A stretch of 64,000 nt of DNA, taken from the NCBI GenBank assembly GCA_963746775.1, contig CAVVCK010000002.1, positions 11,571 through 75,570 on the forward strand, given 5' to 3'. The DNA comes from an uncultured bacterium. Its GTDB lineage: Bacteria; Patescibacteriota; JABMPQ01; CAVVCK01. Both the position numbers and the translations under genes were made by a program. The notes beneath the pieces are model-generated. The model was not told the origin of the DNA and searched no databases. It saw only the letters and a program-made list of their open reading frames with translations. Positions 1 through 64,000 of the stretch are shown piece after piece. Each line of letters opens with the position of its first letter. Within the stretch, counting starts at the first letter, position 1.

Positions 1-272
<272 letters not shown>

Positions 273-330
273 GATGGTATTTAGTATGTAGTATTTTGTA
301 TAAAAAATTGATATAACGAAGATTATAATA

Positions 331-365
331 AAAAACCAGTCATTATTAATTAAGCTGGTTTTTTT
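331..365. terminator. Bidirectional rho-independent terminator hairpin between ahcY (+) and the rhodanese gene (-)
   Basis: AAAAACCAG-(loop)-CTGGTTTTT: a stem flanked by an A-run and a T-run. Confidence 0.5.
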
Positions 366-390
366 AATACTAAATACTAGATACAATATA

Positions 391-1206
391 CTATTCCGTC
401 GGATATCCTTTTTCCTGCCAATTTTTGAATCCATCTAATAAATTAGTAACTGACAGATAACCTTCTTTAACAAAACTTTCAGTTACTAATTTGCTACGGA
501 AACCTGCTTTATCATATATAATGATTTCCTTCTCTTTAGGTAATTCATCTTTTTTGGATAGTATATTTTCAAATGGCATATAAATTGCTCCTTTGATATG
601 TTCTTTATTAAATTCTTCTTCATCTCTAACATCAATAATTAACATGTCTTCCTGATCATCTAATTTTAGCTTTAATTTATCGGCATCAATATTTTTATAG
701 GTAACATTTTCACCAGCTATAACAGGGTAACCTTTAGCTTCCCAACCTACTACGCCTTCTTTAAATCTTTTAATATCTTTAAAACCGAAACTCATAAGAG
801 ATCTAGCTCCTTGTTTACATGTATCGCAGCTATCAGATATATCTCCGGCAGTAGTAACTATAATTTCTTTGTCTTTAGGAAGTTCTTTATATCTTCTTGC
901 TAATTCTTCTTGAGGTATAGAAATAGAATTAGGTATATGTTTTTTTAAATAATTTTCTACTGTTTGTATATCAACTACAATCATATTTTCATTTTCATCC
1001 ATCTTTTTTTTAAGTTCTTCTGAAGTAATTAAGGGTGGATCTGTAGGATCACTTTCATTATCAATATTTTCATAACTAGTATTATCATTAGATTTATGCC
1101 ATTTTAAACCAAATGATTTATAACCAACAACTACAAAACCCATAATAACCATAGTTACTAAAAAAATTAATATTATATTTTCTTTTTTAAATTTTATTTT
1201 AGACAT
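391..1206 (-). CDS. Membrane-anchored tandem rhodanese-domain protein (sulfurtransferase-like)
   Basis: N-terminal TM helix, then two rhodanese-like modules (VVDIQTVENYLKKHIPNSISIP and IIDVRDEEEFNKEHIKGAIYMPF). Confidence 0.75.
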   Translation of the reverse strand: MSKIKFKKENIILIFLVTMVIMGFVVVGYKSFGLKWHKSNDNTSYENIDNESDPTDPPLITSEELKKKMDENENMIVVDIQTVENYLKKHIPNSISIPQEELARRYKELPKDKEIIVTTAGDISDSCDTCKQGARSLMSFGFKDIKRFKEGVVGWEAKGYPVIAGENVTYKNIDADKLKLKLDDQEDMLIIDVRDEEEFNKEHIKGAIYMPFENILSKKDELPKEKEIIIYDKAGFRSKLVTESFVKEGYLSVTNLLDGFKNWQEKGYPTE

Positions 1207-1207
1207 T

Positions 1208-2167
1208 TTATTTTAAAACTTTATTTATTATATCTTTATGTCCTCTTAAAAATTCTTTTCCGGAGACTGTATTTTTTCCTTCTAATTGAACTTTTTCTAA
1301 AATTAAACTATTTTTACCACATTTTACAGCTAAATTTTTACTTTTTGTTTCAAATGGTATACCGGATTCTAATTTTTTATTAATTTCTGAAAATTTTACT
1401 TCAATTATCTTTAACTTTTTGGTTCCAAATTTTGTATACGTTCCAGGCCAAGGATAGAATGCTCTAATTTTTCTTTCTATTTCTATTGCTTCTTTATTCC
1501 AATTTATTTTTCCATCTTCTCTTTTTAATATTTTTGTATAGGTAGTCTTGTTGTGATCTTGCGGAGTATATTTAGATTTTTTATTAAGTATTTTAGGTAA
1601 TGTTTCTATTAGTAAATCAGCACCAAGTATGGATAACTTGTCATGAAGCGATGAAGCGGTGTCATTACTTTCAATTTTAATTGATTTCTGAGAAATAATA
1701 TCACCTTCATCCATTTTCTCATCCATCTCCATCACAGTAATACCAGTTTTCTTATCTCCCTTAAGTATAGCATATTGGATAGGGGAAGCACCACGATATT
1801 TGGGTAATAATGATCCGTGGATATTTATGCAACCAAATTTTGGTATTTTTAAAATATTTTTTGGAATAATTTGGCCGTAGGCGGCGGTAATTATTAGGTC
1901 AGGTTTTAAATCTTTTATTTCTTTGTAAATATTCTTTATTTTTTGAGGCTGAAGTAGAGGAATATTATGTTTTAGGGCTACTTTTTTAACCGGAGAGTGG
2001 GTTATTTCTTGTTTTCGACCTACTTTTTTATCAGGCTGGGTAATGATAGCTATAATGTTGTAGTTTTCTTTTATGAGTTTATTTAGACTGGAGATAGAAA
2101 AGTCAGGAGTGCCTATAAAAATTATTTTATATTTATTCATTCTAAATTTATTATACAAATTTATCAA
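1208..2167 (-). CDS. fmt: Methionyl-tRNA formyltransferase (true start probably the internal Met at about 2140)
   Basis: KIIFIGTPDFS, HGSLLPKYRGASPIQYAILKGDKKTGITVM; it follows def in the classic def-fmt arrangement. Confidence 0.9.
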   Translation of the reverse strand: MINLYNKFRMNKYKIIFIGTPDFSISSLNKLIKENYNIIAIITQPDKKVGRKQEITHSPVKKVALKHNIPLLQPQKIKNIYKEIKDLKPDLIITAAYGQIIPKNILKIPKFGCINIHGSLLPKYRGASPIQYAILKGDKKTGITVMEMDEKMDEGDIISQKSIKIESNDTASSLHDKLSILGADLLIETLPKILNKKSKYTPQDHNKTTYTKILKREDGKINWNKEAIEIERKIRAFYPWPGTYTKFGTKKLKIIEVKFSEINKKLESGIPFETKSKNLAVKCGKNSLILEKVQLEGKNTVSGKEFLRGHKDIINKVLK

Positions 2168-2589
2168 TAATCAAAATACCATCTAAATGATCAACTTCAT
2201 GTTGTATAACTCTGGCCAATAATCCTTCAGCTTTAAATTTTATTTTATTTCCCTCTGTACTTTGCGCTTTTACTCTTATTTTATGAGGTCTTTCCACTAG
2301 TCCAAATTTACCAGGAAGACTAAGACATCCTTCTTCATCTTCATTTGTTTTTTTAGAAAAAAAAGTGATTTTAGGATTAAATAATATTAAAGGTTCATCT
2401 TTCTGATCAATGGTAATTAATCTTATAGATTTTCCTATTTGAGGAGCAGCTAGACCTATGCCTTTGTTCTTTTTTCATTATTTCTACCATTTCTTGGGCT
2501 AGCTCTTGTATTTTAGTATCCAAAATATTCTCAATTGCTTGAGCTTTTTTTCTTAATATTTTATTGGGGTAGGTTACTATTTTTAGCAT
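2151..2589 (-). pseudogene. def: Peptide deformylase, interrupted by a 1-nt frameshift in an A6 run (T6 on the + strand at 2470-2475); either a sequencing error or a genuine disruption
   Basis: Frame A gives MLKIVTYPNKILRKKAQAIENILDTKIQELAQEMVEIMKK, then goes out of frame. The adjacent frame gives GIGLAAPQIG...EGCLSLPG...QHEVDHLDGILIIDKFV*, all three deformylase motifs. Removing one A restores MKKNKGIGLAAPQIG. Confidence 0.85.
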
Positions 2590-2601
2590 ATGAATTTGTT
2601 C

Positions 2602-2699
2602 CCTCCTGTAATCAGGAGGAGTGGGGGAGGTTTCGTGGATACACGTAATTGCTATATTCACAAAACCCCTCTTGTATTCTCCCCTGATTACTGGGGAGA
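2602..2699 (-). promoter_or_regulatory. Structured def leader / priA trailer: two related hairpins in opposite orientation, the proximal one pairing the def Shine-Dalgarno
   Basis: On the minus strand: CCUCCU-GAUUAC-AGGAGG (2602-2619), with AGGAGG 12 nt from the def ATG; and UCUCCCC-AGUAAUC-AGGGGAGA (2678-2699) just after the priA stop. Confidence 0.4.
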
Positions 2700-2705
2700 A
2701 ATTTT

Positions 2706-4694
2706 TTAAAGCAAACTTTCTGGGTCTATATCTACATTGCAATCTGAGGGTAAAATATTTAGCAATTTATTTCTTTTATCTAAACTAATTTTATCATTCA
2801 GCTTTAATATAATCTGCCAAATAAATTCTCCTCTTTTTTTGGGAATAAATGCCGTTGATGGTCCTAATATAGTAATATTTAATTTATTATCCTGAATATA
2901 TTTACGTATAATTTTAAATATACTTTCAGCTTTTATTTTTGTCTTATTAAAATCTTTATTTTTAAATATTATTTTAATTAATTTAGAAAAAGGGGGATAG
3001 GCAAGGCTTTCTCTCTCTCTAATCTCTTCTTTATAAAAAAGCTTATAATCGTGCTTAGAAGCTGCTTTTAATATTTTATTATCAGGATTATAGGTTTGTA
3101 GTATTACTTTTCCTTGATCAGAGCCTCGTCCTGTTCTGCCTGCTACTTGAGTCACAAGCTGAAAAGTATGCTCAAAGCTTCTAAAATCAGGTAAATTTAG
3201 GCAAGTATCTGCTGAAATAATACCAATTAAATCTATATTTGGCAAGTCAAAGCCTTTAGTAATCATTTGCGTACCTATTAGAACATCATACTTTTTATTT
3301 AGAAAATCATTAAAAGTGTTAAAGTGAGCAAACTTAGTGTTCATAGTGTCTTTATCCATGCGAGCCACCTTTACTCCTGGAAATTGAGCCTTAAATTCAC
3401 TCTCGATACGTTCAGTACCAGCACCAAAATATTTAATATATTGGCTATCACATTTAGGGCATTTTGTACTGATTTTTTCACAATAATTACAGTAATGGCA
3501 GTTTAAGTGATCAGTTTTGTCAAATCCGGAGTGATAGACTAGGGGGACATCACAATGAGGGCATTTTAGGACATAGCCGCAATCACGACACATCACAAAA
3601 GTGGAAGTGCCACGGCGATTAATAAATAAAAGAGATTGTTTTTTATTTTTAAATGTATTTTCTAATTCTTTTACTAAGTTATCACTAAAAATAGAATAGT
3701 TTTTCTTTTTTAATTCTTCTCTCATATCAACTATTTGAACTTTGGGCATATTGTATCCTCCTTGAAATCTTTCCGGCATTTCTAATAATTTAACTTGTTT
3801 AGATTTTGCTAGGTAATATGTTTCTACACTAGGAGTAGCGCTGCCTAATATTACTTGGCAATTGGTTAATTCAGATAGTTTAAAAGCAACCTCTCTAACA
3901 TGATATTGAGGATTTTGATCATATTGTTTATATGATGAATCGTGTTCTTCGTCGATTATAATTAGGCCTAGATTACGAATAGGAGTTAGAATAGCTGATC
4001 TTGGACCAATAATTATTTTTATTTTTTGGTCTCGAATATCTTGCCAAGCTTTATATTTCTCACCAGCAGATAAATTACTATGAAGCAGGGCTATTATTTT
4101 ATGATCAAAACGGGAAGCAACTTTTTGTACCGTTTGGGGAGTAAGAGATATTTCAGGAACTAATAATATAGCTTGTTTTCCCTGATCTAAGGTATCTTTA
4201 ATTAGTTTTAAGTAAATTTCTGTTTTGCCAGAACCAGTAACTCCGTGGATTAAAAATGATTTTTGTTTTGAATTATTAATTGATTTGTAGATTTCATTTT
4301 GTGTTTTGGTAAGTTTAGGAAAAGAGATTTTTTCTTTGGATAATTTGATAGATTCATGTTTTCTGGTGCCAACTCTCTTTGGCAGCATAATTTTTAGAAC
4401 AATACCCAGGGAAGTATAATAATATTTTGAAATAAATTCTGCTAATTTTAGTTGTTCTCTTGATAGAGCAGGATTAATATCAATTATTTCTAAAATATTT
4501 TTTAATTTAAACTTTGGTTTTATTTTTGGAAAATTAAAAATGATACCACTTATTTTTTTATTTCCTAGGGGAATTTTAACTTCTATGCCTTCTTTTATAT
4601 CTTTTTCTAAATCTTTGGGGATGGAATAAGAAAAGTATTGTGGTTTATTGAGAGGGATTTGAGTAGTGGGGATTATATTGGCTATTAAAGACAT
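2706..4694 (-). CDS. priA: Primosomal protein N' (replication restart helicase PriA)
   Basis: Walker A GVTGSGKTEIY, DEEHD box, and a Cys-rich zinc-binding region CRDCGYVLKCPHCDVPLVYH...CHYCNYC...CPKCDS. Confidence 0.9.
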   Translation of the reverse strand: MSLIANIIPTTQIPLNKPQYFSYSIPKDLEKDIKEGIEVKIPLGNKKISGIIFNFPKIKPKFKLKNILEIIDINPALSREQLKLAEFISKYYYTSLGIVLKIMLPKRVGTRKHESIKLSKEKISFPKLTKTQNEIYKSINNSKQKSFLIHGVTGSGKTEIYLKLIKDTLDQGKQAILLVPEISLTPQTVQKVASRFDHKIIALLHSNLSAGEKYKAWQDIRDQKIKIIIGPRSAILTPIRNLGLIIIDEEHDSSYKQYDQNPQYHVREVAFKLSELTNCQVILGSATPSVETYYLAKSKQVKLLEMPERFQGGYNMPKVQIVDMREELKKKNYSIFSDNLVKELENTFKNKKQSLLFINRRGTSTFVMCRDCGYVLKCPHCDVPLVYHSGFDKTDHLNCHYCNYCEKISTKCPKCDSQYIKYFGAGTERIESEFKAQFPGVKVARMDKDTMNTKFAHFNTFNDFLNKKYDVLIGTQMITKGFDLPNIDLIGIISADTCLNLPDFRSFEHTFQLVTQVAGRTGRGSDQGKVILQTYNPDNKILKAASKHDYKLFYKEEIRERESLAYPPFSKLIKIIFKNKDFNKTKIKAESIFKIIRKYIQDNKLNITILGPSTAFIPKKRGEFIWQIILKLNDKISLDKRNKLLNILPSDCNVDIDPESLL

Positions 4695-4697
4695 ATA

Positions 4698-5212
4698 TTA
4701 TTTATATTTCTTAGCTTCAAACTTATATATTTGAACATTTTCTATCTCTGGATTAATACCAGCTTTTATATAAACAGCCTCGAGCTGTTTTTTAGTTGTA
4801 TTTAGGCCTTCTAAAGCGGGTAATAAAAGAACAGATTTACCTTTATTGGATTTTACCAAGACCCCATATTTTAGAGGATTAAGTTCAGATATGTCTTGAA
4901 TTAATTTGGGTTCTTCTAAAATATATACTTCATAATATAAACTGTCTAAACCAAATTTTTCCACAGAATTGAATCTATAATCTTCAGTAGCAGCGGCTAT
5001 AGCATTGTGAATAATTTCTTGAGCTATATTTTTCTATTTGGTAGGTAAGTTCCAATACAATCTTTTAGATTACCATTTTCTAAAATAGTAACAAAGGCGC
5101 CTGTTTTTTTAGACAAAAATTCTGAAGGCAAATCTTTGGGTGGCTCTATTATTTTATTTTCTTTTATATAGGTTTCTACGGCTGATTTAGCAAGGGTGGT
5201 GTAAGGATTCAT
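4698..5212 (-). pseudogene. AMMECR1-domain protein split by a 1-nt frameshift in a homopolymer (T5 at 5029-5033 on +)
   Basis: The upstream ORF ends ...TGAFVTILENGNLKDCIGTYLPNRKI*. After the shift it continues NIAQEIIHNAIAAATEDYRFNSVEKFGLDSLYYEVYILEEPKL..., which covers the GAFVTL...LRGCIG and DPRF-like regions of AMMECR1. Confidence 0.6.
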
Positions 5213-5216
5213 ATTT

Positions 5217-5320
5217 TAGAAAGTTATTTTCCCCGACTTTTGCTACGAGGCTGGTATAGTAGTCGAATATTTATATTCTGGCTAAAGCCGAGGAACATTT
5301 ACGTCCGAAACCCTCCAGTA
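5217..5320. repeat. GC-rich structured element, a divergent relative of the REP-like elements at 19.2-20.0 kb
   Basis: A local GC island in AT-rich DNA with internal stems (GAATAT/ATATTC, GGCTGG.../CCCTCCAG). It shares the GCTACG...GGCTGG and CCCTCCAG blocks with element A. Confidence 0.3.
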
Positions 5321-5498
5321 AACTAGGATAGAAGAATTATTTATAATTAAATCTAGATTTTCACCACACTTACTATATTTCCATTATCATCAAACCTTTT
5401 AATTTTAAATTCAATTCTTTTAATCATATATTTTATTGTATTTTATCATTTTTTAAGGTTAAATAAAAGGTATAGTAATTGAAATAAAATAAGTAATT

Positions 5499-6356
5499 AT
5501 GAATGATAAATTAAAAAACAATAAAACAGATATTTTAAGTGTAGGAATAGATACTTTAAGAAAATATCAAGTTATTGGTAAAATTGATCAATTTTTAAAA
5601 TCTACAGGAAAGCATTATATAGTAACGCCTAATCCTGAATTTTTAATGGAAAGCAGGAAAGACAAAAAATTTAAAAATATTTTAAATAAAGCTGACATAG
5701 CTATACCTGATGGGATAGGATTGTTATGGGCCTCGTGTTTTCTCGGATCAAAAAGCAAGTTAATATATGCAAGTGCACTATATTACGGCTTACTTTTAAT
5801 ATTATTTCCAAAAACTTGCCAAAAATTAATTTCTGAAAGAATAACTGGTACAGACTTAATTATGGATATAGCTCAATTATGTGAACAAAATAAGTATTCA
5901 ATATTTTTATTAGGTGCAACGGAGGGTATAAGTGAGGCTTGTGCTCTAAAGTTAAAGAAAAAATACTCTAATTTAAAAATAGCCGGAACATATAGTGGTA
6001 ATCCTAAACAGAAATATGATAAAAAAATAATTAATATTATAAATAAAGTAGAACCTAGTGTATTATTTGTAGCTTACGGTCATCCTAAGCAGGAAAAATG
6101 GATAAGCCGTAATTTAAATAGCCTAGATTCAGTTAAATTGGCTATGGGTGTTGGCGGTGCTTTTGATTTTATATCAGGCAAAATAAAGCGAGCTCCATTA
6201 TTATTTAGAAAAACAGGATTAGAATGGTTTTGGCGAGTTGTTAGGGAACCATGGCGATTTAACAGAATCTTAACTGCTACTTGGCGATTTATGAATGAGG
6301 TGATAAAATATAAACTTAAAGAAATGCGGAAAGACGCGGATAAAAATGCGGATTAA
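5499..6356 (+). CDS. WecB/TagA/CpsF-family glycosyltransferase
   Basis: Conserved C-terminal core GVGGAFDFISGKIKRAPLLFRKTGLEWFWRVVREPWR plus a family-typical N-terminal domain. Confidence 0.85.
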   Translation: MNDKLKNNKTDILSVGIDTLRKYQVIGKIDQFLKSTGKHYIVTPNPEFLMESRKDKKFKNILNKADIAIPDGIGLLWASCFLGSKSKLIYASALYYGLLLILFPKTCQKLISERITGTDLIMDIAQLCEQNKYSIFLLGATEGISEACALKLKKKYSNLKIAGTYSGNPKQKYDKKIINIINKVEPSVLFVAYGHPKQEKWISRNLNSLDSVKLAMGVGGAFDFISGKIKRAPLLFRKTGLEWFWRVVREPWRFNRILTATWRFMNEVIKYKLKEMRKDADKNAD

Positions 6357-6378
6357 CGCGGATTTAAATAAAAAAATT

Positions 6379-7860
6379 ATGGAAAAAATTCGTACTCGAT
6401 TTGCACCATCTCCGACTGGTGAACCACATATAGGCAATATCAGATCAGCTCTTTTTGCTTGGCTTTTTGCTCGCCATAATGGAGGCAAATTTATATTGCG
6501 TATAGAGGATACTGACAGAGGAAGATTTGTTGAAGGTAGTGTGAATAAAATAAAAGAATGCTTAGAGTTTTTAGGTATGGATTATGATGAAGGAATAGAT
6601 AAAGGTGGTGAATATGGCCCATACTTACAATCAGAAAGGCTAGAAATATATAAGAAATATGTTCAGAAATTAGTTGATGAAGGAAAAGCATATTATTGTT
6701 TTTGTAGTTCCGAAAGATTAAATGAGATGAGAGAAGAACAAAAATCCAAGAATTTAGCTCCAAAATATGATAGAAAATGTTTAAATTTATCAAAGGAAGA
6801 AATTAAAGAGAAATTAGATAATAAAGAACCATATGTTATTAGATTTAAGATTCCTGATGGATATACAGAATTTAAGGATATAATTAGAGGTAGGATTTTT
6901 ATAAAAAATGAAGTATTAGATGATCAAATTATTTTAAAGTCTGATGGATTTCCCACGTATCATTTAGCAGTGGTAGTGGATGATCATTTAATGAAAATAT
7001 CTCATGTTATTCGAGCTGAAGAATGGTTGCCATCTACTCCTAAACATTTATTATTATATAAAGCCTTTGGCTGGAAAGCGCCTCAATTTGCTCATTTACC
7101 AATGATTTTAGGTGATGATAAGAAAAAGTTGAGCAAAAGACATGGTTCAGTTGCTTTCTTGGATTATAAAAAACAAGGTTATTTACCTGAAGCTTTGATT
7201 AATTTTATGGTATTCTTAGGCTGGAATCCTGGAGGTGAAAGGGAAATTTATAGCCTGAGTGAATTAATAAAAGAATTTGATTTAAGTAAGATAAATAAGG
7301 CAGGAGCGATATTTAATATTGAAAAACTTAATAATATTAATGGGCATTATATTAGAGAAATGGAAATAAGCGAATTGGCTAAAAAATGTTTTCCTTATTT
7401 AGAAAATGAATACATAGAAAAAATTGGTAATAGTTTTAAAATAAAAGAAACAGGAGAAGTAATAAATTTAGAATATTTAGAAAAAATTGTATCTCTGGAG
7501 CAAGAAAGGATGAAAAAGTTATCAGAGATAGGGGATTTAACTCATTTTTTCTTTAAAAAAGAGCTTAATTATGATCCTAATTTATTAGTTTGGAAAAAAT
7601 CTTCTCAAGAAGAAACTTTAAAAAATTTAAAATTATTGAAGGAATTTTTAGAAAATTTTGATGATAATGACTGGAATAAAGATAAAATAGAAGAAAAAAC
7701 TATTGTCTGGCTTAAAAAAAATAATTATGGGATAGGGGATTTTCTATGGCCCATGAGAGTAGCTTTATCTGGTGAGAAAAATAGTCCTGGACCATTTGAA
7801 ATAGCCGATGTTTTAGGAAAAGAGAAAACATTATATAGGATTGAAAAAGCTATTATTTGA
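6379..7860 (+). CDS. gltX: Glutamyl-tRNA synthetase
   Basis: RFAPSPTGEPHIGNIRSALF (HIGH motif), KLSKRHG (KMSKS motif), and a typical GluRS anticodon-binding C-terminus. The annotated ORF start at 6346 is probably a spurious upstream extension. Confidence 0.9.
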   Translation: MEKIRTRFAPSPTGEPHIGNIRSALFAWLFARHNGGKFILRIEDTDRGRFVEGSVNKIKECLEFLGMDYDEGIDKGGEYGPYLQSERLEIYKKYVQKLVDEGKAYYCFCSSERLNEMREEQKSKNLAPKYDRKCLNLSKEEIKEKLDNKEPYVIRFKIPDGYTEFKDIIRGRIFIKNEVLDDQIILKSDGFPTYHLAVVVDDHLMKISHVIRAEEWLPSTPKHLLLYKAFGWKAPQFAHLPMILGDDKKKLSKRHGSVAFLDYKKQGYLPEALINFMVFLGWNPGGEREIYSLSELIKEFDLSKINKAGAIFNIEKLNNINGHYIREMEISELAKKCFPYLENEYIEKIGNSFKIKETGEVINLEYLEKIVSLEQERMKKLSEIGDLTHFFFKKELNYDPNLLVWKKSSQEETLKNLKLLKEFLENFDDNDWNKDKIEEKTIVWLKKNNYGIGDFLWPMRVALSGEKNSPGPFEIADVLGKEKTLYRIEKAII

Positions 7861-7908
7861 CGCAATATTCAAATTATGCTATAATGTAATTGAATAAAAT
7901 AAATATTT

Positions 7909-9150
7909 ATGAGTTTTATATTTAAAAATAGAAAAACAAAATATATATTTTTAGGTATTATATTACTGTTGGTTTTTGTACCAGCCTTTTTTATTTTAGC
8001 AGATAATTCTACTCAAGATTTGAATAAAAAAGTAGATAATAAAAAGCAAGAAATTGAAAATTTGGATGATAGAATTAAAAATTTAGAAGATGAAATTGAA
8101 AATAAAAAAGCTGAAAAAGTTAATTTAGAAAATCAACTTAACATACTAGATAATGAAATTTCTAAAACAGAAACTGAGGTTGAGCGAACTGGTAAAAATA
8201 TTGAAAAAGTTAATTTAGAAATAGAAGAAATTAAGCAGGAAATTAAAGAGAAGAAGGCTGAAATTACTAAACAAAAAATTCTTTTATCAGGTTTGATTAG
8301 AGAAATAAATCAAAGTGATAGGGTAAGTTTTTTTGAAATACTTTTCTCATATAATTCATTTTCTGAGTTTTTGGATCAAGCTCAATATTTAGAATCATTA
8401 GAAAAAGAAGGAAAATTGATTTTAGATGAAATTAATAGAATAAAAGATGAACTAGAAAAACAACAGCAAGCGTTAGAAGAGAAAAAAGAAACTCTAACAA
8501 ATTTAAAAACAGAATTAGATAACGAAAAAAAGGTTTTAAATGAAGAAAAAGATGGTAAAGAAAATCTATTATCTGAGACCAATATGCAGGAGGATAAATT
8601 CCAGGATTTATTAGAACAAGCACGATTAGAACAAGAAACAGCAAATTCAGAGATAGCTCGCCTTCAAAGTGAAATTGAAAAAAAGATTAAAGAATCTCAA
8701 AATACTACAGATAATTGGGAAAGTTTAGGAGGTGCTGGTGAACTTGATTGGCCAGTGTATCCTGCTAGAGGTATTTCTGCTTATTTTATGGATCCTGCAT
8801 ATTATAATGCTTTTGGTATAAATCATTATGCTATAGATATACCAACTTCTCAAGGATCAGCAATCCATGCTCCAGCAGATGGCTATATGATAAAGTATAG
8901 AGACGCAGGGATGGGATATAGTTATATAGTTTTATATCATGGCGAGGGGATGACTACGGTTTATGGTCATGTAACAGGTTGTGCGCTTGCCGATGGTCAG
9001 CAGTTTAATCGTGGTGATGTAATAGGTTATTCTGGTGGCGCTCCTGGAACAAAAGGTGCTGGTTGGCTTACAACGGGTTCTCACTTGCACTTTGAAGTAA
9101 GAATAAATGGTAATCCAGTAGATCCACAAAAATATTTAGTATCAATATAA
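7909..9150 (+). CDS. M23-family peptidoglycan metalloendopeptidase with an N-terminal TM helix and long coiled coil (EnvC-like)
   Basis: Heptad-rich E/K/L region, then HYAIDIP...YGHVTG...GSHLHFEVRINGNPVDP (the M23 HxxxD / HxH motifs). Confidence 0.85.
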   Translation: MSFIFKNRKTKYIFLGIILLLVFVPAFFILADNSTQDLNKKVDNKKQEIENLDDRIKNLEDEIENKKAEKVNLENQLNILDNEISKTETEVERTGKNIEKVNLEIEEIKQEIKEKKAEITKQKILLSGLIREINQSDRVSFFEILFSYNSFSEFLDQAQYLESLEKEGKLILDEINRIKDELEKQQQALEEKKETLTNLKTELDNEKKVLNEEKDGKENLLSETNMQEDKFQDLLEQARLEQETANSEIARLQSEIEKKIKESQNTTDNWESLGGAGELDWPVYPARGISAYFMDPAYYNAFGINHYAIDIPTSQGSAIHAPADGYMIKYRDAGMGYSYIVLYHGEGMTTVYGHVTGCALADGQQFNRGDVIGYSGGAPGTKGAGWLTTGSHLHFEVRINGNPVDPQKYLVSI

Positions 9151-9182
9151 TAGTATAGAGAATCAATAAATATATTTTTAAT

Positions 9183-9205
9183 AAAACCCCCATAATGGGG
9201 GTTTT
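9183..9205. terminator. Rho-independent terminator after the M23 peptidase gene
   Basis: AAAACCCCCATAATGGGGGTTTT: a perfect 8-bp G/C stem flanked by A- and T-runs. Confidence 0.75.
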
Positions 9206-9730
9206 ATATTACGCAACATATTAATTAGTATGTCAAATTTTCAATATAATATATAAATTAACAAATTAGGTTTCAATTCATGCTTTATTTATATCTACAA
9301 ATAATTTAATTATTAAAATAAAAAATAATTTTGTTTATAAAAATTATTTTAAATTAAAGGAAATTTACTACGTAAATAAAAAATGGTTAACAATAAAAAT
9401 AATTTTTTAAAGTTAATGTAAATATTAAAGAATAAGGTAATAAAGGATAGGTAATTAGCATAATGTTGTTTATATGAACTCATAGGAGGCGATTTGAGGG
9501 GCCTAAAATATGTAAATAGTACAAATCTATATGGTTTATAATGAGAGCTTGATATAAATATATTTTTTAAAATTAATTAAAAAATTAGGTGCTATAGATA
9601 GTAAAAGATGGGTTATTATATAAAATAATAAAAAATAAGTAGTAGAGAATTATAAAATTAGATAAATTTTTAAAAGTAGTAAACTTAACTATTTTTAAAG
9701 CCTACTAAGCACTCCTCTGGCTATGGTTTT

Positions 9731-9761
9731 TTGACAATGTATGTCGTACAACATACATTGT
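9731..9761 (+). promoter_or_regulatory. Near-consensus sigma70-like promoter (TTGACA-N17-TACATT) overlapped by a perfect 11-bp inverted repeat, a likely operator
   Basis: TTGACA at 9731-9736 and TACATT at 9754-9759. The palindrome is ACAATGTATGT-cgtaca-ACATACATTGT (9734-9761). It lies inside a 1.5-kb region with no convincing CDS. Confidence 0.3.
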
Positions 9762-10025
9762 GCGACTATGTCTCTGTGGCTCTCTCAAGAAAAAGCACCC
9801 TACCCTCTCAATTAAAATTGTTTTTGGCTACCCTTCTTTTAAAGCACCATTAAAAAGTTTTTATTTTTAATTTTATAAAAAAGTGATAACTTTATTCTTT
9901 TGAAAAAAATTATGACAAATCATTTTATAAATAACGAATATATATAAATCTAATAGGAAAACCATAAATAGTCCCCTATTTTTATAATTATAGAAGGAAA
10001 TAAAGAGCAGTATTAAGGCAGGCAA

Positions 10026-10313
10026 CTAGCTTTTTCTTTTGTGTTTCCTGTCTTTCATAAATGGAAACGGACCGTTTCCATTTGTATAAATTGGCTTGTA
10101 AGTTAAGAGTGACAAGAAAAGCAATATTGCAGCCAGTAGGGACTGTAGAAAAATAAGGAGTAAAGCTAAGATGCAGTAAATAATGATATACCCCGTAAAG
10201 TTTTGTGGTATATCTTTACAATCAAAGAAATTATAAAGTACGAAAAATAAAACCAAAGAAAATACAAAAACAAAAGTACAATTTGACATACCCTTCTCCA
10301 CATCTATCTCCAT
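10026..10313 (-). CDS. Hypothetical small two-TM protein; the only sizeable ORF in the 1.5-kb gene-poor region and possibly spurious
   Basis: 95-aa ORF with two hydrophobic helices and no recognisable family. It contains a perfect 25-nt palindrome at 10059-10083. Confidence 0.25.
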   Translation of the reverse strand: MEIDVEKGMSNCTFVFVFSLVLFFVLYNFFDCKDIPQNFTGYIIIYCILALLLIFLQSLLAAILLFLSLLTYKPIYTNGNGPFPFMKDRKHKRKS

Positions 10314-10647
10314 TACCCCTTTTCCTCCTTGAGAAGTTCATATTTTTATACCAGAAACAAGAAATAATTACAAATGTATTTTGATATATCCACAAAAAAT
10401 GGGTTGTCTAGGAAAAAATATTTTTTAGTATAACAAAGTCGTACTTGGTTGTTGGGGAGGGACAAACTAAAAAGGCTATTCTTAGAGAAGATGAAAAAAT
10501 AGGCTAACCTGTTCTTTCCTATTCTTCATAATAAAATATAAACTCTATTGTATTTTGTGATATAGCGGGAAATTTAAAAACTTTATTATTCTCCCCTATT
10601 TTGTTAAGATATATTTATAGTATTTTAGCTAATAATACAAAAACAAA

Positions 10648-12423
10648 ATGAAAAAATTTTTAAGTATTGGAATAATATTATTCTTAATTATTTCAATCAT
10701 TTTTTATTTACAAAAAAAAGAAGTTCAAGCAGATAATGTTAATATTTTAACTCTTGGCGATAGTGTTACTTATGGCTATCCTTACGGCGGTACTTCTAAT
10801 ACCTACCCGGCTAAACTTCAGGCTATGATTGATGATAATTTTGGATCTGGCCATAATGTTATTAACCGAGGTGTAAGCGGATATAGAGCAGATCAGGTTT
10901 TAGCTGATTTGCAAACACAAAATTGGCTAGAGATTGATAATCCTGAGGTAGTTTTATTAATGGTTGGCGGTAATGATTTAGCTCAGGAAATCGATCCCCT
11001 AGATTGGAGTACTATTCCCACAGTTATTGATAATACCGTATCGGAAGTGCAGAATATTATTGATTTAATAAAAAATTATACTAATCCTGACGGCAGCACT
11101 CCAAAAGTAATTGTCTCTGCTTTTATTCCTAATAACTTGTCTGATATTGGTGGAACTTTTGTGGTTAACCTGTATAACGCTGATTTAGAGAATAATTTAA
11201 CTGGTTATGATATTTATTTTAAGACTAATTGGGATGATTTTTATGATACGGAAACTGCACAAGCAGATACTTCTCTAATGGCTGATAAGGCTCATCCTAA
11301 TATACAGGGATATGAAATAATGGCGTCGAATTGGTATCAAGTATTATCACCCCTTCTTCCTGAAGTTTCTAGTAACAATAATGACGAAGATGATCCTGAT
11401 GAAGATAATAATAACAATGATTCAGAAGACAATGAAGACAATGAAGACAATACCCTCCCCGACTCTATAGATATTAATCCAAAAATTTTAACCACTTCTG
11501 GGCCAGGTGAAATAACCAGATTGCAAGCATACGATAGGCACGGTGAGGCAATTGGTGGTGAAATAAATAATATATTTCCAGATAATTACCTAGGGGGAGC
11601 TGGAATTGTATCTATAGATGCCAATAATAACGGCTTAAAAGATCAAATAGTTGTATTTGCTATTAATAATGGAGGTCCTCAGGCGAGAGTATTCGGACTT
11701 CGTGAATCTGGCGAAATATATTTTATGGGCCAAATGTTTTTATTTGATAGTAATATTCGTGATGGGCTGAGTGTTACTTCGGGAGATTTTGATGGTGATG
11801 GATATGATGATGATATAGCCTCTTGTCTTACAGGAGACCGAAAACCAACTGTAAGGGTTTATAAAGATGCAATAGGTATTGATAATTGGGAAGAAACAGC
11901 CGAATTTGATGCTTTATTCGGTAATGTTGGATGTAATTTAGGTACTTTTCAATACGATTCAAATAGTGATGAGATATTAGTTTCTCCTGAGTCAGGACCG
12001 GAAGATCCAGAGCTTTCAATTTATACATCATCGGGTAATTTGCGAGAAAGATTTTTAGCTTATGGCGAGGGGGTAACTTCGGGACTTACACCATCTGGTA
12101 TAAATGATAGAATTTATACTACTCCTAATAATGGTACTTCTCATGTTCGAGTATTCGATAAGAGTGGAAATCCAAAGAATTTCTGGTGGGCATATGATAA
12201 TATGAATGTTGTTGGGGACTTTAAGAATATAGCTGGTGATATTGATTTAGACGGTAGAGATGAAATACTTATCTCCCCTATTGGAGCTAACGGTCCTCAA
12301 GTGTTGGCCTTTGAGCCTGATGGTACATGGCGTACTTGGCCAAACTTTTTTGCTTTTAGTGATGAAAATTTAAGAAATGGAGTTGGTATAGCAGTGATTG
12401 ATAATTTTCATGGAGCCAATTAA
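10648..12423 (+). CDS. Secreted SGNH/GDSL hydrolase fused to an acidic linker and a C-terminal FG-GAP/VCBS repeat module
   Basis: Signal peptide; LTLGDSVTYGYP, GGNDL, and a DxxH-like C-terminal block; a D/E/N-rich linker; repeated GDFDGDGYDDDI, GDIDLDGRDEIL and GPQVxxF motifs. Confidence 0.75.
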   Translation: MKKFLSIGIILFLIISIIFYLQKKEVQADNVNILTLGDSVTYGYPYGGTSNTYPAKLQAMIDDNFGSGHNVINRGVSGYRADQVLADLQTQNWLEIDNPEVVLLMVGGNDLAQEIDPLDWSTIPTVIDNTVSEVQNIIDLIKNYTNPDGSTPKVIVSAFIPNNLSDIGGTFVVNLYNADLENNLTGYDIYFKTNWDDFYDTETAQADTSLMADKAHPNIQGYEIMASNWYQVLSPLLPEVSSNNNDEDDPDEDNNNNDSEDNEDNEDNTLPDSIDINPKILTTSGPGEITRLQAYDRHGEAIGGEINNIFPDNYLGGAGIVSIDANNNGLKDQIVVFAINNGGPQARVFGLRESGEIYFMGQMFLFDSNIRDGLSVTSGDFDGDGYDDDIASCLTGDRKPTVRVYKDAIGIDNWEETAEFDALFGNVGCNLGTFQYDSNSDEILVSPESGPEDPELSIYTSSGNLRERFLAYGEGVTSGLTPSGINDRIYTTPNNGTSHVRVFDKSGNPKNFWWAYDNMNVVGDFKNIAGDIDLDGRDEILISPIGANGPQVLAFEPDGTWRTWPNFFAFSDENLRNGVGIAVIDNFHGAN

Positions 12424-12451
12424 TAATTTATAAAAATAATAAAATAGCATC

Positions 12452-12478
12452 TGCTTGTATGCTATTTTATTTACCAAA
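12452..12478. terminator. Bidirectional terminator between convergent genes
   Basis: AAATAGCAT-ctgcttgt-ATGCTATTT. Confidence 0.6.
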
Positions 12479-12485
12479 TTTTTAT

Positions 12486-15400
12486 TTATTTAACTTTTAT
12501 TTTTCTTCTAGTACTTTTTGGTTTCTCAGAAACTTTTTTAGCAGTCTTTTTTATTTTTTTTGGTTTTGTTACAAATTTATTTTTTGTTGTATTTTTATTT
12601 CTTTCCCTCTCTTTAATCCAGGTAGTTAAAATTATTGTAAAAGCTATAATAGCTAATCCTCCTAAGGCAATCCAATAATTAAATTGTTCTGTTATTTTTT
12701 TATCCTTATTAATTTTAAATCTGGCAATTTCTACTTTAGCACTTGAATTATTTTCTGTATCTTGTGATTGAGCATAGACAATATGTTCCCCAGCCTCAAA
12801 TAATTTAGTATTAACAGTCATTTCCCATAAGCCATCTTGATTAGCTGAAGTTACTGTTTTTAAATTTAAATCACTGTGAATAAACAGAGTAACAGTAAAA
12901 TTAGGACCGGTTTTTCCTTTTAATACTAAATCATTATCAACAGGCATAGAATATTTAGAATCATAATTATCTATTTGAGCTGATCCCAAATGAGTTAATA
13001 CTGGTGGTGATATTTTACCTGCCCTTGCTTCATCGGGAATTTCAGTTGGAATAAATGATATTGTATTTGGTTTATTATAATCTTGATCAGAAGTTATAAT
13101 TTCAGATACGACATAAGGTTCTCTGTTTTCAGATATAACCTCGTTACTTTCATCATTATTTATAATATCCTCAATATAATAACCGAAATTAGCATCGTTA
13201 TATTTTTGATCATCTGATTCCAATTTTACAACAATTGGATTTGTTCCTGTCGTGAGATTAAAATTATTAGATGGTAAAGAATCTTCTTCGACTAAAATTA
13301 AATATGTTTTAGGAGAAAGACCGGTAATTTTATAATTGCCATTTTGGTCAGTTTTATGTGTAGAAACATATAAATCTTGGTCAAATTCAAGCGTTTCGTT
13401 ATTATTACTGTCTTCATAAAGTTTTAAGCTAATATTTTTCAAACCAACCTCGTTACTATCTTTTTTCCCATCACTGTTTTTATCCATCCAAACTAAATTA
13501 CCTATACTTCCTGTTGGAGTTGGAGTATTATCTTCAATTTCTATCTGGTCATTTGATGAATTAATACCAAAATTTATATCTGCATATTCTTTTGTTTTTT
13601 CTATTGCAATTAATTGTGGATTATTGTCAGTAATAATTGAAGAATTATCGGGTAAATTTTCCTCATCTATTTTTATAAAATAATCACCTTTAATTAAATT
13701 TTTGAACTGATAGTTACCATATAAATCTGTATTAGTTTCAGTTAAATATGCACCATCTTCTTCGCCAATAGTATTATCATTATTCAAATTCTCATATAAT
13801 CTAATAGTAATTTCCTTTATTCCATTCTCATTTTTATCTCTTAATTTATTATTATTAGCATCATTCCAAACAATACCATTAATGCTGCTAATTGATGAAG
13901 CTTCATTTTCTATATAATTTATAGTTTGATTAGTGTTCTGTACTCCGTTATTCTCGTCATATAATATATCAGCTGTGTTTTCTATTTTATGATTTTCAGG
14001 AGTACCTTCTACCTTAACTTTAAAAGTAACATAGCCTGAACTTTTAGCTGTTATTTCTCCAAATTCAAATTTAACTTTGTCAAAATTAAAAGTAACTAAA
14101 TCATCATCTTTTATATCTGTTTTTATAGATCCGTTAATACTGGCTGAATTTGCCACGTAAGATGTTCCTGTGGGAATGTCATCTAAAATATTAAAATTAG
14201 AAGCAGTTGATTCACCTTCATTCTTAAAATCTATACGATATGTTAATTCATCCCCTACTTTTACTGATTTGCCATCATCCTTATAAGGAGAAGGATTGTT
14301 ATCATAATAATAAATTCCGGCCAGAGCAATCGCAATTATTCCTATAATTACTATGATAGCGATAATTGTTTTGGTATGTGAACCTTTTGTTTCAGTAATA
14401 ACCTTTTTGCTAGAATTTACGCCATCTAATGATCTAATTGTATTGGCAAATAAAGAGTTATTGCTTTTCTTTTTAGTGCGGCTATTTTTATTATATAAAG
14501 GTGCTAAGATGTAATTAAATAAAATATTTTTATTTAAATAGAAAAATGCTATAGCAATAATTAATATAATAATTGGCCAATATAAAAATTTTAAATTAGA
14601 TAGGCTAATATAGTTACTTGTAAATCCAAGTAGCAGAGAATTCTGTGTCTCGTTATCTTTATTAATACCTACTGTTTTAAAGACAGCTATAATGGGACTT
14701 TTACCAGTAGCTAGAACAAATCTCTGTATTTCAGACCAAGCGCTTTCGGCATTTTCATTATCTTTAGTTTTAATTCTATAATAATATTGAGTATTATCTG
14801 TTAGATTTTCAGGTACTGTAAAATTAGTTTTGTTTTTCTCTGTATTATAAATATAAGCACTGTTAAATTTATCGTTCTTATCAATTTGTATTACATAGCT
14901 TAATTTATCCTTTGTATCTGCGCTATCTGGATCCAGAGCTTCATTCCAATATATCGTAGGTTTCTGTGTTTTAACTATATTTCCCTGATTAGGATTAAAA
15001 CCAGAGATGGGTGGATTAGGAGATTTATTGCCTTTATCTAAAATAAAATATTTTTCTTCAGTTGAATAATCAGATTGATTATTTTGATTATCGACAGTTT
15101 TTACTCGCCAGTAATATCTTGTATCATCTTCTAAATTACTAAAATTTTCTAATTGATTAATATTTATTTCGGCGTTATTTATTCTAGAAGTTACAGAATC
15201 TAGCGAACCAAAATCATTATTATTATCTAACTCTACAGTATAAGTAATAATATCTTCTGGGTCAGGATCAGAAGACACATCCCAAGCAAGCTTATCACTA
15301 TCAGAGAGTGTTCTGTCATTAATTGGTAAAAGATTATTAGTTGGACTAGGTGTTCTATTGTATTCTATAATTGTTCTATCTAGACTAGTGGCAGCTGTAA

Positions 15401-16301
15401 TATTGCTACCAACTTTAAAATTAGCTCTATATTGCAAATATCTTCTTAGAGGTGAATCTATATTTTCACCTGAAGGATTATTATATTCTCTACTCCATTC
15501 AGACCAAGATATACCATCAACTGATGTCCTGGTTTGTAATTTTAAATCACTTCCTTCAGGTGTATTTCCATCCCACATAATTCTATTAAAACTTACTACT
15601 TTATTTTCTCCTAAATCCAAAGTGGGAGAAGTATAGGTTGAGTTTTGAGGAATAAAATAGATGTCATCAAGCATCATATTTCCCCTGGCTACAAAATATG
15701 CTATGTTTATTAAGTCATTATCTGGTTCATAAGCTTTTAAATCATTTTCTAAATTTCTATCGTATGTATGCCAATGTCCATCAGCATTTTCTCGTTCTAA
15801 ACTATACCTAATATAAATACCGTTTTGGCCGTTGTCTATATATGGTCCATAGTTAAGGCTTCTTGTTCCTAAGGTCGTGTTAACTACCACATATATGTAG
15901 CTTTTTGTATTAGTATTCATTTTCCATTCAACATTTTTTAAACCATTGACTATTTTAGAAGGAGCGCCATAGTCAAAACCAGTTAAATTTGAATTAACAG
16001 AATCAGTACTTAAAAGATTAATTACTCTACTACTAAGCTCTGGATTAAAAATATTAGTTATTGATCCTTCGGGGTCATTATCAAATACTCTCCATTCGTC
16101 GATATTTTCATCTTCAGCATTTTCATAAATGACGCCGGGAGTAAGTCTAACAGAATTATCAGTAATATTAAGATCTCCTTGTAGCACTCCCCTTTCGAAA
16201 TCTACTTGGTTAGTTTGTTCCCATATTCCCGCTCTAGTTATAAAAGGAAAAAATAAAAAAAGTGCTATAATAAACAAAAGCCTTGAAAAATTTAATTTCA
16301 T
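12486..16301 (-). CDS. Large (1271 aa) cell-surface adhesin-like protein with FN3-like, DUF11-like and SdrD-B/CnaB-like repeats; signal peptide, two internal TM segments and a C-terminal TM anchor with a Lys-rich tail
   Basis: Repeats GIVWNDANNNKLRDKNENGIKEITIRLYE and GNLVWMDKNSDGKKDSNEVGLKNISLKLYED (CnaB/SdrD-B-like); DELTYRIDFKNEGESTASNFNILDDIPTGTSYV (DUF11-like); hydrophobic segments near residues 560, 650 and the C-terminus. Confidence 0.65.
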   Translation of the reverse strand: MKLNFSRLLFIIALFLFFPFITRAGIWEQTNQVDFERGVLQGDLNITDNSVRLTPGVIYENAEDENIDEWRVFDNDPEGSITNIFNPELSSRVINLLSTDSVNSNLTGFDYGAPSKIVNGLKNVEWKMNTNTKSYIYVVVNTTLGTRSLNYGPYIDNGQNGIYIRYSLERENADGHWHTYDRNLENDLKAYEPDNDLINIAYFVARGNMMLDDIYFIPQNSTYTSPTLDLGENKVVSFNRIMWDGNTPEGSDLKLQTRTSVDGISWSEWSREYNNPSGENIDSPLRRYLQYRANFKVGSNITAATSLDRTIIEYNRTPSPTNNLLPINDRTLSDSDKLAWDVSSDPDPEDIITYTVELDNNNDFGSLDSVTSRINNAEININQLENFSNLEDDTRYYWRVKTVDNQNNQSDYSTEEKYFILDKGNKSPNPPISGFNPNQGNIVKTQKPTIYWNEALDPDSADTKDKLSYVIQIDKNDKFNSAYIYNTEKNKTNFTVPENLTDNTQYYYRIKTKDNENAESAWSEIQRFVLATGKSPIIAVFKTVGINKDNETQNSLLLGFTSNYISLSNLKFLYWPIIILIIAIAFFYLNKNILFNYILAPLYNKNSRTKKKSNNSLFANTIRSLDGVNSSKKVITETKGSHTKTIIAIIVIIGIIAIALAGIYYYDNNPSPYKDDGKSVKVGDELTYRIDFKNEGESTASNFNILDDIPTGTSYVANSASINGSIKTDIKDDDLVTFNFDKVKFEFGEITAKSSGYVTFKVKVEGTPENHKIENTADILYDENNGVQNTNQTINYIENEASSISSINGIVWNDANNNKLRDKNENGIKEITIRLYENLNNDNTIGEEDGAYLTETNTDLYGNYQFKNLIKGDYFIKIDEENLPDNSSIITDNNPQLIAIEKTKEYADINFGINSSNDQIEIEDNTPTPTGSIGNLVWMDKNSDGKKDSNEVGLKNISLKLYEDSNNNETLEFDQDLYVSTHKTDQNGNYKITGLSPKTYLILVEEDSLPSNNFNLTTGTNPIVVKLESDDQKYNDANFGYYIEDIINNDESNEVISENREPYVVSEIITSDQDYNKPNTISFIPTEIPDEARAGKISPPVLTHLGSAQIDNYDSKYSMPVDNDLVLKGKTGPNFTVTLFIHSDLNLKTVTSANQDGLWEMTVNTKLFEAGEHIVYAQSQDTENNSSAKVEIARFKINKDKKITEQFNYWIALGGLAIIAFTIILTTWIKERERNKNTTKNKFVTKPKKIKKTAKKVSEKPKSTRRKIKVK

Positions 16302-16547
16302 GATATTAACTTATTATTTTTTACTACGTAAGAAAGTTTTCGACGTAGTTGGAAATTTAAAATTTCTATTTTTTATAGATAGTTTAAAATCACCTATCAA
16401 AAATACCTTTTATCTGTAATTTATAGTATAACAAAAAACTTAAAATAAATATAGATATACGCTAAAATATAATAAATAAAATTTTTTATGAGTAATTGAA
16501 GTTCCTGATCAAATAGAAAATTTACAAAAAAAGCATAAAAGAAAAGT

Positions 16548-17501
16548 ATGAATATAGTATTTTTAGATCAAAAAACAGTAGGTAGTGATATATCTTTAGA
16601 TTCAATTAGAAAAGAAGGAAATCTTAAAATTTATGGAATTACTTCACAAGATGAGTTAGAAAATAGAGTTGAAGATGCTGATATAATTGTTACTAATAAA
16701 GTTATTATAAATTTAGCTGAGAAAAAACTAAAAAATATTTCAAGATTAAAATTGATTTGTGTAGCTGCTACTGGTTATAATAATATTGATATGCAAGCAG
16801 CCAAGAAGAAAAAAATTCCTGTTACTAATGTAATTGGTTATTCAACAGATTCAGTAGCGCAAACAGTTTTTTCGTATATTTTATCTTTCTCTAATTCGAC
16901 AATAAAATATGATCAGGATGTAAAAAGTGGCAAATGGAGTAAATCACCGATATTTACACTTTTAGATTATTCAATTACAGAGCTTAAAGATAAAAAACTA
17001 GGTATTATTGGTTATGGTAACATTGGTAAAAAAGTAGCAGAAATTGCAAAAGCTTTTGGTATGGAAATCTTAATAGCCAAAAGATCCGGAGTAAATTACA
17101 AGGAAAATAATAGAGTTAGTTTAGGAGAATTATTAAAAGAAAGCGATATTATAACAATTCATACTCCCCTATCTTCTGAGACAGAAAACATGATTACAGA
17201 AAAAGAATTTAAGTTAATGAAAAAGGAAGCAATATTGATTAATGCAGCTCGTGGTGGAATTGTAAACGAAAATGATTTATATAAAGCTTTAAAAAATAAA
17301 GAAATTAAAGGAGCAGCGATAGATGTAATGGCTGAAGAACCTCCTCGGAGTGGTAGTCCTCTATTTGAGCTTAATAATATAATAATAACACCTCATGTAG
17401 CTTGGGCTTCAAAAGAAGCTAGGCAGAGGGTAGTAGATGGTGTAGCAGAGAATATTAAAAAATTTAAAGAAGAAAAAATTAATGAGATTAATTTATGGTA
17501 G
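16548..17501 (+). CDS. D-isomer-specific 2-hydroxyacid dehydrogenase (glycerate / phosphoglycerate dehydrogenase-like)
   Basis: NAD-binding GIIGYGNIGKKVAEIA, ILINAARGGIV, and a catalytic region with His in ITPHVAWAS. Confidence 0.85.
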   Translation: MNIVFLDQKTVGSDISLDSIRKEGNLKIYGITSQDELENRVEDADIIVTNKVIINLAEKKLKNISRLKLICVAATGYNNIDMQAAKKKKIPVTNVIGYSTDSVAQTVFSYILSFSNSTIKYDQDVKSGKWSKSPIFTLLDYSITELKDKKLGIIGYGNIGKKVAEIAKAFGMEILIAKRSGVNYKENNRVSLGELLKESDIITIHTPLSSETENMITEKEFKLMKKEAILINAARGGIVNENDLYKALKNKEIKGAAIDVMAEEPPRSGSPLFELNNIIITPHVAWASKEARQRVVDGVAENIKKFKEEKINEINLW

Positions 17502-17550
17502 TAGTCTTTAAAATAATTTTTTAGTTTTAATATTGTTTTCAGTAAAATAA

Positions 17551-17584
17551 AAAACCTTTTATAAATTAATTATAAAAGGTTTTT
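17551..17584. terminator. Bidirectional terminator between the dehydrogenase gene and iscU
   Basis: AAAACCTTTTATAA-ttaat-TATAAAAGGTTTT. Confidence 0.65.
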
Positions 17585-17606
17585 GTATATTTTAAAAAGT
17601 ATTAAA

Positions 17607-17999
17607 TTATTTTTTATCTTGATAATTTTTAATAGCAGCCTTGAGGCCACTTTCAGATAAATTACTGCAATGTTCTTTAATTGGAGGAAGTCCACCAAGC
17701 TGTCCTGAGACATCTGCTCGAGTTATTTTTAGAGCCTCTTTTATAGTTTTTCCTTTGGCTAAATCTGTTACCATAGAAGAAGTAGCAATGGCTGATGCAC
17801 AGCCTAAAGTTTCAAATTTTATGTCTTTAATATAATCTTCTCCTTGATCGTTTTTATCAACTTTAATATATATTTTCATCATATCACCGCAAACAGGATT
17901 TCCTACTTCCCCTATTCCATCGGCGTTTTCAATTTCACCCTGATTATGAGGATTTCTAAAATGTTTTAGAACTTCTTGGGAATATTGAATATTTGGCAT
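17607..17999 (-). CDS. iscU: Fe-S cluster assembly scaffold protein IscU/NifU-like
   Basis: NPVCGDMMKIY, FETLGCASAIATSS, GGLPPIKEHCSNLSESGLKAAI (the LPPVK-type motif). Confidence 0.85.
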   Translation of the reverse strand: MPNIQYSQEVLKHFRNPHNQGEIENADGIGEVGNPVCGDMMKIYIKVDKNDQGEDYIKDIKFETLGCASAIATSSMVTDLAKGKTIKEALKITRADVSGQLGGLPPIKEHCSNLSESGLKAAIKNYQDKK

Positions 18000-18035
18000 A
18001 TATTTAGTGATTAGTTAGTAGTTTGTAGCGAGTAG

Positions 18036-19217
18036 TTATTTTAGGGGGGAAATTTTTCTTAAATTTTGGACTATTTTTGGTAAAACTTTTAGTAGTTTAT
18101 TAATATCTTCTTCTGTGTTTTCTTTTCCTAATGTAAGTCTTAAACTCCCATGTGCTTCTGCTTGAGGTATTCCTAGAGCTAACAGCACATGAGAAGGTTT
18201 TAGGCTTCCTGAAGCACAAGCTGAACCAGTGGAAGCGTAGATACCTTCAAAATCTAGTCCCAACATAATACTCTCCCCTTCTATATTTTTAAATCTGAAA
18301 TTAGCATTACCGGGGAGTCTTTTTTCTCTGGAGCCATTTAGTGTTGTCAAAGGAATATTTTTTAAAACCTGATCAATTAACTTATCTCTTAATTCTTTAA
18401 TTTTTTCTACGTCTTTTTTATGCTCGTTAGTTTGCAATAATTCAATAGCTTTACCTAATCCTACAATAGAGGGAACATTTAGCGTTCCTGATCTTAAATT
18501 AAATTCTTGAGCTCCGCCATGATGAAGGGGCGTTATTTTTGTTCCTTTTCTGATAAATAATGCTCCTATCCCTTTAGGACCATAAAATTTATGAGCCGAA
18601 AGTGATAATAGATCTACACCCAAATTCTGGACATTACAATCTAGGTATCCTATAGCTTGTACAGCATCAGTATGAAAATATATTTTATTTTTTCTGGATT
18701 TATTAATGTTTTTTAATAAAGCACCTATTTCTTTAATGGGCTGGATGGTTCCTACTTCATTATTAGCATACATTATGGAAATTAAGATAGTATTTTCCTT
18801 AATATTATTCTGAATATCTTTAGTGTTCACAATTCCTTCTTTACCTACATTTAGATAAGTTGCTTCAATTCTACCTTTTCTTTCTAAATATTCTACGGTT
18901 TCCAACACACAATGATGCTCTATTTTAGAAGTAATAACGTGAGGTTTTTCTATTTCTGAATCTTCAACAATCCCTTTTATAGTGAGATTATTACTTTCAG
19001 TTGCTCCACTGGTAAATATTATTTCTTCTGGATCACAACCTAAGTATTTAGAGACAGCTTCTCGGGCATTGTCTACTGCTCTATTGGCTTCTTGTCCAAA
19101 AGAATGGATAGATGAAGCATTACCGTATTTTTCACTAAGATAAGGCTTCATAGCTTCAAATACCTTATAGTCTAGAGGTGTAGTAGCGGCATGATCTAAA
19201 TATGTAAAATTATTCAT
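18036..19217 (-). CDS. iscS: Cysteine desulfurase (IscS/NifS). The start is more likely the Met at 19217 than the ORF-track start at 19250, which runs into a repeat element
   Basis: YLDHAATTPLD; PLP-binding SAHKFYGPKGIGALFIRKG; active-site-loop Cys in GSACASGSLKPSHVL. Confidence 0.9.
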   Translation of the reverse strand: MNNFTYLDHAATTPLDYKVFEAMKPYLSEKYGNASSIHSFGQEANRAVDNAREAVSKYLGCDPEEIIFTSGATESNNLTIKGIVEDSEIEKPHVITSKIEHHCVLETVEYLERKGRIEATYLNVGKEGIVNTKDIQNNIKENTILISIMYANNEVGTIQPIKEIGALLKNINKSRKNKIYFHTDAVQAIGYLDCNVQNLGVDLLSLSAHKFYGPKGIGALFIRKGTKITPLHHGGAQEFNLRSGTLNVPSIVGLGKAIELLQTNEHKKDVEKIKELRDKLIDQVLKNIPLTTLNGSREKRLPGNANFRFKNIEGESIMLGLDFEGIYASTGSACASGSLKPSHVLLALGIPQAEAHGSLRLTLGKENTEEDINKLLKVLPKIVQNLRKISPLK

Positions 19218-19245
19218 TATTTTGTCTATATTTATATATTCACAT

Positions 19246-19322
19246 CGCATAGTGGCTGCTGGCCCTCCAGGCTAGCCAATGAAGAATATTGGATAGCCTT
19301 GGGGGCCGTCTGCTACGCGGGG
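19246..19322. repeat. REP-like GC-rich structured repeat, copy A
   Basis: CGCATAGTGGCTG...CTACGCGG terminal inverted repeat enclosing a 10/11-bp inner stem (GGCTAGCCAAT...ATTGGATAGCC). It shares both ends, the CCCT-CCAG block and GGGGG-C-GTC with copy B. Confidence 0.5.
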
Positions 19323-19327
19323 AATTG

Positions 19328-19537
19328 TTATTTTTTGAACTTTTCCAAAACTTCCTTCAAATTACCCTGACATTTGGTACAATTTTGTTTTAAAAGACTT
19401 TCATATTCTTCAATACTCAATAATACGCCAACAGGCTTAGAATAGCGCATAATGATATACCTATCCCCTTTTTGTATATCAGATATAAGCGATTTAGTTT
19501 TTACTTGCAATTCTTGCTGATTGGTATACTTTTCCAT
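19328..19537 (-). CDS. Phd/YefM-family antitoxin-like protein with no adjacent toxin gene
   Basis: YTNQQELQVKTKSLISDIQKGDRYIIMRYSKPVGVLLSIEEYESLLK fits the Phd/YefM fold signature (...P..ITR.G...VL.S.EEYESL). A C-terminal CxxC follows. Confidence 0.55.
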   Translation of the reverse strand: MEKYTNQQELQVKTKSLISDIQKGDRYIIMRYSKPVGVLLSIEEYESLLKQNCTKCQGNLKEVLEKFKK

Positions 19538-19583
19538 AATTAAATGTTATATTACAATTAGTATAACTTTATATATAACTTTG

Positions 19584-19933
19584 TCAAATAATTCTATCAA
19601 TTTTTATAATTGATTCATCATCTAACTCGTAATTCTGCCAAGAAGTATATTTGTATTTTTTGGGATTATCAACTAAGCTATGTTTTAAAAAATTTCCATT
19701 GGTATAATTCCCCTTTTCTTCTAGATCTTTATTATTGCGAATTACGTGGTCGTAAAAACGGGGCTGCCATATTTTTTGTTATTTAACATTTTAGCAAGAG
19801 ATTTTAATATTAGTTCCCGGTTCCATTTTTTGATTTTATTATTATTGTTTATGTTTTTAATCCATTTTAAATATTCAGGTGATTCATTCGATATCGCGTA
19901 GTGGCTGGATCCCTGTCCAGCTTGTCTGGACAC
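19584..19933 (-). pseudogene. Remnant of a REP-associated tyrosine transposase (RAYT / IS200-like Y1 transposase, COG1943): C-terminal part only, frameshifted in a T6 run near 19772-19777
   Basis: The joined reading ...NKIKKWNRELILKSLAKMLNNKK|IWQPRFYDHVIRNNKDLEEKGNYTNGNFLKHSLVDNPKKY... matches the RAYT C-terminal signature (E. coli RayT: IWQPRFWEHAIRN...YIYINPVKHG). No HuH motif is present upstream. Confidence 0.5.
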
Positions 19934-19962
19934 CGGACGGACGGGGGTCTGTCAACTACGCG
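19895..19962. repeat. REP-like GC-rich structured repeat, copy B; overlaps the 5' end of the RAYT remnant
   Basis: CGCGTAGT...ACTACGCG 8-bp terminal stem and an inner hairpin GCTGGA-tccctg-TCCAGC. Confidence 0.5.
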
Positions 19963-19993
19963 AAAAAAATATTATTCTTTTTATGTAATAATA

Positions 19994-20641
19994 TCAATCT
20001 TTTATGCTTGCTCCAGCCGTATATCCCTTACTTTCCGCTTCTTCCTTGGAACTAAAACAAACTTTATTTTCTTCTTTTATGTTCTTGGCAGTACCTGAAT
20101 CTGGTAAATGGTATTTATCACTATTTTTACTGCCTACATACTTACAATTTTCAGCGCTATCTGATTCTGTACTTTCTTCTGAACCTGAAATAGATTTTTC
20201 AGAACTCGTAGTGCTATTTGTAGTTACTAAAGTATAACCTTGCTCCTCTGCTTCTTCCTGCGAGTCAAACCACATCATATTATCACTTGCTATATTCCCT
20301 ACTTCTTTACTATTAAAAGGATAAAATTTGTTATTTTCAATATTACCCACAAAAACTCCTTCATTGTTTATTTCTTTCGAAACATTTTCTTTATTATCAT
20401 TTTCATCGCTGCTTACTTTTGTATCTTCTGTTTTTACTTCCTCTTTACTATCTACTTTAGCTTCAGTATCTTTATTTTCAAAAATATTACTTTCATCTAT
20501 TTCTATAGGTTCAGATTTTGATACTATAGATAATCTTCCAGCAGCGAAACTAATGGCGCAAACTAAAATAAATCCTATTGTTAAAATAATCTTATCTTGA
20601 TGATCTTTAAAAAATTCTTTTATATTTTCTATTCTTGACAT
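19994..20641 (-). CDS. Membrane-anchored acidic protein with two about-35-aa tandem repeats (aromatic-His...Cys...F.S.EEAE..GYT)
   Basis: N-terminal TM helix, then an E/D/K/S-rich region. Repeats: KFYPFNSKEVGNIASDNMMWFDSQEEAEEQGYT and KYHLPDSGTAKNIKEENKVCFSSKEEAESKGYT. Confidence 0.45.
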   Translation of the reverse strand: MSRIENIKEFFKDHQDKIILTIGFILVCAISFAAGRLSIVSKSEPIEIDESNIFENKDTEAKVDSKEEVKTEDTKVSSDENDNKENVSKEINNEGVFVGNIENNKFYPFNSKEVGNIASDNMMWFDSQEEAEEQGYTLVTTNSTTSSEKSISGSEESTESDSAENCKYVGSKNSDKYHLPDSGTAKNIKEENKVCFSSKEEAESKGYTAGASIKD

Positions 20642-20696
20642 AGAGTTTGGGATAGATTATATTATTTAAAAGGATAATTTAACTTAAAATAATAAT

Positions 20697-20975
20697 ATGT
20701 CACATCGTAAAGCTGGTGGTTCTACATCACTAGGACGAGATTCTATATCTAAAAGACTAGGTGTTAAAAAATCAAATGGTCAGACAGTTGGAGCTGGTAT
20801 GATTTTAGTAAGACAACGAGGTACTAAATATAGAGCAGGTAAAAATGTTAAAAAAGGTGGAGATGATACCTTGTTTTCTCTTATAGAAGGTGTTGTAGAA
20901 TTTAAAAAGAAAATGGTTAAAAAGTTTGATGGGAATTTAAGAAAAACTTGTTTTGTGAATGTATTTGATAAATAA
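20697..20975 (+). CDS. rpmA: 50S ribosomal protein L27
   Basis: [51 protein letters not shown] is the canonical L27 N-terminus. Confidence 0.9.
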
Positions 20976-21025
20976 GCTGATATAGCGGATTTTGCGGAAT
21001 TGTAAATAGAAGTTATTCTATATAA

Positions 21026-21052
21026 ATAACATGCATTATGAGCATGTTATTT
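21026..21052. terminator. Bidirectional terminator between rpmA and pyrG
   Basis: AATAACATGC-attatga-GCATGTTATT followed by TTTGTTTG. Confidence 0.65.
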
Positions 21053-21064
21053 TGTTTGAAAAAA

Positions 21065-22732
21065 TTATTTTTTATTGCTTTCTTTTATGAATTCTATAAA
21101 CAACGGATGAGGATTGAGAGGTGTTGACTTATATTCGGGATGGCCCTGAGTGGCTATAAAAAAAGGATGTTTTTCTTTGGGTAACTCTATTATTTCAACA
21201 AAGAAATTATCAGGTGAAGTACCAGAAATAATTAAACCCTTATCTTCTAAATCTTTCCTATATTCATTATTAAATTCAAATCTGTGTCTATGTCTTTCTG
21301 AGACTATGCCTTTGCTTTTATCCTTAAACCCATTATATTTATCATAAATTAAATATGCCAAGCTGTTCTTTTTCAAAACACAATCAAAAGATCCTAATCT
21401 CATAGAACAACCGTCACCTTTTATAGTCTGATATTTTTTATTAAAAGGTATGCTGTGAATTATTTTATGCTTTGATTTTGGATTTACTTCTTCCGTGTGA
21501 GCATCCTTCCAGCCTACTACATTGCGCGCATATTCCACAGCAGCTAATTGCATGCCATAACATAGACCCAGGTAGGGTATTTTATTCTCACGTGCATATT
21601 TTATTGCCTTTATTTTACCCTCAATCCCTCTGGTCCCCCAACCTATGGGAACAATTATTCCTTGAACACCTTTTAATTCCTGATTCATAGTCTTTTCTTT
21701 TTTCTCAGAATTAATGGGTATTAAATCAAGCTCTAAATTGTTATAGATACAGGCATGTTTTATAGATTCTAATAAAGCATAATAAGAATCCATCAAAGAA
21801 GAATCACCGGTAGAAAAATATTTACCAACAATAGCTATTTTAACAGATTTTTTCTTTTTATCTCTAATTTTTTTAACATAACCATTCCAATCTGTTAAAT
21901 CTAATTTTTTCTTTGGTTTTAGACCAAAATATTTTAATATTCTTTTATCAAAATCCTGATTTTTAAAATGATTAGGGATGCTATAGATAGTATCAACGTT
22001 TTCATTGGATAAAATATCTTCTTTCTTTATATTAAATTTTAGGGCGAATTTATATTTTCTTTGATCGTCAACTGGTATTTCACTCCTAATGACAATGAAA
22101 TTAGCTGTAATGCCCATGCTCATTAAATTTTTTAAACCAAATTGAGCTGGTTTTGTTTTGGGTTCTCCTATATGCGGAGGTACTGGTACATAAGTTACAT
22201 GGACGTTAGCTACTTGTTCTGTCGTAGATAAAATTCTTACTGCTTCATAGTACAAGCCATTATTGTTTTCATATTCACCCACTGTTCCGCCTAATTCAAT
22301 TACTAAAAAATCTGCTTTACTTTTTTTAGCTGCTTCTTTATATCTTCTAATAATTTCATTAACTACGTGAGGAATAGGCTCTACATCTTCACCTTCATAT
22401 TTCATTTGCCTCTCATTATGTATGACCTGTTGATACAGCTGTCCCATAGTCATAAAATTATCATGACCAACTTTTTGGTTCAAAAATCTTTCATAATTTC
22501 CCAAATCAATATCAGCTTCTAAACCATCATAACAAAGGAATGGATCCCCGTGTTCTATGGGATTAATAGTTCCAAAATCTACATTTAAATTATTCTCGCA
22601 TTTAATAGGACAAACTGTGTAACCTTGTCTTTTTAACAATAAAGATATAGTAGCCGCTGTTACACCCTTCCCTAGGGCGGATAAAACTCCTCCTGATACG
22701 AATATGTATTTTGTTTTTTTGTTATTGCTCAT
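21065..22732 (-). CDS. pyrG: CTP synthase
   Basis: N-terminal KYIFVSGGVLSALGKG; the GATase domain with GLCYGMQ and HPE..H. Confidence 0.95.
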   Translation of the reverse strand: MSNNKKTKYIFVSGGVLSALGKGVTAATISLLLKRQGYTVCPIKCENNLNVDFGTINPIEHGDPFLCYDGLEADIDLGNYERFLNQKVGHDNFMTMGQLYQQVIHNERQMKYEGEDVEPIPHVVNEIIRRYKEAAKKSKADFLVIELGGTVGEYENNNGLYYEAVRILSTTEQVANVHVTYVPVPPHIGEPKTKPAQFGLKNLMSMGITANFIVIRSEIPVDDQRKYKFALKFNIKKEDILSNENVDTIYSIPNHFKNQDFDKRILKYFGLKPKKKLDLTDWNGYVKKIRDKKKKSVKIAIVGKYFSTGDSSLMDSYYALLESIKHACIYNNLELDLIPINSEKKEKTMNQELKGVQGIIVPIGWGTRGIEGKIKAIKYARENKIPYLGLCYGMQLAAVEYARNVVGWKDAHTEEVNPKSKHKIIHSIPFNKKYQTIKGDGCSMRLGSFDCVLKKNSLAYLIYDKYNGFKDKSKGIVSERHRHRFEFNNEYRKDLEDKGLIISGTSPDNFFVEIIELPKEKHPFFIATQGHPEYKSTPLNPHPLFIEFIKESNKK

Positions 22733-22837
22733 TTTTATTATAAATTAAACTATTAATCAAAGATTCAGGATTAAATATAAATCAAAAATAATTTTAATCT
22801 AATCAACCTTCAATTAAAATTTTATAAATTATATAAT

Positions 22838-23287
22838 CTATTTTTCTGCTACGATTTTTATATCTAAAGAAATTTTAATTTCTTTGTGTAAAACAATTTT
22901 TATTTTATAATCACCTATTTCTTTTATGGGATCGGAAATTTCAATATTTTTAGAATCTATGTCTTGTCCAGTAATCTTTTTGATATTGGTTGCTATTTCT
23001 TTTTCTGTAATACTGCCAAATAGTTTACCATTTTTTTCTGTTTTAGCTTGAATGGTTATTGCTTGACCTTCTAAAATTTTAGCTTTATTTTGAGCATCTT
23101 CCTTTATTTTATCATCATCAGCCTTTTTATTTTTTAAATCCTCATTAATTTTTTTAATGGCAGCTTTGGTGGCAGGAATAGCTAAATTTTTAGGAAATAA
23201 AAAATTACGAGCAAAACCTGACTTCACTACTTTTAGCTCACCTTTTTCTCCTAGATTTTCTACGTTTTCATTTAAAATAATTTTCAT
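22838..23287 (-). CDS. rplI: 50S ribosomal protein L9
   Basis: MKIILNENVENLGEKGELKVVKSGFARNFLFPKNLA is the L9 N-domain. Confidence 0.85.
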   Translation of the reverse strand: MKIILNENVENLGEKGELKVVKSGFARNFLFPKNLAIPATKAAIKKINEDLKNKKADDDKIKEDAQNKAKILEGQAITIQAKTEKNGKLFGSITEKEIATNIKKITGQDIDSKNIEISDPIKEIGDYKIKIVLHKEIKISLDIKIVAEK

Positions 23288-23328
23288 AATAACCCTTTTA
23301 ATTCTTCCTTATCAGAAAGAATAATTAA

Positions 23329-23604
23329 TTAATATTTAATATTAAAACTATCGAAATCTCCTCTATATTTTTCCCATTTTTCTTTTATATTAAGTACTTT
23401 AGCACCAGCTGATCCTTCATAACACCACTTTATAAATAATTTTAAATCATTTTTTTCTCCTTCAGCTATAATTCCAACAGTTCCATCTCCCTCATTTTTA
23501 ACAAACCCAGTTAAATTAAGCTTAATAGCATTTTCTTGAGCACTAACTCTATACAAAACACCTTGTACTTGTCCTGATATTTTAAGTACAACTCTTTTTA
23601 ACAT
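23329..23604 (-). CDS. acyP: Acylphosphatase
   Basis: ISGQVQGVLYRVSAQ...GFVKNEGDGTV matches the V.G.VQGV.FR / G.V.N..DG.V acylphosphatase signatures. Confidence 0.8.
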   Translation of the reverse strand: MLKRVVLKISGQVQGVLYRVSAQENAIKLNLTGFVKNEGDGTVGIIAEGEKNDLKLFIKWCYEGSAGAKVLNIKEKWEKYRGDFDSFNIKY

Positions 23605-23606
23605 GG

Positions 23607-24842
23607 CTATTTACTATCTACAATTTCTTTGGCTTTATCTAATTGCGGATCACGGTCGTTATTATAATCTTCTTCAGTTAGTTCTACTTTATCTGTTGGT
23701 TCGATTCCTTCTTTGTTTATATTCTTTCCGCTAGGTGTTAACCATTTAGCAATAGTAATTCTTAGACTCGAACCATCATCGAGATACTCAAGTTCCTGCA
23801 CTGACCCTTTGCCATAAGTTGTCTCACCTACTAAGGGCACTGATTTATTTTCATTTAAGGCACCGGCTAATATTTCAGAGGCACTGGCACTGCCATTATT
23901 TACTAAAATAACCAAAGGAATTGAAGATAGGCGATCTCCACCATTAGTTTTATATTCTTTTTTATCATCTCCTTCTTTGGTTGAAACCTGATAAGTTACC
24001 GTCTTCCCCTTTTCCATTAAAATACTGGCAACATCTATGGATGTATTTAAATATCCACCGGAATTATTTCTTAAATCTAGGATTATACCTTTTGGTTTAA
24101 TAGCCAAGACATCCGATGAAATCATTTTTAATTCATTAGCTGTATTTTCTCCAAAATAGGATAATTTAATATAGGCAATATTATTATCTTTTTCTGATTT
24201 TATACTTTTCCACTCTACGCTTTTTACTTCAATTTTAGCTCTTTTGATAGTATTTTCTTTGGCTTCTTCGTCGTCTCTAGCAATAGAAAGTGTAACTTCA
24301 GTATCTTTTTTACCTCTAATTAAATTTACAGCTTCAATTAAACTCATAGCGCTCGTATCTTTACTATCTATTTTCAAAATTACATCACGAGCTCTTAAAC
24401 CGGCTTTTTCAGCTGGCGAATCTGCTATAGGAGATATTATCGTTAACTGATTATTTTTAATACCAATTTCAGCACCAATTCCTTCAAAATTACCGTCTAT
24501 TTCTCCCTTAAATTCTTTTGATTGTTCTGGATCCATAAAAGCAGTATAGGGATCATCCAGTGAAGATACCATGCCATTTATAGCGCCATAAAGCATCTTT
24601 TTATAATCCAATGGCTGTTCTATGTACTTTTTTTCAATTAAATTCCAAGCATCCCAAAAAAGATTAAAATCAACTTTATCTGTATTATCGGAATTTTTAT
24701 TAGCCAAAAGATCATTTTGATTATTGGTATTATTTCTAACAAAATTACTTCTGCCAACAAGCAAACCAACCGTAAAACTTCCTAATATTAATAGGACTGC
24801 TAGATAGACATGGAAGTATTTTTTGGAATTTTTAGAAAGCAT
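23607..24842 (-). CDS. ctp: S41-family carboxyl-terminal processing protease with a PDZ domain, membrane-anchored
   Basis: PDZ GLRARDVILKIDSKDTS; S41 motifs ILDLRNNSGGYL and LVNNGSASASEILAGAL; N-terminal TM helix. Confidence 0.85.
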   Translation of the reverse strand: MLSKNSKKYFHVYLAVLLILGSFTVGLLVGRSNFVRNNTNNQNDLLANKNSDNTDKVDFNLFWDAWNLIEKKYIEQPLDYKKMLYGAINGMVSSLDDPYTAFMDPEQSKEFKGEIDGNFEGIGAEIGIKNNQLTIISPIADSPAEKAGLRARDVILKIDSKDTSAMSLIEAVNLIRGKKDTEVTLSIARDDEEAKENTIKRAKIEVKSVEWKSIKSEKDNNIAYIKLSYFGENTANELKMISSDVLAIKPKGIILDLRNNSGGYLNTSIDVASILMEKGKTVTYQVSTKEGDDKKEYKTNGGDRLSSIPLVILVNNGSASASEILAGALNENKSVPLVGETTYGKGSVQELEYLDDGSSLRITIAKWLTPSGKNINKEGIEPTDKVELTEEDYNNDRDPQLDKAKEIVDSK

Positions 24843-24847
24843 ATTTA

Positions 24848-26851
24848 TTAATAATTAACTACAAATTCTAGATCTGTAAGTAAATTAGTCTTATATTCTA
24901 CCTTTTTATTATTTTCTAGTAAAGTTCCTGAACCTATTGGTGAAAATGATTTAATATTATTCGCTGTGTTAATATTTATGGTTAAATCTGGATTTATAGT
25001 TCCTGGCTGTTTCTGTACTTTTAACTTATAACCATTATTCTTTAAATCTTTAGATAATTTTTCCGGTAAGTAATATTCATAAGTTAAATCTCTTTGTTCC
25101 CCAGGTTCTATAGAAGTGAAGGTACCGATAGATTCTTTATCTAGTTCATTAATAATTTCATAAGTCATGCCTGCTTCTTTGTAATATTGAGATCCTTTTT
25201 CGTTTCCATCAATACTAATTAATTCTGAATCTTGAGGAATATATATTCTATTCCAAGTTCGATAGCGAGTTGTTCTCCAAGAAAAACCAGGAGCATTATT
25301 AATGTGTGTTAGGATAACTTTTACCTTGGCTTTATCCCCGTTATTTAAATCAATATTATAATTAATTTTTCGTTTTACATAAGAATCGGTTTTCAAGCTG
25401 GCCATATTAGCATCTATAGAGGCAAAATAATCACCTGCTGTTTCTTCTATCTTTCCTCCCCAATTCTCATTTTCAATAAACTTTTGTGTTTCTTCATCTT
25501 GAGAGTATATTAAAAACTGTTTTTCATCTAGTGACGTGGAAAGAGTTTGTAAAAGTGTTATTAATTTATCTTGAGGCAGGCTATATAGCTTTCCAATTAT
25601 TTCTGTAGCCAATCCACCGAGTAAATCTTTTCTAAACTCTTCTTTTAAGCCAAGTTCGGCAAATCTTTTACTAACTTGATATTGAATTAACTCGGTTACA
25701 TTGTCAGATGTAAATTCTTTAGGAAAATCTGCCACTGAAACTGGACCAGTTACCTTAAGTAAATATTCTAAAAAAGTACAAGTAATAGCCATAACACCGT
25801 CAAAATTTTCTTCTCCTCCTTCGAGATGATAAATATTCTCAACATTTTGGGCAGATGTTGGAAAATCAGGAGACCAATTTGCATCTCTTAGATACCAAGT
25901 ATCAAGTGCAGGATGAACTAATTTGGGTAATTGCCAGGGAGGAGTAATTTTAGTTTCTGAAGGATTGTCAACGTTATAGGTATCGTTTGTTTTAAAATCA
26001 GCAATTTCTCCACCTTTAATATGTAGGATTCCAAAACTGCCAATAAATCCGCCAGAAGGTCTTAATTCGGTATTATTTTGGAATAGCATTAAATAAGTTT
26101 GCTCATTGGGATATCCTCCAAATTTGGGAAGCATTCTGGACAGTAATACTCCATTTTCTAAAAATTGCTTGGCCTGTGGCAAATAATCTGAAACCATGTT
26201 TTTTGCCTCCTCTATTTCTTTAATAACTCCAAAAGTAGGCATGTTGTTTAGTTCGATTTCAGCTAATTCTAGTTTACTTTGAGCAGCTTCTAAAGAAGGG
26301 GTTGATTGATATAAATTTTTTAGCACCTCTTCTTTTTGCTCCGGAGTAAGATTACCTATCTGGCTGACATTTTTAAATTCAATAGGAGAAACTATAGTTT
26401 CGGCAACATTAAGCGTGTCTTTAAAAGTTGAAATTATTCCTATGCCAGCTGTTAATAATTTATCAGCAGCCTTATATTGTATATTAACAAAAGGAATTAT
26501 TTTAACCCATTTTAATTTCGATAATGATGCCTGAGATCTTTTAAAATCTTCTTCGCTAGAGGCAAGAGCGATGGCTGCTCCCGATATTTTCATTTCTTTA
26601 ATAGCTGCTTGTGCCAAAAGAATATCTGATTTACCTTGCTTGGCATTATAATAAGCAGACAAAGCAGGTTTGATACTAAAAATTCCTAAACCCATTAAGC
26701 CAATTAAAATAACAGCTACAATTAAACCAGTAATTTTGGCTATTTTTTTGTATTTTATTGCTTTTTCTTTTTTTTCAGGAAGAATTTTCTTTTCTTCTTC
26801 TTTGCTATTGTTTTGATTACTTATTGCTTGTTCCAGAGAGATTTTTTTCAT
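24848..26851 (-). CDS. Hypothetical membrane-anchored protein with a large extracytoplasmic domain (possibly DUF4012-like)
   Basis: Lys-rich N-terminus, a single TM helix, and a 600-aa hydrophilic domain with no motif I can assign confidently. Confidence 0.35.
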   Translation of the reverse strand: MKKISLEQAISNQNNSKEEEKKILPEKKEKAIKYKKIAKITGLIVAVILIGLMGLGIFSIKPALSAYYNAKQGKSDILLAQAAIKEMKISGAAIALASSEEDFKRSQASLSKLKWVKIIPFVNIQYKAADKLLTAGIGIISTFKDTLNVAETIVSPIEFKNVSQIGNLTPEQKEEVLKNLYQSTPSLEAAQSKLELAEIELNNMPTFGVIKEIEEAKNMVSDYLPQAKQFLENGVLLSRMLPKFGGYPNEQTYLMLFQNNTELRPSGGFIGSFGILHIKGGEIADFKTNDTYNVDNPSETKITPPWQLPKLVHPALDTWYLRDANWSPDFPTSAQNVENIYHLEGGEENFDGVMAITCTFLEYLLKVTGPVSVADFPKEFTSDNVTELIQYQVSKRFAELGLKEEFRKDLLGGLATEIIGKLYSLPQDKLITLLQTLSTSLDEKQFLIYSQDEETQKFIENENWGGKIEETAGDYFASIDANMASLKTDSYVKRKINYNIDLNNGDKAKVKVILTHINNAPGFSWRTTRYRTWNRIYIPQDSELISIDGNEKGSQYYKEAGMTYEIINELDKESIGTFTSIEPGEQRDLTYEYYLPEKLSKDLKNNGYKLKVQKQPGTINPDLTININTANNIKSFSPIGSGTLLENNKKVEYKTNLLTDLEFVVNY

Positions 26852-27713
26852 TTATATTTGTATTATAATTTGGAATATTTTTATCTTTATGTCTCCAATA
26901 TTTAAAAAAGAATTTTACAGCGGAAGCTATATGGATTCTGGTAATTTTATTAAACATAGATTTTAAAATACTTGGCTCAGAGGCTGATGCTCTTTGATAA
27001 TAATGTACCATTTCAAATTTAGGAGAATAAACAACTCTATAATCATTATTCCAAAATCTTCGACACCAATCAACATCTTCCATATACATAAAAAATCGCT
27101 CATCCATTAAACCTACCTTATTAATGGCTTCTTTCCTAATAAACATACAAGAACCCAGGATCCAGGCCACTTCACTCTCTTGTTTATGATCCCAATCAGT
27201 CATTAAAAATTTATTCACCTTATCCTTTGCGCTTTCTGTTTTGCCTAAAATAGTACGACGATACAAAACCATTTTTAGGGAAGGATATTGGCTAAAGCAA
27301 GAATATTGAATTGAACCATTTGGATTTAGTAATTTTGGTCCTAGAACTGCTATATCTTTATTTTCTTCCATGTATTGATACATCTGATCAAGACAATTTT
27401 GAATGACTGTAATATCTGGATTCAAAACTAAAACATATTTGGAAGCTCTGGATTTTTTAATACCCTGATTAACAGCTCTTGGAAAACCTAAATTTTCTTT
27501 ATTATCAATTAAGATAACACTTTCTTCGAAATCATCTCTGATCATTTCCGCGCTGCCATCTTCAGAATTATTATCGACTGCAATAATTTCATAACCAAAA
27601 ATAGGTTTATTTTTTTGAATTGATTGAATACATTGTCTTAATAATGTAGGAGTTTTATAGTTTATAATTATTATAGAAAGAATAATTTCTTTATTTTGAT
27701 TATTATTTTCCAT
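26817..27713 (-). CDS. Family-2 glycosyltransferase
   Basis: LSIIIINYKTP...VDNNSEDGS...VLNPD fits the GT-A DxD architecture. Confidence 0.8.
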   Translation of the reverse strand: MENNNQNKEIILSIIIINYKTPTLLRQCIQSIQKNKPIFGYEIIAVDNNSEDGSAEMIRDDFEESVILIDNKENLGFPRAVNQGIKKSRASKYVLVLNPDITVIQNCLDQMYQYMEENKDIAVLGPKLLNPNGSIQYSCFSQYPSLKMVLYRRTILGKTESAKDKVNKFLMTDWDHKQESEVAWILGSCMFIRKEAINKVGLMDERFFMYMEDVDWCRRFWNNDYRVVYSPKFEMVHYYQRASASEPSILKSMFNKITRIHIASAVKFFFKYWRHKDKNIPNYNTNINEKNLSGTSNK

Positions 27714-27808
27714 TATTTTACAATAAAATTAAAAAGACATAACTTTCCTTAAATAAGCCTTTTATATAAAATAACATAGCAATATTTCAAAGTCAATGTA
27801 GAGTAAGT

Positions 27809-29446
27809 TTACCTATTTTCTATAGTTGGCTGATTAGCAGAAATATCGTTTATTTTTTCAAAAGAAACAAAAGTAATACAAATTATTAATAAATAGCCAA
27901 TTCCCAAAGGATGATTTAAATAGGGAGTGGTTATATTAATAATAACTAATCCGAATAAGGTAGCTAATAATCCCACAATTAAATATTTATAATTAAATTC
28001 TCTACTATTAGAACTATTTTTAAATTTAGAAATTAAGTTAAAGCCACTTTTAAATATTTTCCAGATAAACCATAAATAGATAGCAAGTCCTAAAATTCCA
28101 ATTTCTGTAATAGTATCTAGGTAAGACCATTCGAAAGCAAATACTTTCAAAATTCCAGCATGTCCGGGTACAACACTCTTGTATTGTATAACAGTACCAT
28201 AGCCCGATCCTATAATAGGATGTTCTGCTATTTTTTCAAAGACAGGAGTTATTAAATTAATTCTGCTAATAGCCGATGACTGTTCAGAAGGATTAATGAT
28301 GCTATTAATTCTATCATTTAAAATATCATATACCGGCGTAATCAATGTTCCGGTGATAATAATCAATAAAAAGATAAGTCCCAAAAAACTCAAAATAATT
28401 TTTGCTGATTTTTTCCAAGGAAGAAAAAATAATAAAAACACAAGTCCAGCCAAGCCTCCAATCCATAAACTTCTAGAAAATCCAACTAGCAGTGCTAGGG
28501 CAGAAGAAGCAATAATTGTAATAAGCCAAATATTTTGCCAAATAAGTCTAAAATTTAATTTTTGTTTTAATAAATAAAATAATAAAATAATAGCTACAAA
28601 AAGAGAGTAAATTTGTGCGGGGGTGAAATATCTAAATAAACCTCCGCCAATGTAAGTTATCTCCCCTACTCCCGTGTCTTTGGTCCATCTAAAAATCCAG
28701 ACGCCTCTAATATTTCTAAAGGCTTCCTGACTCTTTAACTCATCTTTAGCAGTAATGCCATGAGAAATATCTTCTGCTTCTTGCGTTTGTTCTTCTTCTT
28801 CGGCAAATTCATTACTTAGCGAGCCAGCCTTGTCTGGCCTGGCATCTTGGTGAAATATGGTAAATTCCAAGCTAATAAAAAGAGTCAAAATACTTGTAGT
28901 AAAAGCAGCCGCAATTAATATTTTTAATATGTTTTTGATCTCTTTTTTACTAGACAAAATATCAAACAAAACAAAAGCAAGAGCAAAATAAAAATACCCA
29001 TTTACATCAAAAAATATATTTTTTATGGAGTTGCCATTTATTAGAGCAGAGGCAACACCTATCACAATAATTATTGTTAAGAGCGCATAGTTTTTAAAAT
29101 ATTTTGTCTGAATAAAACTAAATTTATGCTCTCTTTTTTTAAAAAACCAAATAAGAAAAATTAAAGCAAATAAGGCTATGCGAAGTGATAAAACAAAACC
29201 GCCAACATTAAAAGAAAATAAGTAACCTTTTACCCCAATAAATAATTCAGTTAATAAGATAAGTACCCCATATTCTAATTTTTTTAGAGAAAGTGCCAAG
29301 GTAATAAAGAATATTAACCAAAAAATAATATCGTTTAATAGAGGAAAAACATAACCTAAAAAAGACAACAAATATATGCCTAAAAAAATAGCCGTTAATT
29401 TCAAGATTTGTTTTATGTTTAGAATACTATTCATAGAAATTTTCAA
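27809..29446 (-). CDS. O-antigen ligase / Wzy-like polymerase-family polytopic membrane protein
   Basis: At least 10 predicted TM helices with a central periplasmic loop; a Wzy_C-like region around RSLWIGGLAGLVFLLFF. Confidence 0.5.
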   Translation of the reverse strand: MKISMNSILNIKQILKLTAIFLGIYLLSFLGYVFPLLNDIIFWLIFFITLALSLKKLEYGVLILLTELFIGVKGYLFSFNVGGFVLSLRIALFALIFLIWFFKKREHKFSFIQTKYFKNYALLTIIIVIGVASALINGNSIKNIFFDVNGYFYFALAFVLFDILSSKKEIKNILKILIAAAFTTSILTLFISLEFTIFHQDARPDKAGSLSNEFAEEEEQTQEAEDISHGITAKDELKSQEAFRNIRGVWIFRWTKDTGVGEITYIGGGLFRYFTPAQIYSLFVAIILLFYLLKQKLNFRLIWQNIWLITIIASSALALLVGFSRSLWIGGLAGLVFLLFFLPWKKSAKIILSFLGLIFLLIIITGTLITPVYDILNDRINSIINPSEQSSAISRINLITPVFEKIAEHPIIGSGYGTVIQYKSVVPGHAGILKVFAFEWSYLDTITEIGILGLAIYLWFIWKIFKSGFNLISKFKNSSNSREFNYKYLIVGLLATLFGLVIINITTPYLNHPLGIGYLLIICITFVSFEKINDISANQPTIENR

Positions 29447-29597
29447 TGACTAATTATTAAATTTTAAAAATTTAGAATTTGACATTAAAAATTTTATTAG
29501 AAATTAGATATTAGTAATTAGGCATTAATAAAATTCTTTAAATTGTCAGATTTTGTATTCAACCTTTTACTTCTATATTTTTAAGATAGCCGTGTTC

Positions 29598-31514
29598 TTA
29601 GAAGTTTCCCAATGCTATATCAACTCCTCCTCTAAATTTATCGCTATAAGCAAAAAAACTTAGTAAATCATAAGGCGTACCATCGGCTTCAAAAGCTCTG
29701 ACTTGTGGTCCGCCTAATTTAGCGGCACCGGTTAATATTTCTGCCTTGCCATCCCTATCAATATCTCCCATGTCTATAGTAGCCCCAAGAGGCACCTCCC
29801 CGTAAGCTTTCCATTCACCGCGCAATGTATGCTCAGAATTATACGAAAAAACTCGGCATAAAGATTCATCATTTGCCTTACAAACACCGATTTCATCTTT
29901 GCCGTCTCCATCGATATCTCCCGCAGCTACATTGATTCCTCCCTTGTAAGATTGATCAAAAGCAAAAAACTGAATAGGCAAAGGCGTACCATCAGCTTCA
30001 AATATTCTGACCTGTGGTCCCCCACCTTCTCCGGCACCTACTATTATTTCATCCTGGCCATCATAATCTACATCACCAAAAGCGATTGAGGCGCCAGATT
30101 TTACTTCACCAAAAGCATCCCACTGTCCAACCAATGTCTTATCATTATTATATCGATAAATTTTCACAGTAGCTTTTGCTCCTTGCTCTGGAACAATGCC
30201 GATTTCATCTTTGCCGTCTCCATCGATATCTCCCGCAGCCACATTAATACCCATATTATCACTGGGATTAAAAGGCCACAATTCAATTCCTCGGGGGGTT
30301 CCGTCAGCTTCAAAAATACGCACCTGTGGACCGCCACCTTTCTTGGGAGCAGTAATAATTTCATCCTGACCATCGGCGTCAACATCTCCGGCAGCAATAT
30401 TAACTCCTCTCCTGAAATTTTCCGGATAAGGAAATAATTTATTGGGATCAGCTTGGGGTGTTCCATTTAAATCAAATACTCTAACGTGCGGACCTCCTCC
30501 TGGACCAGCCGCGGTAGCTATTTTCAAAATATCCCCAGTCAGATTAGCAGGTATGTCTTTATACCAACTCCAAGCAGCGCGTGGATTCATGTTTGTATCT
30601 AGTAAGCCAAAATTATTTTCGTAATTACCACGGTAATCATAATTTCTAATATTATATAAAAATATTCTTTCAATAAAACCTGTATTTAGAACTTGGGAAA
30701 CTGTATTTTGTAAATACTTTTTTTGGGCATTTTCATCTATTCCCTCCATTCCAGTTGAACAGCCAAGCTCTGTAATCCAAGCTTTCTTTCCGGGAGTGTA
30801 TTTATTAACAACACTTTTAAAACTGTTTAGGTCTTCTAATAATTTATGATTATTCCCATCATCTCTATAATAACCGCAATAATAAATATGAAAATTAATC
30901 GCATCATATTTATTGGTCTGACTAGCTATGCCTTCCATGAAATTATTATCAGGGTTAGCCAAGCCTCCTATTAAGACAGTAGCCTTAGGATCAATTAATT
31001 TTATAGTATCATAAGCAGAATTTAACATAGGCACATAATAATTCGGACTAGTGGGTACTAAATAATCAGGTGAATCTGGTTCATTCCAAATTTCCCAAAC
31101 GTCAACGTATTCATTATATCTAGCTACGACTGATCGAACATATTCCTCCCAAACATCTGGGTGAGGAGGGGTGAAGACACCATGATCAGGACCGTAAGCT
31201 AGAACGCCCACTACTTTAATTCCTAATTCTTCATATTCCTTCATAATAGAATCATATCTATCCAGCCAAAGATGGCCTTTATCGCCCAATATAGCTTCGG
31301 TAGAAAAATGCTCACGTACCCATTTGGTATTACTTTCCCGAAGCCTATATCTATATTGATCTTCTAGTCCGGAAGCGCCTAGCGTCCAGTGAACGTTGAG
31401 GCCTACTTCGTTTTTGGAAGGACTAAAAAATGCTTGGGCATTTTTAGAACCAATTAAAGAAAAAACAAAAACTATTATTAACAAAAAAACTAAATATTTT
31501 TTAAATATTTTCAT
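29598..31514 (-). CDS. Secreted glycoside hydrolase (TIM-barrel, GH5/GH39-like, with the WEIWNEPD acid/base motif) fused to a C-terminal FG-GAP/VCBS repeat module
   Basis: Signal peptide; VWEIWNEPD; at least 6 repeats of AAGDIDGDGKDEI...GGGPQVRIFEADGTP. It contains a perfect 41-bp intragenic direct repeat (29888-29927 and 30199-30239). Confidence 0.7.
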   Translation of the reverse strand: MKIFKKYLVFLLIIVFVFSLIGSKNAQAFFSPSKNEVGLNVHWTLGASGLEDQYRYRLRESNTKWVREHFSTEAILGDKGHLWLDRYDSIMKEYEELGIKVVGVLAYGPDHGVFTPPHPDVWEEYVRSVVARYNEYVDVWEIWNEPDSPDYLVPTSPNYYVPMLNSAYDTIKLIDPKATVLIGGLANPDNNFMEGIASQTNKYDAINFHIYYCGYYRDDGNNHKLLEDLNSFKSVVNKYTPGKKAWITELGCSTGMEGIDENAQKKYLQNTVSQVLNTGFIERIFLYNIRNYDYRGNYENNFGLLDTNMNPRAAWSWYKDIPANLTGDILKIATAAGPGGGPHVRVFDLNGTPQADPNKLFPYPENFRRGVNIAAGDVDADGQDEIITAPKKGGGPQVRIFEADGTPRGIELWPFNPSDNMGINVAAGDIDGDGKDEIGIVPEQGAKATVKIYRYNNDKTLVGQWDAFGEVKSGASIAFGDVDYDGQDEIIVGAGEGGGPQVRIFEADGTPLPIQFFAFDQSYKGGINVAAGDIDGDGKDEIGVCKANDESLCRVFSYNSEHTLRGEWKAYGEVPLGATIDMGDIDRDGKAEILTGAAKLGGPQVRAFEADGTPYDLLSFFAYSDKFRGGVDIALGNF

Positions 31515-31811
31515 GGTAATATTACTTATATAATATTACTTATTTTAGCAGATTTAAATTTAGATTTCAATTGAATATAGAGAATAAATGTAGTGAAGAG
31601 GGATTTTGGATAATGTTAGGGATGTGTGGAGTTTTGTAGTAAGGAGGCTTGTTTTGGGTGGTGGTAGAGGGGTTAGGGGTTTACCCAGTTAGATAATTTC
31701 AAATCTAACGGGGTGAATGCTTGAAGTTCAAAACTCCTTATTTCTTTTCAAATAACAGGCAAAAGGGAAAGGGTTTAAAGGGAAGGAATTTTTGACTTTT
31801 TGTTTGGATTC

Positions 31812-34745
31812 TTATTTTAATTTTTTATAGACTTTCTCAAACATTTTCTCTTTAACAAACTTTCCAAACTCTGCATTTTCTACAATTTTTTTGTAAATAT
31901 CAAAATTGGATTCAACCATAGTATGCAATTGATCCTCAAAGATATGTGCGAAAACAAGCTTGAGTGCGTCTTTGGTGTTTGTTTTAGCGCTTTGGCTCAA
32001 TGTTTCATTCCCAGATAATCTTGTTTGTAATTCGGCAAAAAACACCTTGTCGCCTTCGGTAAAGTCGGTGCCAAATCGCTCGTTCACCTCATTAATTATG
32101 CGCGACAAAAATTCTTTTTCTTCGCCTGCACCTTTTCCTGTTCCCAATCCTTCAATCGGTTTCAATTCACCGGTCTTTTTTTCGAGCTCAATGTTTCCAC
32201 TGGAAATTTGCTGGATGCGATAAGTGTCCATATTCACATTGTCGGTAATTTCCACTGGCAATCTTTCTTTTTCGGCAGGTAATTTACGCCCAAGCATCCG
32301 CAAAAATGCATATAACTTTTCCAAATTTACATCCTTAAACGAGACAATCTGCGACAAAAAAGCATACATGCGAACATAGTTTTTTAATTGATCGCGAAAA
32401 TCAATTTTCTCTTTTTTCTCGCGCTTCAAGTATTCTTCAACAATCGGATCCAAAAGTGGATGCAGTTTTTCTTGCGTTGCTCCGCGTTTGAAAAATACTT
32501 TGGCGAAAGTTTCAACATCATTTTTGGCAAAAATACCAAAATCAAGCAGATTGCGCTCCAAATCATAAAGCTTGTTTGGGTCGGTGGCTTTGGTCAAAAT
32601 AGCTTTGTCATAATACGGCTGAAACGCTTTTTGAATTTCTTCTTCATAATTGGCAAAATCCAAAACCATCGTGTCTTCTTTGCCTTTAGTAGTGCGGTTG
32701 AGCCGGCTCAAAGTTTGCACGGCCATTACGCCACCCAATTTTTTATCAACATACATTGTATGCAAGAGCGGCTGGTCGAATCCGGTTTGGAATTTATTTG
32801 CTACAATCAAAATTTTAAATTCCGGTAATTTGAAGGTGTCGGCGGTGAGCTTATCGCTTCGCAGTCCATTCATGCCGGCTTCGGTATATTCTTTTCCACC
32901 GTCAGTTACCGTGCCGGAAAACGCCACCAAGGTTTTGATCGGGTATTTATGCTCTTTAATATATTGGTCAAAAGCAAGTTTGTAGCGTACCGCATGCAAG
33001 CGTGAACGGGAAACAATCATCGCTTTAGCGTAGCCGTCAATTTTGCGCGTAGTGTGCGATAAATAATGCTCAATAATTAATTCTGTTTTTTTTCCAATAG
33101 CATGATCATGTAATTCCACATATCCCTTCAAAAGCGCGATGCCTTTTTTCTTTTCATATTGCGGATCTTCTTCGGTTTTTTTAATCAAATTAAAGTAAGT
33201 CTGGAAAGTGGTGTAATTTTTGAGCACATCTAAAATAAAACCTTCTTCAATTGCTTGTCGCATTGAATACAAGTGAAACGGCTCAAAAGTTCCATCGGCT
33301 TTTTGGGTGCCGAAAATTTGCATGGTTTTATCTTTTGGTGTGGCGGTAAAGGCAAAGAAGCTGATATTTTTCTGTCTGCCTCGGCTAGATAATTCAGACA
33401 AAATCGCATCTTCGCTCGTCAATTCTTCTTCGCTCTCATTTTCCGCTTCGGCTTCTTCCAACGACCCAAGCGCTTTTTTCAAACTCTTGGTACTCTCGCC
33501 CGATTGTGAAGAGTGTGCCTCGTCAATAATCACAGCAAATTTTTTGCCTCCTTGCTTTGCAAGCTCATCAACAATGTAGGGAAATTTATGCAAAGTGGAA
33601 ACAATGATTTTTTTGCCGGATTCCAGCGCTTCTTTAAGTTGTTTTGAATGTTCGTCAATCGCCGCAACTACACCCTCCACTTGCGCGAATTGCCTAACTT
33701 CATCGCGAAGCTGTTTATCAATTACGCGCCGATCGGAAATAACGATTGCTGTATCAAAAATTTTCTGATCATTGGCATCGTGTAAACTGGAAAGTTTGTG
33801 AGCAAGCCATGAAATTGTTTTTGTCTTTCCGCTTCCGGCGCTGTGCTGAATGAGATATTGCTGACCGGCTCCGTACTCTCGCGCATGAGCCACCATTTTG
33901 CGCAACGCGTCCAACTGATGATAGCGCGGAAAAATAAGCGTCTCTTTTTCTTTTTGATTACCTTCCTCGTCCGTTGTCTTTTCAATAGATACGAGCATAA
34001 ATTCGGCAATAATCTGAAGCAAGCTGTCTTTTTGCAAAACTTCTTCCCATAGATACGCGCTCTTGAACCCGCTCGAATTCACCGGATTGCCAGCGCCGTT
34101 TTCAAAACCTTTGTTAAACGGCAAAAAGAATGTGGATTTGCCAGCCAAATGCGTGGTCATATACACCAAGTCATTATCCACGGCGAAATGCACCAAACAG
34201 CGCTTGAAAGCAAACAAATCCTCACGCTGGTCGCGGTCATAGCGATATTGTTTGATTGCGTCCTGTACATTTTGTCCGGTCAAATAGTTTTTCAGCTCCA
34301 GCGTGGAAATCGGCAAACCGTTCAAGAAAATCACCGTATCCAGCGACTTGCCGTCTTTTTGGCTAAACTTCACCTGTCGCATTATAGAAAAAATATTATT
34401 TTGATGTAAAAGCGCGTGTTCCGGATTCAAAGTGCTCTCGGGCGCGAAATAAACAAGCTGAAAGCGCGAACCGTAATCGGCAAAACCTTTGCGAAATACA
34501 TCTAAAATCCCGCGCGATTCAATCTCGGTTTTAAGACGATAGACAAATTTTGATTTTACTTCTTCGCCGTGCTGTTCTTTGAGTTTCTCCCATTCTTTTG
34601 GCTGGGTGGCGTAGATAAATTCAAAAAGCATTTCCTCGTCCATGCAAGATTCGGCGTTATAATTTTTTGGCTCGCGCGCACGATAGCCGGAAGCGGTCAA
34701 AACCGTTTCAATATGCGCTTCAAATGATTTTTCTGATGTATCCAT
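31812..34745 (-). CDS. hsdR: Type I restriction enzyme, R (restriction/translocase) subunit
   Basis: N-terminal PD-(D/E)xK nuclease (DTVIFLNGLPISTLELKN); SF2 helicase motifs QHSAGSGKTKT and IIDEAHSS; typical HsdR C-terminal region. Confidence 0.95.
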   Translation of the reverse strand: MDTSEKSFEAHIETVLTASGYRAREPKNYNAESCMDEEMLFEFIYATQPKEWEKLKEQHGEEVKSKFVYRLKTEIESRGILDVFRKGFADYGSRFQLVYFAPESTLNPEHALLHQNNIFSIMRQVKFSQKDGKSLDTVIFLNGLPISTLELKNYLTGQNVQDAIKQYRYDRDQREDLFAFKRCLVHFAVDNDLVYMTTHLAGKSTFFLPFNKGFENGAGNPVNSSGFKSAYLWEEVLQKDSLLQIIAEFMLVSIEKTTDEEGNQKEKETLIFPRYHQLDALRKMVAHAREYGAGQQYLIQHSAGSGKTKTISWLAHKLSSLHDANDQKIFDTAIVISDRRVIDKQLRDEVRQFAQVEGVVAAIDEHSKQLKEALESGKKIIVSTLHKFPYIVDELAKQGGKKFAVIIDEAHSSQSGESTKSLKKALGSLEEAEAENESEEELTSEDAILSELSSRGRQKNISFFAFTATPKDKTMQIFGTQKADGTFEPFHLYSMRQAIEEGFILDVLKNYTTFQTYFNLIKKTEEDPQYEKKKGIALLKGYVELHDHAIGKKTELIIEHYLSHTTRKIDGYAKAMIVSRSRLHAVRYKLAFDQYIKEHKYPIKTLVAFSGTVTDGGKEYTEAGMNGLRSDKLTADTFKLPEFKILIVANKFQTGFDQPLLHTMYVDKKLGGVMAVQTLSRLNRTTKGKEDTMVLDFANYEEEIQKAFQPYYDKAILTKATDPNKLYDLERNLLDFGIFAKNDVETFAKVFFKRGATQEKLHPLLDPIVEEYLKREKKEKIDFRDQLKNYVRMYAFLSQIVSFKDVNLEKLYAFLRMLGRKLPAEKERLPVEITDNVNMDTYRIQQISSGNIELEKKTGELKPIEGLGTGKGAGEEKEFLSRIINEVNERFGTDFTEGDKVFFAELQTRLSGNETLSQSAKTNTKDALKLVFAHIFEDQLHTMVESNFDIYKKIVENAEFGKFVKEKMFEKVYKKLK

Positions 34746-34749
34746 AGTA

Positions 34750-35436
34750 TTAAGATTTTATAAGTTCAAATAATTCTTTTACATGTTTCCAATGAATTCC
34801 ACGAAAAATATTTGCGCTACCCGCCTGGTCAGATATTGAATTTGCAAGCACCGCGATTATTTTAGTCAAATCTCTTTTTAGTACAATTGGAGCGCCGGAG
34901 TATCCTCCAGCAACAGCGCCTGATATTTGTATTGTCTTTGGTAAAGTATCCTCCAATATCTCAGTCCCTACTAACCCTTCTGCATAAGTTGGTGTATGCC
35001 TTGCATTTAACAAAGCATTACCAAATGGAAATCCGGCATAAGCCACATCTTCACCCACGCTTATTGTTTCTTCACAAATATCAAGTCCAGATAAAACTTG
35101 TTGCATAAGGTAATTTTCATCTGCTTCGATATTCAAAATTGCCAGATCATGGATATAATCTAAAATTGATATGGTTGCTTTTTTATATTCAACGCCATTA
35201 CCACCGACTACCAACATACCTGAAACCTCAACGGGTGCGCCTATAATATCTTGGACAACATGAGCACATGTGATAAAAGCTTTTTTATCTTTCAGCCAAA
35301 ATCCCGTTCCTTTGATTGTTAATTTTGGGGGCAAAAAATCATTAGTTTGTGGGTTAAACTGTGGTTTAATTATGCCAACAGTTCTTACGGCGCTACATAC
35401 ATAAGGTGCATTGTTTGTTGTTTGGTTCGCTGTCAT
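34750..35436 (-). CDS. Cytoplasmic trypsin-like (S1/Trypsin_2-type) serine protease encoded inside the hsdM-hsdS-X-hsdR operon
   Basis: Catalytic triad candidates: His in FITCAHVV, Asp in HDLAILN, Ser in GGYSGAPIV (GxSGxP). It has no signal peptide and no PDZ domain. It sits 10 nt downstream of hsdS and 4 nt upstream of hsdR. Confidence 0.75.
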   Translation of the reverse strand: MTANQTTNNAPYVCSAVRTVGIIKPQFNPQTNDFLPPKLTIKGTGFWLKDKKAFITCAHVVQDIIGAPVEVSGMLVVGGNGVEYKKATISILDYIHDLAILNIEADENYLMQQVLSGLDICEETISVGEDVAYAGFPFGNALLNARHTPTYAEGLVGTEILEDTLPKTIQISGAVAGGYSGAPIVLKRDLTKIIAVLANSISDQAGSANIFRGIHWKHVKELFELIKS

Positions 35437-35446
35437 ATTATTTTAA

Positions 35447-36727
35447 TTAAATTTTAATTTTACCAGTCACGGCATTAGTAATAAGAGCTTGGCGATATTC
35501 TTGCAGTTTTTCAATTTGCATTTCCACCTTTTTCATCATCTCATTAATCTTCGCCGTCTCACGGTCTATATAATCAATAATTTTTTGCTGTTCCTCTCTT
35601 GATGGATACGCAACCTGCAAAGTTTTTATAAACTCCCATTCGGCACGGGGCATTTTTGCGCCCTGTGTTGAAGAATCAATATAATTTATGAAATCAGCGG
35701 TCAATATCCTATGAAGTAAAAACTTATTTATTAAAAATTTGTTTGTTCTAAAAACAAGCGCTTCGCCGACACACAAGCCATCTCGTTCAGTAATCATAGC
35801 TTTAGCAAGATATGGTCTCAATTTACCGAACAAAACATCTCCGGCAATAAATTTTTTTAGATCTCCTTCTGGGGATTTTTGATTTTCCGGTGATACAAAT
35901 TTTCCAGACCAGCTCTCTATATTTTCCAAAGCAATAATAAGATCGCTTTTGTCGTCATCGGTTGCTTTATCTACAACATTTTTTAAAAGGTAGTTTAATC
36001 GCTTCACTTTCCACCCTTCAGGAATATCTCCTAGCCAATCAATGCCGGAAGGTTTCATTTTTGCTTTTGTATCAATGCCTTTGGTCACGGCGTGCGTAAT
36101 CAGTGCTTGGCGCTTTTCTTTAAGCAAATCAATCATCTTTTGCTTTTTCGCCACCATCTCATCAATTTTCGCCGTCTCTCGGTCGAGAAAATCAGCGATA
36201 GATTTTTGCACCGTTTTTTCCGGGAAAGGAAAAATAATTTGTTTTAATTTTGGCGGTCTAATCTCAAAAATAGTTGTACCGACTGAAATAGCATTTAAAT
36301 AATCTTTCAGGATTTTTAAAGTATAAAATAAATATTTTGTGAATATTTTTTCATTTACTTTAATACCGGCAATACCTTGTTTTGTTGTGAGTGGAATATT
36401 CGCTATTCCAACTTCACCTATTGTTGCTCCAAAAGAGATAATAATATCGCCAACATCCCAAATCTTCGCGTTTGATTCCTTATAACCCTTTTCGCTAATT
36501 TTTTCTTTAGTCTCGTTTATTTCATCTTTAATATCGTCGACAACCAGCCAATTTATATCGCCGTCAAAATTATCAGCCTCACTACGAGAAGGCGTTCCAC
36601 CATCTTCAATAGCCCAGCTCAAATATTTCAACTTGCATTCTTCCCATCCCGCAGGAATATCTCCCAGCCAGTCAATGCCGGATGGTTTATATTTGGAATA
36701 TGTTTTGTATTTTGTCGCGGTAATCAT
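35447..36727 (-). CDS. hsdS: Type I restriction enzyme, S (specificity) subunit with two target-recognition domains
   Basis: Conserved central spacer ...LDRETAKIDEMVAKKQKMIDLLKEKRQALITHAVTKGI and C-terminal repeat LQEYRQALITNAVTGKIKI; a duplicated KPSGIDWLGDIP TRD N-cap. Confidence 0.9.
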   Translation of the reverse strand: MITATKYKTYSKYKPSGIDWLGDIPAGWEECKLKYLSWAIEDGGTPSRSEADNFDGDINWLVVDDIKDEINETKEKISEKGYKESNAKIWDVGDIIISFGATIGEVGIANIPLTTKQGIAGIKVNEKIFTKYLFYTLKILKDYLNAISVGTTIFEIRPPKLKQIIFPFPEKTVQKSIADFLDRETAKIDEMVAKKQKMIDLLKEKRQALITHAVTKGIDTKAKMKPSGIDWLGDIPEGWKVKRLNYLLKNVVDKATDDDKSDLIIALENIESWSGKFVSPENQKSPEGDLKKFIAGDVLFGKLRPYLAKAMITERDGLCVGEALVFRTNKFLINKFLLHRILTADFINYIDSSTQGAKMPRAEWEFIKTLQVAYPSREEQQKIIDYIDRETAKINEMMKKVEMQIEKLQEYRQALITNAVTGKIKI

Positions 36728-36729
36728 AA

Positions 36730-38760
36730 TTAAATATCCGTTAGCATTTTGGCGATTTCATCTTCCAATTTTTTAATATCACCGCCAATTTCATCAAGAG
36801 GACGGAGCGGTTTGTATTCGTAAAAATAGCGGGTAAAGCTAATTTCATAACCCACCTTACCAATTTTGCCGTCTTTGTGATCGCAATATTTTTTATCATC
36901 GCTAATCCATGCGTCCGGAACATGAGGCAAAACTTCGCGCGTAAAATAAGTTTTAATATCCTCGCCGAGCGGGACATTTTCGTAATCGCGCAAATCTACA
37001 TCCGGTTCCGGTTTACCTTTTTTGTCGGTAATAACATCAGCTGTTTCATCGCGTTCGGAAAGTCCCTTGAGAATGGCTTTTTTGACCGGCGCGTCCAGTT
37101 TGAGATCAGCTTTTTTGAAAGTCGCTTCTAAAACTTCAACAAACTTGTCTTGATTTTTATAAAGTGTGTCACCAATGGTGGCAAGCGCTTTTTGAATAGA
37201 TATTTGGAGTGCAAAGCCGGCTTTTTCTTCTTCCAGTTTTTTGAGCGGATCGCGCTTTTTGCTTTTGGCAAGATTTTGAAAAGCGGATTCGGTTTTTAAT
37301 TTTTCTAAACGTTCGGCGCTGGCTTGAAAATTCAGTTTGAGCGGGCGTTCAATCGTGATTTTGCGATAACCGAAAAATTCATTCGGGAACACTTTGACGA
37401 TTTTGCTCTTTTCGCCATCCAAAGTAAGTTCGGTAATTTTTTGGATTTGCTCGTCAGAAATGACATTGCGTTTGTCTCCCAAGCTCTTGCGCATTTTTTC
37501 GTAGAGATCAGCTGCATTGATGAGTTTTACTTTGCCTTTGTGATGATCTTTTTTGCGATTGGTCAGGACCCAAATATAAGTATGAATGCCTGTGTTATAA
37601 AAAAGTTGGTTTGGCAGAGCAATGATTGTCTCCAGTAAATCATTCTCAATAATCCATCTGCGAATTTCGCTTTCACCGCTTCCCGCATCACCTGTAAAGA
37701 GCGGCGATCCGTTCATAACAATAGCGATACGGCTACCACCATTTTTAGGCTTCATTTTAGCAAGCATTGTTTGGAGGAAAAGCAACTGACCGTCGCTAAT
37801 GCGCGGAAGGCCAGCGCCAAATCGTCCTTGAAACCCAAGTTCTGCTTCTTTTTCTATTTCCTTTTGGTCTTTCTTCCATTCCTTGCCATAGGGCGGATTG
37901 GAAAGCATATAATCAAACGTTTGACCGAAGAGATGATCATGCGAAAGTGTAGAGCCGAATTTGATATTATCGGCGTTTTCGCCCTTGATAAGTAGGTCGG
38001 ATTTGGCAACGGCAAAAGTTTCTGGATTCACTTCTTGACCAAACATTTCCACTTGAGCCGTATCGTTTACGCTTTCCAAAATCCATTCTTTGGCTTCGGT
38101 AAGCATGCCGCCGCTTCCGCAAGCCGGATCATAAATGGTTTTGATAATGCGTTGTCTTTTTAAAATTTCCAAATCCGGAGAAAACAGAAGATTGACCATC
38201 AAACGAATAATTTCGCGGGGAGTAAAGTGTTCTCCTGGATTTTCGTTTGAGGCTTCGTTAAATTTACGAATCAATTCTTCAAAAACATAACCCATCGCCA
38301 AATTGCTTACACGATCAGGATGCATTTCGACTTCGCTAAATTGTTCTATAACTTGGTAGGTGAGATTCGCTTCTTCAAGCGCGTCAATTTGCGTGTTGAA
38401 TTTGAACTTATCAATTATTTCGCGCATGAGTGGACTATACGCGTTGATATACAGACGAAGGTTTTTGCCGATATTTTTCGGATCGTCTAAAAGTTTTTTG
38501 AAATCATATTGCGAAGTATTATAAAAATTGTATCCGCTCGCTTTTTTCAAAATACCGTCCATGTCTTCCAGCTTGCCTTTGTATTTTTCATACTTCACCA
38601 AAACATCGGCTTTGGTATCTTCAAGCGCGGCATCAAGACGGCGCAAAACGGTTAGAGGCAAAATAACATCCGGATATTTTGCGCGCTTAAAGTCATCGCG
38701 TAAAAGATTTGCGATGCTCCAGATAAAATTGACGATTTGTTGGTGGTTATTTTGGTTCAT
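36730..38760 (-). CDS. hsdM: Type I restriction enzyme, M (N6-adenine methyltransferase) subunit, with an about-150-aa C-terminal extension
   Basis: HsdM_N domain; motif I DPACGSGGML; motif IV NPPYG. At 676 aa it is longer than typical HsdM (about 520 aa). Confidence 0.95.
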   Translation of the reverse strand: MNQNNHQQIVNFIWSIANLLRDDFKRAKYPDVILPLTVLRRLDAALEDTKADVLVKYEKYKGKLEDMDGILKKASGYNFYNTSQYDFKKLLDDPKNIGKNLRLYINAYSPLMREIIDKFKFNTQIDALEEANLTYQVIEQFSEVEMHPDRVSNLAMGYVFEELIRKFNEASNENPGEHFTPREIIRLMVNLLFSPDLEILKRQRIIKTIYDPACGSGGMLTEAKEWILESVNDTAQVEMFGQEVNPETFAVAKSDLLIKGENADNIKFGSTLSHDHLFGQTFDYMLSNPPYGKEWKKDQKEIEKEAELGFQGRFGAGLPRISDGQLLFLQTMLAKMKPKNGGSRIAIVMNGSPLFTGDAGSGESEIRRWIIENDLLETIIALPNQLFYNTGIHTYIWVLTNRKKDHHKGKVKLINAADLYEKMRKSLGDKRNVISDEQIQKITELTLDGEKSKIVKVFPNEFFGYRKITIERPLKLNFQASAERLEKLKTESAFQNLAKSKKRDPLKKLEEEKAGFALQISIQKALATIGDTLYKNQDKFVEVLEATFKKADLKLDAPVKKAILKGLSERDETADVITDKKGKPEPDVDLRDYENVPLGEDIKTYFTREVLPHVPDAWISDDKKYCDHKDGKIGKVGYEISFTRYFYEYKPLRPLDEIGGDIKKLEDEIAKMLTDI

Positions 38761-38800
38761 AATAGATAATTTGTTATTTAAATTGTATATGTTTTCCCCT

Positions 38801-38862
38801 TATAAATAAACCGTTTTTATAGCCCCACTATGCAACAGAATAGACTCCGCGAAGAAAACACC
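38801..38862 (-). promoter_or_regulatory. Leader repeat X: a 62-nt element about 40 nt upstream of the hsdM start, about 81% identical to repeat Y upstream of mrr
   Basis: 50 of 62 positions match. Shared blocks are TATAAATAAAC, CCCC, AACAGAATA, CGCG and GAAAACACC, at identical spacing to each downstream ATG. Confidence 0.5.
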
Positions 38863-38865
38863 TTA

Positions 38866-39762
38866 TTAACTTCCTTCAAAAAAATCTTCATCAATTTCTT
38901 TTACTTCATAAATATTACTTATTTGTAAACCAACTTTATATTCATGCATTAAATTTACAAGATTATTTCCATCGATAAGAATTATTTTATGATGAGCTTC
39001 ACGGGCTTTTTTTATAGCCGAATCATCAAAAGTTGATGTAGTTACAAAAATACCCTTCGTAGTATCTCCACTCATTGCTCCGATAAAGTTACGAATCTCT
39101 TTTTCGCGAACCTTATTTTCATTGTAACGCTTTGCTTGAATATAAATTTTTTCGAGACCAAGTTTGTCCTCATTGATAATCCCATCAATTCCACCATCTC
39201 CAGATTTTGCAGTCTCAACAAAATCACCATACCCCATTTTTTTAAGAAGTATTAAAATTACTTTTTCAAAGTAATAAGGATCAATACTTTTTAATTTTTC
39301 TAATAATTCTGTTTCTACTTGTCTTTCAATCTTAGAAAAACCCGAGTCTATTAAATCTTGAGGAGAAGCATTTTCAATGTCTGAATTATTGTCTATAGAT
39401 TCTATTTCTTTTTCAACTTTTTTGTTATTCTCATATTCTAAATAATCTGGATCATTTTTTAAGTCTTTTAATGTAAGTTTTCCAAGAGCAAGAATCTTTT
39501 TACCTTTTTCTGTTATTTTAACCATCGCACGCTCTGGCTGTTCAATCATTTTAGCTTGTTTTAAATATCCTTTCCCCCATCCTATACGATTTAATATTAA
39601 AGGATCTCCACTTTTAGTTTTTTGTGTTAAAAGTTCTTGAGGTAAATCAGAATAATATTTATCTCGAACTCTTTTACGTAATTCATTATAGTGTAAAACT
39701 TCACCATCGGATAAAACTTCTAAAATAGGTATAAATGTTTCGTGAAATTTTGGTAAATCCAT
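38866..39762 (-). CDS. mrr: Mrr-family type IV (modification-dependent) restriction endonuclease
   Basis: Mrr_N winged helix (FIPILEVLSDGEVLHYNELRKRV) plus a PD-(D/E)xK core (GDGGIDGI...E...QAKRY) and the GIFVTTSTF tail typical of Mrr_cat. Confidence 0.85.
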   Translation of the reverse strand: MDLPKFHETFIPILEVLSDGEVLHYNELRKRVRDKYYSDLPQELLTQKTKSGDPLILNRIGWGKGYLKQAKMIEQPERAMVKITEKGKKILALGKLTLKDLKNDPDYLEYENNKKVEKEIESIDNNSDIENASPQDLIDSGFSKIERQVETELLEKLKSIDPYYFEKVILILLKKMGYGDFVETAKSGDGGIDGIINEDKLGLEKIYIQAKRYNENKVREKEIRNFIGAMSGDTTKGIFVTTSTFDDSAIKKAREAHHKIILIDGNNLVNLMHEYKVGLQISNIYEVKEIDEDFFEGS

Positions 39763-39803
39763 ATTTTTTAGACTATTTTGTAAAAGTATATTCTTTTTTG
39801 TTT

Positions 39804-39865
39804 TATAAATAAACTATCTTCGTAACCCCATTGTACAACAGAATAAACTTCGCGGAGAAAACACC
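39804..39865 (-). promoter_or_regulatory. Leader repeat Y: a 62-nt element about 41 nt upstream of the mrr start, paralogous to X
   Basis: See X; the alignment was done by eye. Confidence 0.5.
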
Positions 39866-39897
39866 ATGCGATCGAATGTAAATTCTAGCCGTCGTAA

Positions 39898-40242
39898 TTA
39901 TTCGTCTAACTTTCTCAATCGCTTAATCACCGAATCCTGATACAACCTAAAAGCTTTTCGTTTTTCCTTAATGTAAATATAGGGCGTGCCAAGAACCTCG
40001 GAACATTTTTGGCATTTTAACGCCGGGACTTTATTGATACTTGAGACTTGTAGGCCAACCATATTATCAGGCGCGAATATTCTATCTAAGTATAATCGTC
40101 GCAAATTACCAGGCCCATCTTTCTGATATACTACAACAATACTCTCGCATTTACGACAACAAATATTTAAAAGCCTTGAATGGCCACCTCGAGCAGACTT
40201 ATATTTATCTTTCTTGAACGAAAAGCTTGTTTTTTTACTCAT
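39898..40242 (-). CDS. Hypothetical basic zinc-ribbon (C4) protein at the island edge
   Basis: CxxC...(38 aa)...CxxC (ICCRKC / KCQKC). Lys/Arg-rich, intermediate GC, no recognisable family. Confidence 0.4.
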   Translation of the reverse strand: MSKKTSFSFKKDKYKSARGGHSRLLNICCRKCESIVVVYQKDGPGNLRRLYLDRIFAPDNMVGLQVSSINKVPALKCQKCSEVLGTPYIYIKEKRKAFRLYQDSVIKRLRKLDE

Positions 40243-40317
40243 AGGCTAGAATTTATTTTGGTTAACCAGTTATATACGAACTAATTATTTTATTATTTAA
40301 AATAAGCTAAAAATATT

Positions 40318-41487
40318 TTAAAACGTCTTACGGATATCAATACAACTTATCATTCTATCAACCCTAGATTCCCAAGAATAATCTTTAACCGATTCAAGTC
40401 TTTTTATTTCTAATTCTTTATTATTGTTTTTTAAAGCTTCCTGAATTTTATCATTAAATTCTTCCTTATCTTTCGCTACATAAATTAAATCTTTAAAATT
40501 CTCAATGCCAGCGACAGGAGTTGTAACTACCGGTTTACCACAAGCTAGGTATTCATATAATTTCAAAGGATTCATCGATTTAGTAAACTCGTTGATTTTA
40601 TGAGGAATAATAGCTACATCAAAATTATTTAAATAATTGGGTAATTCTTCATATTTTACTCTATCAATAAAATGAATATTTTTTTTGTTTTTTATTTTAT
40701 CAATATTGGCATCCGGCCAAACATCGCCAATCAAAACAACTGATTTGTCTTCATTTTTATCACTAATATATTCTATCAACTCAATATCTATCCTATTTTG
40801 AATAATTCCAACATATCCAATAATCGGATGAGAGATATTGTCAATCTTTGTATCTAGTATTTTGTATTTAGTATTTTGAAAAAAATCAATGTCTACTCCG
40901 TTCGGCATCCAATGAACATTTTTATTGCTTTTAAATAAATTTATCAAATCTTCTGAAACAGTAAAAATTAAATCAGCCTTTTGATCAATTAAATTATAAT
41001 TATCTTTTAATCTTTCTTTATAATTTTTAAAATTAGGGTGTTCTATCCAATTATCCACGGTATCAAATATTTTTATTTCCGATTTTATTTTATTAAAATA
41101 ATCAACAAACATGGGAAAATACGACCAGAGAATAATATTTTCTAGTTTTAAATCATCAATAATCCTGTTAATTTTGTTATAAACTTTATCTTCGGAAAAT
41201 ATGGAGTCGATAGTTGAATAAGTGTAGAGTTTTTCGGAAACTTTTTTTAAAACAGAAGTAGGATCTCTTTTTAATACTTTACTATTATTTTTTGATATTT
41301 GATTTTCATAATAAGAACGCAGAGCCCTTTTCTTAGTATATGGCAAAAAATCTACATGCAAAATTTTACCAACATTATTATTTTTCAATAATTGGTTTAG
41401 TATATGATAATTTCTATTCACAATCCCCTTTTTATCCCAGTCATTCCAATCTGACATGGAAAACATTATAATGTCAAATTTTTTCAT
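40318..41487 (-). CDS. GT4-family (GT-B) glycosyltransferase
   Basis: C-terminal EX7E-like region (LKLYEYLACGKPVVTTPVAGI) and an N-terminal Glyco_trans_4-like domain. Confidence 0.75.
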   Translation of the reverse strand: MKKFDIIMFSMSDWNDWDKKGIVNRNYHILNQLLKNNNVGKILHVDFLPYTKKRALRSYYENQISKNNSKVLKRDPTSVLKKVSEKLYTYSTIDSIFSEDKVYNKINRIIDDLKLENIILWSYFPMFVDYFNKIKSEIKIFDTVDNWIEHPNFKNYKERLKDNYNLIDQKADLIFTVSEDLINLFKSNKNVHWMPNGVDIDFFQNTKYKILDTKIDNISHPIIGYVGIIQNRIDIELIEYISDKNEDKSVVLIGDVWPDANIDKIKNKKNIHFIDRVKYEELPNYLNNFDVAIIPHKINEFTKSMNPLKLYEYLACGKPVVTTPVAGIENFKDLIYVAKDKEEFNDKIQEALKNNNKELEIKRLESVKDYSWESRVDRMISCIDIRKTF

Positions 41488-41543
41488 AATTTAAAAATTC
41501 CTTTTAATTTAAGGCTATATAATCTATGATATTATTATAACAT

Positions 41544-42998
41544 ATGTTAAATCAAATAAAACATCTAGGAAAACATACTTTTATATATGCCATAGGCTCT
41601 GCTATCCAGACTTTGGTAGCTTTTATATTAGTTCCGATTTATACCCATTATTTAACGCCTGCTCAATACGGTCAATTAGAAATATTAAATACTATTCTTT
41701 TAATTTTGACTATGATCTTATCTTTCGGTTTCGCTTCAGCAGTAATAAAAGTGCATGAACAGGATTGTTCGACAGAAAAGGAGAAGAAAGCGGTGCTAGG
41801 TACTATGTATCTATTCGTCATGCCTATTGCTTCACTGATTAGTTTATTATTTTTTATTTTTTCTAAATCCATTACTAAATTATTATTAGGAGATGTAGGT
41901 GAAGTTAATTTATTCTATTTAGTTTTAGGATTGAATATTTTTACCATATTTTCCATGCTTTCCTTCTCCTTGCTCCGAGCCAAGGAAAAATCACTATATT
42001 ATATTTTAGTTTCTTTTTTTAGATTTATATTAACCTTGGGTATAAATATTTATTTAGTAGTTGTATTGCAATTAGGTATTTTTGGAATCTTAGCTGGCAA
42101 TTTAATTGCTACTATTCTAGCTTCCTTTATCTTTATTCCCTCTATTATTAAATATATAAAATTTACTATTTCCAAAAAATATTTAGCTAAACTATCCTAT
42201 TTTGGCATTGCTATTATTCCAGCCGCTATTGCTTCTTGGATTATGGATTTATCGGATAGATATTATTTAAAACATTTTACAGATTTATCGGAAGTAGGAA
42301 TTTATTCTCTAGGCTATAAAATAGGTATGGTCGCTTCAGTCTTGATGGTTACTCCTTTTCAACTAGCTTGGCCAACGATATCTTATGCCCTAGCCAAAAA
42401 GGATGATGCCAAAGAAATTTATGCCAGAGTCCTAACCTATTTTTTATTTATCTCTTCTTTCGTAGCTCTGGGGCTAACTCTTTTTTCTCCACAAGTAATT
42501 GAAATAATTTCACCAGCCAATTACGCCAGGGCAGCTATTGTGGTTCCTTTTGTGGCTTTTGCTTACGTTCTCTACGGTGTCCATTTTATAATTGTGCCGG
42601 GATTACATCTAAAAGGAAAAACAAAATATTACCCTCTAATAATTGGCATTCCGGCAGTAATGAATCTTTTTTTAAATTATTTTTTTGTACCACAATTTGG
42701 CATGTTGGGCGCAGCTATGACTACCCTCTTTTGTTTTGTCTTAATGGTCATTATCACCTATTTATTTTCAAATTATTATTATAAAGTTAAATATGAATGG
42801 TTTAGAGGGTTAAAAATTGTATTTGTACTAATTTTAGCCCTAATTTCTAGTTTTTATATAAATGGATCATTCTGGCAGGAAATACTTTACAACTGCTTGA
42901 TTTTATTGGGTTTTATTGTTATTCTATACATAATTAGATTTTTTAGAAAAGGTGAAATAGAACAATTTTTAGCCATTTTAAAAAAATTTAAGCCATAG
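41544..42998 (+). CDS. Wzx-like polysaccharide flippase (MOP superfamily), paralog 1
   Basis: 14 predicted TM helices; N-terminal amphipathic region typical of Polysacc_synt; paralogous to 47720-49150 and 53021-54457. Confidence 0.75.
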   Translation: MLNQIKHLGKHTFIYAIGSAIQTLVAFILVPIYTHYLTPAQYGQLEILNTILLILTMILSFGFASAVIKVHEQDCSTEKEKKAVLGTMYLFVMPIASLISLLFFIFSKSITKLLLGDVGEVNLFYLVLGLNIFTIFSMLSFSLLRAKEKSLYYILVSFFRFILTLGINIYLVVVLQLGIFGILAGNLIATILASFIFIPSIIKYIKFTISKKYLAKLSYFGIAIIPAAIASWIMDLSDRYYLKHFTDLSEVGIYSLGYKIGMVASVLMVTPFQLAWPTISYALAKKDDAKEIYARVLTYFLFISSFVALGLTLFSPQVIEIISPANYARAAIVVPFVAFAYVLYGVHFIIVPGLHLKGKTKYYPLIIGIPAVMNLFLNYFFVPQFGMLGAAMTTLFCFVLMVIITYLFSNYYYKVKYEWFRGLKIVFVLILALISSFYINGSFWQEILYNCLILLGFIVILYIIRFFRKGEIEQFLAILKKFKP

Positions 42999-43103
42999 AT
43001 TTAGCAGATTAAACAGAAAAAAATCTTGAAATTATTTCTGCTAAATTAGTTTAATCTGCGCTAGAAAGTTAATTTATAAACTAATAATACAATTATCTAT
43101 TTT

Positions 43104-44048
43104 ATGAAATTAATAGTTACAATTCCCGCTTATAACGAAGAAAAAACAATTGCTTCAGTAATTCGTGAGATACCGCGCCAAATTGAGGGTATTGAGAATG
43201 TTAAAATTTTAGTGTTAAACGATGGTTCTACTGATAATACGGCTCAAGTCGCTTCTAGTGCTGGAGCTGATTTTGTAATATCACATAAAAAAAACAAGGG
43301 ATTAGCCATAACCTTCAAAGATGCTATTGAGGAAGCTCTAAAAAAAGGAGCTGACATTATTGTCAATACCGACGCCGACAATCATTATGATCAATCTAGG
43401 ATTCCCGAATTAATCAAACCAATTTTAAATAAAAAGGCTGATTTGGTTATAGGCTCAAGAAAAGTAGAAGAACTTGACCATATGCCCCGCAAAAATAAAT
43501 ATGGAAATATTATGGGCAGCTGGCTGGTGTGTAAATTATCAGGCTTGGGTAAAATAGATGTTTCCTCTGGATTTAGAGCCTATACCAGAGAAACAGCCCT
43601 GAGAATGAATATCTTATCCCCCCATACCTATACTCACGAAACACTAATTCAAGCAGCCGAAAATAAATTATCTATAATAGAAATACCCATTAAAGCCCGT
43701 GAAGTAAAACGAAAATCAAAATTAATAAAAAGTATCCCTCGACATATTGCCAAATCATTAACTGTAATATTGAGAGTATTTTCTCTCTACAATTTTATAA
43801 AAATATTTATTACTCTAGGCTTAATACTATTTATAATCGGCCTAATACCTATTTTTAGATTTATATATTTTTATTTTTTAAATGGAGGCCAAGGTCATAT
43901 CCAATCATTAATTATTGGTACTATGATGACTCTAATTGGATTTATTACGATTGCTATTGCCCTGCTGGCTTCGGCCATTGATTGGAATAGAAAATTAATC
44001 GAGGAAATTTTATATAAAACTAAGAAACAAGGGTTAAGTAAAAAATAA
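43104..44048 (+). CDS. GT2 polyprenol-phosphate sugar synthase (GtrB/Dpm1/ArnC-like) with a C-terminal TM hairpin
   Basis: KLIVTIPAYNEE...VLNDGSTDNT...VNTDADNHYD, with two C-terminal TM helices. Confidence 0.8.
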   Translation: MKLIVTIPAYNEEKTIASVIREIPRQIEGIENVKILVLNDGSTDNTAQVASSAGADFVISHKKNKGLAITFKDAIEEALKKGADIIVNTDADNHYDQSRIPELIKPILNKKADLVIGSRKVEELDHMPRKNKYGNIMGSWLVCKLSGLGKIDVSSGFRAYTRETALRMNILSPHTYTHETLIQAAENKLSIIEIPIKAREVKRKSKLIKSIPRHIAKSLTVILRVFSLYNFIKIFITLGLILFIIGLIPIFRFIYFYFLNGGQGHIQSLIIGTMMTLIGFITIAIALLASAIDWNRKLIEEILYKTKKQGLSKK

Positions 44049-44132
44049 ATCAGATTATTAGATCATTGTATTGTTAACAACTTAAAATGATTTAACAATT
44101 TCTGCCTCTAATGGCGGATAGCAATTTAATTA

Positions 44133-45197
44133 ATGAAAGTATTATTTATAACCAGAAAATATCCTCCCCAAATAGGTGGTATGGAAAAATATAGCTATGA
44201 TCTTATAAAAAACTTTACCAGGGGAAAAGAAGTTATCGCTCTTAAAAAATCACAAATACATTTAATTTGGTTTATCCCTTATGCTTTAATTAGGGGTATT
44301 TTTTTATCAAGAAGAGTGGATTTAATTTATTTATGTGATAGTTTATTAGGACCAGTAGGTTTAATTCTAAAATATATATCTAGAAAACCTGTCCTAGTTA
44401 CTGCCCATGGATTAGATATAATATATAATAATTGGATATATAGAAATATTAACGTAAGATCTTTAAAGTATTTAGATAAAGTTATAGCAGTCAGTAAATT
44501 TACCAGAAATAATTGCTTAAATTACGGGATTGATCCCGAAAGGTGTATTTTTATTCCTAATGGGATTGAAATAGATGATGCTAAGAAAAAATTTAACAAA
44601 CAAGATCTTTCTAAATTTTTAAAATTCAATGTTTCTAATAAAAAAATATTATTATCAATAGGTAGGTTAACAAAAAGAAAAGGATTTGCTTGGTTTATTA
44701 AACATGTTATAAAAAGATTAGATGATAATATTATCTATTTAATTGCCGGTACAGGCAGTGAAGAAAAAATAATCAGAGAAACAATTATTAAGAGCAGAGT
44801 AATGAATCAGGTAATAATGTTAGGAAGCATTTCTGAGGAAAATAAAGAGCTACTGTATCAAACTGCTGATATATTTATTATGCCCAACATTGAAATAAAA
44901 AATAATCAGGAAGGATTTGGCTTAACTTCCCTAGAAGCATCAAAAGCAGGCTTAATTGTTATGGCTTCAGATATAGAAGGAATCACTGATGCTATTATTG
45001 ATAATAAAAATGGCTATTTAGTTGAAGCGGGTAATGAAAATAAATTTATAGAAAAAATTAACAATATTTTAAATTCCAGTGACATAGAAAATATTGGCAA
45101 AAGATTTAGTGATTATACTAAAGAAAATTTTGCTTGGAAAAATATAATCGCAAAATATGAAAGTGAATTTAAAAATGTTTTAGAAAAATCAAATTGA
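44133..45197 (+). CDS. GT4-family glycosyltransferase
   Basis: QEGFGLTSLEASKAGLIVMASDIEGI, an EX7E-type C-domain. Confidence 0.8.
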   Translation: MKVLFITRKYPPQIGGMEKYSYDLIKNFTRGKEVIALKKSQIHLIWFIPYALIRGIFLSRRVDLIYLCDSLLGPVGLILKYISRKPVLVTAHGLDIIYNNWIYRNINVRSLKYLDKVIAVSKFTRNNCLNYGIDPERCIFIPNGIEIDDAKKKFNKQDLSKFLKFNVSNKKILLSIGRLTKRKGFAWFIKHVIKRLDDNIIYLIAGTGSEEKIIRETIIKSRVMNQVIMLGSISEENKELLYQTADIFIMPNIEIKNNQEGFGLTSLEASKAGLIVMASDIEGITDAIIDNKNGYLVEAGNENKFIEKINNILNSSDIENIGKRFSDYTKENFAWKNIIAKYESEFKNVLEKSN

Positions 45198-45226
45198 ATT
45201 ATTAATTTATTTTTATTTTTTTATAT

Positions 45227-47230
45227 ATGACCTCAGAATCATTTTTTAGAAGAATATTTTTAATTTTTATATTATTTATAAATCTAAGCTTGGGCTATGC
45301 TATTTTTGGTTATTTTAAATTAAATGTTATTGTAGCTTCCCTGCTTTTAATATTTTTAACGTTATTTTTATATTTTTCTTTTAAAACTTTCATAAAAGAA
45401 AAAGTCAGAATTTCTAAATTTGAAATCCTAATTATTATTATAATTGTTTTTATTACTTTATTTAATGTTCTTTTTTATCATAATATGCCCAGAGGAAGAG
45501 ATGATATGGCTTATATAGCAGCTTCGGCTGAACTGGTGGACTCGGGTAGTTTATCTTTTAATGATCCCCTAAGTTATCCTTATCATCCCTTTAGAAATTT
45601 AGGAGGAGATACTTTTACTTCCAGATTTCTTCCTGGCTACATTGTCTATTTATCTATTTTTTATATCTTATTTGGCTCAGCTGCTGTTTTTTGGGCTAAT
45701 GCTTTATTAATTTTTCCTTCCCTCTTGATTATTTATTTTATTGGCAAAGAATTATCTAATAGAAAAGTTGGTCTGATTAGTGTTTTGTTAATTTCAACTT
45801 TTTATACTTCCTTTTGGTTTCCTCGGAGAACTGTTTCGGAAAATCTATTAATGTTTTTACTATTATTTGGCTGTTGGCTCACTGTATATGCCTTTAAAAA
45901 GAAAAGGGCTGGCTATTTTTTTCTGGCTCTACCTGTATTTTCTTTTTCTATATTAGTCAGAGGAGAAGCTTTGGGATATTTATTGATGTTTATAATTGTT
46001 TTACTTTTAGGATTAATTAAATTTAAAAAAGAAATAAAAAATAATTTACAATTTATTATTCCCGGCACAGTCATATTTTTTATAAATTTATATTTATTCA
46101 AAACTTACGGGGATCTGTATGGAACTGATTATATTAAATATGTCCTAGATAGCGCCAGAGATGCAGCTCAATTTTTATGGGGATTAAGTAATTTAACTTT
46201 ATTTTTTACACTGCTGACAGTAATGGTGTTGTTTGTTATTTATTATCTCTATAAAAACAAGTTTTTTATCATTAAACAATCCAGGGTTAATAAATTAAGA
46301 AATTTTATTTTAATATTATCTTTTTTATTTTTTTCCATATATGAGATATTAGCCATTTACAATCTAAACACTAAAGAATATGTTAAATGGAATTATTTTG
46401 ATAACCAATATGTTTTGTTTAGTTTTTTAAAATATTATTTGATAATATACATAATTATATTTTTTTACGGCATCTATAAAAAATATTACTCTAAAACAGT
46501 CTATGCTATTATTTTCATATTATCTCCTGTCCTTATCTTCTTTAAAACTCCCAGTATTGCTCCTGATCATCCTTGGTTTATGAGAAGATTTTTTCCTGTC
46601 GTTATACCTTTAATAATTATACTCTCCAGTATAGTTCTTGAAAAAATATTAAAAGACAAAAAGAAGGTTTATCTAACAGTTATAATTTTGATAATAATTA
46701 ATTTATCTATCTCTCTCCCTATTTTAACCTTCAAGGAGGATCAAGGAGTAGATAATCAGTTAGAAAATTTATCTAATAAATTTCAATCTACAGATTTAGT
46801 TTTAATGGAGCCTGGCTGGCAATGGCAGCAATGGGGATATGCTCTGCATTACGTTTATAATATGAATGTTTTACCTAATGTAGATGAATTAAATTCAAAA
46901 GATTTTCCTAATTTATTGAAAAAATATAATAAAGTCTATATTCTATCTTCCAAAAGATATGACATTTATCCGGGATATGAAGATAATAATTTAGAGTATT
47001 TATACGACTGGAAATTAAAATATCCCTATCTAGAGCGAGACAGCTGGCTAACCTATTATATTGATCACAATAGAGAAGCTCTAGAGGTAAGCAAAGTAAA
47101 AGAAGCTTTAAAAAATATTCCGCCACAAAAAATCAGCGAAACTGAAGAGACTTATTATGTTTTCAAGGTTTTAGACAAAAATAAATTAGATGTTAATAAA
47201 CTATTCGAGTATAATAATAGTAGTTTTTAA
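45227..47230 (+). CDS. GT-C-fold polytopic membrane glycosyltransferase (ArnT/PMT/GT39/GT83-like)
   Basis: About 11 TM helices; an acidic first extracytoplasmic loop (PRGRDDMAYIAASAEL, analogous to the DE motif of GT-C enzymes); a C-terminal soluble domain. Confidence 0.5.
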   Translation: MTSESFFRRIFLIFILFINLSLGYAIFGYFKLNVIVASLLLIFLTLFLYFSFKTFIKEKVRISKFEILIIIIIVFITLFNVLFYHNMPRGRDDMAYIAASAELVDSGSLSFNDPLSYPYHPFRNLGGDTFTSRFLPGYIVYLSIFYILFGSAAVFWANALLIFPSLLIIYFIGKELSNRKVGLISVLLISTFYTSFWFPRRTVSENLLMFLLLFGCWLTVYAFKKKRAGYFFLALPVFSFSILVRGEALGYLLMFIIVLLLGLIKFKKEIKNNLQFIIPGTVIFFINLYLFKTYGDLYGTDYIKYVLDSARDAAQFLWGLSNLTLFFTLLTVMVLFVIYYLYKNKFFIIKQSRVNKLRNFILILSFLFFSIYEILAIYNLNTKEYVKWNYFDNQYVLFSFLKYYLIIYIIIFFYGIYKKYYSKTVYAIIFILSPVLIFFKTPSIAPDHPWFMRRFFPVVIPLIIILSSIVLEKILKDKKKVYLTVIILIIINLSISLPILTFKEDQGVDNQLENLSNKFQSTDLVLMEPGWQWQQWGYALHYVYNMNVLPNVDELNSKDFPNLLKKYNKVYILSSKRYDIYPGYEDNNLEYLYDWKLKYPYLERDSWLTYYIDHNREALEVSKVKEALKNIPPQKISETEETYYVFKVLDKNKLDVNKLFEYNNSSF

Positions 47231-47289
47231 TCGATACTAATATACGAATTAATACTAATTATACTAATTTATTGTTTTAATAAAATAAG

Positions 47290-47730
47290 ATGAAAATAAA
47301 AAAAATATTACTATATATATTTATTATTTGTAGCATATTGTTAGCTGTCTCTTTATTGGGTCTTATAAAATTTCCCTGGCAGCAATCCTTCCGAGTAGTT
47401 TTTGGATCATTTTATGTTTTATTCCTACCAGGTTTTATTTGGAGTTATGTTTTTTTTGAAAAATCAAAAACAGCTAAAGATAAAAATGGCAGAGAAGAAG
47501 CTTCCGCAGAAAAACCATTGGACGGAATTGAAAGAATACTGCTTTCTTTTGCTCTATCCATAGCACTTAGTCCCCTAACCTTATTTTTCTTGAATAAAAT
47601 TGGTGTAAAAATAAATTTAATAAATAGTTTTTTGGTTATTTTAGGATTAATTGTTATGGGATTGGGAATAGTATTTTATAAAAATAATTTTTACAGAAAA
47701 ACAGAACAAAAAAATACTAATGGTAAATAA
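47290..47730 (+). CDS. Small 4-TM membrane protein (possible GtrA-like flippase partner)
   Basis: 146 aa with four hydrophobic helices; no family motif I can confirm. Confidence 0.3.
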   Translation: MKIKKILLYIFIICSILLAVSLLGLIKFPWQQSFRVVFGSFYVLFLPGFIWSYVFFEKSKTAKDKNGREEASAEKPLDGIERILLSFALSIALSPLTLFFLNKIGVKINLINSFLVILGLIVMGLGIVFYKNNFYRKTEQKNTNGK

Positions 47731-49150
47731 TAATACAAAAAGCATTGCTAGAAATAGCTTATGGTTAGTTATAAGTGAAATTATAAATGGCATATTGATG
47801 TTTATAATAACTATATTTTTGGCCAGGTTTTTAGGTGTTGAGGGCTATGGAAAATTAACATTTGTACTAAGTTTTGTTACTTTATTTATTATTCCTATAG
47901 ATTTAGGCTTAAGTCCTTTAATTACTAAGGAATTAGCTGGAGAAAAAGAAAAAATTAAAAAATATTTAGATAACCTAATTTTATTCAGAATAATATTGGG
48001 TATTATAGCGTTTTTACTTATAATTTTGATAATACGATTATTGAATCAAGATAACGATGTTATATTTTTGGCATATCTCTTGGGACTTTGGACTATTTTC
48101 CAAACCAGTACTCAATTTTTTCAGGCAATTTTCCGATCACAAGAGAAAATGTTTTATGAGGCTATAACAAGAGTATCTCATGCTTTTATTTTAGCTATTT
48201 TATCAATTTATTTTATTATGTCCGGATATAGTCTTATTTATTTTGGCTGGGCTTATTGTGCAGCTGCTTTTTTTACTCTATTTATAACTATAATTTTTAC
48301 TTGGACAAAGTTTTCACATTTTAGTTTGAAATTTGATATTAAATTTATCAAAAATATATTTAGAAAATCTTGGCCATTTGCTCTGAGTCTATTGTTTATA
48401 TCTATTTATTATTACATAGATTCTGTAATGCTTGGTATTCTGAAAGGTAATAAAGAGGTTGGATTATATAATGCTGCTTATAAATTAATTGTCTTTATCC
48501 TGATCATTGGTTCTGTAATAGCTAGAAGTACTTATCCTATAATCTCTAAACTTTTTAAAACTTCTTTTATAAAACTAAAAGTATTTTTAGAAAATTATAA
48601 TAAATTTATCTTTATTATCGCTATACCTATTGCTTTTGGCGGCGTTATTTTATCGCGCCAAATAATACTATTTATTTATGGAGAAAATTTTAATGAATCA
48701 ATTTTTGCTTTTCAAATATTAGTTATATCAGCTGCAATTGTTTATATAAGTACAATTTATGCTCATTCTTTACAAATATGTAATAAACAAAAAATCCATT
48801 TACTAGGAATGGGGTTGGGTGCACTTATTAATATTACTTTGAATTTCATTTTAATACCCTACTTTGGATTAATAGCTGCTGCTGCTGCTACTCTTCTTAC
48901 GGAAATATTTATTTTGATTTTTATGTTTGTTAATTTTTCTAAAATTATAAAATTAGGTGTTTTAAAATATTTTTACAAGCCATTCATTGCCTCATTGGGC
49001 ATGTTTTTATTAATATATTTTGTAAATCAATTAAATTTATTTTTATTATTAATTACAGGAGTATTATTTTATTTTATAATCATTATTTTAATAAAAGGTA
49101 TCTCCAAAAATGATTTAGCAGTAATTAATAATTTAATAAGAAGAAAGTAA
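47720..49150 (+). CDS. Wzx-like polysaccharide flippase, paralog 2
   Basis: The N-terminal region SIARNSLWLVISEIINGILMFIITIFLARFLGVEGYGKLTFVLSF aligns with the paralog at 53021 (TRNAFFLSIADILSKIINFFYVVLVARYLDIDNYGVLMFALAF). Confidence 0.75.
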   Translation: MVNNNTKSIARNSLWLVISEIINGILMFIITIFLARFLGVEGYGKLTFVLSFVTLFIIPIDLGLSPLITKELAGEKEKIKKYLDNLILFRIILGIIAFLLIILIIRLLNQDNDVIFLAYLLGLWTIFQTSTQFFQAIFRSQEKMFYEAITRVSHAFILAILSIYFIMSGYSLIYFGWAYCAAAFFTLFITIIFTWTKFSHFSLKFDIKFIKNIFRKSWPFALSLLFISIYYYIDSVMLGILKGNKEVGLYNAAYKLIVFILIIGSVIARSTYPIISKLFKTSFIKLKVFLENYNKFIFIIAIPIAFGGVILSRQIILFIYGENFNESIFAFQILVISAAIVYISTIYAHSLQICNKQKIHLLGMGLGALINITLNFILIPYFGLIAAAAATLLTEIFILIFMFVNFSKIIKLGVLKYFYKPFIASLGMFLLIYFVNQLNLFLLLITGVLFYFIIIILIKGISKNDLAVINNLIRRK

Positions 49151-50851
49151 ATCATTTAATTTTTGATTATTCACTTTGAATATTATAACAGAGCCTAATT
49201 CTTTATTTTCTTTAAATTCAACAATTTTTTCAAGAAAGCTAGCTTTTGATAATTTATTTTGATAATTCCAATCAATAGAATTTTTCCAAACAAATTCACC
49301 CATTATTTTTTTACCAGCATAAACATAATTAATATTATTATTTTGGTAATAATTTAAGGAAATTTGTGAATTAGGATTATAGATAGGATCGCAAAGTTTA
49401 TCATCGCCTTTGGAACAAGTGCTTCCGTCCAATACTTTTCTGTCTGTCAAAAGATTGAGATAGCTTCCCCATCCTGGATTTACAATAGTTCTTGGTATGG
49501 CCAAAATAATATCATCTTTCTTTGTATTATTATTTATCCATTCTATAGCTTGTTCATCAGAGTTTTGAATTCTTACTTGTTTTTCATATTCTGTAGCCTG
49601 GCTTATTTTATTTAGAGCAAAAAATGAAATGAAAATAACCAGAAGTGATATTATGATTACCTTTTTGTAATATTTATTTTGTATAATAACTATAAAATAA
49701 ATAAAGATAGCTGCCAAAATGCAAACAGGGATAGTAGCATCCCCCACTAATCTGGAGGGATAAATAAAAAAAGAAAATCTTGAACCAATCAAAAGAATTC
49801 CTCCCCAAATGATTAAGATTATTTTCGACCAAAAATATTTTTTATTAGTTAAAATATTATTATCAAAATTTATGAGTTGGTTGTATGGTGAAAATAAATT
49901 AATAATTCTTTTATAAAATTTATGCTTAAAAATAAAGGAAAAAATAAATAGAATAAACCCGCCGGTAGCTAATAATATAATGATTAGCGAGTAGGCTTTA
50001 ATATAATTGTTAAAGGCTGGCGGTATAGAAAAGAATATATCATTGCCAATGGTGATATTAGCTTGTTGAGTATTCCCTAGTAAATTTAAAAAACCAAGCA
50101 GTCTGCTAAAAGCGCTTTTAAAATAATAGTTCCACGTAAATAATAAAAATATTAAAATTGAAGGATATAGTAATAGAATAGACTTAGAAACTGTTTTTCT
50201 TTGTTTTGTATTTTTATAATAATAAGCTAATAGTATTATTAGAAAAATGCTCATAATCATTATCAAATATACTGTAGAAAGGGAGTGAGAAAGAATTGTT
50301 GAGCCAGCAAAAATTATTATTAGTAATAGATTTTTGTAAATAACGCTAGGTTTAATTTTTTTATTAAATAATAAGGGTATAAAAGAAAGCATAAAAACTA
50401 AAAAAAACTCAGCGGAAATTAAGTCTAGATATGTTCCGTCCTGATAGATACCAAAGAGGTTAGGAGAAATAAAAACAAACATTAAAAAGGCAATAAAAGC
50501 TATTTTATAGTTAAAATACCTTTTAGAAATAAAATAGATGCTGGAAATTGATAAAATAGTTAATAAGGGAGCAAAAAAAATGGTAGTAGCTGCTAAATTA
50601 CTTCCAGTAAGATATGTTAAAACTGCTAATAGAATATGGAAAAGAGGCGGATCAGCACTTCCCGGATGCACATCATAATAACCATTCTGTATAATGTATT
50701 TAGTTTCGGTCATATGGCGGGTTCCATCATCACCTGGTGGTACTAGATATCCAAATTTAAATATGCCATAATAATAGTTAAAAAATAAGAATACGAAAAT
50801 TAGAATTATTAACGAATAAAGTATTATTTTTTTAAAATAAATATTTGACAT
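49133..50851 (-). CDS. Polytopic membrane protein with a C-terminal extracytoplasmic domain (GT-C-like / polymerase-like); paralog of 60798-62339
   Basis: DGTYLDLISAEFFLVFM aligns with DGTFADIISAEFLMFVF, and GDDGTRHMTETKYIIQNGYY with GGDAAYHITLVDFILNNGYL. Confidence 0.45.
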   Translation of the reverse strand: MSNIYFKKIILYSLIILIFVFLFFNYYYGIFKFGYLVPPGDDGTRHMTETKYIIQNGYYDVHPGSADPPLFHILLAVLTYLTGSNLAATTIFFAPLLTILSISSIYFISKRYFNYKIAFIAFLMFVFISPNLFGIYQDGTYLDLISAEFFLVFMLSFIPLLFNKKIKPSVIYKNLLLIIIFAGSTILSHSLSTVYLIMIMSIFLIILLAYYYKNTKQRKTVSKSILLLYPSILIFLLFTWNYYFKSAFSRLLGFLNLLGNTQQANITIGNDIFFSIPPAFNNYIKAYSLIIILLATGGFILFIFSFIFKHKFYKRIINLFSPYNQLINFDNNILTNKKYFWSKIILIIWGGILLIGSRFSFFIYPSRLVGDATIPVCILAAIFIYFIVIIQNKYYKKVIIISLLVIFISFFALNKISQATEYEKQVRIQNSDEQAIEWINNNTKKDDIILAIPRTIVNPGWGSYLNLLTDRKVLDGSTCSKGDDKLCDPIYNPNSQISLNYYQNNNINYVYAGKKIMGEFVWKNSIDWNYQNKLSKASFLEKIVEFKENKELGSVIIFKVNNQKLNDLLSSY

Positions 50852-50916
50852 TAAAATTTGTTATATTGACTGATTTACATAATAAACTAAAATAACTATA
50901 TAATATTAATAAACAG

Positions 50917-52602
50917 ATGACAATATTGGCTAATAAAGAAAAATTATATAGCTATTTAAAATTTTTAAAAATAGCTTTATTTATATTAATATTTTCTATT
51001 TTAAGCTGGCTTGCTTATAATAATTTTGCGCCTTTAGGAAAATTAGTATTAGAATATAATTTTAATAAGCAAGTAGCGCCCTTCCTCTCTCTTGAGAAAG
51101 GGCTGGATAATCCAGAAAAAAACATTGGCAGCAATGTTGGCTATAGCCGTGTTACCTCTAGCCCAGCCGAATTTTCATTGCAAATGCCCAGGAAATTTAA
51201 AAGTGTCGAAGTAGAAATTAAATATCTCAGTAGTTATCCCGTTCTAACTATTTCTTCTAAAAAAAATAAATCCCAAAATTATATCACAAAAATTTTAGAA
51301 TTAGGATTATCAGGTGAAACTTGGAAAAGAATTACTGATCAGGAAAAAGGATTAGTACTATTTCAACAGTATAAGTCGCTTACTCAAAAATCCAATACTA
51401 ACGCTGAAACAGAAAATACAGAAATTGCTTCTAATGAAGTTTCATCAAAACCATTTTTTGATTACAATAGAGTCAAATATTTTTTAAATGATTTAGATAA
51501 TATTGTAGAAAGAAAAGAAAAGAAAATAGCTTATTTTAATTATGATCTATCCGATAAAGCTAAAATACCAGCTTATAGTCCTTCCGAAGAAAAAACAGTT
51601 TTTGAAAAAACAATTAGAGGCAAACATAAAATTATAACTTATTTAGGAGAAAATGAAATTCTAGACTATGATTTTTACTATCAAGACATGAATAAAAAAG
51701 ATGGCCCCGATAGATTTAATGTATTCATAGATAAGGGCAATGAAACTATAGCTAGATACACAGAAAATGATGATGGTGATGAAACATCATCGGAAAAACC
51801 ATCTTCAATTAAAAATATCCATGTCTTGAGGGATGATTTAGAGCCAGGAAAATACGTTATAACTTTAGATATTAGCGATGACTTATATGTTAACAAAATA
51901 GAAACAGGACAAAAATATCTTGCTTTCCAAGATCATTTATTTTTAGAAAATTCAAAACAAAATTTAGATTTTTATACAGATGCAGAAAATCTAAGCCTGA
52001 GTACGTTGTATAATGATGGATTAGATCAAGATATTTTATCTGAAAGGCAAATATCCTACGACCAATTAGAACTTGAAAACTCAAAAAGTGCTAAAAAGGA
52101 AAACAGCCAGTCTTTATTAGATTTAAACGGAAATAATTTAGATAATAAAGTCAGTATAAATAAAATTAATTCTATCTATACTCTTTTAACTCCTGGTATT
52201 GCAAATAAAGTTAGTATTCCCAAAGATGATCTAGTTATAAATTACAAGGGTTTAATTGGCACTGATCCAGAAATTGTTTATAACTTAAGTAAGTTAGAAG
52301 AATTTGTTTATCCTCTGCAAAATGGTTTTGATTATAATGACGCTGATTATGTAATTACTGATTATTTTACAGAACCGAAAACTGAGGGACCATATAAAAT
52401 TTCTAAGCAAAAATTTAATTTGGATGAATTAGAAGTTGATGAAAATAATAAGGTCAATTTTTCTATCAATATCCTCGGTTATAATAGAAATAATAGTGAT
52501 TTAAAAATTGCTGGTGTAAAATTCACTTTGGAAAAAGAACCTTGGAATTTATCTTTCTTGATAAATAAAATTAAAAGCCATTTAAAAAATGAAAGATTCT
52601 AA
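50917..52602 (+). CDS. Hypothetical membrane-anchored protein with a large hydrophilic domain
   Basis: N-terminal TM helix; no recognisable motifs. Confidence 0.4.
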   Translation: MTILANKEKLYSYLKFLKIALFILIFSILSWLAYNNFAPLGKLVLEYNFNKQVAPFLSLEKGLDNPEKNIGSNVGYSRVTSSPAEFSLQMPRKFKSVEVEIKYLSSYPVLTISSKKNKSQNYITKILELGLSGETWKRITDQEKGLVLFQQYKSLTQKSNTNAETENTEIASNEVSSKPFFDYNRVKYFLNDLDNIVERKEKKIAYFNYDLSDKAKIPAYSPSEEKTVFEKTIRGKHKIITYLGENEILDYDFYYQDMNKKDGPDRFNVFIDKGNETIARYTENDDGDETSSEKPSSIKNIHVLRDDLEPGKYVITLDISDDLYVNKIETGQKYLAFQDHLFLENSKQNLDFYTDAENLSLSTLYNDGLDQDILSERQISYDQLELENSKSAKKENSQSLLDLNGNNLDNKVSINKINSIYTLLTPGIANKVSIPKDDLVINYKGLIGTDPEIVYNLSKLEEFVYPLQNGFDYNDADYVITDYFTEPKTEGPYKISKQKFNLDELEVDENNKVNFSINILGYNRNNSDLKIAGVKFTLEKEPWNLSFLINKIKSHLKNERF

Positions 52603-53011
52603 TTTAGCAGAAAAAGAAGATTTAATTATCTTTATAAAAAAAATTATTAATGAGATATTTTCTTTAAGTTTAGTTTTTTATTTAATTTTATTTCTTTTAG
52701 AAGAAATAAAGTCTAATTTTGTTTCAAATTATCTTAATATAAATATTTTTTTAATTTTAACTATAATTAGCGGCATTTTGGCTGTATTAACTAAAAGCGA
52801 TGAAGTTTATAAAATTAATGAGAAAAATAAAAAAAGAGAAGTGTTTGATTATATCATAGCTTCTGTTTTGGGGTTAATTGGTGGAATAGTTACCTATTAT
52901 AAAATCACTGATATAGAACACTGGCTTTCTTTATTGATTTCTTTAATGATTTTTATATTAATATTTTTGATAGCTTTATTGTTTTTAGATAAAGATGAAG
53001 ATTATGAATAA
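52589..53011 (+). CDS. Small 4-TM membrane protein
   Basis: Hydrophobicity profile only. Confidence 0.35.
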   Translation: MKDSNLAEKEDLIIFIKKIINEIFSLSLVFYLILFLLEEIKSNFVSNYLNINIFLILTIISGILAVLTKSDEVYKINEKNKKREVFDYIIASVLGLIGGIVTYYKITDIEHWLSLLISLMIFILIFLIALLFLDKDEDYE

Positions 53012-53020
53012 TTGTAATTT

Positions 53021-54457
53021 ATGGAAATAGCCAAAACAGCGACGAGAAATGCATTTTTTTTGTCTATAGCTGATATTCTTTCTAAGATTATCAATTTTTT
53101 TTACGTGGTTTTGGTAGCAAGATATCTAGATATTGATAATTATGGTGTATTAATGTTTGCTTTAGCTTTTGTGGAACTCTGTAGTATAGGATTAGATCTT
53201 GGCCTATCTACTATATTAACAAGAGAAATTGCTAAAGATAAAATAAAAATGAATGCTTATTTTAATAATATAATTTTTATAAAAATTATATTATCATTTA
53301 TTACTTTATTTATTGTAAGTTTAATATTAATTTTTGCTGGATATGGTGAAATTATAAATTTTATAATTATTATTTTGTTTATAGCTGCAATTATTAATTC
53401 ATTTGCTTCATTACCATCCTCTATCTTCCAGGCATTTAATAAGATGTATTATTTATCAATATGCAGAATTTTAGCAAGTATAATAATTTTTTTAGGAGCA
53501 CTAGTATTAATAAAATTTAATGCCTCTGTTTTTCAATTTTCTTTTTTATATTTAATTTCTAGTATTATTCTTTTAATATTTTCATTTATTATTTACTTAT
53601 TAAAATTTAAAGGTAAATTATTTTTTGTATACAATAAAATACTATGGCTTAAATTAATTAAGTTTGCTTTACCATTTGGTATTTCTGTTATTTTTGTAAC
53701 TATATATTACAGAATCGATAGTGTAATGCTAAAATATTTTAGAACTGATGCCGAGGTAGGTTTTTATAATGCAGCCTATGGTTTTATCCTTGCTTTGAGC
53801 TTTATACAGGGCATAATAATTACTGCAATATTTCCAATAATGTCTAGACTTTATGTAGATTCTAAAATATTATTAAAAAATCTATACGAAAATTCTTTTA
53901 AAATACTTGCTATCCTAGCCTTTCCAATCGGAATTAGCATTACTCTTTTGGCAGATAAAATTATATTATTAATATATGGAGATAAATTTGAAAATTCGGT
54001 GTTACCTTTGCAAATATTGGTTTGGGCTTTAGTATTTATGTTTTTAAATGTAGCAACAGCAAATTTACTAAATGTTGTTAATAAACAAAAAATTGTAGCA
54101 TTTCAAATAATTTTAGCTGCAATTTTTAATGTTTTAGCTAATATATATGCTATTCCAAAATTTGGTTCAGTTGGTGCAAGCATCACTACAGTACTTTCAG
54201 AAATTTTAGCTTTTACCTTACTTTTATCGGTTAGCTACAAATTAAATTATGGCCTTAATGGTAAAATATTATTAAATCTTTTAAAAATTATTTTTTGTTC
54301 AACATTAATGGGAATACTACTTATATATGTGAAAAATTTAAATTTGTTTTTTGTTGTATTGATAGGCAGTTTTTCATATTTCCTACTAATTTATATTTTA
54401 AAAGTAGTAGATAAAAATAACATTAATTTAATTAAAAATTTGATAATAAAAAAATGA
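53021..54457 (+). CDS. Wzx-like polysaccharide flippase, paralog 3
   Basis: See paralog 2. Confidence 0.75.
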   Translation: MEIAKTATRNAFFLSIADILSKIINFFYVVLVARYLDIDNYGVLMFALAFVELCSIGLDLGLSTILTREIAKDKIKMNAYFNNIIFIKIILSFITLFIVSLILIFAGYGEIINFIIIILFIAAIINSFASLPSSIFQAFNKMYYLSICRILASIIIFLGALVLIKFNASVFQFSFLYLISSIILLIFSFIIYLLKFKGKLFFVYNKILWLKLIKFALPFGISVIFVTIYYRIDSVMLKYFRTDAEVGFYNAAYGFILALSFIQGIIITAIFPIMSRLYVDSKILLKNLYENSFKILAILAFPIGISITLLADKIILLIYGDKFENSVLPLQILVWALVFMFLNVATANLLNVVNKQKIVAFQIILAAIFNVLANIYAIPKFGSVGASITTVLSEILAFTLLLSVSYKLNYGLNGKILLNLLKIIFCSTLMGILLIYVKNLNLFFVVLIGSFSYFLLIYILKVVDKNNINLIKNLIIKK

Positions 54458-55617
54458 AAATAGCTATAGATGTGAGAATTGCCCAATATAGCGATAACCA
54501 GTCTAGAGGATTTGGATATCTAACAAGAAATTTAGTGAATAATCTAATTCATTACGACAAAAATAATGAATATTTTATTATTGGCTACAGAGGAATAAAT
54601 AAATTTTTAACTTTAAATAAAAATGTTAAAACCTATGAAATGTTTAGTATGGTAGAAGCAGATTTCTATCAACATTTTTATCGACATACAAAATTACTTG
54701 AAGCAATATATTTTAACCATATCATTCAAAGTAATAATATAGATACTTTATTAACCTTTTCTTCTGGTAATCGAGATTATATTATAAATACGCTTTCTAT
54801 TTGCAAAACAATAAAAGTATTTTGGGATTTAATTCCCCTAGTTTTTGAAGATGTTTACCTGAAGAAAAAAAATGAAAAAAGAATATTTCTAAAATCTCTA
54901 AAAGCTTTTGAAAAATCAACAGCAATTATTTCAATTTCTAATAGCTCTAAAAATGATTTATTAAAACATATTAATTTTCCTCAAAACAATATATTTACAA
55001 TTTATCCTGGTGTTGCTTCTGAATTTTCACCAAAAAATAAAGACCAAATCTTAAAAATAAAGACCAAATATAAAATTAAAAATAAATATTTATTTTATGT
55101 TGGTGGTTATGATTTTAGAAAAAACATTGGAGCAGTAATTGAGTCATTATTAAAAATACCCAAGGAGATATTAAAAAATTATCAATTAGTTTTAGCCGGT
55201 AATATGTATGATAAGGAAAAGAAATTATTTACTAGAATGGCTCAAAAGCTTAATGTTTCAAACAACTTATTATTTACAGGTTTTGTTTCTAATAATGATT
55301 TGCCTATATTGTATTCTGGAGCTGATATTTTTCTTTTTCCATCGTTATATGAAGGTTTTGGACTACCCCTGATAGAAGCTATGGCTTGCGGTTGTCCTGT
55401 AATTGCTTCCAATAATTCTTCGATACCAGAAGTTGTTGGCGATGCAGCGCTGATGGTTAATCCTAAAAATAACGTTGAAATAGCAAATGCTATTTCAAAA
55501 ATATTGAGAAATGATCAGTTAAAAAATAATTTAATTAATAAGGGATATGAAAGAGTAAAAAGATTTACTTGGAAAAACGCTGCGCAAGAAACTATTAAAA
55601 TATTTAATAAACTTTAA
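54454..55617 (+). CDS. GT4-family glycosyltransferase
   Basis: [30 protein letters not shown]. Confidence 0.85.
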
Positions 55618-56765
55618 TCCTGATTAGATACTTTTAAAAATATTTCTTTTATTTTTTCACTGACTTTATTGGCATCAAAAAGTTCTAGTGCTCTTTTCCT
55701 AGATTCATTACCTAAATTTTTTCTAAGTGCCTTATCTTTATAAAGTTTTTTTAAGTGTTTAGATAATTCATAGCTATCAGCAGGTGGTACAAGTATGCCA
55801 CAATTACCAATTACTTCTGGAATTGAACCTGATAACGTTGAGATTACTGGTTTACCACAGGCCATACTCTCAATTAGAACCATACCAAATTGTTCTTGCC
55901 AACCTGGTACTGGAATACTGGCCAATACAAACAAATCTGCTAAATTATGAATTTTAGGAATAAATGAATATTCTATTTTTTTAATAATTTTAACATTATT
56001 AGATATATTTAAACGTTTTGAAATTTTTATTAATTTATTATACATAGGACCATCACCAATTATTAACAATTTAATATTTTTGTCTCTGTCTATTAATTTT
56101 TTTACTGATTTAATAACATCATGTATCCCCTTTTCCCAAACTAATCGTCCAATAGTTAATATAATAAAATCATCATTTTTTAGATTATATTTTTTTAATA
56201 ATTGCTTATCTTTATTTTGAGGTAAAAATTTTTCCGTATCTATTCCCATAAAAATTACAGAAATTTTGTTTGGATCAACTCCTTCTAAAATTAAAGTGTT
56301 TTTTGCTCTTTCGGTAGTGGCTATAAAATGATCTACTTCTTTTATAGCTCTTGCCTTATTTTTTCTTTGTTTACTAAATATTTCGTTTGAAAAAGGAATA
56401 TTTTCCCATATAGTTACAATAACCTTTTGTTTTGGATTGCGTTTTTTTGAATTTAATGCTTGAATAGTGGCAGGATTAAAAGTTTCAATAGTATTAATAA
56501 TATCAAATTTTTTTAAATACTTCGTTAAAAAAGGTAGGTAGTCACTATTTCCAAATAAATATGTTCCAAGATAGTGGGTTATTAGTGATTTTTGAAATAA
56601 TTTAGCGAGAGAATAAAAACATTTCAAAGGAAAATTAATTTCCTTTGTGTCAAAAATAGCAGGTTTAGCATAGATTCCTTCTATTTGAAAATTATCAACT
56701 AAGGGTTCATAGTTTTGTATTTCCCATTTATTAATTGTAGCTCCACGAACAATAGCTATTCTCAT
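55614..56765 (-). CDS. GT4-family glycosyltransferase
   Basis: GWQEQFGMVLIESMACGKPVISTLSGSIPEV. Confidence 0.8.
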   Translation of the reverse strand: MRIAIVRGATINKWEIQNYEPLVDNFQIEGIYAKPAIFDTKEINFPLKCFYSLAKLFQKSLITHYLGTYLFGNSDYLPFLTKYLKKFDIINTIETFNPATIQALNSKKRNPKQKVIVTIWENIPFSNEIFSKQRKNKARAIKEVDHFIATTERAKNTLILEGVDPNKISVIFMGIDTEKFLPQNKDKQLLKKYNLKNDDFIILTIGRLVWEKGIHDVIKSVKKLIDRDKNIKLLIIGDGPMYNKLIKISKRLNISNNVKIIKKIEYSFIPKIHNLADLFVLASIPVPGWQEQFGMVLIESMACGKPVISTLSGSIPEVIGNCGILVPPADSYELSKHLKKLYKDKALRKNLGNESRKRALELFDANKVSEKIKEIFLKVSNQD

Positions 56766-56815
56766 AATAATTTATATTAAAATTTTCTCATAAAAATAAC
56801 CAAAAAGCAAATAAA

Positions 56816-57961
56816 ATGCGTACAAAATCAACAAAAATAAGAATTGGTATAGATATTTCTGAAATTGCCTCAAAAGAAAAAACAGGCAGTGAATATTTTG
56901 AATTAAATTTAATTCAAAATATTTTAAAAATAGATAAAAATAATTATTTTATTTTATATACTTATCAAGATTTTGATACTAGCATTTTACCAAATACTAA
57001 AAATTATAAAATTCGTAAAATAATTACTAAACATCAAACTTTATGGGAAAATTTATATTTACCCTATTTATTAATAAAAGATAAACCCGATATCTTTGTT
57101 TCTCTCAACCATTTAGGACCAATTTATTGCCCAACAAAATATATCTCCGTAATATTAGATCTAGCCTTTATCGTTAATAAGGAAACATTTAAAAAAGTAG
57201 ATCAAATAATTTTTAAATTATATGCAAAGCATGCCATAAAAATTTCAGACCACATTATAACAATTTCTGATACCACAAAAAATGATGTTTTGAAATATTA
57301 TAAACTCTCCTCTAATAAAATATCTTCTGTACTTTTGGGATTTGATAAAGATATTTTTTACAGACGCGGTAATGATGAAGTTAATTTAGTAAAAAATAAA
57401 TATAGCATTAGAGGAAATTACATTCTTTTTGTAGGTACCCTACAAAAAAGAAAAAATATATCTCGTTTAATTTCTGCTTTTGCTAAATTAAAAAATGAGT
57501 ATAAAATTAAGGAAAAACTAGTTATTGTAGGTAAGAAAGGTTGGTTATATAATGATATTTTTGTAAAAATAAAAAAGCTAGAATTATCTAATAGTGTAAT
57601 TTTTACTAGCTATGTTCCAGGTTCTGATTTGCCGGCGCTATTTTCTGGAGCAACTGTTTTTATACTCCCCTCTTTATATGAAGGATTTGGCTTACCTCTA
57701 CTAGAAGCAATGGCTTGTGGTACTCCTGTTATTACCTCAAAGATTTCATCTTTACCAGAAGTAGTGGAAGAAGCTGGAATTTACATTAATGATCCCTATT
57801 CGGAAAATGAAATTGCAGAAAAAATTAATTTAGTTGTAAATAATAAGCCATTACAAAAAGAATTAAGTCAAAAAGGATTTTTACAAGCACAAAAATTTTC
57901 TTGGAAAAATTGTGCTGGTAAATTTTTATCAATAATAGAAAAAACTGTTGAAAAAAAATAG
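56816..57961 (+). CDS. GT4-family glycosyltransferase, tandem paralog a
   Basis: [31 protein letters not shown] is identical to the next gene; both share the ...[10 protein letters not shown]...AFAK... block. Confidence 0.85.
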
Positions 57962-59087
57962 ACGAATAAAAATAGGTATTGATGCCAGACCTATGGTCGA
58001 AGAAAATAAAGATGGCATATCTTTATACACACAAAATCTTATACACGAGATGATAAAAGATAATTCTATTGATTTTGTTTTATATTTCAATAAAAAACAA
58101 GCTAATATAAATCAAAGTAATGTATCTAATAGAATTTTAAACGGAATTAATATAGCCTGGCCGCAAATAAGACTGTCCTTGGACTTTATGATCAATAGAC
58201 CTAAGCTCGACTTGTTTTTATCCCCTGCCCATTCTGTACCTCTTTATTGCCCATTTAAATCAATTGCGGTAATTCATGATTTAGCCTATTTCAAGTTCAA
58301 AGAATATTTTACAAAATTTGATTATTTTATGTTGTCTAAATTAACAACCAATATAGCTATTAGAAAAGCCAGTCATTTAATTGCTGTATCAAAATCAACA
58401 AAAAATGATATTATAAAATACTTTAATATTTCCCCTGAAAAAATTACAGTTATTTATGAAGGTTTTAATAACAGAGTTTATTACCCACGAAGTTTACAAG
58501 AAGTAAATAATATAAAAAATAAATACAGTATAAAAAATAAATACATTCTATGCGTTGGAACACTACAAAAAAGAAAAAATATTGTTAGATTAATAAAAGC
58601 TTTTGCTAAAATAAAAAGACATGATAAAATTAGTGATAATTTAGTTATTGTTGGTAAGCGTGGTTGGCTTTATAAAGAAATATTTGAGATTGTTAAGAAA
58701 TTAAAATTAGATAAAGAAATTATTTTTACAGATTACGTTCCTTTAGATGACTTGCCTGTATTAATTAGCGGAGCAAAATTTTATATCCTTCCTTCTTTAT
58801 ATGAAGGATTTGGGCTTCCCTTGCTAGAAGCAATGGCTTGTGGAACACCAGTTATTACTTCCAAAATTTCATCTCTACCAGAAGTTTGTGATAGGGCGGG
58901 GTTATTAATTAATAACCCTTATTCAGTTGAAGAAATATATCAAAAAATAAAAAAATTATACTTTAATGAAGATTTACAAAATCATTTGTCGAAAAAGGGA
59001 CTTATAAGATCTCAAGAGTTTTCCTGGAAAAAGTGTGCTCAAGAAACAATTAAAGTAATTAAAAATACTATCAATGATAATGCCTAG
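57948..59087 (+). CDS. GT4-family glycosyltransferase, tandem paralog b
   Basis: See paralog a. Confidence 0.85.
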
Positions 59088-60036
59088 AGTTGCTATTATA
59101 TTGTTAAACTATAATGGCCTAAAAGATACTTCGGAATGTTTAGAATCTCTGAAAAAAATAAATTATGATAATTATGAAGTTATAGTAGTGGATAATGCGT
59201 CTAAAAATAATGAAGCTGATATTTTAGAGAGAAATTTTAAAAACTTCGCTAAAATTATAAAATCCAAAGAAAATACTGGTTTCGCTGAAGGAAATAATAT
59301 AGGTATTAGATATGCTATCAAAAATAATGATGATTATATTTTAATACTAAATAATGATACTATTGTTCAACCAGAATTTTTAAAGAATATGATTTTAACA
59401 TCTTTTCATAAAAAGGCAGAAATGGTTTCCCCAAGAATTTATGATTATTATAATAGAAATGAAGTTGATCGTTTGGGTCAAACTTATACAAAATCAGGCT
59501 TATTTTTCGATAGAAAGGATACTAAATATCGCTTATTTACTCTATCTGCCTGTTGTGCTCTTTATTCTGTAAAATTATTAAATTCTGTCACAGAAAATGG
59601 TAATTATTACGATCCAGATTTTTTTATGTATGCCGAAGATAGTGATTTAGGATTCAGAGCTATATTAAAGAATTTTAAATCTGCTATAGCAAATAAAGCA
59701 ATTATTTTTCATAAAGGATCAGCTAGTGCTGGCAAAAAAAGTGATTTTTCGCTGCATTTACTACATCGTAATTCAGCCTGGATAATAATTAAAAATTTAC
59801 CAACTACCATATTAATAAGATATTTTCTTTGGATATTATTAATACAGATTATTATAGTTGTTTATTATATATTCAAAGGAAAACCAAAATTAATTCTAAA
59901 AGCAAAATGGGATTCATTAAAAGGTTTTTCAAAAATGCTTAAAAAAAGAAAATTTATTCAAAAAAACAGAATAATTTCAAATAAAAATTTAATAAAACAA
60001 ATAGAAAATAAACTGATTATAAAAGAATTAATATGA
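59074..60036 (+). CDS. GT2-family glycosyltransferase with a C-terminal TM segment
   Basis: VAIILLNYNGLKDT...VVDNASKNN...ILNNDTIV. Confidence 0.75.
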   Translation: MIMPRVAIILLNYNGLKDTSECLESLKKINYDNYEVIVVDNASKNNEADILERNFKNFAKIIKSKENTGFAEGNNIGIRYAIKNNDDYILILNNDTIVQPEFLKNMILTSFHKKAEMVSPRIYDYYNRNEVDRLGQTYTKSGLFFDRKDTKYRLFTLSACCALYSVKLLNSVTENGNYYDPDFFMYAEDSDLGFRAILKNFKSAIANKAIIFHKGSASAGKKSDFSLHLLHRNSAWIIIKNLPTTILIRYFLWILLIQIIIVVYYIFKGKPKLILKAKWDSLKGFSKMLKKRKFIQKNRIISNKNLIKQIENKLIIKELI

Positions 60037-60806
60037 TTAAAAATCAGTCATTAATTGCAGCTTGTTTAGTAGTATATAATGAAGAAAAGAATATTAGACG
60101 TTGTTTAAAGAGTTTAAAGGGAATAGTCGATGAGATCATTGTTGTGCATGACGGTAAATGTAGTGATAAAACACTGGAAATTGCTAAAGAATTTACTAAC
60201 AAAATTTATATACAACCTCATATAGGAGAAGCTGAGCCTCATCGAGAATTTTCTTTTAGCAAGGCATCGTCAGAATGGATCCTACAAATAGATGCTGACG
60301 AAGCCATCTCTCAGGAATTAAAAAATAACCTAAAAATACTTATTTCTAATAAAGATATTAATGGTTATTATTTATATTGGCCTAAAATGTATAAAGGAAA
60401 ATATATTACACATGGCCCATTAAGTGATTCATATAAGCTTTGCTTATTTAGAAAACATAAAGTTAAGCTTACTGGTATTCCACACGAAATACCAAGTATA
60501 GAAGGAAGAACAAAAAAAGTAAATTATCAGTTAGAGCATTATGAAAAATTTAAAAACGATTGGGAATCATTCAAAACAAAATCAATGAAATGGGCAATAA
60601 TTGATGCCAAATATCGAATTAAAAATGGATATGCTCCAAAAAATAAATATTATTATTTAATAAAAGGTACTACTTATTTCTTCTTAGGCCTTGGGATGAA
60701 TTTCTTCAAAGGTTATTTTTTAAACGGTTGGATAGGTATTCAACATTCATTTTTTTCCGCCGCTTATTATTTTTTTATTAATTATAATATCTTTAAGCTA
60801 AAATAA
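60033..60806 (+). CDS. GT2-family glycosyltransferase
   Basis: LIAACLVVYNEEKNIRRCLKSL...QIDADEAIS. Confidence 0.7.
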   Translation: MIKNQSLIAACLVVYNEEKNIRRCLKSLKGIVDEIIVVHDGKCSDKTLEIAKEFTNKIYIQPHIGEAEPHREFSFSKASSEWILQIDADEAISQELKNNLKILISNKDINGYYLYWPKMYKGKYITHGPLSDSYKLCLFRKHKVKLTGIPHEIPSIEGRTKKVNYQLEHYEKFKNDWESFKTKSMKWAIIDAKYRIKNGYAPKNKYYYLIKGTTYFFLGLGMNFFKGYFLNGWIGIQHSFFSAAYYFFINYNIFKLK

Positions 60807-62339
60807 TAAGTCTTGATTAACTTTATAAACAATAATTTTAATATCTCCATCCTGCATTTCATATACATTTTCAACATAATTCAGATATTCTAGAGAATCT
60901 CCAAATTTCCAATTATACTGTTGAGGAAACCATCCTATGGGTGCATTACGATAATAGATATAAGCTATTTGATTATTTTTTAAATAATTTTTAGCAATTT
61001 TAGAAGAAGGATCTTGTACAAACGGGCTATCTAAGGATGTGAAAATAGTTTTTTTATCATTTAAAAGTAAATCGAAAGGTCCTTTTCTTACTTCTTCGCC
61101 CATAGATGGACTTAGTAAGATAGTACTCCCATCTGAGGTATTATTTTTTAACCATTCGACTGTACTATTATCTCCTCTTAGAAGTTGTGATTTATAAGCT
61201 AAATATTTATCTATTCCCTTGGGAACATTAATAAATAGAAGAATAGAAAAAGCTACTATAGATATAATCTGACATAGTTTATTGTTTTTAAGATATTTTA
61301 GGAAACTAATAATGAAAAAGGCTGAAAAAATGTTGATTATTAAAGCTAATTCTCGAATAACTCTTATTGGATCAGGACTAAAATGTGTAGTAGAACCTAG
61401 AATGAATACAGATAGCCAGCTTAAACAAAATAAAAAGATAATAGTTTTTTTAGCTACCAACTTAGGTATAAAAAACAATGATAGAAATGCAAAAACTAGT
61501 AGATCAAATCCAATCATATCTTTTAATTCCGAAAAACTGGGAACTTTTTGGATATTAATTCCTTGAACTTGACTGCTAGAAGATATTTCTCCTGTTGTTA
61601 TAGTTGATTTAATAGTAGAAAATAAAATTGGAGCAAAATAATCTCCTAAATACCAAAACCAAGCTGGAATAATAGCTAGCACTATAATTAATAAATAAAA
61701 TATTAATATATTTTTTAAAAACTTTGGTTTTTTATTCTTTACAAAATGATAAATTATAAATATTACCGTAAAAAGTCCTAAAATTAATAGAGCATATAAA
61801 AAAGATAATAAATGGAAGATATGAAGAGAAATAAAAATTATAGCTGCGGAGAAACAATAACCAAGTTTACCACTATGAATTAATTTTAAAAATAAATAAA
61901 AAAAGACAAACATCAAAAATTCTGCTGATATGATATCTGCAAATGTCCCATCAGACCAAATCCAATTAGGATGGCTAGAGATTAAAGCAGAGATAATAAC
62001 CACCAATAAGGCTGTTTTAAAACCAAAAATGTAACGTACTAGTACGAAAATAGACAAAAAACAAAGAATAAGTAAAAATGGAGCAAAATACATAACTATA
62101 TTAATAGCATCAGTTCCAATAAATAATGCTAATATGGCAAGAAATATGTGCATTCCTTGAGTATATTCTTGCTTTAGATAACCATTGTTAAGTATAAAAT
62201 CAACAAGAGTAATATGATAGGCAGCATCTCCTCCTGATGGATAAATATATTGGTATTTAAACAAACTAAAATAAACTAAAAATATAAGGAATAAAAATAA
62301 TATTGAAATTATTAATGATTTTATGTTTATAGATTTCAT
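60798..62339 (-). CDS. Polytopic membrane protein, paralog of 49133-50851 (GT-C-like / polymerase-like)
   Basis: See 49133-50851. Confidence 0.45.
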   Translation of the reverse strand: MKSINIKSLIISILFLFLIFLVYFSLFKYQYIYPSGGDAAYHITLVDFILNNGYLKQEYTQGMHIFLAILALFIGTDAINIVMYFAPFLLILCFLSIFVLVRYIFGFKTALLVVIISALISSHPNWIWSDGTFADIISAEFLMFVFFYLFLKLIHSGKLGYCFSAAIIFISLHIFHLLSFLYALLILGLFTVIFIIYHFVKNKKPKFLKNILIFYLLIIVLAIIPAWFWYLGDYFAPILFSTIKSTITTGEISSSSQVQGINIQKVPSFSELKDMIGFDLLVFAFLSLFFIPKLVAKKTIIFLFCLSWLSVFILGSTTHFSPDPIRVIRELALIINIFSAFFIISFLKYLKNNKLCQIISIVAFSILLFINVPKGIDKYLAYKSQLLRGDNSTVEWLKNNTSDGSTILLSPSMGEEVRKGPFDLLLNDKKTIFTSLDSPFVQDPSSKIAKNYLKNNQIAYIYYRNAPIGWFPQQYNWKFGDSLEYLNYVENVYEMQDGDIKIIVYKVNQDLLF

Positions 62340-64000
62340 TAAATTTGTTCTATTTCTATTGATTTAAGATATAAATCCATAACATTATTATAAAATAACT
62401 TAAATTCCAGATTTTTATCAGCTCCACTATTTTCGAAAATAATTGAATGTTTTTTAAATATATTACTAATATCTTGGGGGGATATATTCTCTCGTTTTAT
62501 AACTTCTTGTTTATTAAGGTCAGAAATTTCTATAAAAGCAGCATTTTCCTCAGAATTTTTATCATTTATATTTTCTCCTTTCAGATTAAAACTTATTTTA
62601 TATTGTCCCTTTGGTAACGACCAGTATGGCCCGAAAGCCATAAAAGCAGCTTTATCAACATCTCTTTGGGCAAATAAAATATCTTTATTGTCTTGCTGTA
62701 TAATTTTACCAGTTATATGTGGAATATTATTAGCTGAAATTGCCATTTTAGGTACATTTTTAATTTCATACAAAGATGCTTCTTGCTCATCTGTTAATTT
62801 TTTAGAATATATTTTTTGAAGTTCAAATTTATCTTTTGGATTAGCAAATTCTGCACCAGGATATGGTTTGGTGATAATTGAATCCATATCGACATTATAG
62901 AAAATTGCATAGTCAGCTTGGAGTGCGTTATTTGAGGAATAGGGATATTTAATTTCAGTTAGGAAGTCATCTTGTTTTATATAATACTGAAAATTTTCTT
63001 TATTAAAATAAGATGTATTTTTATAATACATATTCAAGATTGCTTTTTCTTCGAAATCACCATTATTTCCTATTTCTTTCAAAAATTCTTGAATATAATT
63101 ATTTTCAGAATCATTTTTTAATTTAAAAACAAGCAATTCGTCATCTTCATAAAAGAAATCAAATAAATCTAACTTATTAATTAATTCTTGATAATTACTT
63201 TTTTCAACATCTAATAAATATTTTTTATTCATTACTACATATTCAATTTTTTGCTGAATGACATTTTCTTTGATAGCATCCAGATTATTAAATATTTCTA
63301 ACTTGATTCCATTATTTATTTTTCGATCCATATTAAGAAATGGGTATGAGAAAATATTATTTTTATAATCATCTACGATATTTGTCTTATTCATATCATA
63401 ATCAATTAATTTAGAATCTAATATCTTTTTTTCTCCATACATTTCTGGCTCAAAGCTATAATTTGTATGAACTGGATATTGCCAGATATTTGAACCGTTA
63501 ATATCATAATAAATTTTTGGTATAGTAATATCATTAACTTCTTCATATTTGACATTGCTTATGGCAATAGTTTTGAATCTTTCATCCTCATTATTAACAA
63601 TTTGTGGATTATTATTTATATCAGCAATATTAAATTTTATTTCGTTTTCGCCTGGCTTAAGATCATCAATATAAATTTCATATGCTTTTCTTATTGGTCC
63701 AACCACATACCCCCCTTTTATATTATCATTTAGTAAAATATTTACTCGTCGAAATTCTTCTCTAGAATTTATTTCAAAATATAATTTTATTTTTTTATTT
63801 TCTTTAGAAAAATTATTTACAATCAAAGTTGAATTATTTAATGACCATTTATAGATATTATTTTCTTCATTATTTTCTGTATAACTAGACCAATTTTCTC
63901 CCTCAGACAATATTATATCTTTATTTGGTTGATATCCTATTTCATACACAAGAGTATCCTTGTCTTCCGTTTTTTCTGAATAATTAATTGAAGTTTCTAT
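62339..64000 (-). CDS. Hypothetical protein; the reading frame stays open to the window edge and is probably 5'-incomplete
   Basis: No stop codon upstream of the GTG/Met at 63949 within the window; no recognisable motifs. Confidence 0.4.
   Translation of the reverse strand: METSINYSEKTEDKDTLVYEIGYQPNKDIILSEGENWSSYTENNEENNIYKWSLNNSTLIVNNFSKENKKIKLYFEINSREEFRRVNILLNDNIKGGYVVGPIRKAYEIYIDDLKPGENEIKFNIADINNNPQIVNNEDERFKTIAISNVKYEEVNDITIPKIYYDINGSNIWQYPVHTNYSFEPEMYGEKKILDSKLIDYDMNKTNIVDDYKNNIFSYPFLNMDRKINNGIKLEIFNNLDAIKENVIQQKIEYVVMNKKYLLDVEKSNYQELINKLDLFDFFYEDDELLVFKLKNDSENNYIQEFLKEIGNNGDFEEKAILNMYYKNTSYFNKENFQYYIKQDDFLTEIKYPYSSNNALQADYAIFYNVDMDSIITKPYPGAEFANPKDKFELQKIYSKKLTDEQEASLYEIKNVPKMAISANNIPHITGKIIQQDNKDILFAQRDVDKAAFMAFGPYWSLPKGQYKISFNLKGENINDKNSEENAAFIEISDLNKQEVIKRENISPQDISNIFKKHSIIFENSGADKNLEFKLFYNNVMDLYLKSIEIEQI

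Follow-up and report, generated by a model that had tools for sequence, protein, structure and literature searches.

A probable decayed REPtron upstream of the phd-iscS-nifU operon in a Patescibacteria genome

The locus described here very probably represents a decayed "REPtron", a RAYT (TnpA-REP) gene with its own REP hairpins, located upstream of a resident phd-iscS-nifU operon. It is a known kind of element, consisting of REPs and a broken RAYT, and not a new one. The host is a Patescibacteria genome of the Parcubacteria type (CPR), and the window, meaning the whole 64,000-nt stretch of DNA that was analysed, has a GC content of 29.6%. The features of the locus, all on the minus strand, are as follows.

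19225..19324, minus strand: about 100 nt inserted between phd (stop) and iscS (start), recognised by alignment with relatives; contains element A
19246..19319 (19322), minus strand: element A, a diverged double-foot REP doublet forming one long hairpin
19328..19537, minus strand: Phd/YefM-fold gene, 69 aa (Pfam profile; orthologues in relatives)
19560..19587, minus strand: sigma-70-like promoter of phd-iscS-nifU (TTGACA, 16 nt, TATACT; 11/12 matches)
19584..19894, minus strand: C-terminal part of a RAYT (TnpA-REP) pseudogene (profile match, identity to P0121/L025, alignment with 4ER8)
19772..19777, minus strand: frameshift site, T6 on the plus strand and A6 on the coding strand (alignment to the intact sister gene, translations)
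19895..19962, minus strand: element B, a double-foot REP doublet, here a hybrid left by a deletion; its homologue is L025:514-581
19963..19993, minus strand: AT-rich leader from the ORF215 stop to B, at the left edge of the insertion of about 406 nt
about 19588-19993: insertion of about 406 nt relative to empty-site genomes, with the leader at its left edge

The hairpin elements A and B

The 5' ends of elements A and B have CGCRTAGTGGCTG in common, and their 3' ends CTACGCG. The 13-mer CGCRTAGTGGCTG matches the 64-kb window only at these two places, even when two mismatches are allowed (0.33 matches expected). Mean column identity between the elements is 76%, and local GC peaks at 58-66%, against 29.6% for the window as a whole. 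The first-pass annotation, which had described two homologous, GC-rich elements with common ends and strong hairpins, was right on these points. RNA folding of the plus strand gives -42.4 kcal/mol for A and -46.0 kcal/mol for B (z -4.9 and -7.4), and the minus strand gives -37.0 and -30.5 kcal/mol, respectively; as DNA, both fold into imperfect-palindrome hairpins with energies from -16 to -20 kcal/mol and z-scores of -3.4 to -4.0 (-3.4 to -5.5 at the widest).

The ends of these hairpins match the feet of REP elements. B has a CGCGTAG foot, containing the GT[AG]G of REPs, on both strands, and also a CTACGCG 3' foot (C[TC]AC) on both strands, making it a double-foot element; it is composed of two inverted REPs, each consisting of CGCGTAGT(T/G)G and then a short hairpin. 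The 5' foot of A is CGCGTAG when read on the minus strand and CGCATAG when read on the plus strand, the 3' feet being CTACGCG (plus) and CTATGCG (minus); its minus-strand feet thus read CGCGTAG...CTATGCG. Both elements lie within the distance of less than about 1 kb expected between a REP and its tnpA-REP gene, B being inside the RAYT remnant and A 265 nt downstream of the remnant's stop. The GTAG feet, the hairpins and the adjoining RAYT gene together support the identification of A and B as REP-type elements.

A scores 73.3 bits (E 2e-15) with a covariance model. Run with filters off, such a model detected no REP copies beyond A and B in the 64-kb window, which amounts to about 12% of the 547-kb contig, and none away from RAYT genes in 203 kb of related loci. 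Two visible copies, both at the RAYT locus, are a low number for REPs, which are characteristically "repetitive, dispersed", and this is a point against the reading as a REPtron. A public pattern scan with the query TCGCRTAGTGGCTGN{35,65}CTACGCG returned one match in GTDB genomes and eight in JGI metagenomes; this is weak evidence, since neither collection holds the source or sister contigs. Eight of the nine matches are on contigs of 57-70% GC with no comparable structure and were judged to be chance. The ninth (L006, 45% GC) is alike in architecture, and was dropped as its contig is non-coding, of low complexity and eukaryote-like. A scan for tRNA and tmRNA genes found none. Integron attC sites have the consensus RYYYAAC...GTTRRRY; the feet of A and B do not match it, and the GTAG and RAYT evidence made a reading as an attC or integron cassette unnecessary.

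The RAYT remnant and its intact relatives

The minus-strand remnant reads ...LAKMLNNKK / IWQPRFYDHVIRNNKDLEEKGNYTNGNFLKH...DRII* over two frames. It matches the NCBIfam profile NF047646 (REP_Tyr_transpos) with an E value of 4e-12 at profile positions 92-145 of 146, and its score of 46.2 bits is below the cut-off of 80 because only this part of the profile is covered. In a sister strain (L024/L025), an intact 248-aa RAYT, P0121, is encoded at the same locus; it scores 93.6 bits, relatives score 97-112.8 bits, and the match of the full-length proteins falls into two stretches parted by a REP linker. With P0121 the remnant shares 97% identity over 102 C-terminal residues (146-247), and with L025 it shares 98.4% at the nucleotide level. 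A word-indexed protein search with the repaired fragment found nothing, and an exhaustive HMMER search was required to find P0121. Among solved structures, the best match is E. coli TnpArep (PDB 4ER8, E 9e-22), while IS200-type transposases reach only about 6e-4. The suggestion that this fragment is the C-terminal part of a RAYT is thereby confirmed.

Comparison with the intact sister gene also bears out two finer points of the first-pass annotation, the missing HuH region and a frameshift in a T6 run. A deletion took away the N-terminal half of the gene (about 122 codons of the 248 in P0121) and the HuH motif with it. The T6 run at 19772-19777 is one base short of the sister gene, which has A7 on its coding strand, and the loss of one A from an A7 run frameshifted the remnant. 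The remnant stop, TGA, falls within the -35 box of the phd promoter.

The WQ/R motif for GTAG recognition, IWQPRFYDHVIRN, is intact in the remnant. In E. coli the WQ...R motif contacts GTAG through W94, Q95 and R104, and the catalytic tyrosine motif is YIxNNP (PMC6006769). Here the tyrosine motif is NYTNGNF in both the window and P0121, and YINNNP or YIHKNP in relatives; the tyrosine and the asparagine at +4 are invariant in the protein alignment. At the HuH position, distant relatives have HLH, HFH, HWH or HVH, and the intact proteins of the local clade (P0121 and P0272) have H-L-L. In P0125 and P0271 the HuH motif is intact. Since H-L-L replaces HuH in P0121, the catalytic competence of even the intact sister protein is doubtful.

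The sister strain also clarifies the nature of B. The gene order there is ORF~201, one REP (CGCGTAGTTGACGGACC...), the RAYT gene, the phd promoter and phd. The RAYT gene itself includes a REP doublet, each end of which has GTAG/CTAC feet; it is translated in frame and lies in the variable linker that separates the HuH motif from the WQ/Tyr motifs. In L025 this doublet is at 514-581 within an open gene at 148-894, and it is the homologue of B. On the minus strand B translates as RVVDRPPSVRCPDKLDRDPATTR, and its counterpart in P0121 is RVVDGPSSVQCLDKLERGPATTR. B thus does not flank the RAYT remnant but belongs to the RAYT gene, within which it is translated. The L024 and L025 contigs are unlikely to be chimeric, as the same structure was obtained from two samples.

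Similar arrangements are found beyond the sister strain. A RAYT copy with 74% identity is present at the same place in L026. In-frame internal REPs, all in open frames, occur in L025, L027, L028 and L032. L027, L028 and L032 belong to other genera and their proteins are 37-44% identical. L027 and L028 have doublets with CGCGTAG/CGCGTAA feet upstream of the gene as well as in frame within it (in L027 at about 7884-7970 in a gene at 7530-8225, and likewise in L028). L032 has at least four in-frame internal REPs, and its upstream REP is absent. The CGCGTAG foot recurs in the REPs of these distant relatives. The RAYT copies in other genera are syntenic, located between glmS and comEC.

The resident operon and the origin of the window allele

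Five lineages in which IscS is 80-85% identical (L011, L015/16, L017-20, L021/22 and L023) lack A, B and RAYT. At these empty sites the order is ORF~209, a spacer of 46-100 nt, and phd overlapping iscS, with no GC-rich element. The Phd-like gene is present in all five (77-88% identical), with the promoter and ORF~209 upstream and with a stop that overlaps the iscS start downstream (ATGA). Its retention where A, B and RAYT are missing shows it to be resident in the phd-iscS-nifU operon and conserved there, and not mobile cargo. The phd promoter is likewise conserved in L015, L011, L023, L025 and L026, including genomes without any insertion. The association of phd with iscS is confined to closer relatives, with IscS at least about 80% identical; it was considered as a wider Parcubacteria feature and rejected, as the 86-aa ORF upstream of iscS in L030 (IscS 65%) is unrelated. 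An inverted repeat, GTTATAyTA...TAATATAAC, is present at the phd promoter.

The 69-aa product resembles Phd/YefM type II antitoxins in its N-terminal fold signature, with a narrow pass on Pfam PhdYeFM_antitox PF02604 (31.3 bits, cut-off 29.8) and 23 bits on TIGR01552 (cut-off 20.8); its orthologues score 29.5-30.2 bits on the antitoxin profile. It had been described as Phd/YefM-like and without a toxin, and both observations stand: there is no toxin gene beside it in the window. Unlike such antitoxins, it has a partner toxin in none of seven lineages, is translationally coupled to iscS, has a conserved CxxC motif in its C-terminal part in place of a recognisable toxin-binding tail, and behaves as a conserved core gene. 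Related genomes had been proposed as a place to look for an intact RAYT and a toxin gene at this locus; the former was found (L024/L025 and L026), but no toxin-sized ORF occurs at the locus across the seven lineages. The "orphan antitoxin" is thus not to be taken as a toxin-antitoxin relic.

These comparisons show how the window allele arose. The sister strain's upstream REP and its internal doublet are direct repeats with CGCGTAGTTGACGGACC in common. The 19 nt directly 5' of B, which are the last 19 nt of the leader at 19963..19993, correspond to the conserved flank of the RAYT unit's upstream REP, matching the sister sequence at 18/19 positions (0/5000 shuffles as good), while the sequence 3' of the common CGCGTAGTTGACGGACC in B follows the internal copy. 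Alignment of the two alleles thus shows a 434-bp deletion, running from the upstream REP to the internal doublet, that removed the RAYT promoter and the HuH half; the 5' edge of the remnant is now formed by B, a hybrid of the two REPs. The mechanism may have been recombination of the repeats, RecA-type or through slippage, or else cleavage by RAYT at the two feet.

Element A has a different history. Two alignments of the window with empty-site relatives place separate insertions on either side of phd, and A and B are thus two separate arrivals. The insertion of about 100 nt that holds A, a second, diverged REP doublet, is exactly at the former phd/iscS overlap; it cost phd six C-terminal codons and the overlap with iscS, and uncoupled the two genes. 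None of the seven related lineages has A at its phd-iscS junction. The sister strain, with an intact RAYT and no A, is one of them, and in L025 an unrelated 80-nt AT-rich spacer occupies the junction. A is only about 76% identical to B, and so is not a recent copy of it; its source copy is unseen. It may be that A was placed by RAYT-type single-strand cleavage and joining at GTAG feet, with an enzyme encoded either here before decay or elsewhere in the genome. Element A would now play only a passive part, contributing to the phd-iscS transcript a stable hairpin that folds at -37 kcal/mol in sense RNA. The idea that A was copied from the RAYT-internal site together with its flanks was rejected, the similarity of the flanks being insignificant (826, 438 and 276 of 2000 shuffles equal it).

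Several other explanations were considered for the locus as a whole. The first-pass annotation proposed that A and B bracket a single mobile module that carried a toxin-antitoxin pair; on this view the module lost its toxin and its HuH half and retained the antitoxin, possibly for anti-addiction. A and B are indeed direct homologues on either side of phd and the RAYT remnant, and the ORF between them narrowly passes the antitoxin profile. However, B lies within the RAYT ORF, the sister strain combines an intact RAYT with no A, and five lineages without A, B or RAYT have the coupled phd gene and no toxin gene; neither the bracketing nor the cargo model survives these findings, and a composite module is highly improbable. 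Nearly as improbable is a locus-specific structured RNA (a riboregulator, attenuator or processing site) controlling iscS. The folds are strong (z -4.5 to -7.4), A is exactly between phd and iscS, and the plus strand folds better than the minus strand owing to G-U pairs. That better-folding strand, however, is antisense to every gene at the locus; in the sense orientation the hairpin lacks a following U-tract, B encodes protein where the RAYT allele is intact, Rfam gives no match at gathering threshold in the whole window, and a permissive Rfam scan of 19150-20050 gave only noise (E above 1). The riboregulator of iscS, named as the alternative in the first-pass annotation, is rejected in particular because A is missing from this junction in 7/7 related lineages. 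It is also highly improbable that an IS200/IS605-type insertion sequence, or a MITE derived from one, supplied A and B as its left and right subterminal hairpins, in which case they would not be REPs. A Y1 HuH transposase is present, and IS608 likewise has its hairpins in direct orientation on one strand, but the protein fits TnpA-REP far better (4ER8, and the NF047646 equivalog level passed by the intact copy), the hairpins have GTAG/CTAC feet, the interval between A and B holds a resident host gene and its promoter, and the glmS-comEC synteny of RAYT copies in other genera is not IS-like behaviour.

Unlikely, though a good deal less so, is an origin of A other than transposition, as the leftover of a local rearrangement or of a vanished second RAYT copy, or through homologous recombination with another strain. 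A shows neither a target-site duplication nor any flank homology that would point to a defined transposition mechanism, about 25 nt of unrelated AT-rich sequence accompany it within the insertion, the different 80-nt filler in the sister indicates that the site is unstable, and the RAYT remnant bears a signature of recent strain exchange. On the other hand, no RAYT coding similarity is detectable beside A. Such an origin also overlaps with the decayed REPtron, since A would still be a REP of the same family.

Compared with the sister strain, the RAYT remnant shows 98.4% identity and the flanking genes 77-87%, an excess that suggests recent exchange between strains. A more elaborate model could be built on it: the upstream REP and in-frame doublet found in L025, L026, L027 and L028 might constitute a built-in device for cis self-excision of the HuH half, a self-limiting off-switch of which the window would be the excised state, with the 98.4% identity marking ongoing movement of the module between strains into one site. 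This is improbable.

Relation to known REP systems

As a decayed REPtron, the locus is closest to TnpA-REP subclass 2.4, of which "double-foot" REPs (GTAG...CTAC) and in-frame REPs inside tnpA-REP are hallmarks (Quentin et al. 2018, PMC6006769). The subclass corresponds to Bertels group 4, is known mainly from Cyanobacteria and Bacteroidetes "and various phyla", and has the signature NH[IFV]H / WQ / YIxNNP (PMC6006769). The similarities include long double-foot REPs (5' GT[AG]G, 3' C[TC]AC), a gene flanked by REPs, the WQ motif, a Y motif that approaches YIxNNP (relatives have YINNNP and YIHKNP), and the absence of a C-terminal extension domain. The differences are the Patescibacteria/Parcubacteria host, a HuH context of PCHxH or PDHxH (C or D, not N, before HuH), a CGxxCxC motif ahead of the REP linker in this clade, H-L-L in place of HuH in the local clade, and the state of the window copy as a 5'-deleted, frameshifted pseudogene. 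Assignment to subclass 2.4 would be by common hallmark features; the WQ and Y motifs fit, and the HuH context does not.

Read in this way, the annotation of the locus becomes clearer: the GC-rich hairpins are REPs, one of which is coding sequence in the intact allele, and the RAYT fragment is a pseudogene that arose by a REP-to-REP deletion. The subclass 2.4 architecture of a REP inside its own transposase gene now extends to Patescibacteria. Among these ultra-small CPR genomes, one site can be seen empty, with an intact REPtron and with a deleted one, a natural series. The locus also shows directly that REPs arranged as direct repeats can delete the catalytic half of their own transposase.

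The locus can also be compared with the REP/BIME elements of E. coli and their RayT (YafM, TnpArep; 4ER8), and with Pseudomonas REPINs. Common to all of these are GTAG at the foot of the hairpin, inverted REP doublets as the unit and a single RAYT gene flanked by its own REPs, and E. coli TnpArep has the same conserved IWQPRF(W/Y)(E/D)H.IRN motif contacting GTAG. Whereas the E. coli and Pseudomonas elements are dispersed in hundreds of copies, two copies are seen here in 64 kb, both at the RAYT locus, and whereas the REPs of E. coli are extragenic, one doublet here is inside the transposase ORF.

Two GC-rich elements and a RAYT fragment beside iscS

All genes at the locus lie on the minus strand, and the features are as follows.

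Features of the iscS locus in the window
19246-19319, element A, GC-rich hairpin
19328-19537, minus strand, Phd/YefM-like ORF of 69 aa (phd)
19540-19587, phd promoter region
19895-19962, element B, GC-rich hairpin
19994-20641, minus strand, ORF215
Minus strand, frameshifted RAYT ORF fragment, reading ...ILKSLAKMLNNKK / IWQPRFYDHVIRNNKDLEEKGNYTNGNFLKH...DRII-stop
Minus strand, iscS and nifU

In a window of 29.6% GC, no non-coding GC peaks near iscS are sharper than elements A and B. The two have the terminal sequences CGCRTAGTGGCTG and CTACGCG in common, one at each end, they are the sole matches to the shared end in 64 kb with two mismatches tolerated, and their column identity over the whole length is 76%, which confirms the homology claimed in the first-pass annotation. 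The strong hairpins it described are likewise borne out, as both elements fold far above shuffled controls, as RNA and as single-stranded DNA. Neither has a match in Rfam or with ARAGORN. A covariance model was built from A, B and the internal element of an intact relative (L025, described below). With filters off, the model detects A and B only in the whole window, which is ~12% of the 547-kb source contig, and over 203 kb of related loci it detects copies at RAYT genes only.

The fragment that was taken for a RAYT C-terminus matches NCBIfam REP_Tyr_transpos at profile positions 92-145 of 146 (E 4e-12), and tblastn finds no further RAYT-like sequence in the window. It has no Pfam match because Pfam Y1_Tnp covers the N-terminal half only.

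Empty sites, an intact allele and the state of the window

The closest IscS homologues have source names of Patescibacteria or Parcubacteria-group bacteria. The same locus was fetched via IscS from five lineages (L011-14, L015/16, L017-20, L021/22 and L023; IscS 80-85% identical), which have in common the gene order pyrG, rpmA (opposite strand), ORF~209, a 75-aa Phd-like gene, iscS and nifU. GC-rich elements and RAYT sequence are absent from the locus in all five. Relative to these, the window contains two separate insertions. An insertion of ~100 nt (19225-19324) holds A and sits exactly on the phd/iscS overlap (alignment A2), and one of ~406 nt (about 19588-19993), which follows the ORF215 stop and precedes the phd promoter, holds B and the RAYT fragment (alignment A3). 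In the lineage of L011 and L013, the ORF~209/phd spacer instead contains two unrelated small ORFs on the opposite strand, without a Pfam family:

L011:8933-9637, small ORFs of 101 aa and 95 aa
L013:2595-3260, small ORFs of 101 aa and 82 aa

Both the ORF~209/phd and the phd/iscS junctions appear to be insertion hotspots.

An exhaustive HMMER search with the repaired window fragment as query found P0121, a 248-aa RAYT whose residues 146-247 are 97% identical to the fragment, on contigs from two JGI samples (L024 and L025). In related genomes, an intact RAYT thus sits at the corresponding position, flanked by ORF201 and the phd promoter; L026 has a 74%-identical copy, P0272, in the same place. 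An unrelated 80-nt AT-rich filler is found at the phd/iscS junction of the sister strain L025.

L025:148-894, intact RAYT P0121
L025:514-581, internal REP element of 68 nt within the ORF, homologue of B
L026:268-1020, intact RAYT P0272

In the intact unit, one REP lies ~70 nt upstream of the start codon (CGCGTAGTTGACGGACCtctgGTCCGT in L025, CGCGTAGTTGGCGGACccctGTCCGCC in L026). The internal element of L025 encodes RVVDGPSSVQCLDKLERGPATTR, which lies between the CGxxCxC and IWQxRFYDH motifs; as DNA, it forms an 8-bp terminal stem (CGCGTAGT/ACTACGCG) around two short REP hairpins, which makes it an inverted REP doublet whose two ends each have a GTAG foot. The dN/dS ratio between the P0121 and P0272 genes is 0.18 overall and rises to 0.52 in the REP linker, against 0.10-0.17 for the catalytic halves, and the protein is kept by purifying selection in these strains. 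This is so although both proteins have H-L-L at the HuH position. Their chemistry is perhaps altered, or they may serve as domesticated REP-binding proteins.

The RAYT of the window, by comparison, is dead, and B is a fossil. Of the 19 nt that abut B on its 5' side, 18 agree with the sequence flanking the upstream REP in the sister strain (0/5000 shuffles), and there is no match to the flank of that strain's internal REP; once CGCGTAGTTGAC is reached, the window tracks the internal copy. This flank match and the switch to the internal copy indicate that 434 bp between two directly repeated REPs were deleted. The deletion took away the HuH half of the RAYT gene along with its start codon and promoter, and B is the hybrid REP that remained. 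The frameshift reported in a T6 run is explained by an A7 run of the intact sister gene that has become A6 in the window (T6 on the plus strand, 19772-19777). The RAYT remnant (19584-19894) has 98.4% nucleotide identity to L025:582-894 (5 mismatches in 309 nt), whereas identity to L025 is 89.7% for B, 85.5% for pyrG, 86.7% for rpmA, 80.8% for ORF215, 77.3% for phd and 82.8% for iscS. In lineages otherwise 13-23% diverged, this contrast points to recent horizontal exchange or gene conversion of the RAYT segment alone.

Element A, only ~76% identical to B, is not a recent copy of it, and the divergence hints at source copies not yet seen. There is no target-site duplication around A and no significant similarity between its flanks and those of B, so the mechanism of its arrival is one that we infer. 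The sole demonstrated effect of the insertion is that phd has lost six codons and its ATGA coupling to iscS. A forms a stable RNA hairpin (-37 kcal/mol in the sense orientation) that is new to the phd-iscS transcript, and no U-tract follows it. By analogy with E. coli REPs, it could shield the phd message upstream of it from 3' exonucleases or reduce read-through. A solitary CGCGTAGTGGATCTGCG occurs directly downstream of rpmA at L017:8395-8411 (also in L018, L019 and L020), in a lineage without RAYT, and may be either a chance match or the relic of a REP foot.

The Phd-like gene

The first-pass annotation proposed a decayed REP/RAYT module that once had a toxin-antitoxin pair as cargo, of which the antitoxin was possibly retained for anti-addiction. 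Its REP and RAYT parts are supported, but the toxin-antitoxin part is refuted: phd is resident in relatives that lack RAYT, and no toxin gene is found beside it in any lineage examined.

Orthologues of phd
L011:9781-10008
L015:9781-10008
L017:9468-9695
L021:3468-3695
L025:941-1147

In five lineages, the end of the gene falls within the iscS start (…ACAATGAGTAA) and its promoter, TTGACA-16-TATACT, begins at the ORF~209 stop codon. The protein has 77-88% identity across seven lineages, with a near-invariant N-terminal 50 residues and a conserved C-terminal CxxC motif (NCxxCxGNLK, also given as NCxKCxGNLK). Judged by this conservation, it is a resident gene under purifying selection and not cargo of the element. 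It is first in the iscS-nifU operon among close relatives (IscS at least ~80% identical); in L030 (IscS 65% identical), an unrelated 86-aa ORF takes its place. An inverted repeat, GTTATAyTA..TAATATAAC, lies between the phd -10 box and the start codon. It may be that the protein is a small autoregulator of Fe-S cluster genes rather than an antitoxin, possibly one that senses metal or Fe-S. In L023, the phd-like gene is frameshifted (L023:540-580, 59 aa), possibly through an error of assembly; the contig begins with Illumina adapter-like sequence (L023:1-35, GTGACTGGAGTTCAGACGTGTGCTCTTCCGATCT).

Family assignment and distant relatives

Full-length relatives score 93.6-112.8 bits on the NCBIfam REP-associated tyrosine transposase equivalog (cut-off 80), in two stretches with the REP-containing linker between them. 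Against E. coli TnpArep (PDB 4ER8), the family profile reaches E 9e-22, and against IS200-type transposases only ~6e-4. Distant members (P0125, P0271 and P0273) are 37-44% identical and belong to other genera of ~40% GC. In three Patescibacteria lineages, the distant RAYT lies between glmS and comEC, and its stop overlaps the comEC start.

Distant RAYT loci
L027:7530-8225
L028:10001-10795
L032:6001-6903

Such a conserved position, with translation coupled to that of a competence gene, is unusual for a transposase.

In L027 and L028, REP doublets with CGCGTAG or CGCGTAA feet occur both inside the gene, in frame, and a short way upstream of its start. The L032 linker contains four or more REPs, and none is seen upstream of that gene. 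Exactly such a REP architecture is described for TnpA-REP subclass 2.4 (Quentin, Siguier, Chandler and Fichant 2018; PMC6006769). The sequences examined here fit this subclass in their WQ and YIxNNP-like motifs, although the position ahead of HuH, N in the subclass, holds C or D; they likely belong to it. The phenomenon is already known, and only the host group and this decayed instance are new.

Elsewhere in the window lies a further island, of ~40% GC in a genome of ~28% GC:

31812-38760, minus strand, type I restriction-modification island

It encodes HsdR, a trypsin-like peptidase, HsdS and HsdM, and was probably acquired horizontally.

Follow-up and report, generated by a model that had tools for sequence, protein, structure and literature searches.

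Type I restriction-modification (RM), BREX, and DISARM loci often nest other defence genes, and 145 candidates have been derived from them (10.1101/2024.01.29.577857). The gene prrC is embedded in the EcoprrI type I locus (PMC12707154), and PrrC is found almost exclusively embedded in type I RM systems (10.1101/2024.01.29.577857). Ronin provides a further precedent, in which HsdMS can cage a toxic effector (10.1101/2023.04.06.535777). The candidate PDC-M35 comprises a two-gene cassette, FAM_02427>>FAM_02508 (10.1101/2024.01.29.577857, supplementary file 8). Furthermore, in the trypsin-MBL module, the trypsin cleaves the co-encoded MBL DNase at KSS motifs (10.1101/2025.09.03.673762). With regard to restriction alleviation, the precedent is the degradation of the HsdR of EcoKI by ClpXP (PMC12707154). 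Here, we describe a protease gene located between hsdS and hsdR in a stretch of 64,000 nucleotides from an uncultured bacterium (GCA_963746775.1 CAVVCK010000002.1:11571-75570), hereafter referred to as the window. The product is predicted to be an active, cytoplasmic, single-domain HtrA-like serine protease of a small, horizontally mobile family, and the gene is probably a new anti-phage accessory gene of the kind known to nest in type I RM operons.

PrrC (EcoprrI, type Ic) and Ronin (RonA with HsdMS) likewise represent an accessory, potentially toxic effector nested in an hsd operon and co-expressed with it, and they supply the concept of an RM guardian. However, neither is related to the window protease in sequence or fold: PrrC combines an ABC-ATPase with an anticodon nuclease, and RonA is a membrane peptide of 61 aa. 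Only Trypsin_2 and protease models of Pfam, PADLOC, and NCBIfam match the window protease, with no PrrC homology among them. Whereas PrrC is almost exclusively hsd-embedded, the protease family is hsd-linked in only 15 of the 37 loci described below. PDC-M35 was identified by the same guilt-by-embedding logic, as an uncharacterised gene within type I RM, BREX, or DISARM. The window protease is homologous to PDC-M35A over model positions 18–195 of 216, although the match is weak (47.7 bits, E 3.7e-13), and for this reason the two are regarded as related families rather than one family. PDC-M35 is a two-gene arrangement (A>>B), whereas the slot in the window holds one non-hsd gene, and PDC-M35B is absent from the scanned neighbours.

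The trypsin-like defence modules, i.e., trypsin-MBL in Hachiman, Avs, and UG9, retron XI, and the Lamassu LmuA-protease, resemble the window protease in their fold, in being cytoplasmic, and in their occurrence in defence islands. Each of them comes with a sensor (STAND, helicase, RT, or SMC-like), either as a fusion or as a separate partner, and often with a co-encoded substrate; by contrast, the window protease is unfused, is not accompanied by an MBL gene, and lacks a conserved partner. No gene for an MBL-fold nuclease was found among its neighbours in the window or among approximately 50 neighbours in related loci. The best PADLOC HMM matches are the retron type XI RT-protease (2.9e-14), PDC-M35A (3.7e-13), and LmuA (5e-8), all of them weak at 31–51 bits and little above the generic Trypsin_2 match (42.9 bits). 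In the retron model, only the protease half is matched (model positions 350–505 of 510), and the RT domain is absent from the window protease. The closest solved structures to the protease model are those of HtrA, DegP, DegS, and DegQ (MEROPS S1C), with which the catalytic motifs align. The window protease nevertheless differs from the HtrA/DegP family proper in having neither a signal peptide nor a PDZ domain and in its low identity (16–24%). The NCBIfam models for DegP, HtrA, and MarP score 21–31 bits against cut-offs of 250–800 (TIGR02037, 21.1 versus 416; MarP, 31.3 versus 250).

In the literature searched, PDC-M35 is unmentioned in main texts and no link of PF13365 to RM embedding was found; the window protease family itself was not found there, nor is it in PADLOC as such. 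An earlier note on this DNA, made from the sequence alone, had presented either of its two readings of a protease embedded in an RM operon as new biology. This claim was overstated: a catalogue of candidate genes nested within type I RM systems has been published, including the homologous PDC-M35A (10.1101/2024.01.29.577857), and trypsin-like defence effectors are established.

The protease gene and its host operon

The features of the locus are as follows, from upstream to downstream:

38866..39762 (−), Mrr-type type IV restriction endonuclease, 105 nt upstream of hsdM
36730..38760 (−), HsdM, 676 aa, N6-adenine methyltransferase (N6_Mtase 3.5e-62, HsdM_N)
35447..36727 (−), HsdS, 426 aa, specificity subunit with two target-recognition domains (Methylase_S 3.7e-27)
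35437..35446 (−), upstream cassette edge by DNA homology, 10-nt AT-rich spacer TTAAAATAAT from the hsdS stop to the protease ATG
34750..35436 (−), protease gene, 228 aa, predicted single-domain trypsin-fold (HtrA-like) serine protease (ORF, Pfam, AF2 model)
35260-35262 (−), His59 codon, motif ITCAHVV, catalytic residue of the protease by alignment
35146-35148 (−), Asp97 codon, motif HDLAILN, catalytic residue of the protease by alignment
34897-34899 (−), Ser180 codon, motif GGYSGAPIV, catalytic residue of the protease by alignment
34746..34752 (−), downstream cassette edge by DNA homology, including the 4-nt spacer TACT before the hsdR ATG
31812..34745 (−), HsdR, 977 aa, restriction/translocase subunit (HSDR_N, ResIII, SWI2_SNF2, T1R_D3-like)

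The order hsdM-2 nt-hsdS-10 nt-protease-4 nt-hsdR, all on the minus strand, was obtained on recomputing the spacings and agrees with the placement within a type I operon given in the earlier note. Catalytic motifs are intact in HsdM (DPACGSGG at 211, NPPY at 288) and in HsdR (ELK nuclease motif at residue 150, GSGKT at 304, DEAH at 408), and these motifs together with the Pfam, PADLOC, and NCBIfam matches predict a complete type I RM system. Promoter-like and terminator-like matches within the operon occur at chance level (25 found versus 27.8 expected), on account of which co-transcription of the protease with hsdM, hsdS, and hsdR is considered likely. The GC content of the hsd operon is 0.36–0.41 versus 0.25–0.30 in the flanks, and that of the adjoining Mrr gene (0.287) is host-like; by composition, the hsd operon appears foreign to the host and horizontally acquired. 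A tRNA scan of the 64-kb window found no tRNA as an integration site.

Several further features of the window were noted. The type I operon seems to be inserted beside the resident Mrr gene within a polysaccharide/glycosyltransferase gene region, in accordance with the annotation of locus L031. Directly downstream of hsdR (29598-31514, minus strand; GC 0.388), a 638-aa protein is encoded with an N-terminal hydrophobic segment and 'GDxDxDGxDEI...GGGPQVRxFEADGTP' repeats resembling the FG-GAP/VCBS type. L031:1937-13226 (Logan ERR11571143) is a second assembly of the window locus, 99.99% identical across 11.3 kb. One base differs between the two at approximately 32412 of the window (hsdR codon ~778), where the window has a run of six A (A6) and L031 one of five (A5); the A5 version splits hsdR into 786 + 185 aa and leaves the protease intact. 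This difference could be a true hsdR-inactivating polymorphism or an assembly error.

The protease ORF begins with an ATG and is the longest frame available, and a concealed N-terminal extension is therefore excluded. The product matches Trypsin_2 (PF13365) over residues 43–186 at 42.9 bits (E=1.1e-10), above the gathering score of 27.6, and a Pfam scan of all 228 residues matched no second domain and no PDZ domain. His59, Asp97, and Ser180 lie in the canonical His-Asp-Ser order and motifs, which a family profile alignment places against the catalytic VTNAHVI / TDLAVLK / GNSGGP of M. tuberculosis HtrA1. The complete S1-type triad proposed in the earlier note is thus supported by the motifs, by this alignment, and by the PF13365 score. 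Furthermore, the three residues are invariant in 120 of 120 homologues with identities down to 45%, as that proposal had implied, and the triad appears to be under strong purifying selection. No signal peptide or TM helix was detected by hydropathy (maximum Kyte-Doolittle 19-residue mean 1.45; N-terminal windows ≤0.5), and from their absence the protease is predicted to be cytoplasmic; hydropathy and Pfam agree here with the earlier note, which had also described the protein as devoid of a signal peptide, TM helix, and PDZ domain.

An AlphaFold2 model of the protease was built from 27 diverse homologues (pLDDT 75.6, pTM 0.77). In a Foldseek search, the predicted model had 735 PDB matches at E≤1e-3, and the best 50 of the 735 were all HtrA-type protease domains. 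The top matches, i.e., the protease domains of HtrA1, DegP, DegS, DegQ, and plant Deg1, Deg2, and Deg9, have E values of 3e-11 to 1e-8, TM scores of 0.6–0.7, and identities of 16–24%. The fold suggested in the earlier note is accordingly borne out by both Pfam and the model, which is predicted to adopt the double β-barrel chymotrypsin fold. Confidence is low at residues 140–145, ~158–167, and 201–208, and these poorly ordered stretches, judged from their position relative to Ser180, would be equivalent to LD, L3, and L2, the activation loops of HtrA. Residues 140–145 fall in an invariant loop specific to the family, residues 136–154 (with P137, G139, L142, L143, P149, Y151, and E153), and an invariant loop region modelled with low confidence would be compatible with an allosterically switched protease.

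Family distribution and genomic context

A word-indexed search recovered 237 clusters of the protease family at 90% identity, nearly all of 210–250 aa, and an exhaustive profile search returned only 17 of 1.84 billion representatives at E≤1e-30. Below this core, the scores fall abruptly to a generic Trypsin_2 background of multi-domain proteins at ≤82 bits. No fusions occur in the E≤1e-30 core, in which every member has ≤252 aa. On the basis of the drop in score past the 17 core representatives, the family is considered small, sharply bounded, and single-domain.

All known members of the family come from metagenomes or metagenome-assembled genomes (MAGs). The family occurs in MAGs of Patescibacteria (Saccharibacteria and Nomura-, Colwell-, Magasanik-, and Moranbacteria), in those of Omnitrophota, Planctomycetia, Deltaproteobacteria, Gammaproteobacteria, Verrucomicrobia, and Lentisphaerae, and in those of Acidimicrobiales, Bifidobacteriaceae, Acidobacteria, and Chitinophagaceae. 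The window protease is 63–68% identical to copies from Omnitrophota, Planctomycetia, and Deltaproteobacteria MAGs, and such a patchy spread over several phyla at this cross-phylum identity has the appearance of horizontal transfer. Searches of IMG/VR viral contigs and GenBank phages returned no member, and the only plasmid matches in PLSDB were remote and partial, on two Vibrio plasmids with an unrelated PEP-CTERM context; a PHROG search with the protease gave weak matches only. A phage or plasmid origin was rejected owing to this absence from IMG/VR, GenBank phages, and PLSDB.

The genomic context was compared across 37 independent loci, comprising the window, 30 loci found by scanning species-representative genomes without regard to context, and 6 exact look-ups chosen on contig size. 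Type I hsd genes lie within three genes of the protease in 15 loci (~40%), and in ten of the 37 the protease is directly 5′ of hsdR at a spacing of −11 to +4 nt (window, L005, L006, L007, L016, L028, L118, L119, L120, and L122). This position is kept where Hypoth_Ymh, DUF3644, or a 208-aa ORF separates hsdS from the protease, and the HsdRs of these operons are as low as 41% identical. Usable contigs were available for four close relatives of the protease (73–83% identical), and all four lie directly 5′ of hsdR; in L010 and L011 the protease is located between a half-hsdS and hsdM. A chance insertion, which the earlier note had allowed for should homologues prove unlinked to hsd, is thus disfavoured by the recurrence of the linkage.

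Approximately ten more of the 37 loci adjoin other restriction or defence genes. A type II RM context is HNH-protease-Dcm-EcoO109I, and neighbours elsewhere include an EcoRI-type methylase with GmrSD/HNH, Mrr (twice), a PLD-SNF2 helicase with an Eco57I-like methylase, MazG together with a Schlafen-type helicase/S24 protein and an HNH-SRA protein, PD-T4-4, a PD-T4-6-like kinase, and RhuM. Overall, ~70% of the 37 loci show an RM or defence context, whereas 11 (~30%) have no recognisable defence neighbour and adjoin aldo-keto reductase, GroEL, Mur ligase, or glycosidases. In an all-versus-all clustering of 426 neighbour ORFs from 31 protease loci, no conserved partner or substrate gene was found; only Hsd subunits, Fic, and a YgjP-like metallopeptidase recur in at least 4 of the 31. 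The scanned neighbours include no MBL, gasdermin, PDC-M35B, or antitoxin-like partner, and no conserved housekeeping synteny surrounds the protease across the loci. In a rough NJ tree, hsd-embedded proteases occur at no fewer than six separate places, interspersed with non-embedded members.

Two neighbours were noted separately. A gene for a YgjP-like (PF01863) metallopeptidase lies downstream of hsdR in three protease-bearing operons (L005, L010, L011) and adjoins the protease in L004 (1080-1649), and it represents a second protease type linked to protease-bearing RM loci. In a Bifidobacteriaceae MAG (L026:4374-6566), a serpin (PF00079, 1e-121) is encoded two ORFs after the protease homologue; the N-terminus of the serpin is hydrophobic and signal-like, and the proximity is probably a coincidence rather than a protease/inhibitor pairing.

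The slot between hsdS and hsdR

The edges of the cassette can be drawn from three related operons, L038, L039, and L040, whose HsdRs are 95–96% identical to that of the window; the HsdM of L038 is 97% identical to its window counterpart. DNA similarity between the window and these loci is 84–90% over hsdM, the conserved parts of hsdS, and the entire hsdR. The homology stops at 35447, the hsdS stop, and restarts at 34746-34752, just before the hsdR ATG. In L039, the slot is empty, with 21 nt between hsdS and hsdR, and in L040 it is occupied by Fic. The slot of L038 (6197-6914) contains a 4-fold beta-flower protein (PF21784, 2e-27) and an unannotated 115-aa ORF instead of the protease.

A scan for relatives of the window HsdR returned 80 metagenome loci, L038, L039, and L040 among them, and the protease is absent from all 80. 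Of the 67 slots surveyed for this HsdR family, 27 are empty and 37 have an insert of at least 600 bp. The contents include Abi_2, SIR2_2, GmrSD, AAA_15/AAA_21 ATPases, SLFN_AlbA_2/HATPase_c_4, Peptidase_M78, DUF3800, Fic, and an IS200-like transposase-related gene. The hsdS-hsdR slot is a general docking site, or hotspot, for accessory defence genes.

In pairwise comparison of the loci, protease identity shows no correlation with HsdR identity (r=0.13). Between the window and L118, for example, the proteases are 82% and the HsdRs 42% identical, and between L006 and L007 the values are 55% and 91%, respectively. Since the two identities do not track each other, the protease is regarded as a mobile accessory cassette; it is a one-gene cassette set precisely into the hsdS-hsdR slot and mobile relative to HsdR. 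A partnership specific to this HsdR was rejected, given that none of the 80 loci of the same HsdR family carries the protease and that the identities are uncorrelated.

The commonest occupant of the slot is an unannotated family of 323–345 aa without a Pfam match, which is present in 11 of 67 loci (L069:1635-2636, L071, L073, L076-L079, L083, L084, L099, and L107) and is itself a candidate embedded defence gene.

Possible roles of the protease

We favour the reading that the protease is a latent second-line defence effector carried as an embedded accessory gene, and assign it a probability of roughly 0.6. It is favoured because a conserved, predicted cytoplasmic protease is encoded by a mobile one-gene cassette that has been captured repeatedly in RM operons and defence islands, features which match the 'embedded defence gene' pattern of Payne et al. 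(10.1101/2024.01.29.577857). The latent protease would be made together with the restriction complex and would be switched on by phage infection. Once activated, it may cleave one or more host or phage proteins, leading to abortive infection or growth arrest; alternatively, it may inactivate a phage factor as a second line of defence. We infer the defence function, latency, trigger, and substrate alike. Trigger and target are left unexplained by this reading because the protease has neither a sensor domain nor a conserved co-encoded partner or substrate; to our knowledge, characterised protease-based defence systems have both. The 11 of 37 loci without a recognisable defence neighbour count against a defence effector.

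A functional coupling to HsdR, in which the protease either stays latent until an anti-restriction attack, as an analogue of PrrC, or controls HsdR itself, is considered doubtful. If it were true, the fixed place before hsdR would reflect a required co-translational or stoichiometric relationship, and the protease would be the first proteolytic 'RM guardian', providing abortive infection by a new killing chemistry. For the former of these, the Hsd complex, most plausibly through HsdR, would bind and silence the protease in the manner of PrrC and Ronin; disabling of the complex by a phage anti-restriction protein (Ocr, ArdA, or Stp-like) would release the protease, which would then kill or arrest the cell by proteolysis. 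Embedding within a type I locus, as for prrC in EcoprrI (PMC12707154), and the caging of a toxic effector by HsdMS in Ronin (10.1101/2023.04.06.535777) are consistent with such silencing. So is the position directly 5′ of hsdR in ten operons, held within −11 to +4 nt even with co-resident accessory genes and with HsdRs 41% identical, and the occurrence of hsd-embedded members at six or more places in the tree suggests repeated selection for the hsd context. However, the association is not exclusive, with 22 of 37 protease loci lacking hsd genes whereas PrrC is nearly exclusive to them; protease identity does not vary with HsdR identity (r=0.13); a 96%-identical HsdR operates in operons devoid of the protease; and proteases of the same clade adjoin type II or type IV systems or stand alone. 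Silencing by the Hsd complex is therefore judged unlikely.

Control of HsdR itself had been proposed in the earlier note as restriction alleviation, whereby the protease would degrade HsdR upon the appearance of unmodified self DNA. Entry of the operon into a new host would be a further occasion for such degradation. The degradation of HsdR by ClpXP is established (PMC12707154). The tight 4-nt coupling to hsdR and the conservation of the directly 5′ position in ten operons argue in the same direction, and a mobile RM operon equipped with its own safeguard would gain a foothold in new hosts more readily. Nevertheless, the near-identical operons L038, L039, and L040 do without the protease, and the family adjoins type II RM, Mrr, GmrSD, non-RM defence genes, and non-defence contexts devoid of HsdR; for these reasons, a role in degrading HsdR is disfavoured and regarded as highly improbable. 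The family also occurs in MAGs of Gammaproteobacteria, which normally possess ClpXP. It is likewise very unlikely that the protease has no role in defence and serves instead in cytoplasmic quality control or processing, or is a selfish passenger, having arrived by chance in a recombination-prone slot. The housekeeping neighbours in ~30% of protease loci and the admission of IS200-like transposase-related genes to the slot would accord with a passenger, whereas the patchy, HGT-like distribution over phyla with no conserved housekeeping synteny, the RM or defence context of ~70% of the loci, the absence of the family from phage, viral-contig, and plasmid collections, and the strong purifying selection indicated for the triad would not.

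Earlier descriptions exist both of defence genes nested within RM systems and of trypsin-like effectors in defence. What appears to be new is a bare single-domain protease family with neither a sensor nor a substrate partner, unlike the known protease-bearing systems, and such a protease raises the question of how it is silenced and what it cuts. The operons with a 96%-identical HsdR, in which the slot is empty or occupied by Fic or the beta-flower protein, constitute natural near-isogenic controls, by which silencing of the protease by the Hsd complex and control of HsdR by the protease are directly testable by cloning. Furthermore, the hsdS-hsdR junction of this HsdR family, as a busy site of defence-gene exchange, is useful for mining new systems. 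If the protease is functional, a minimal one-gene protease would join the effectors that ride inside restriction-modification operons.
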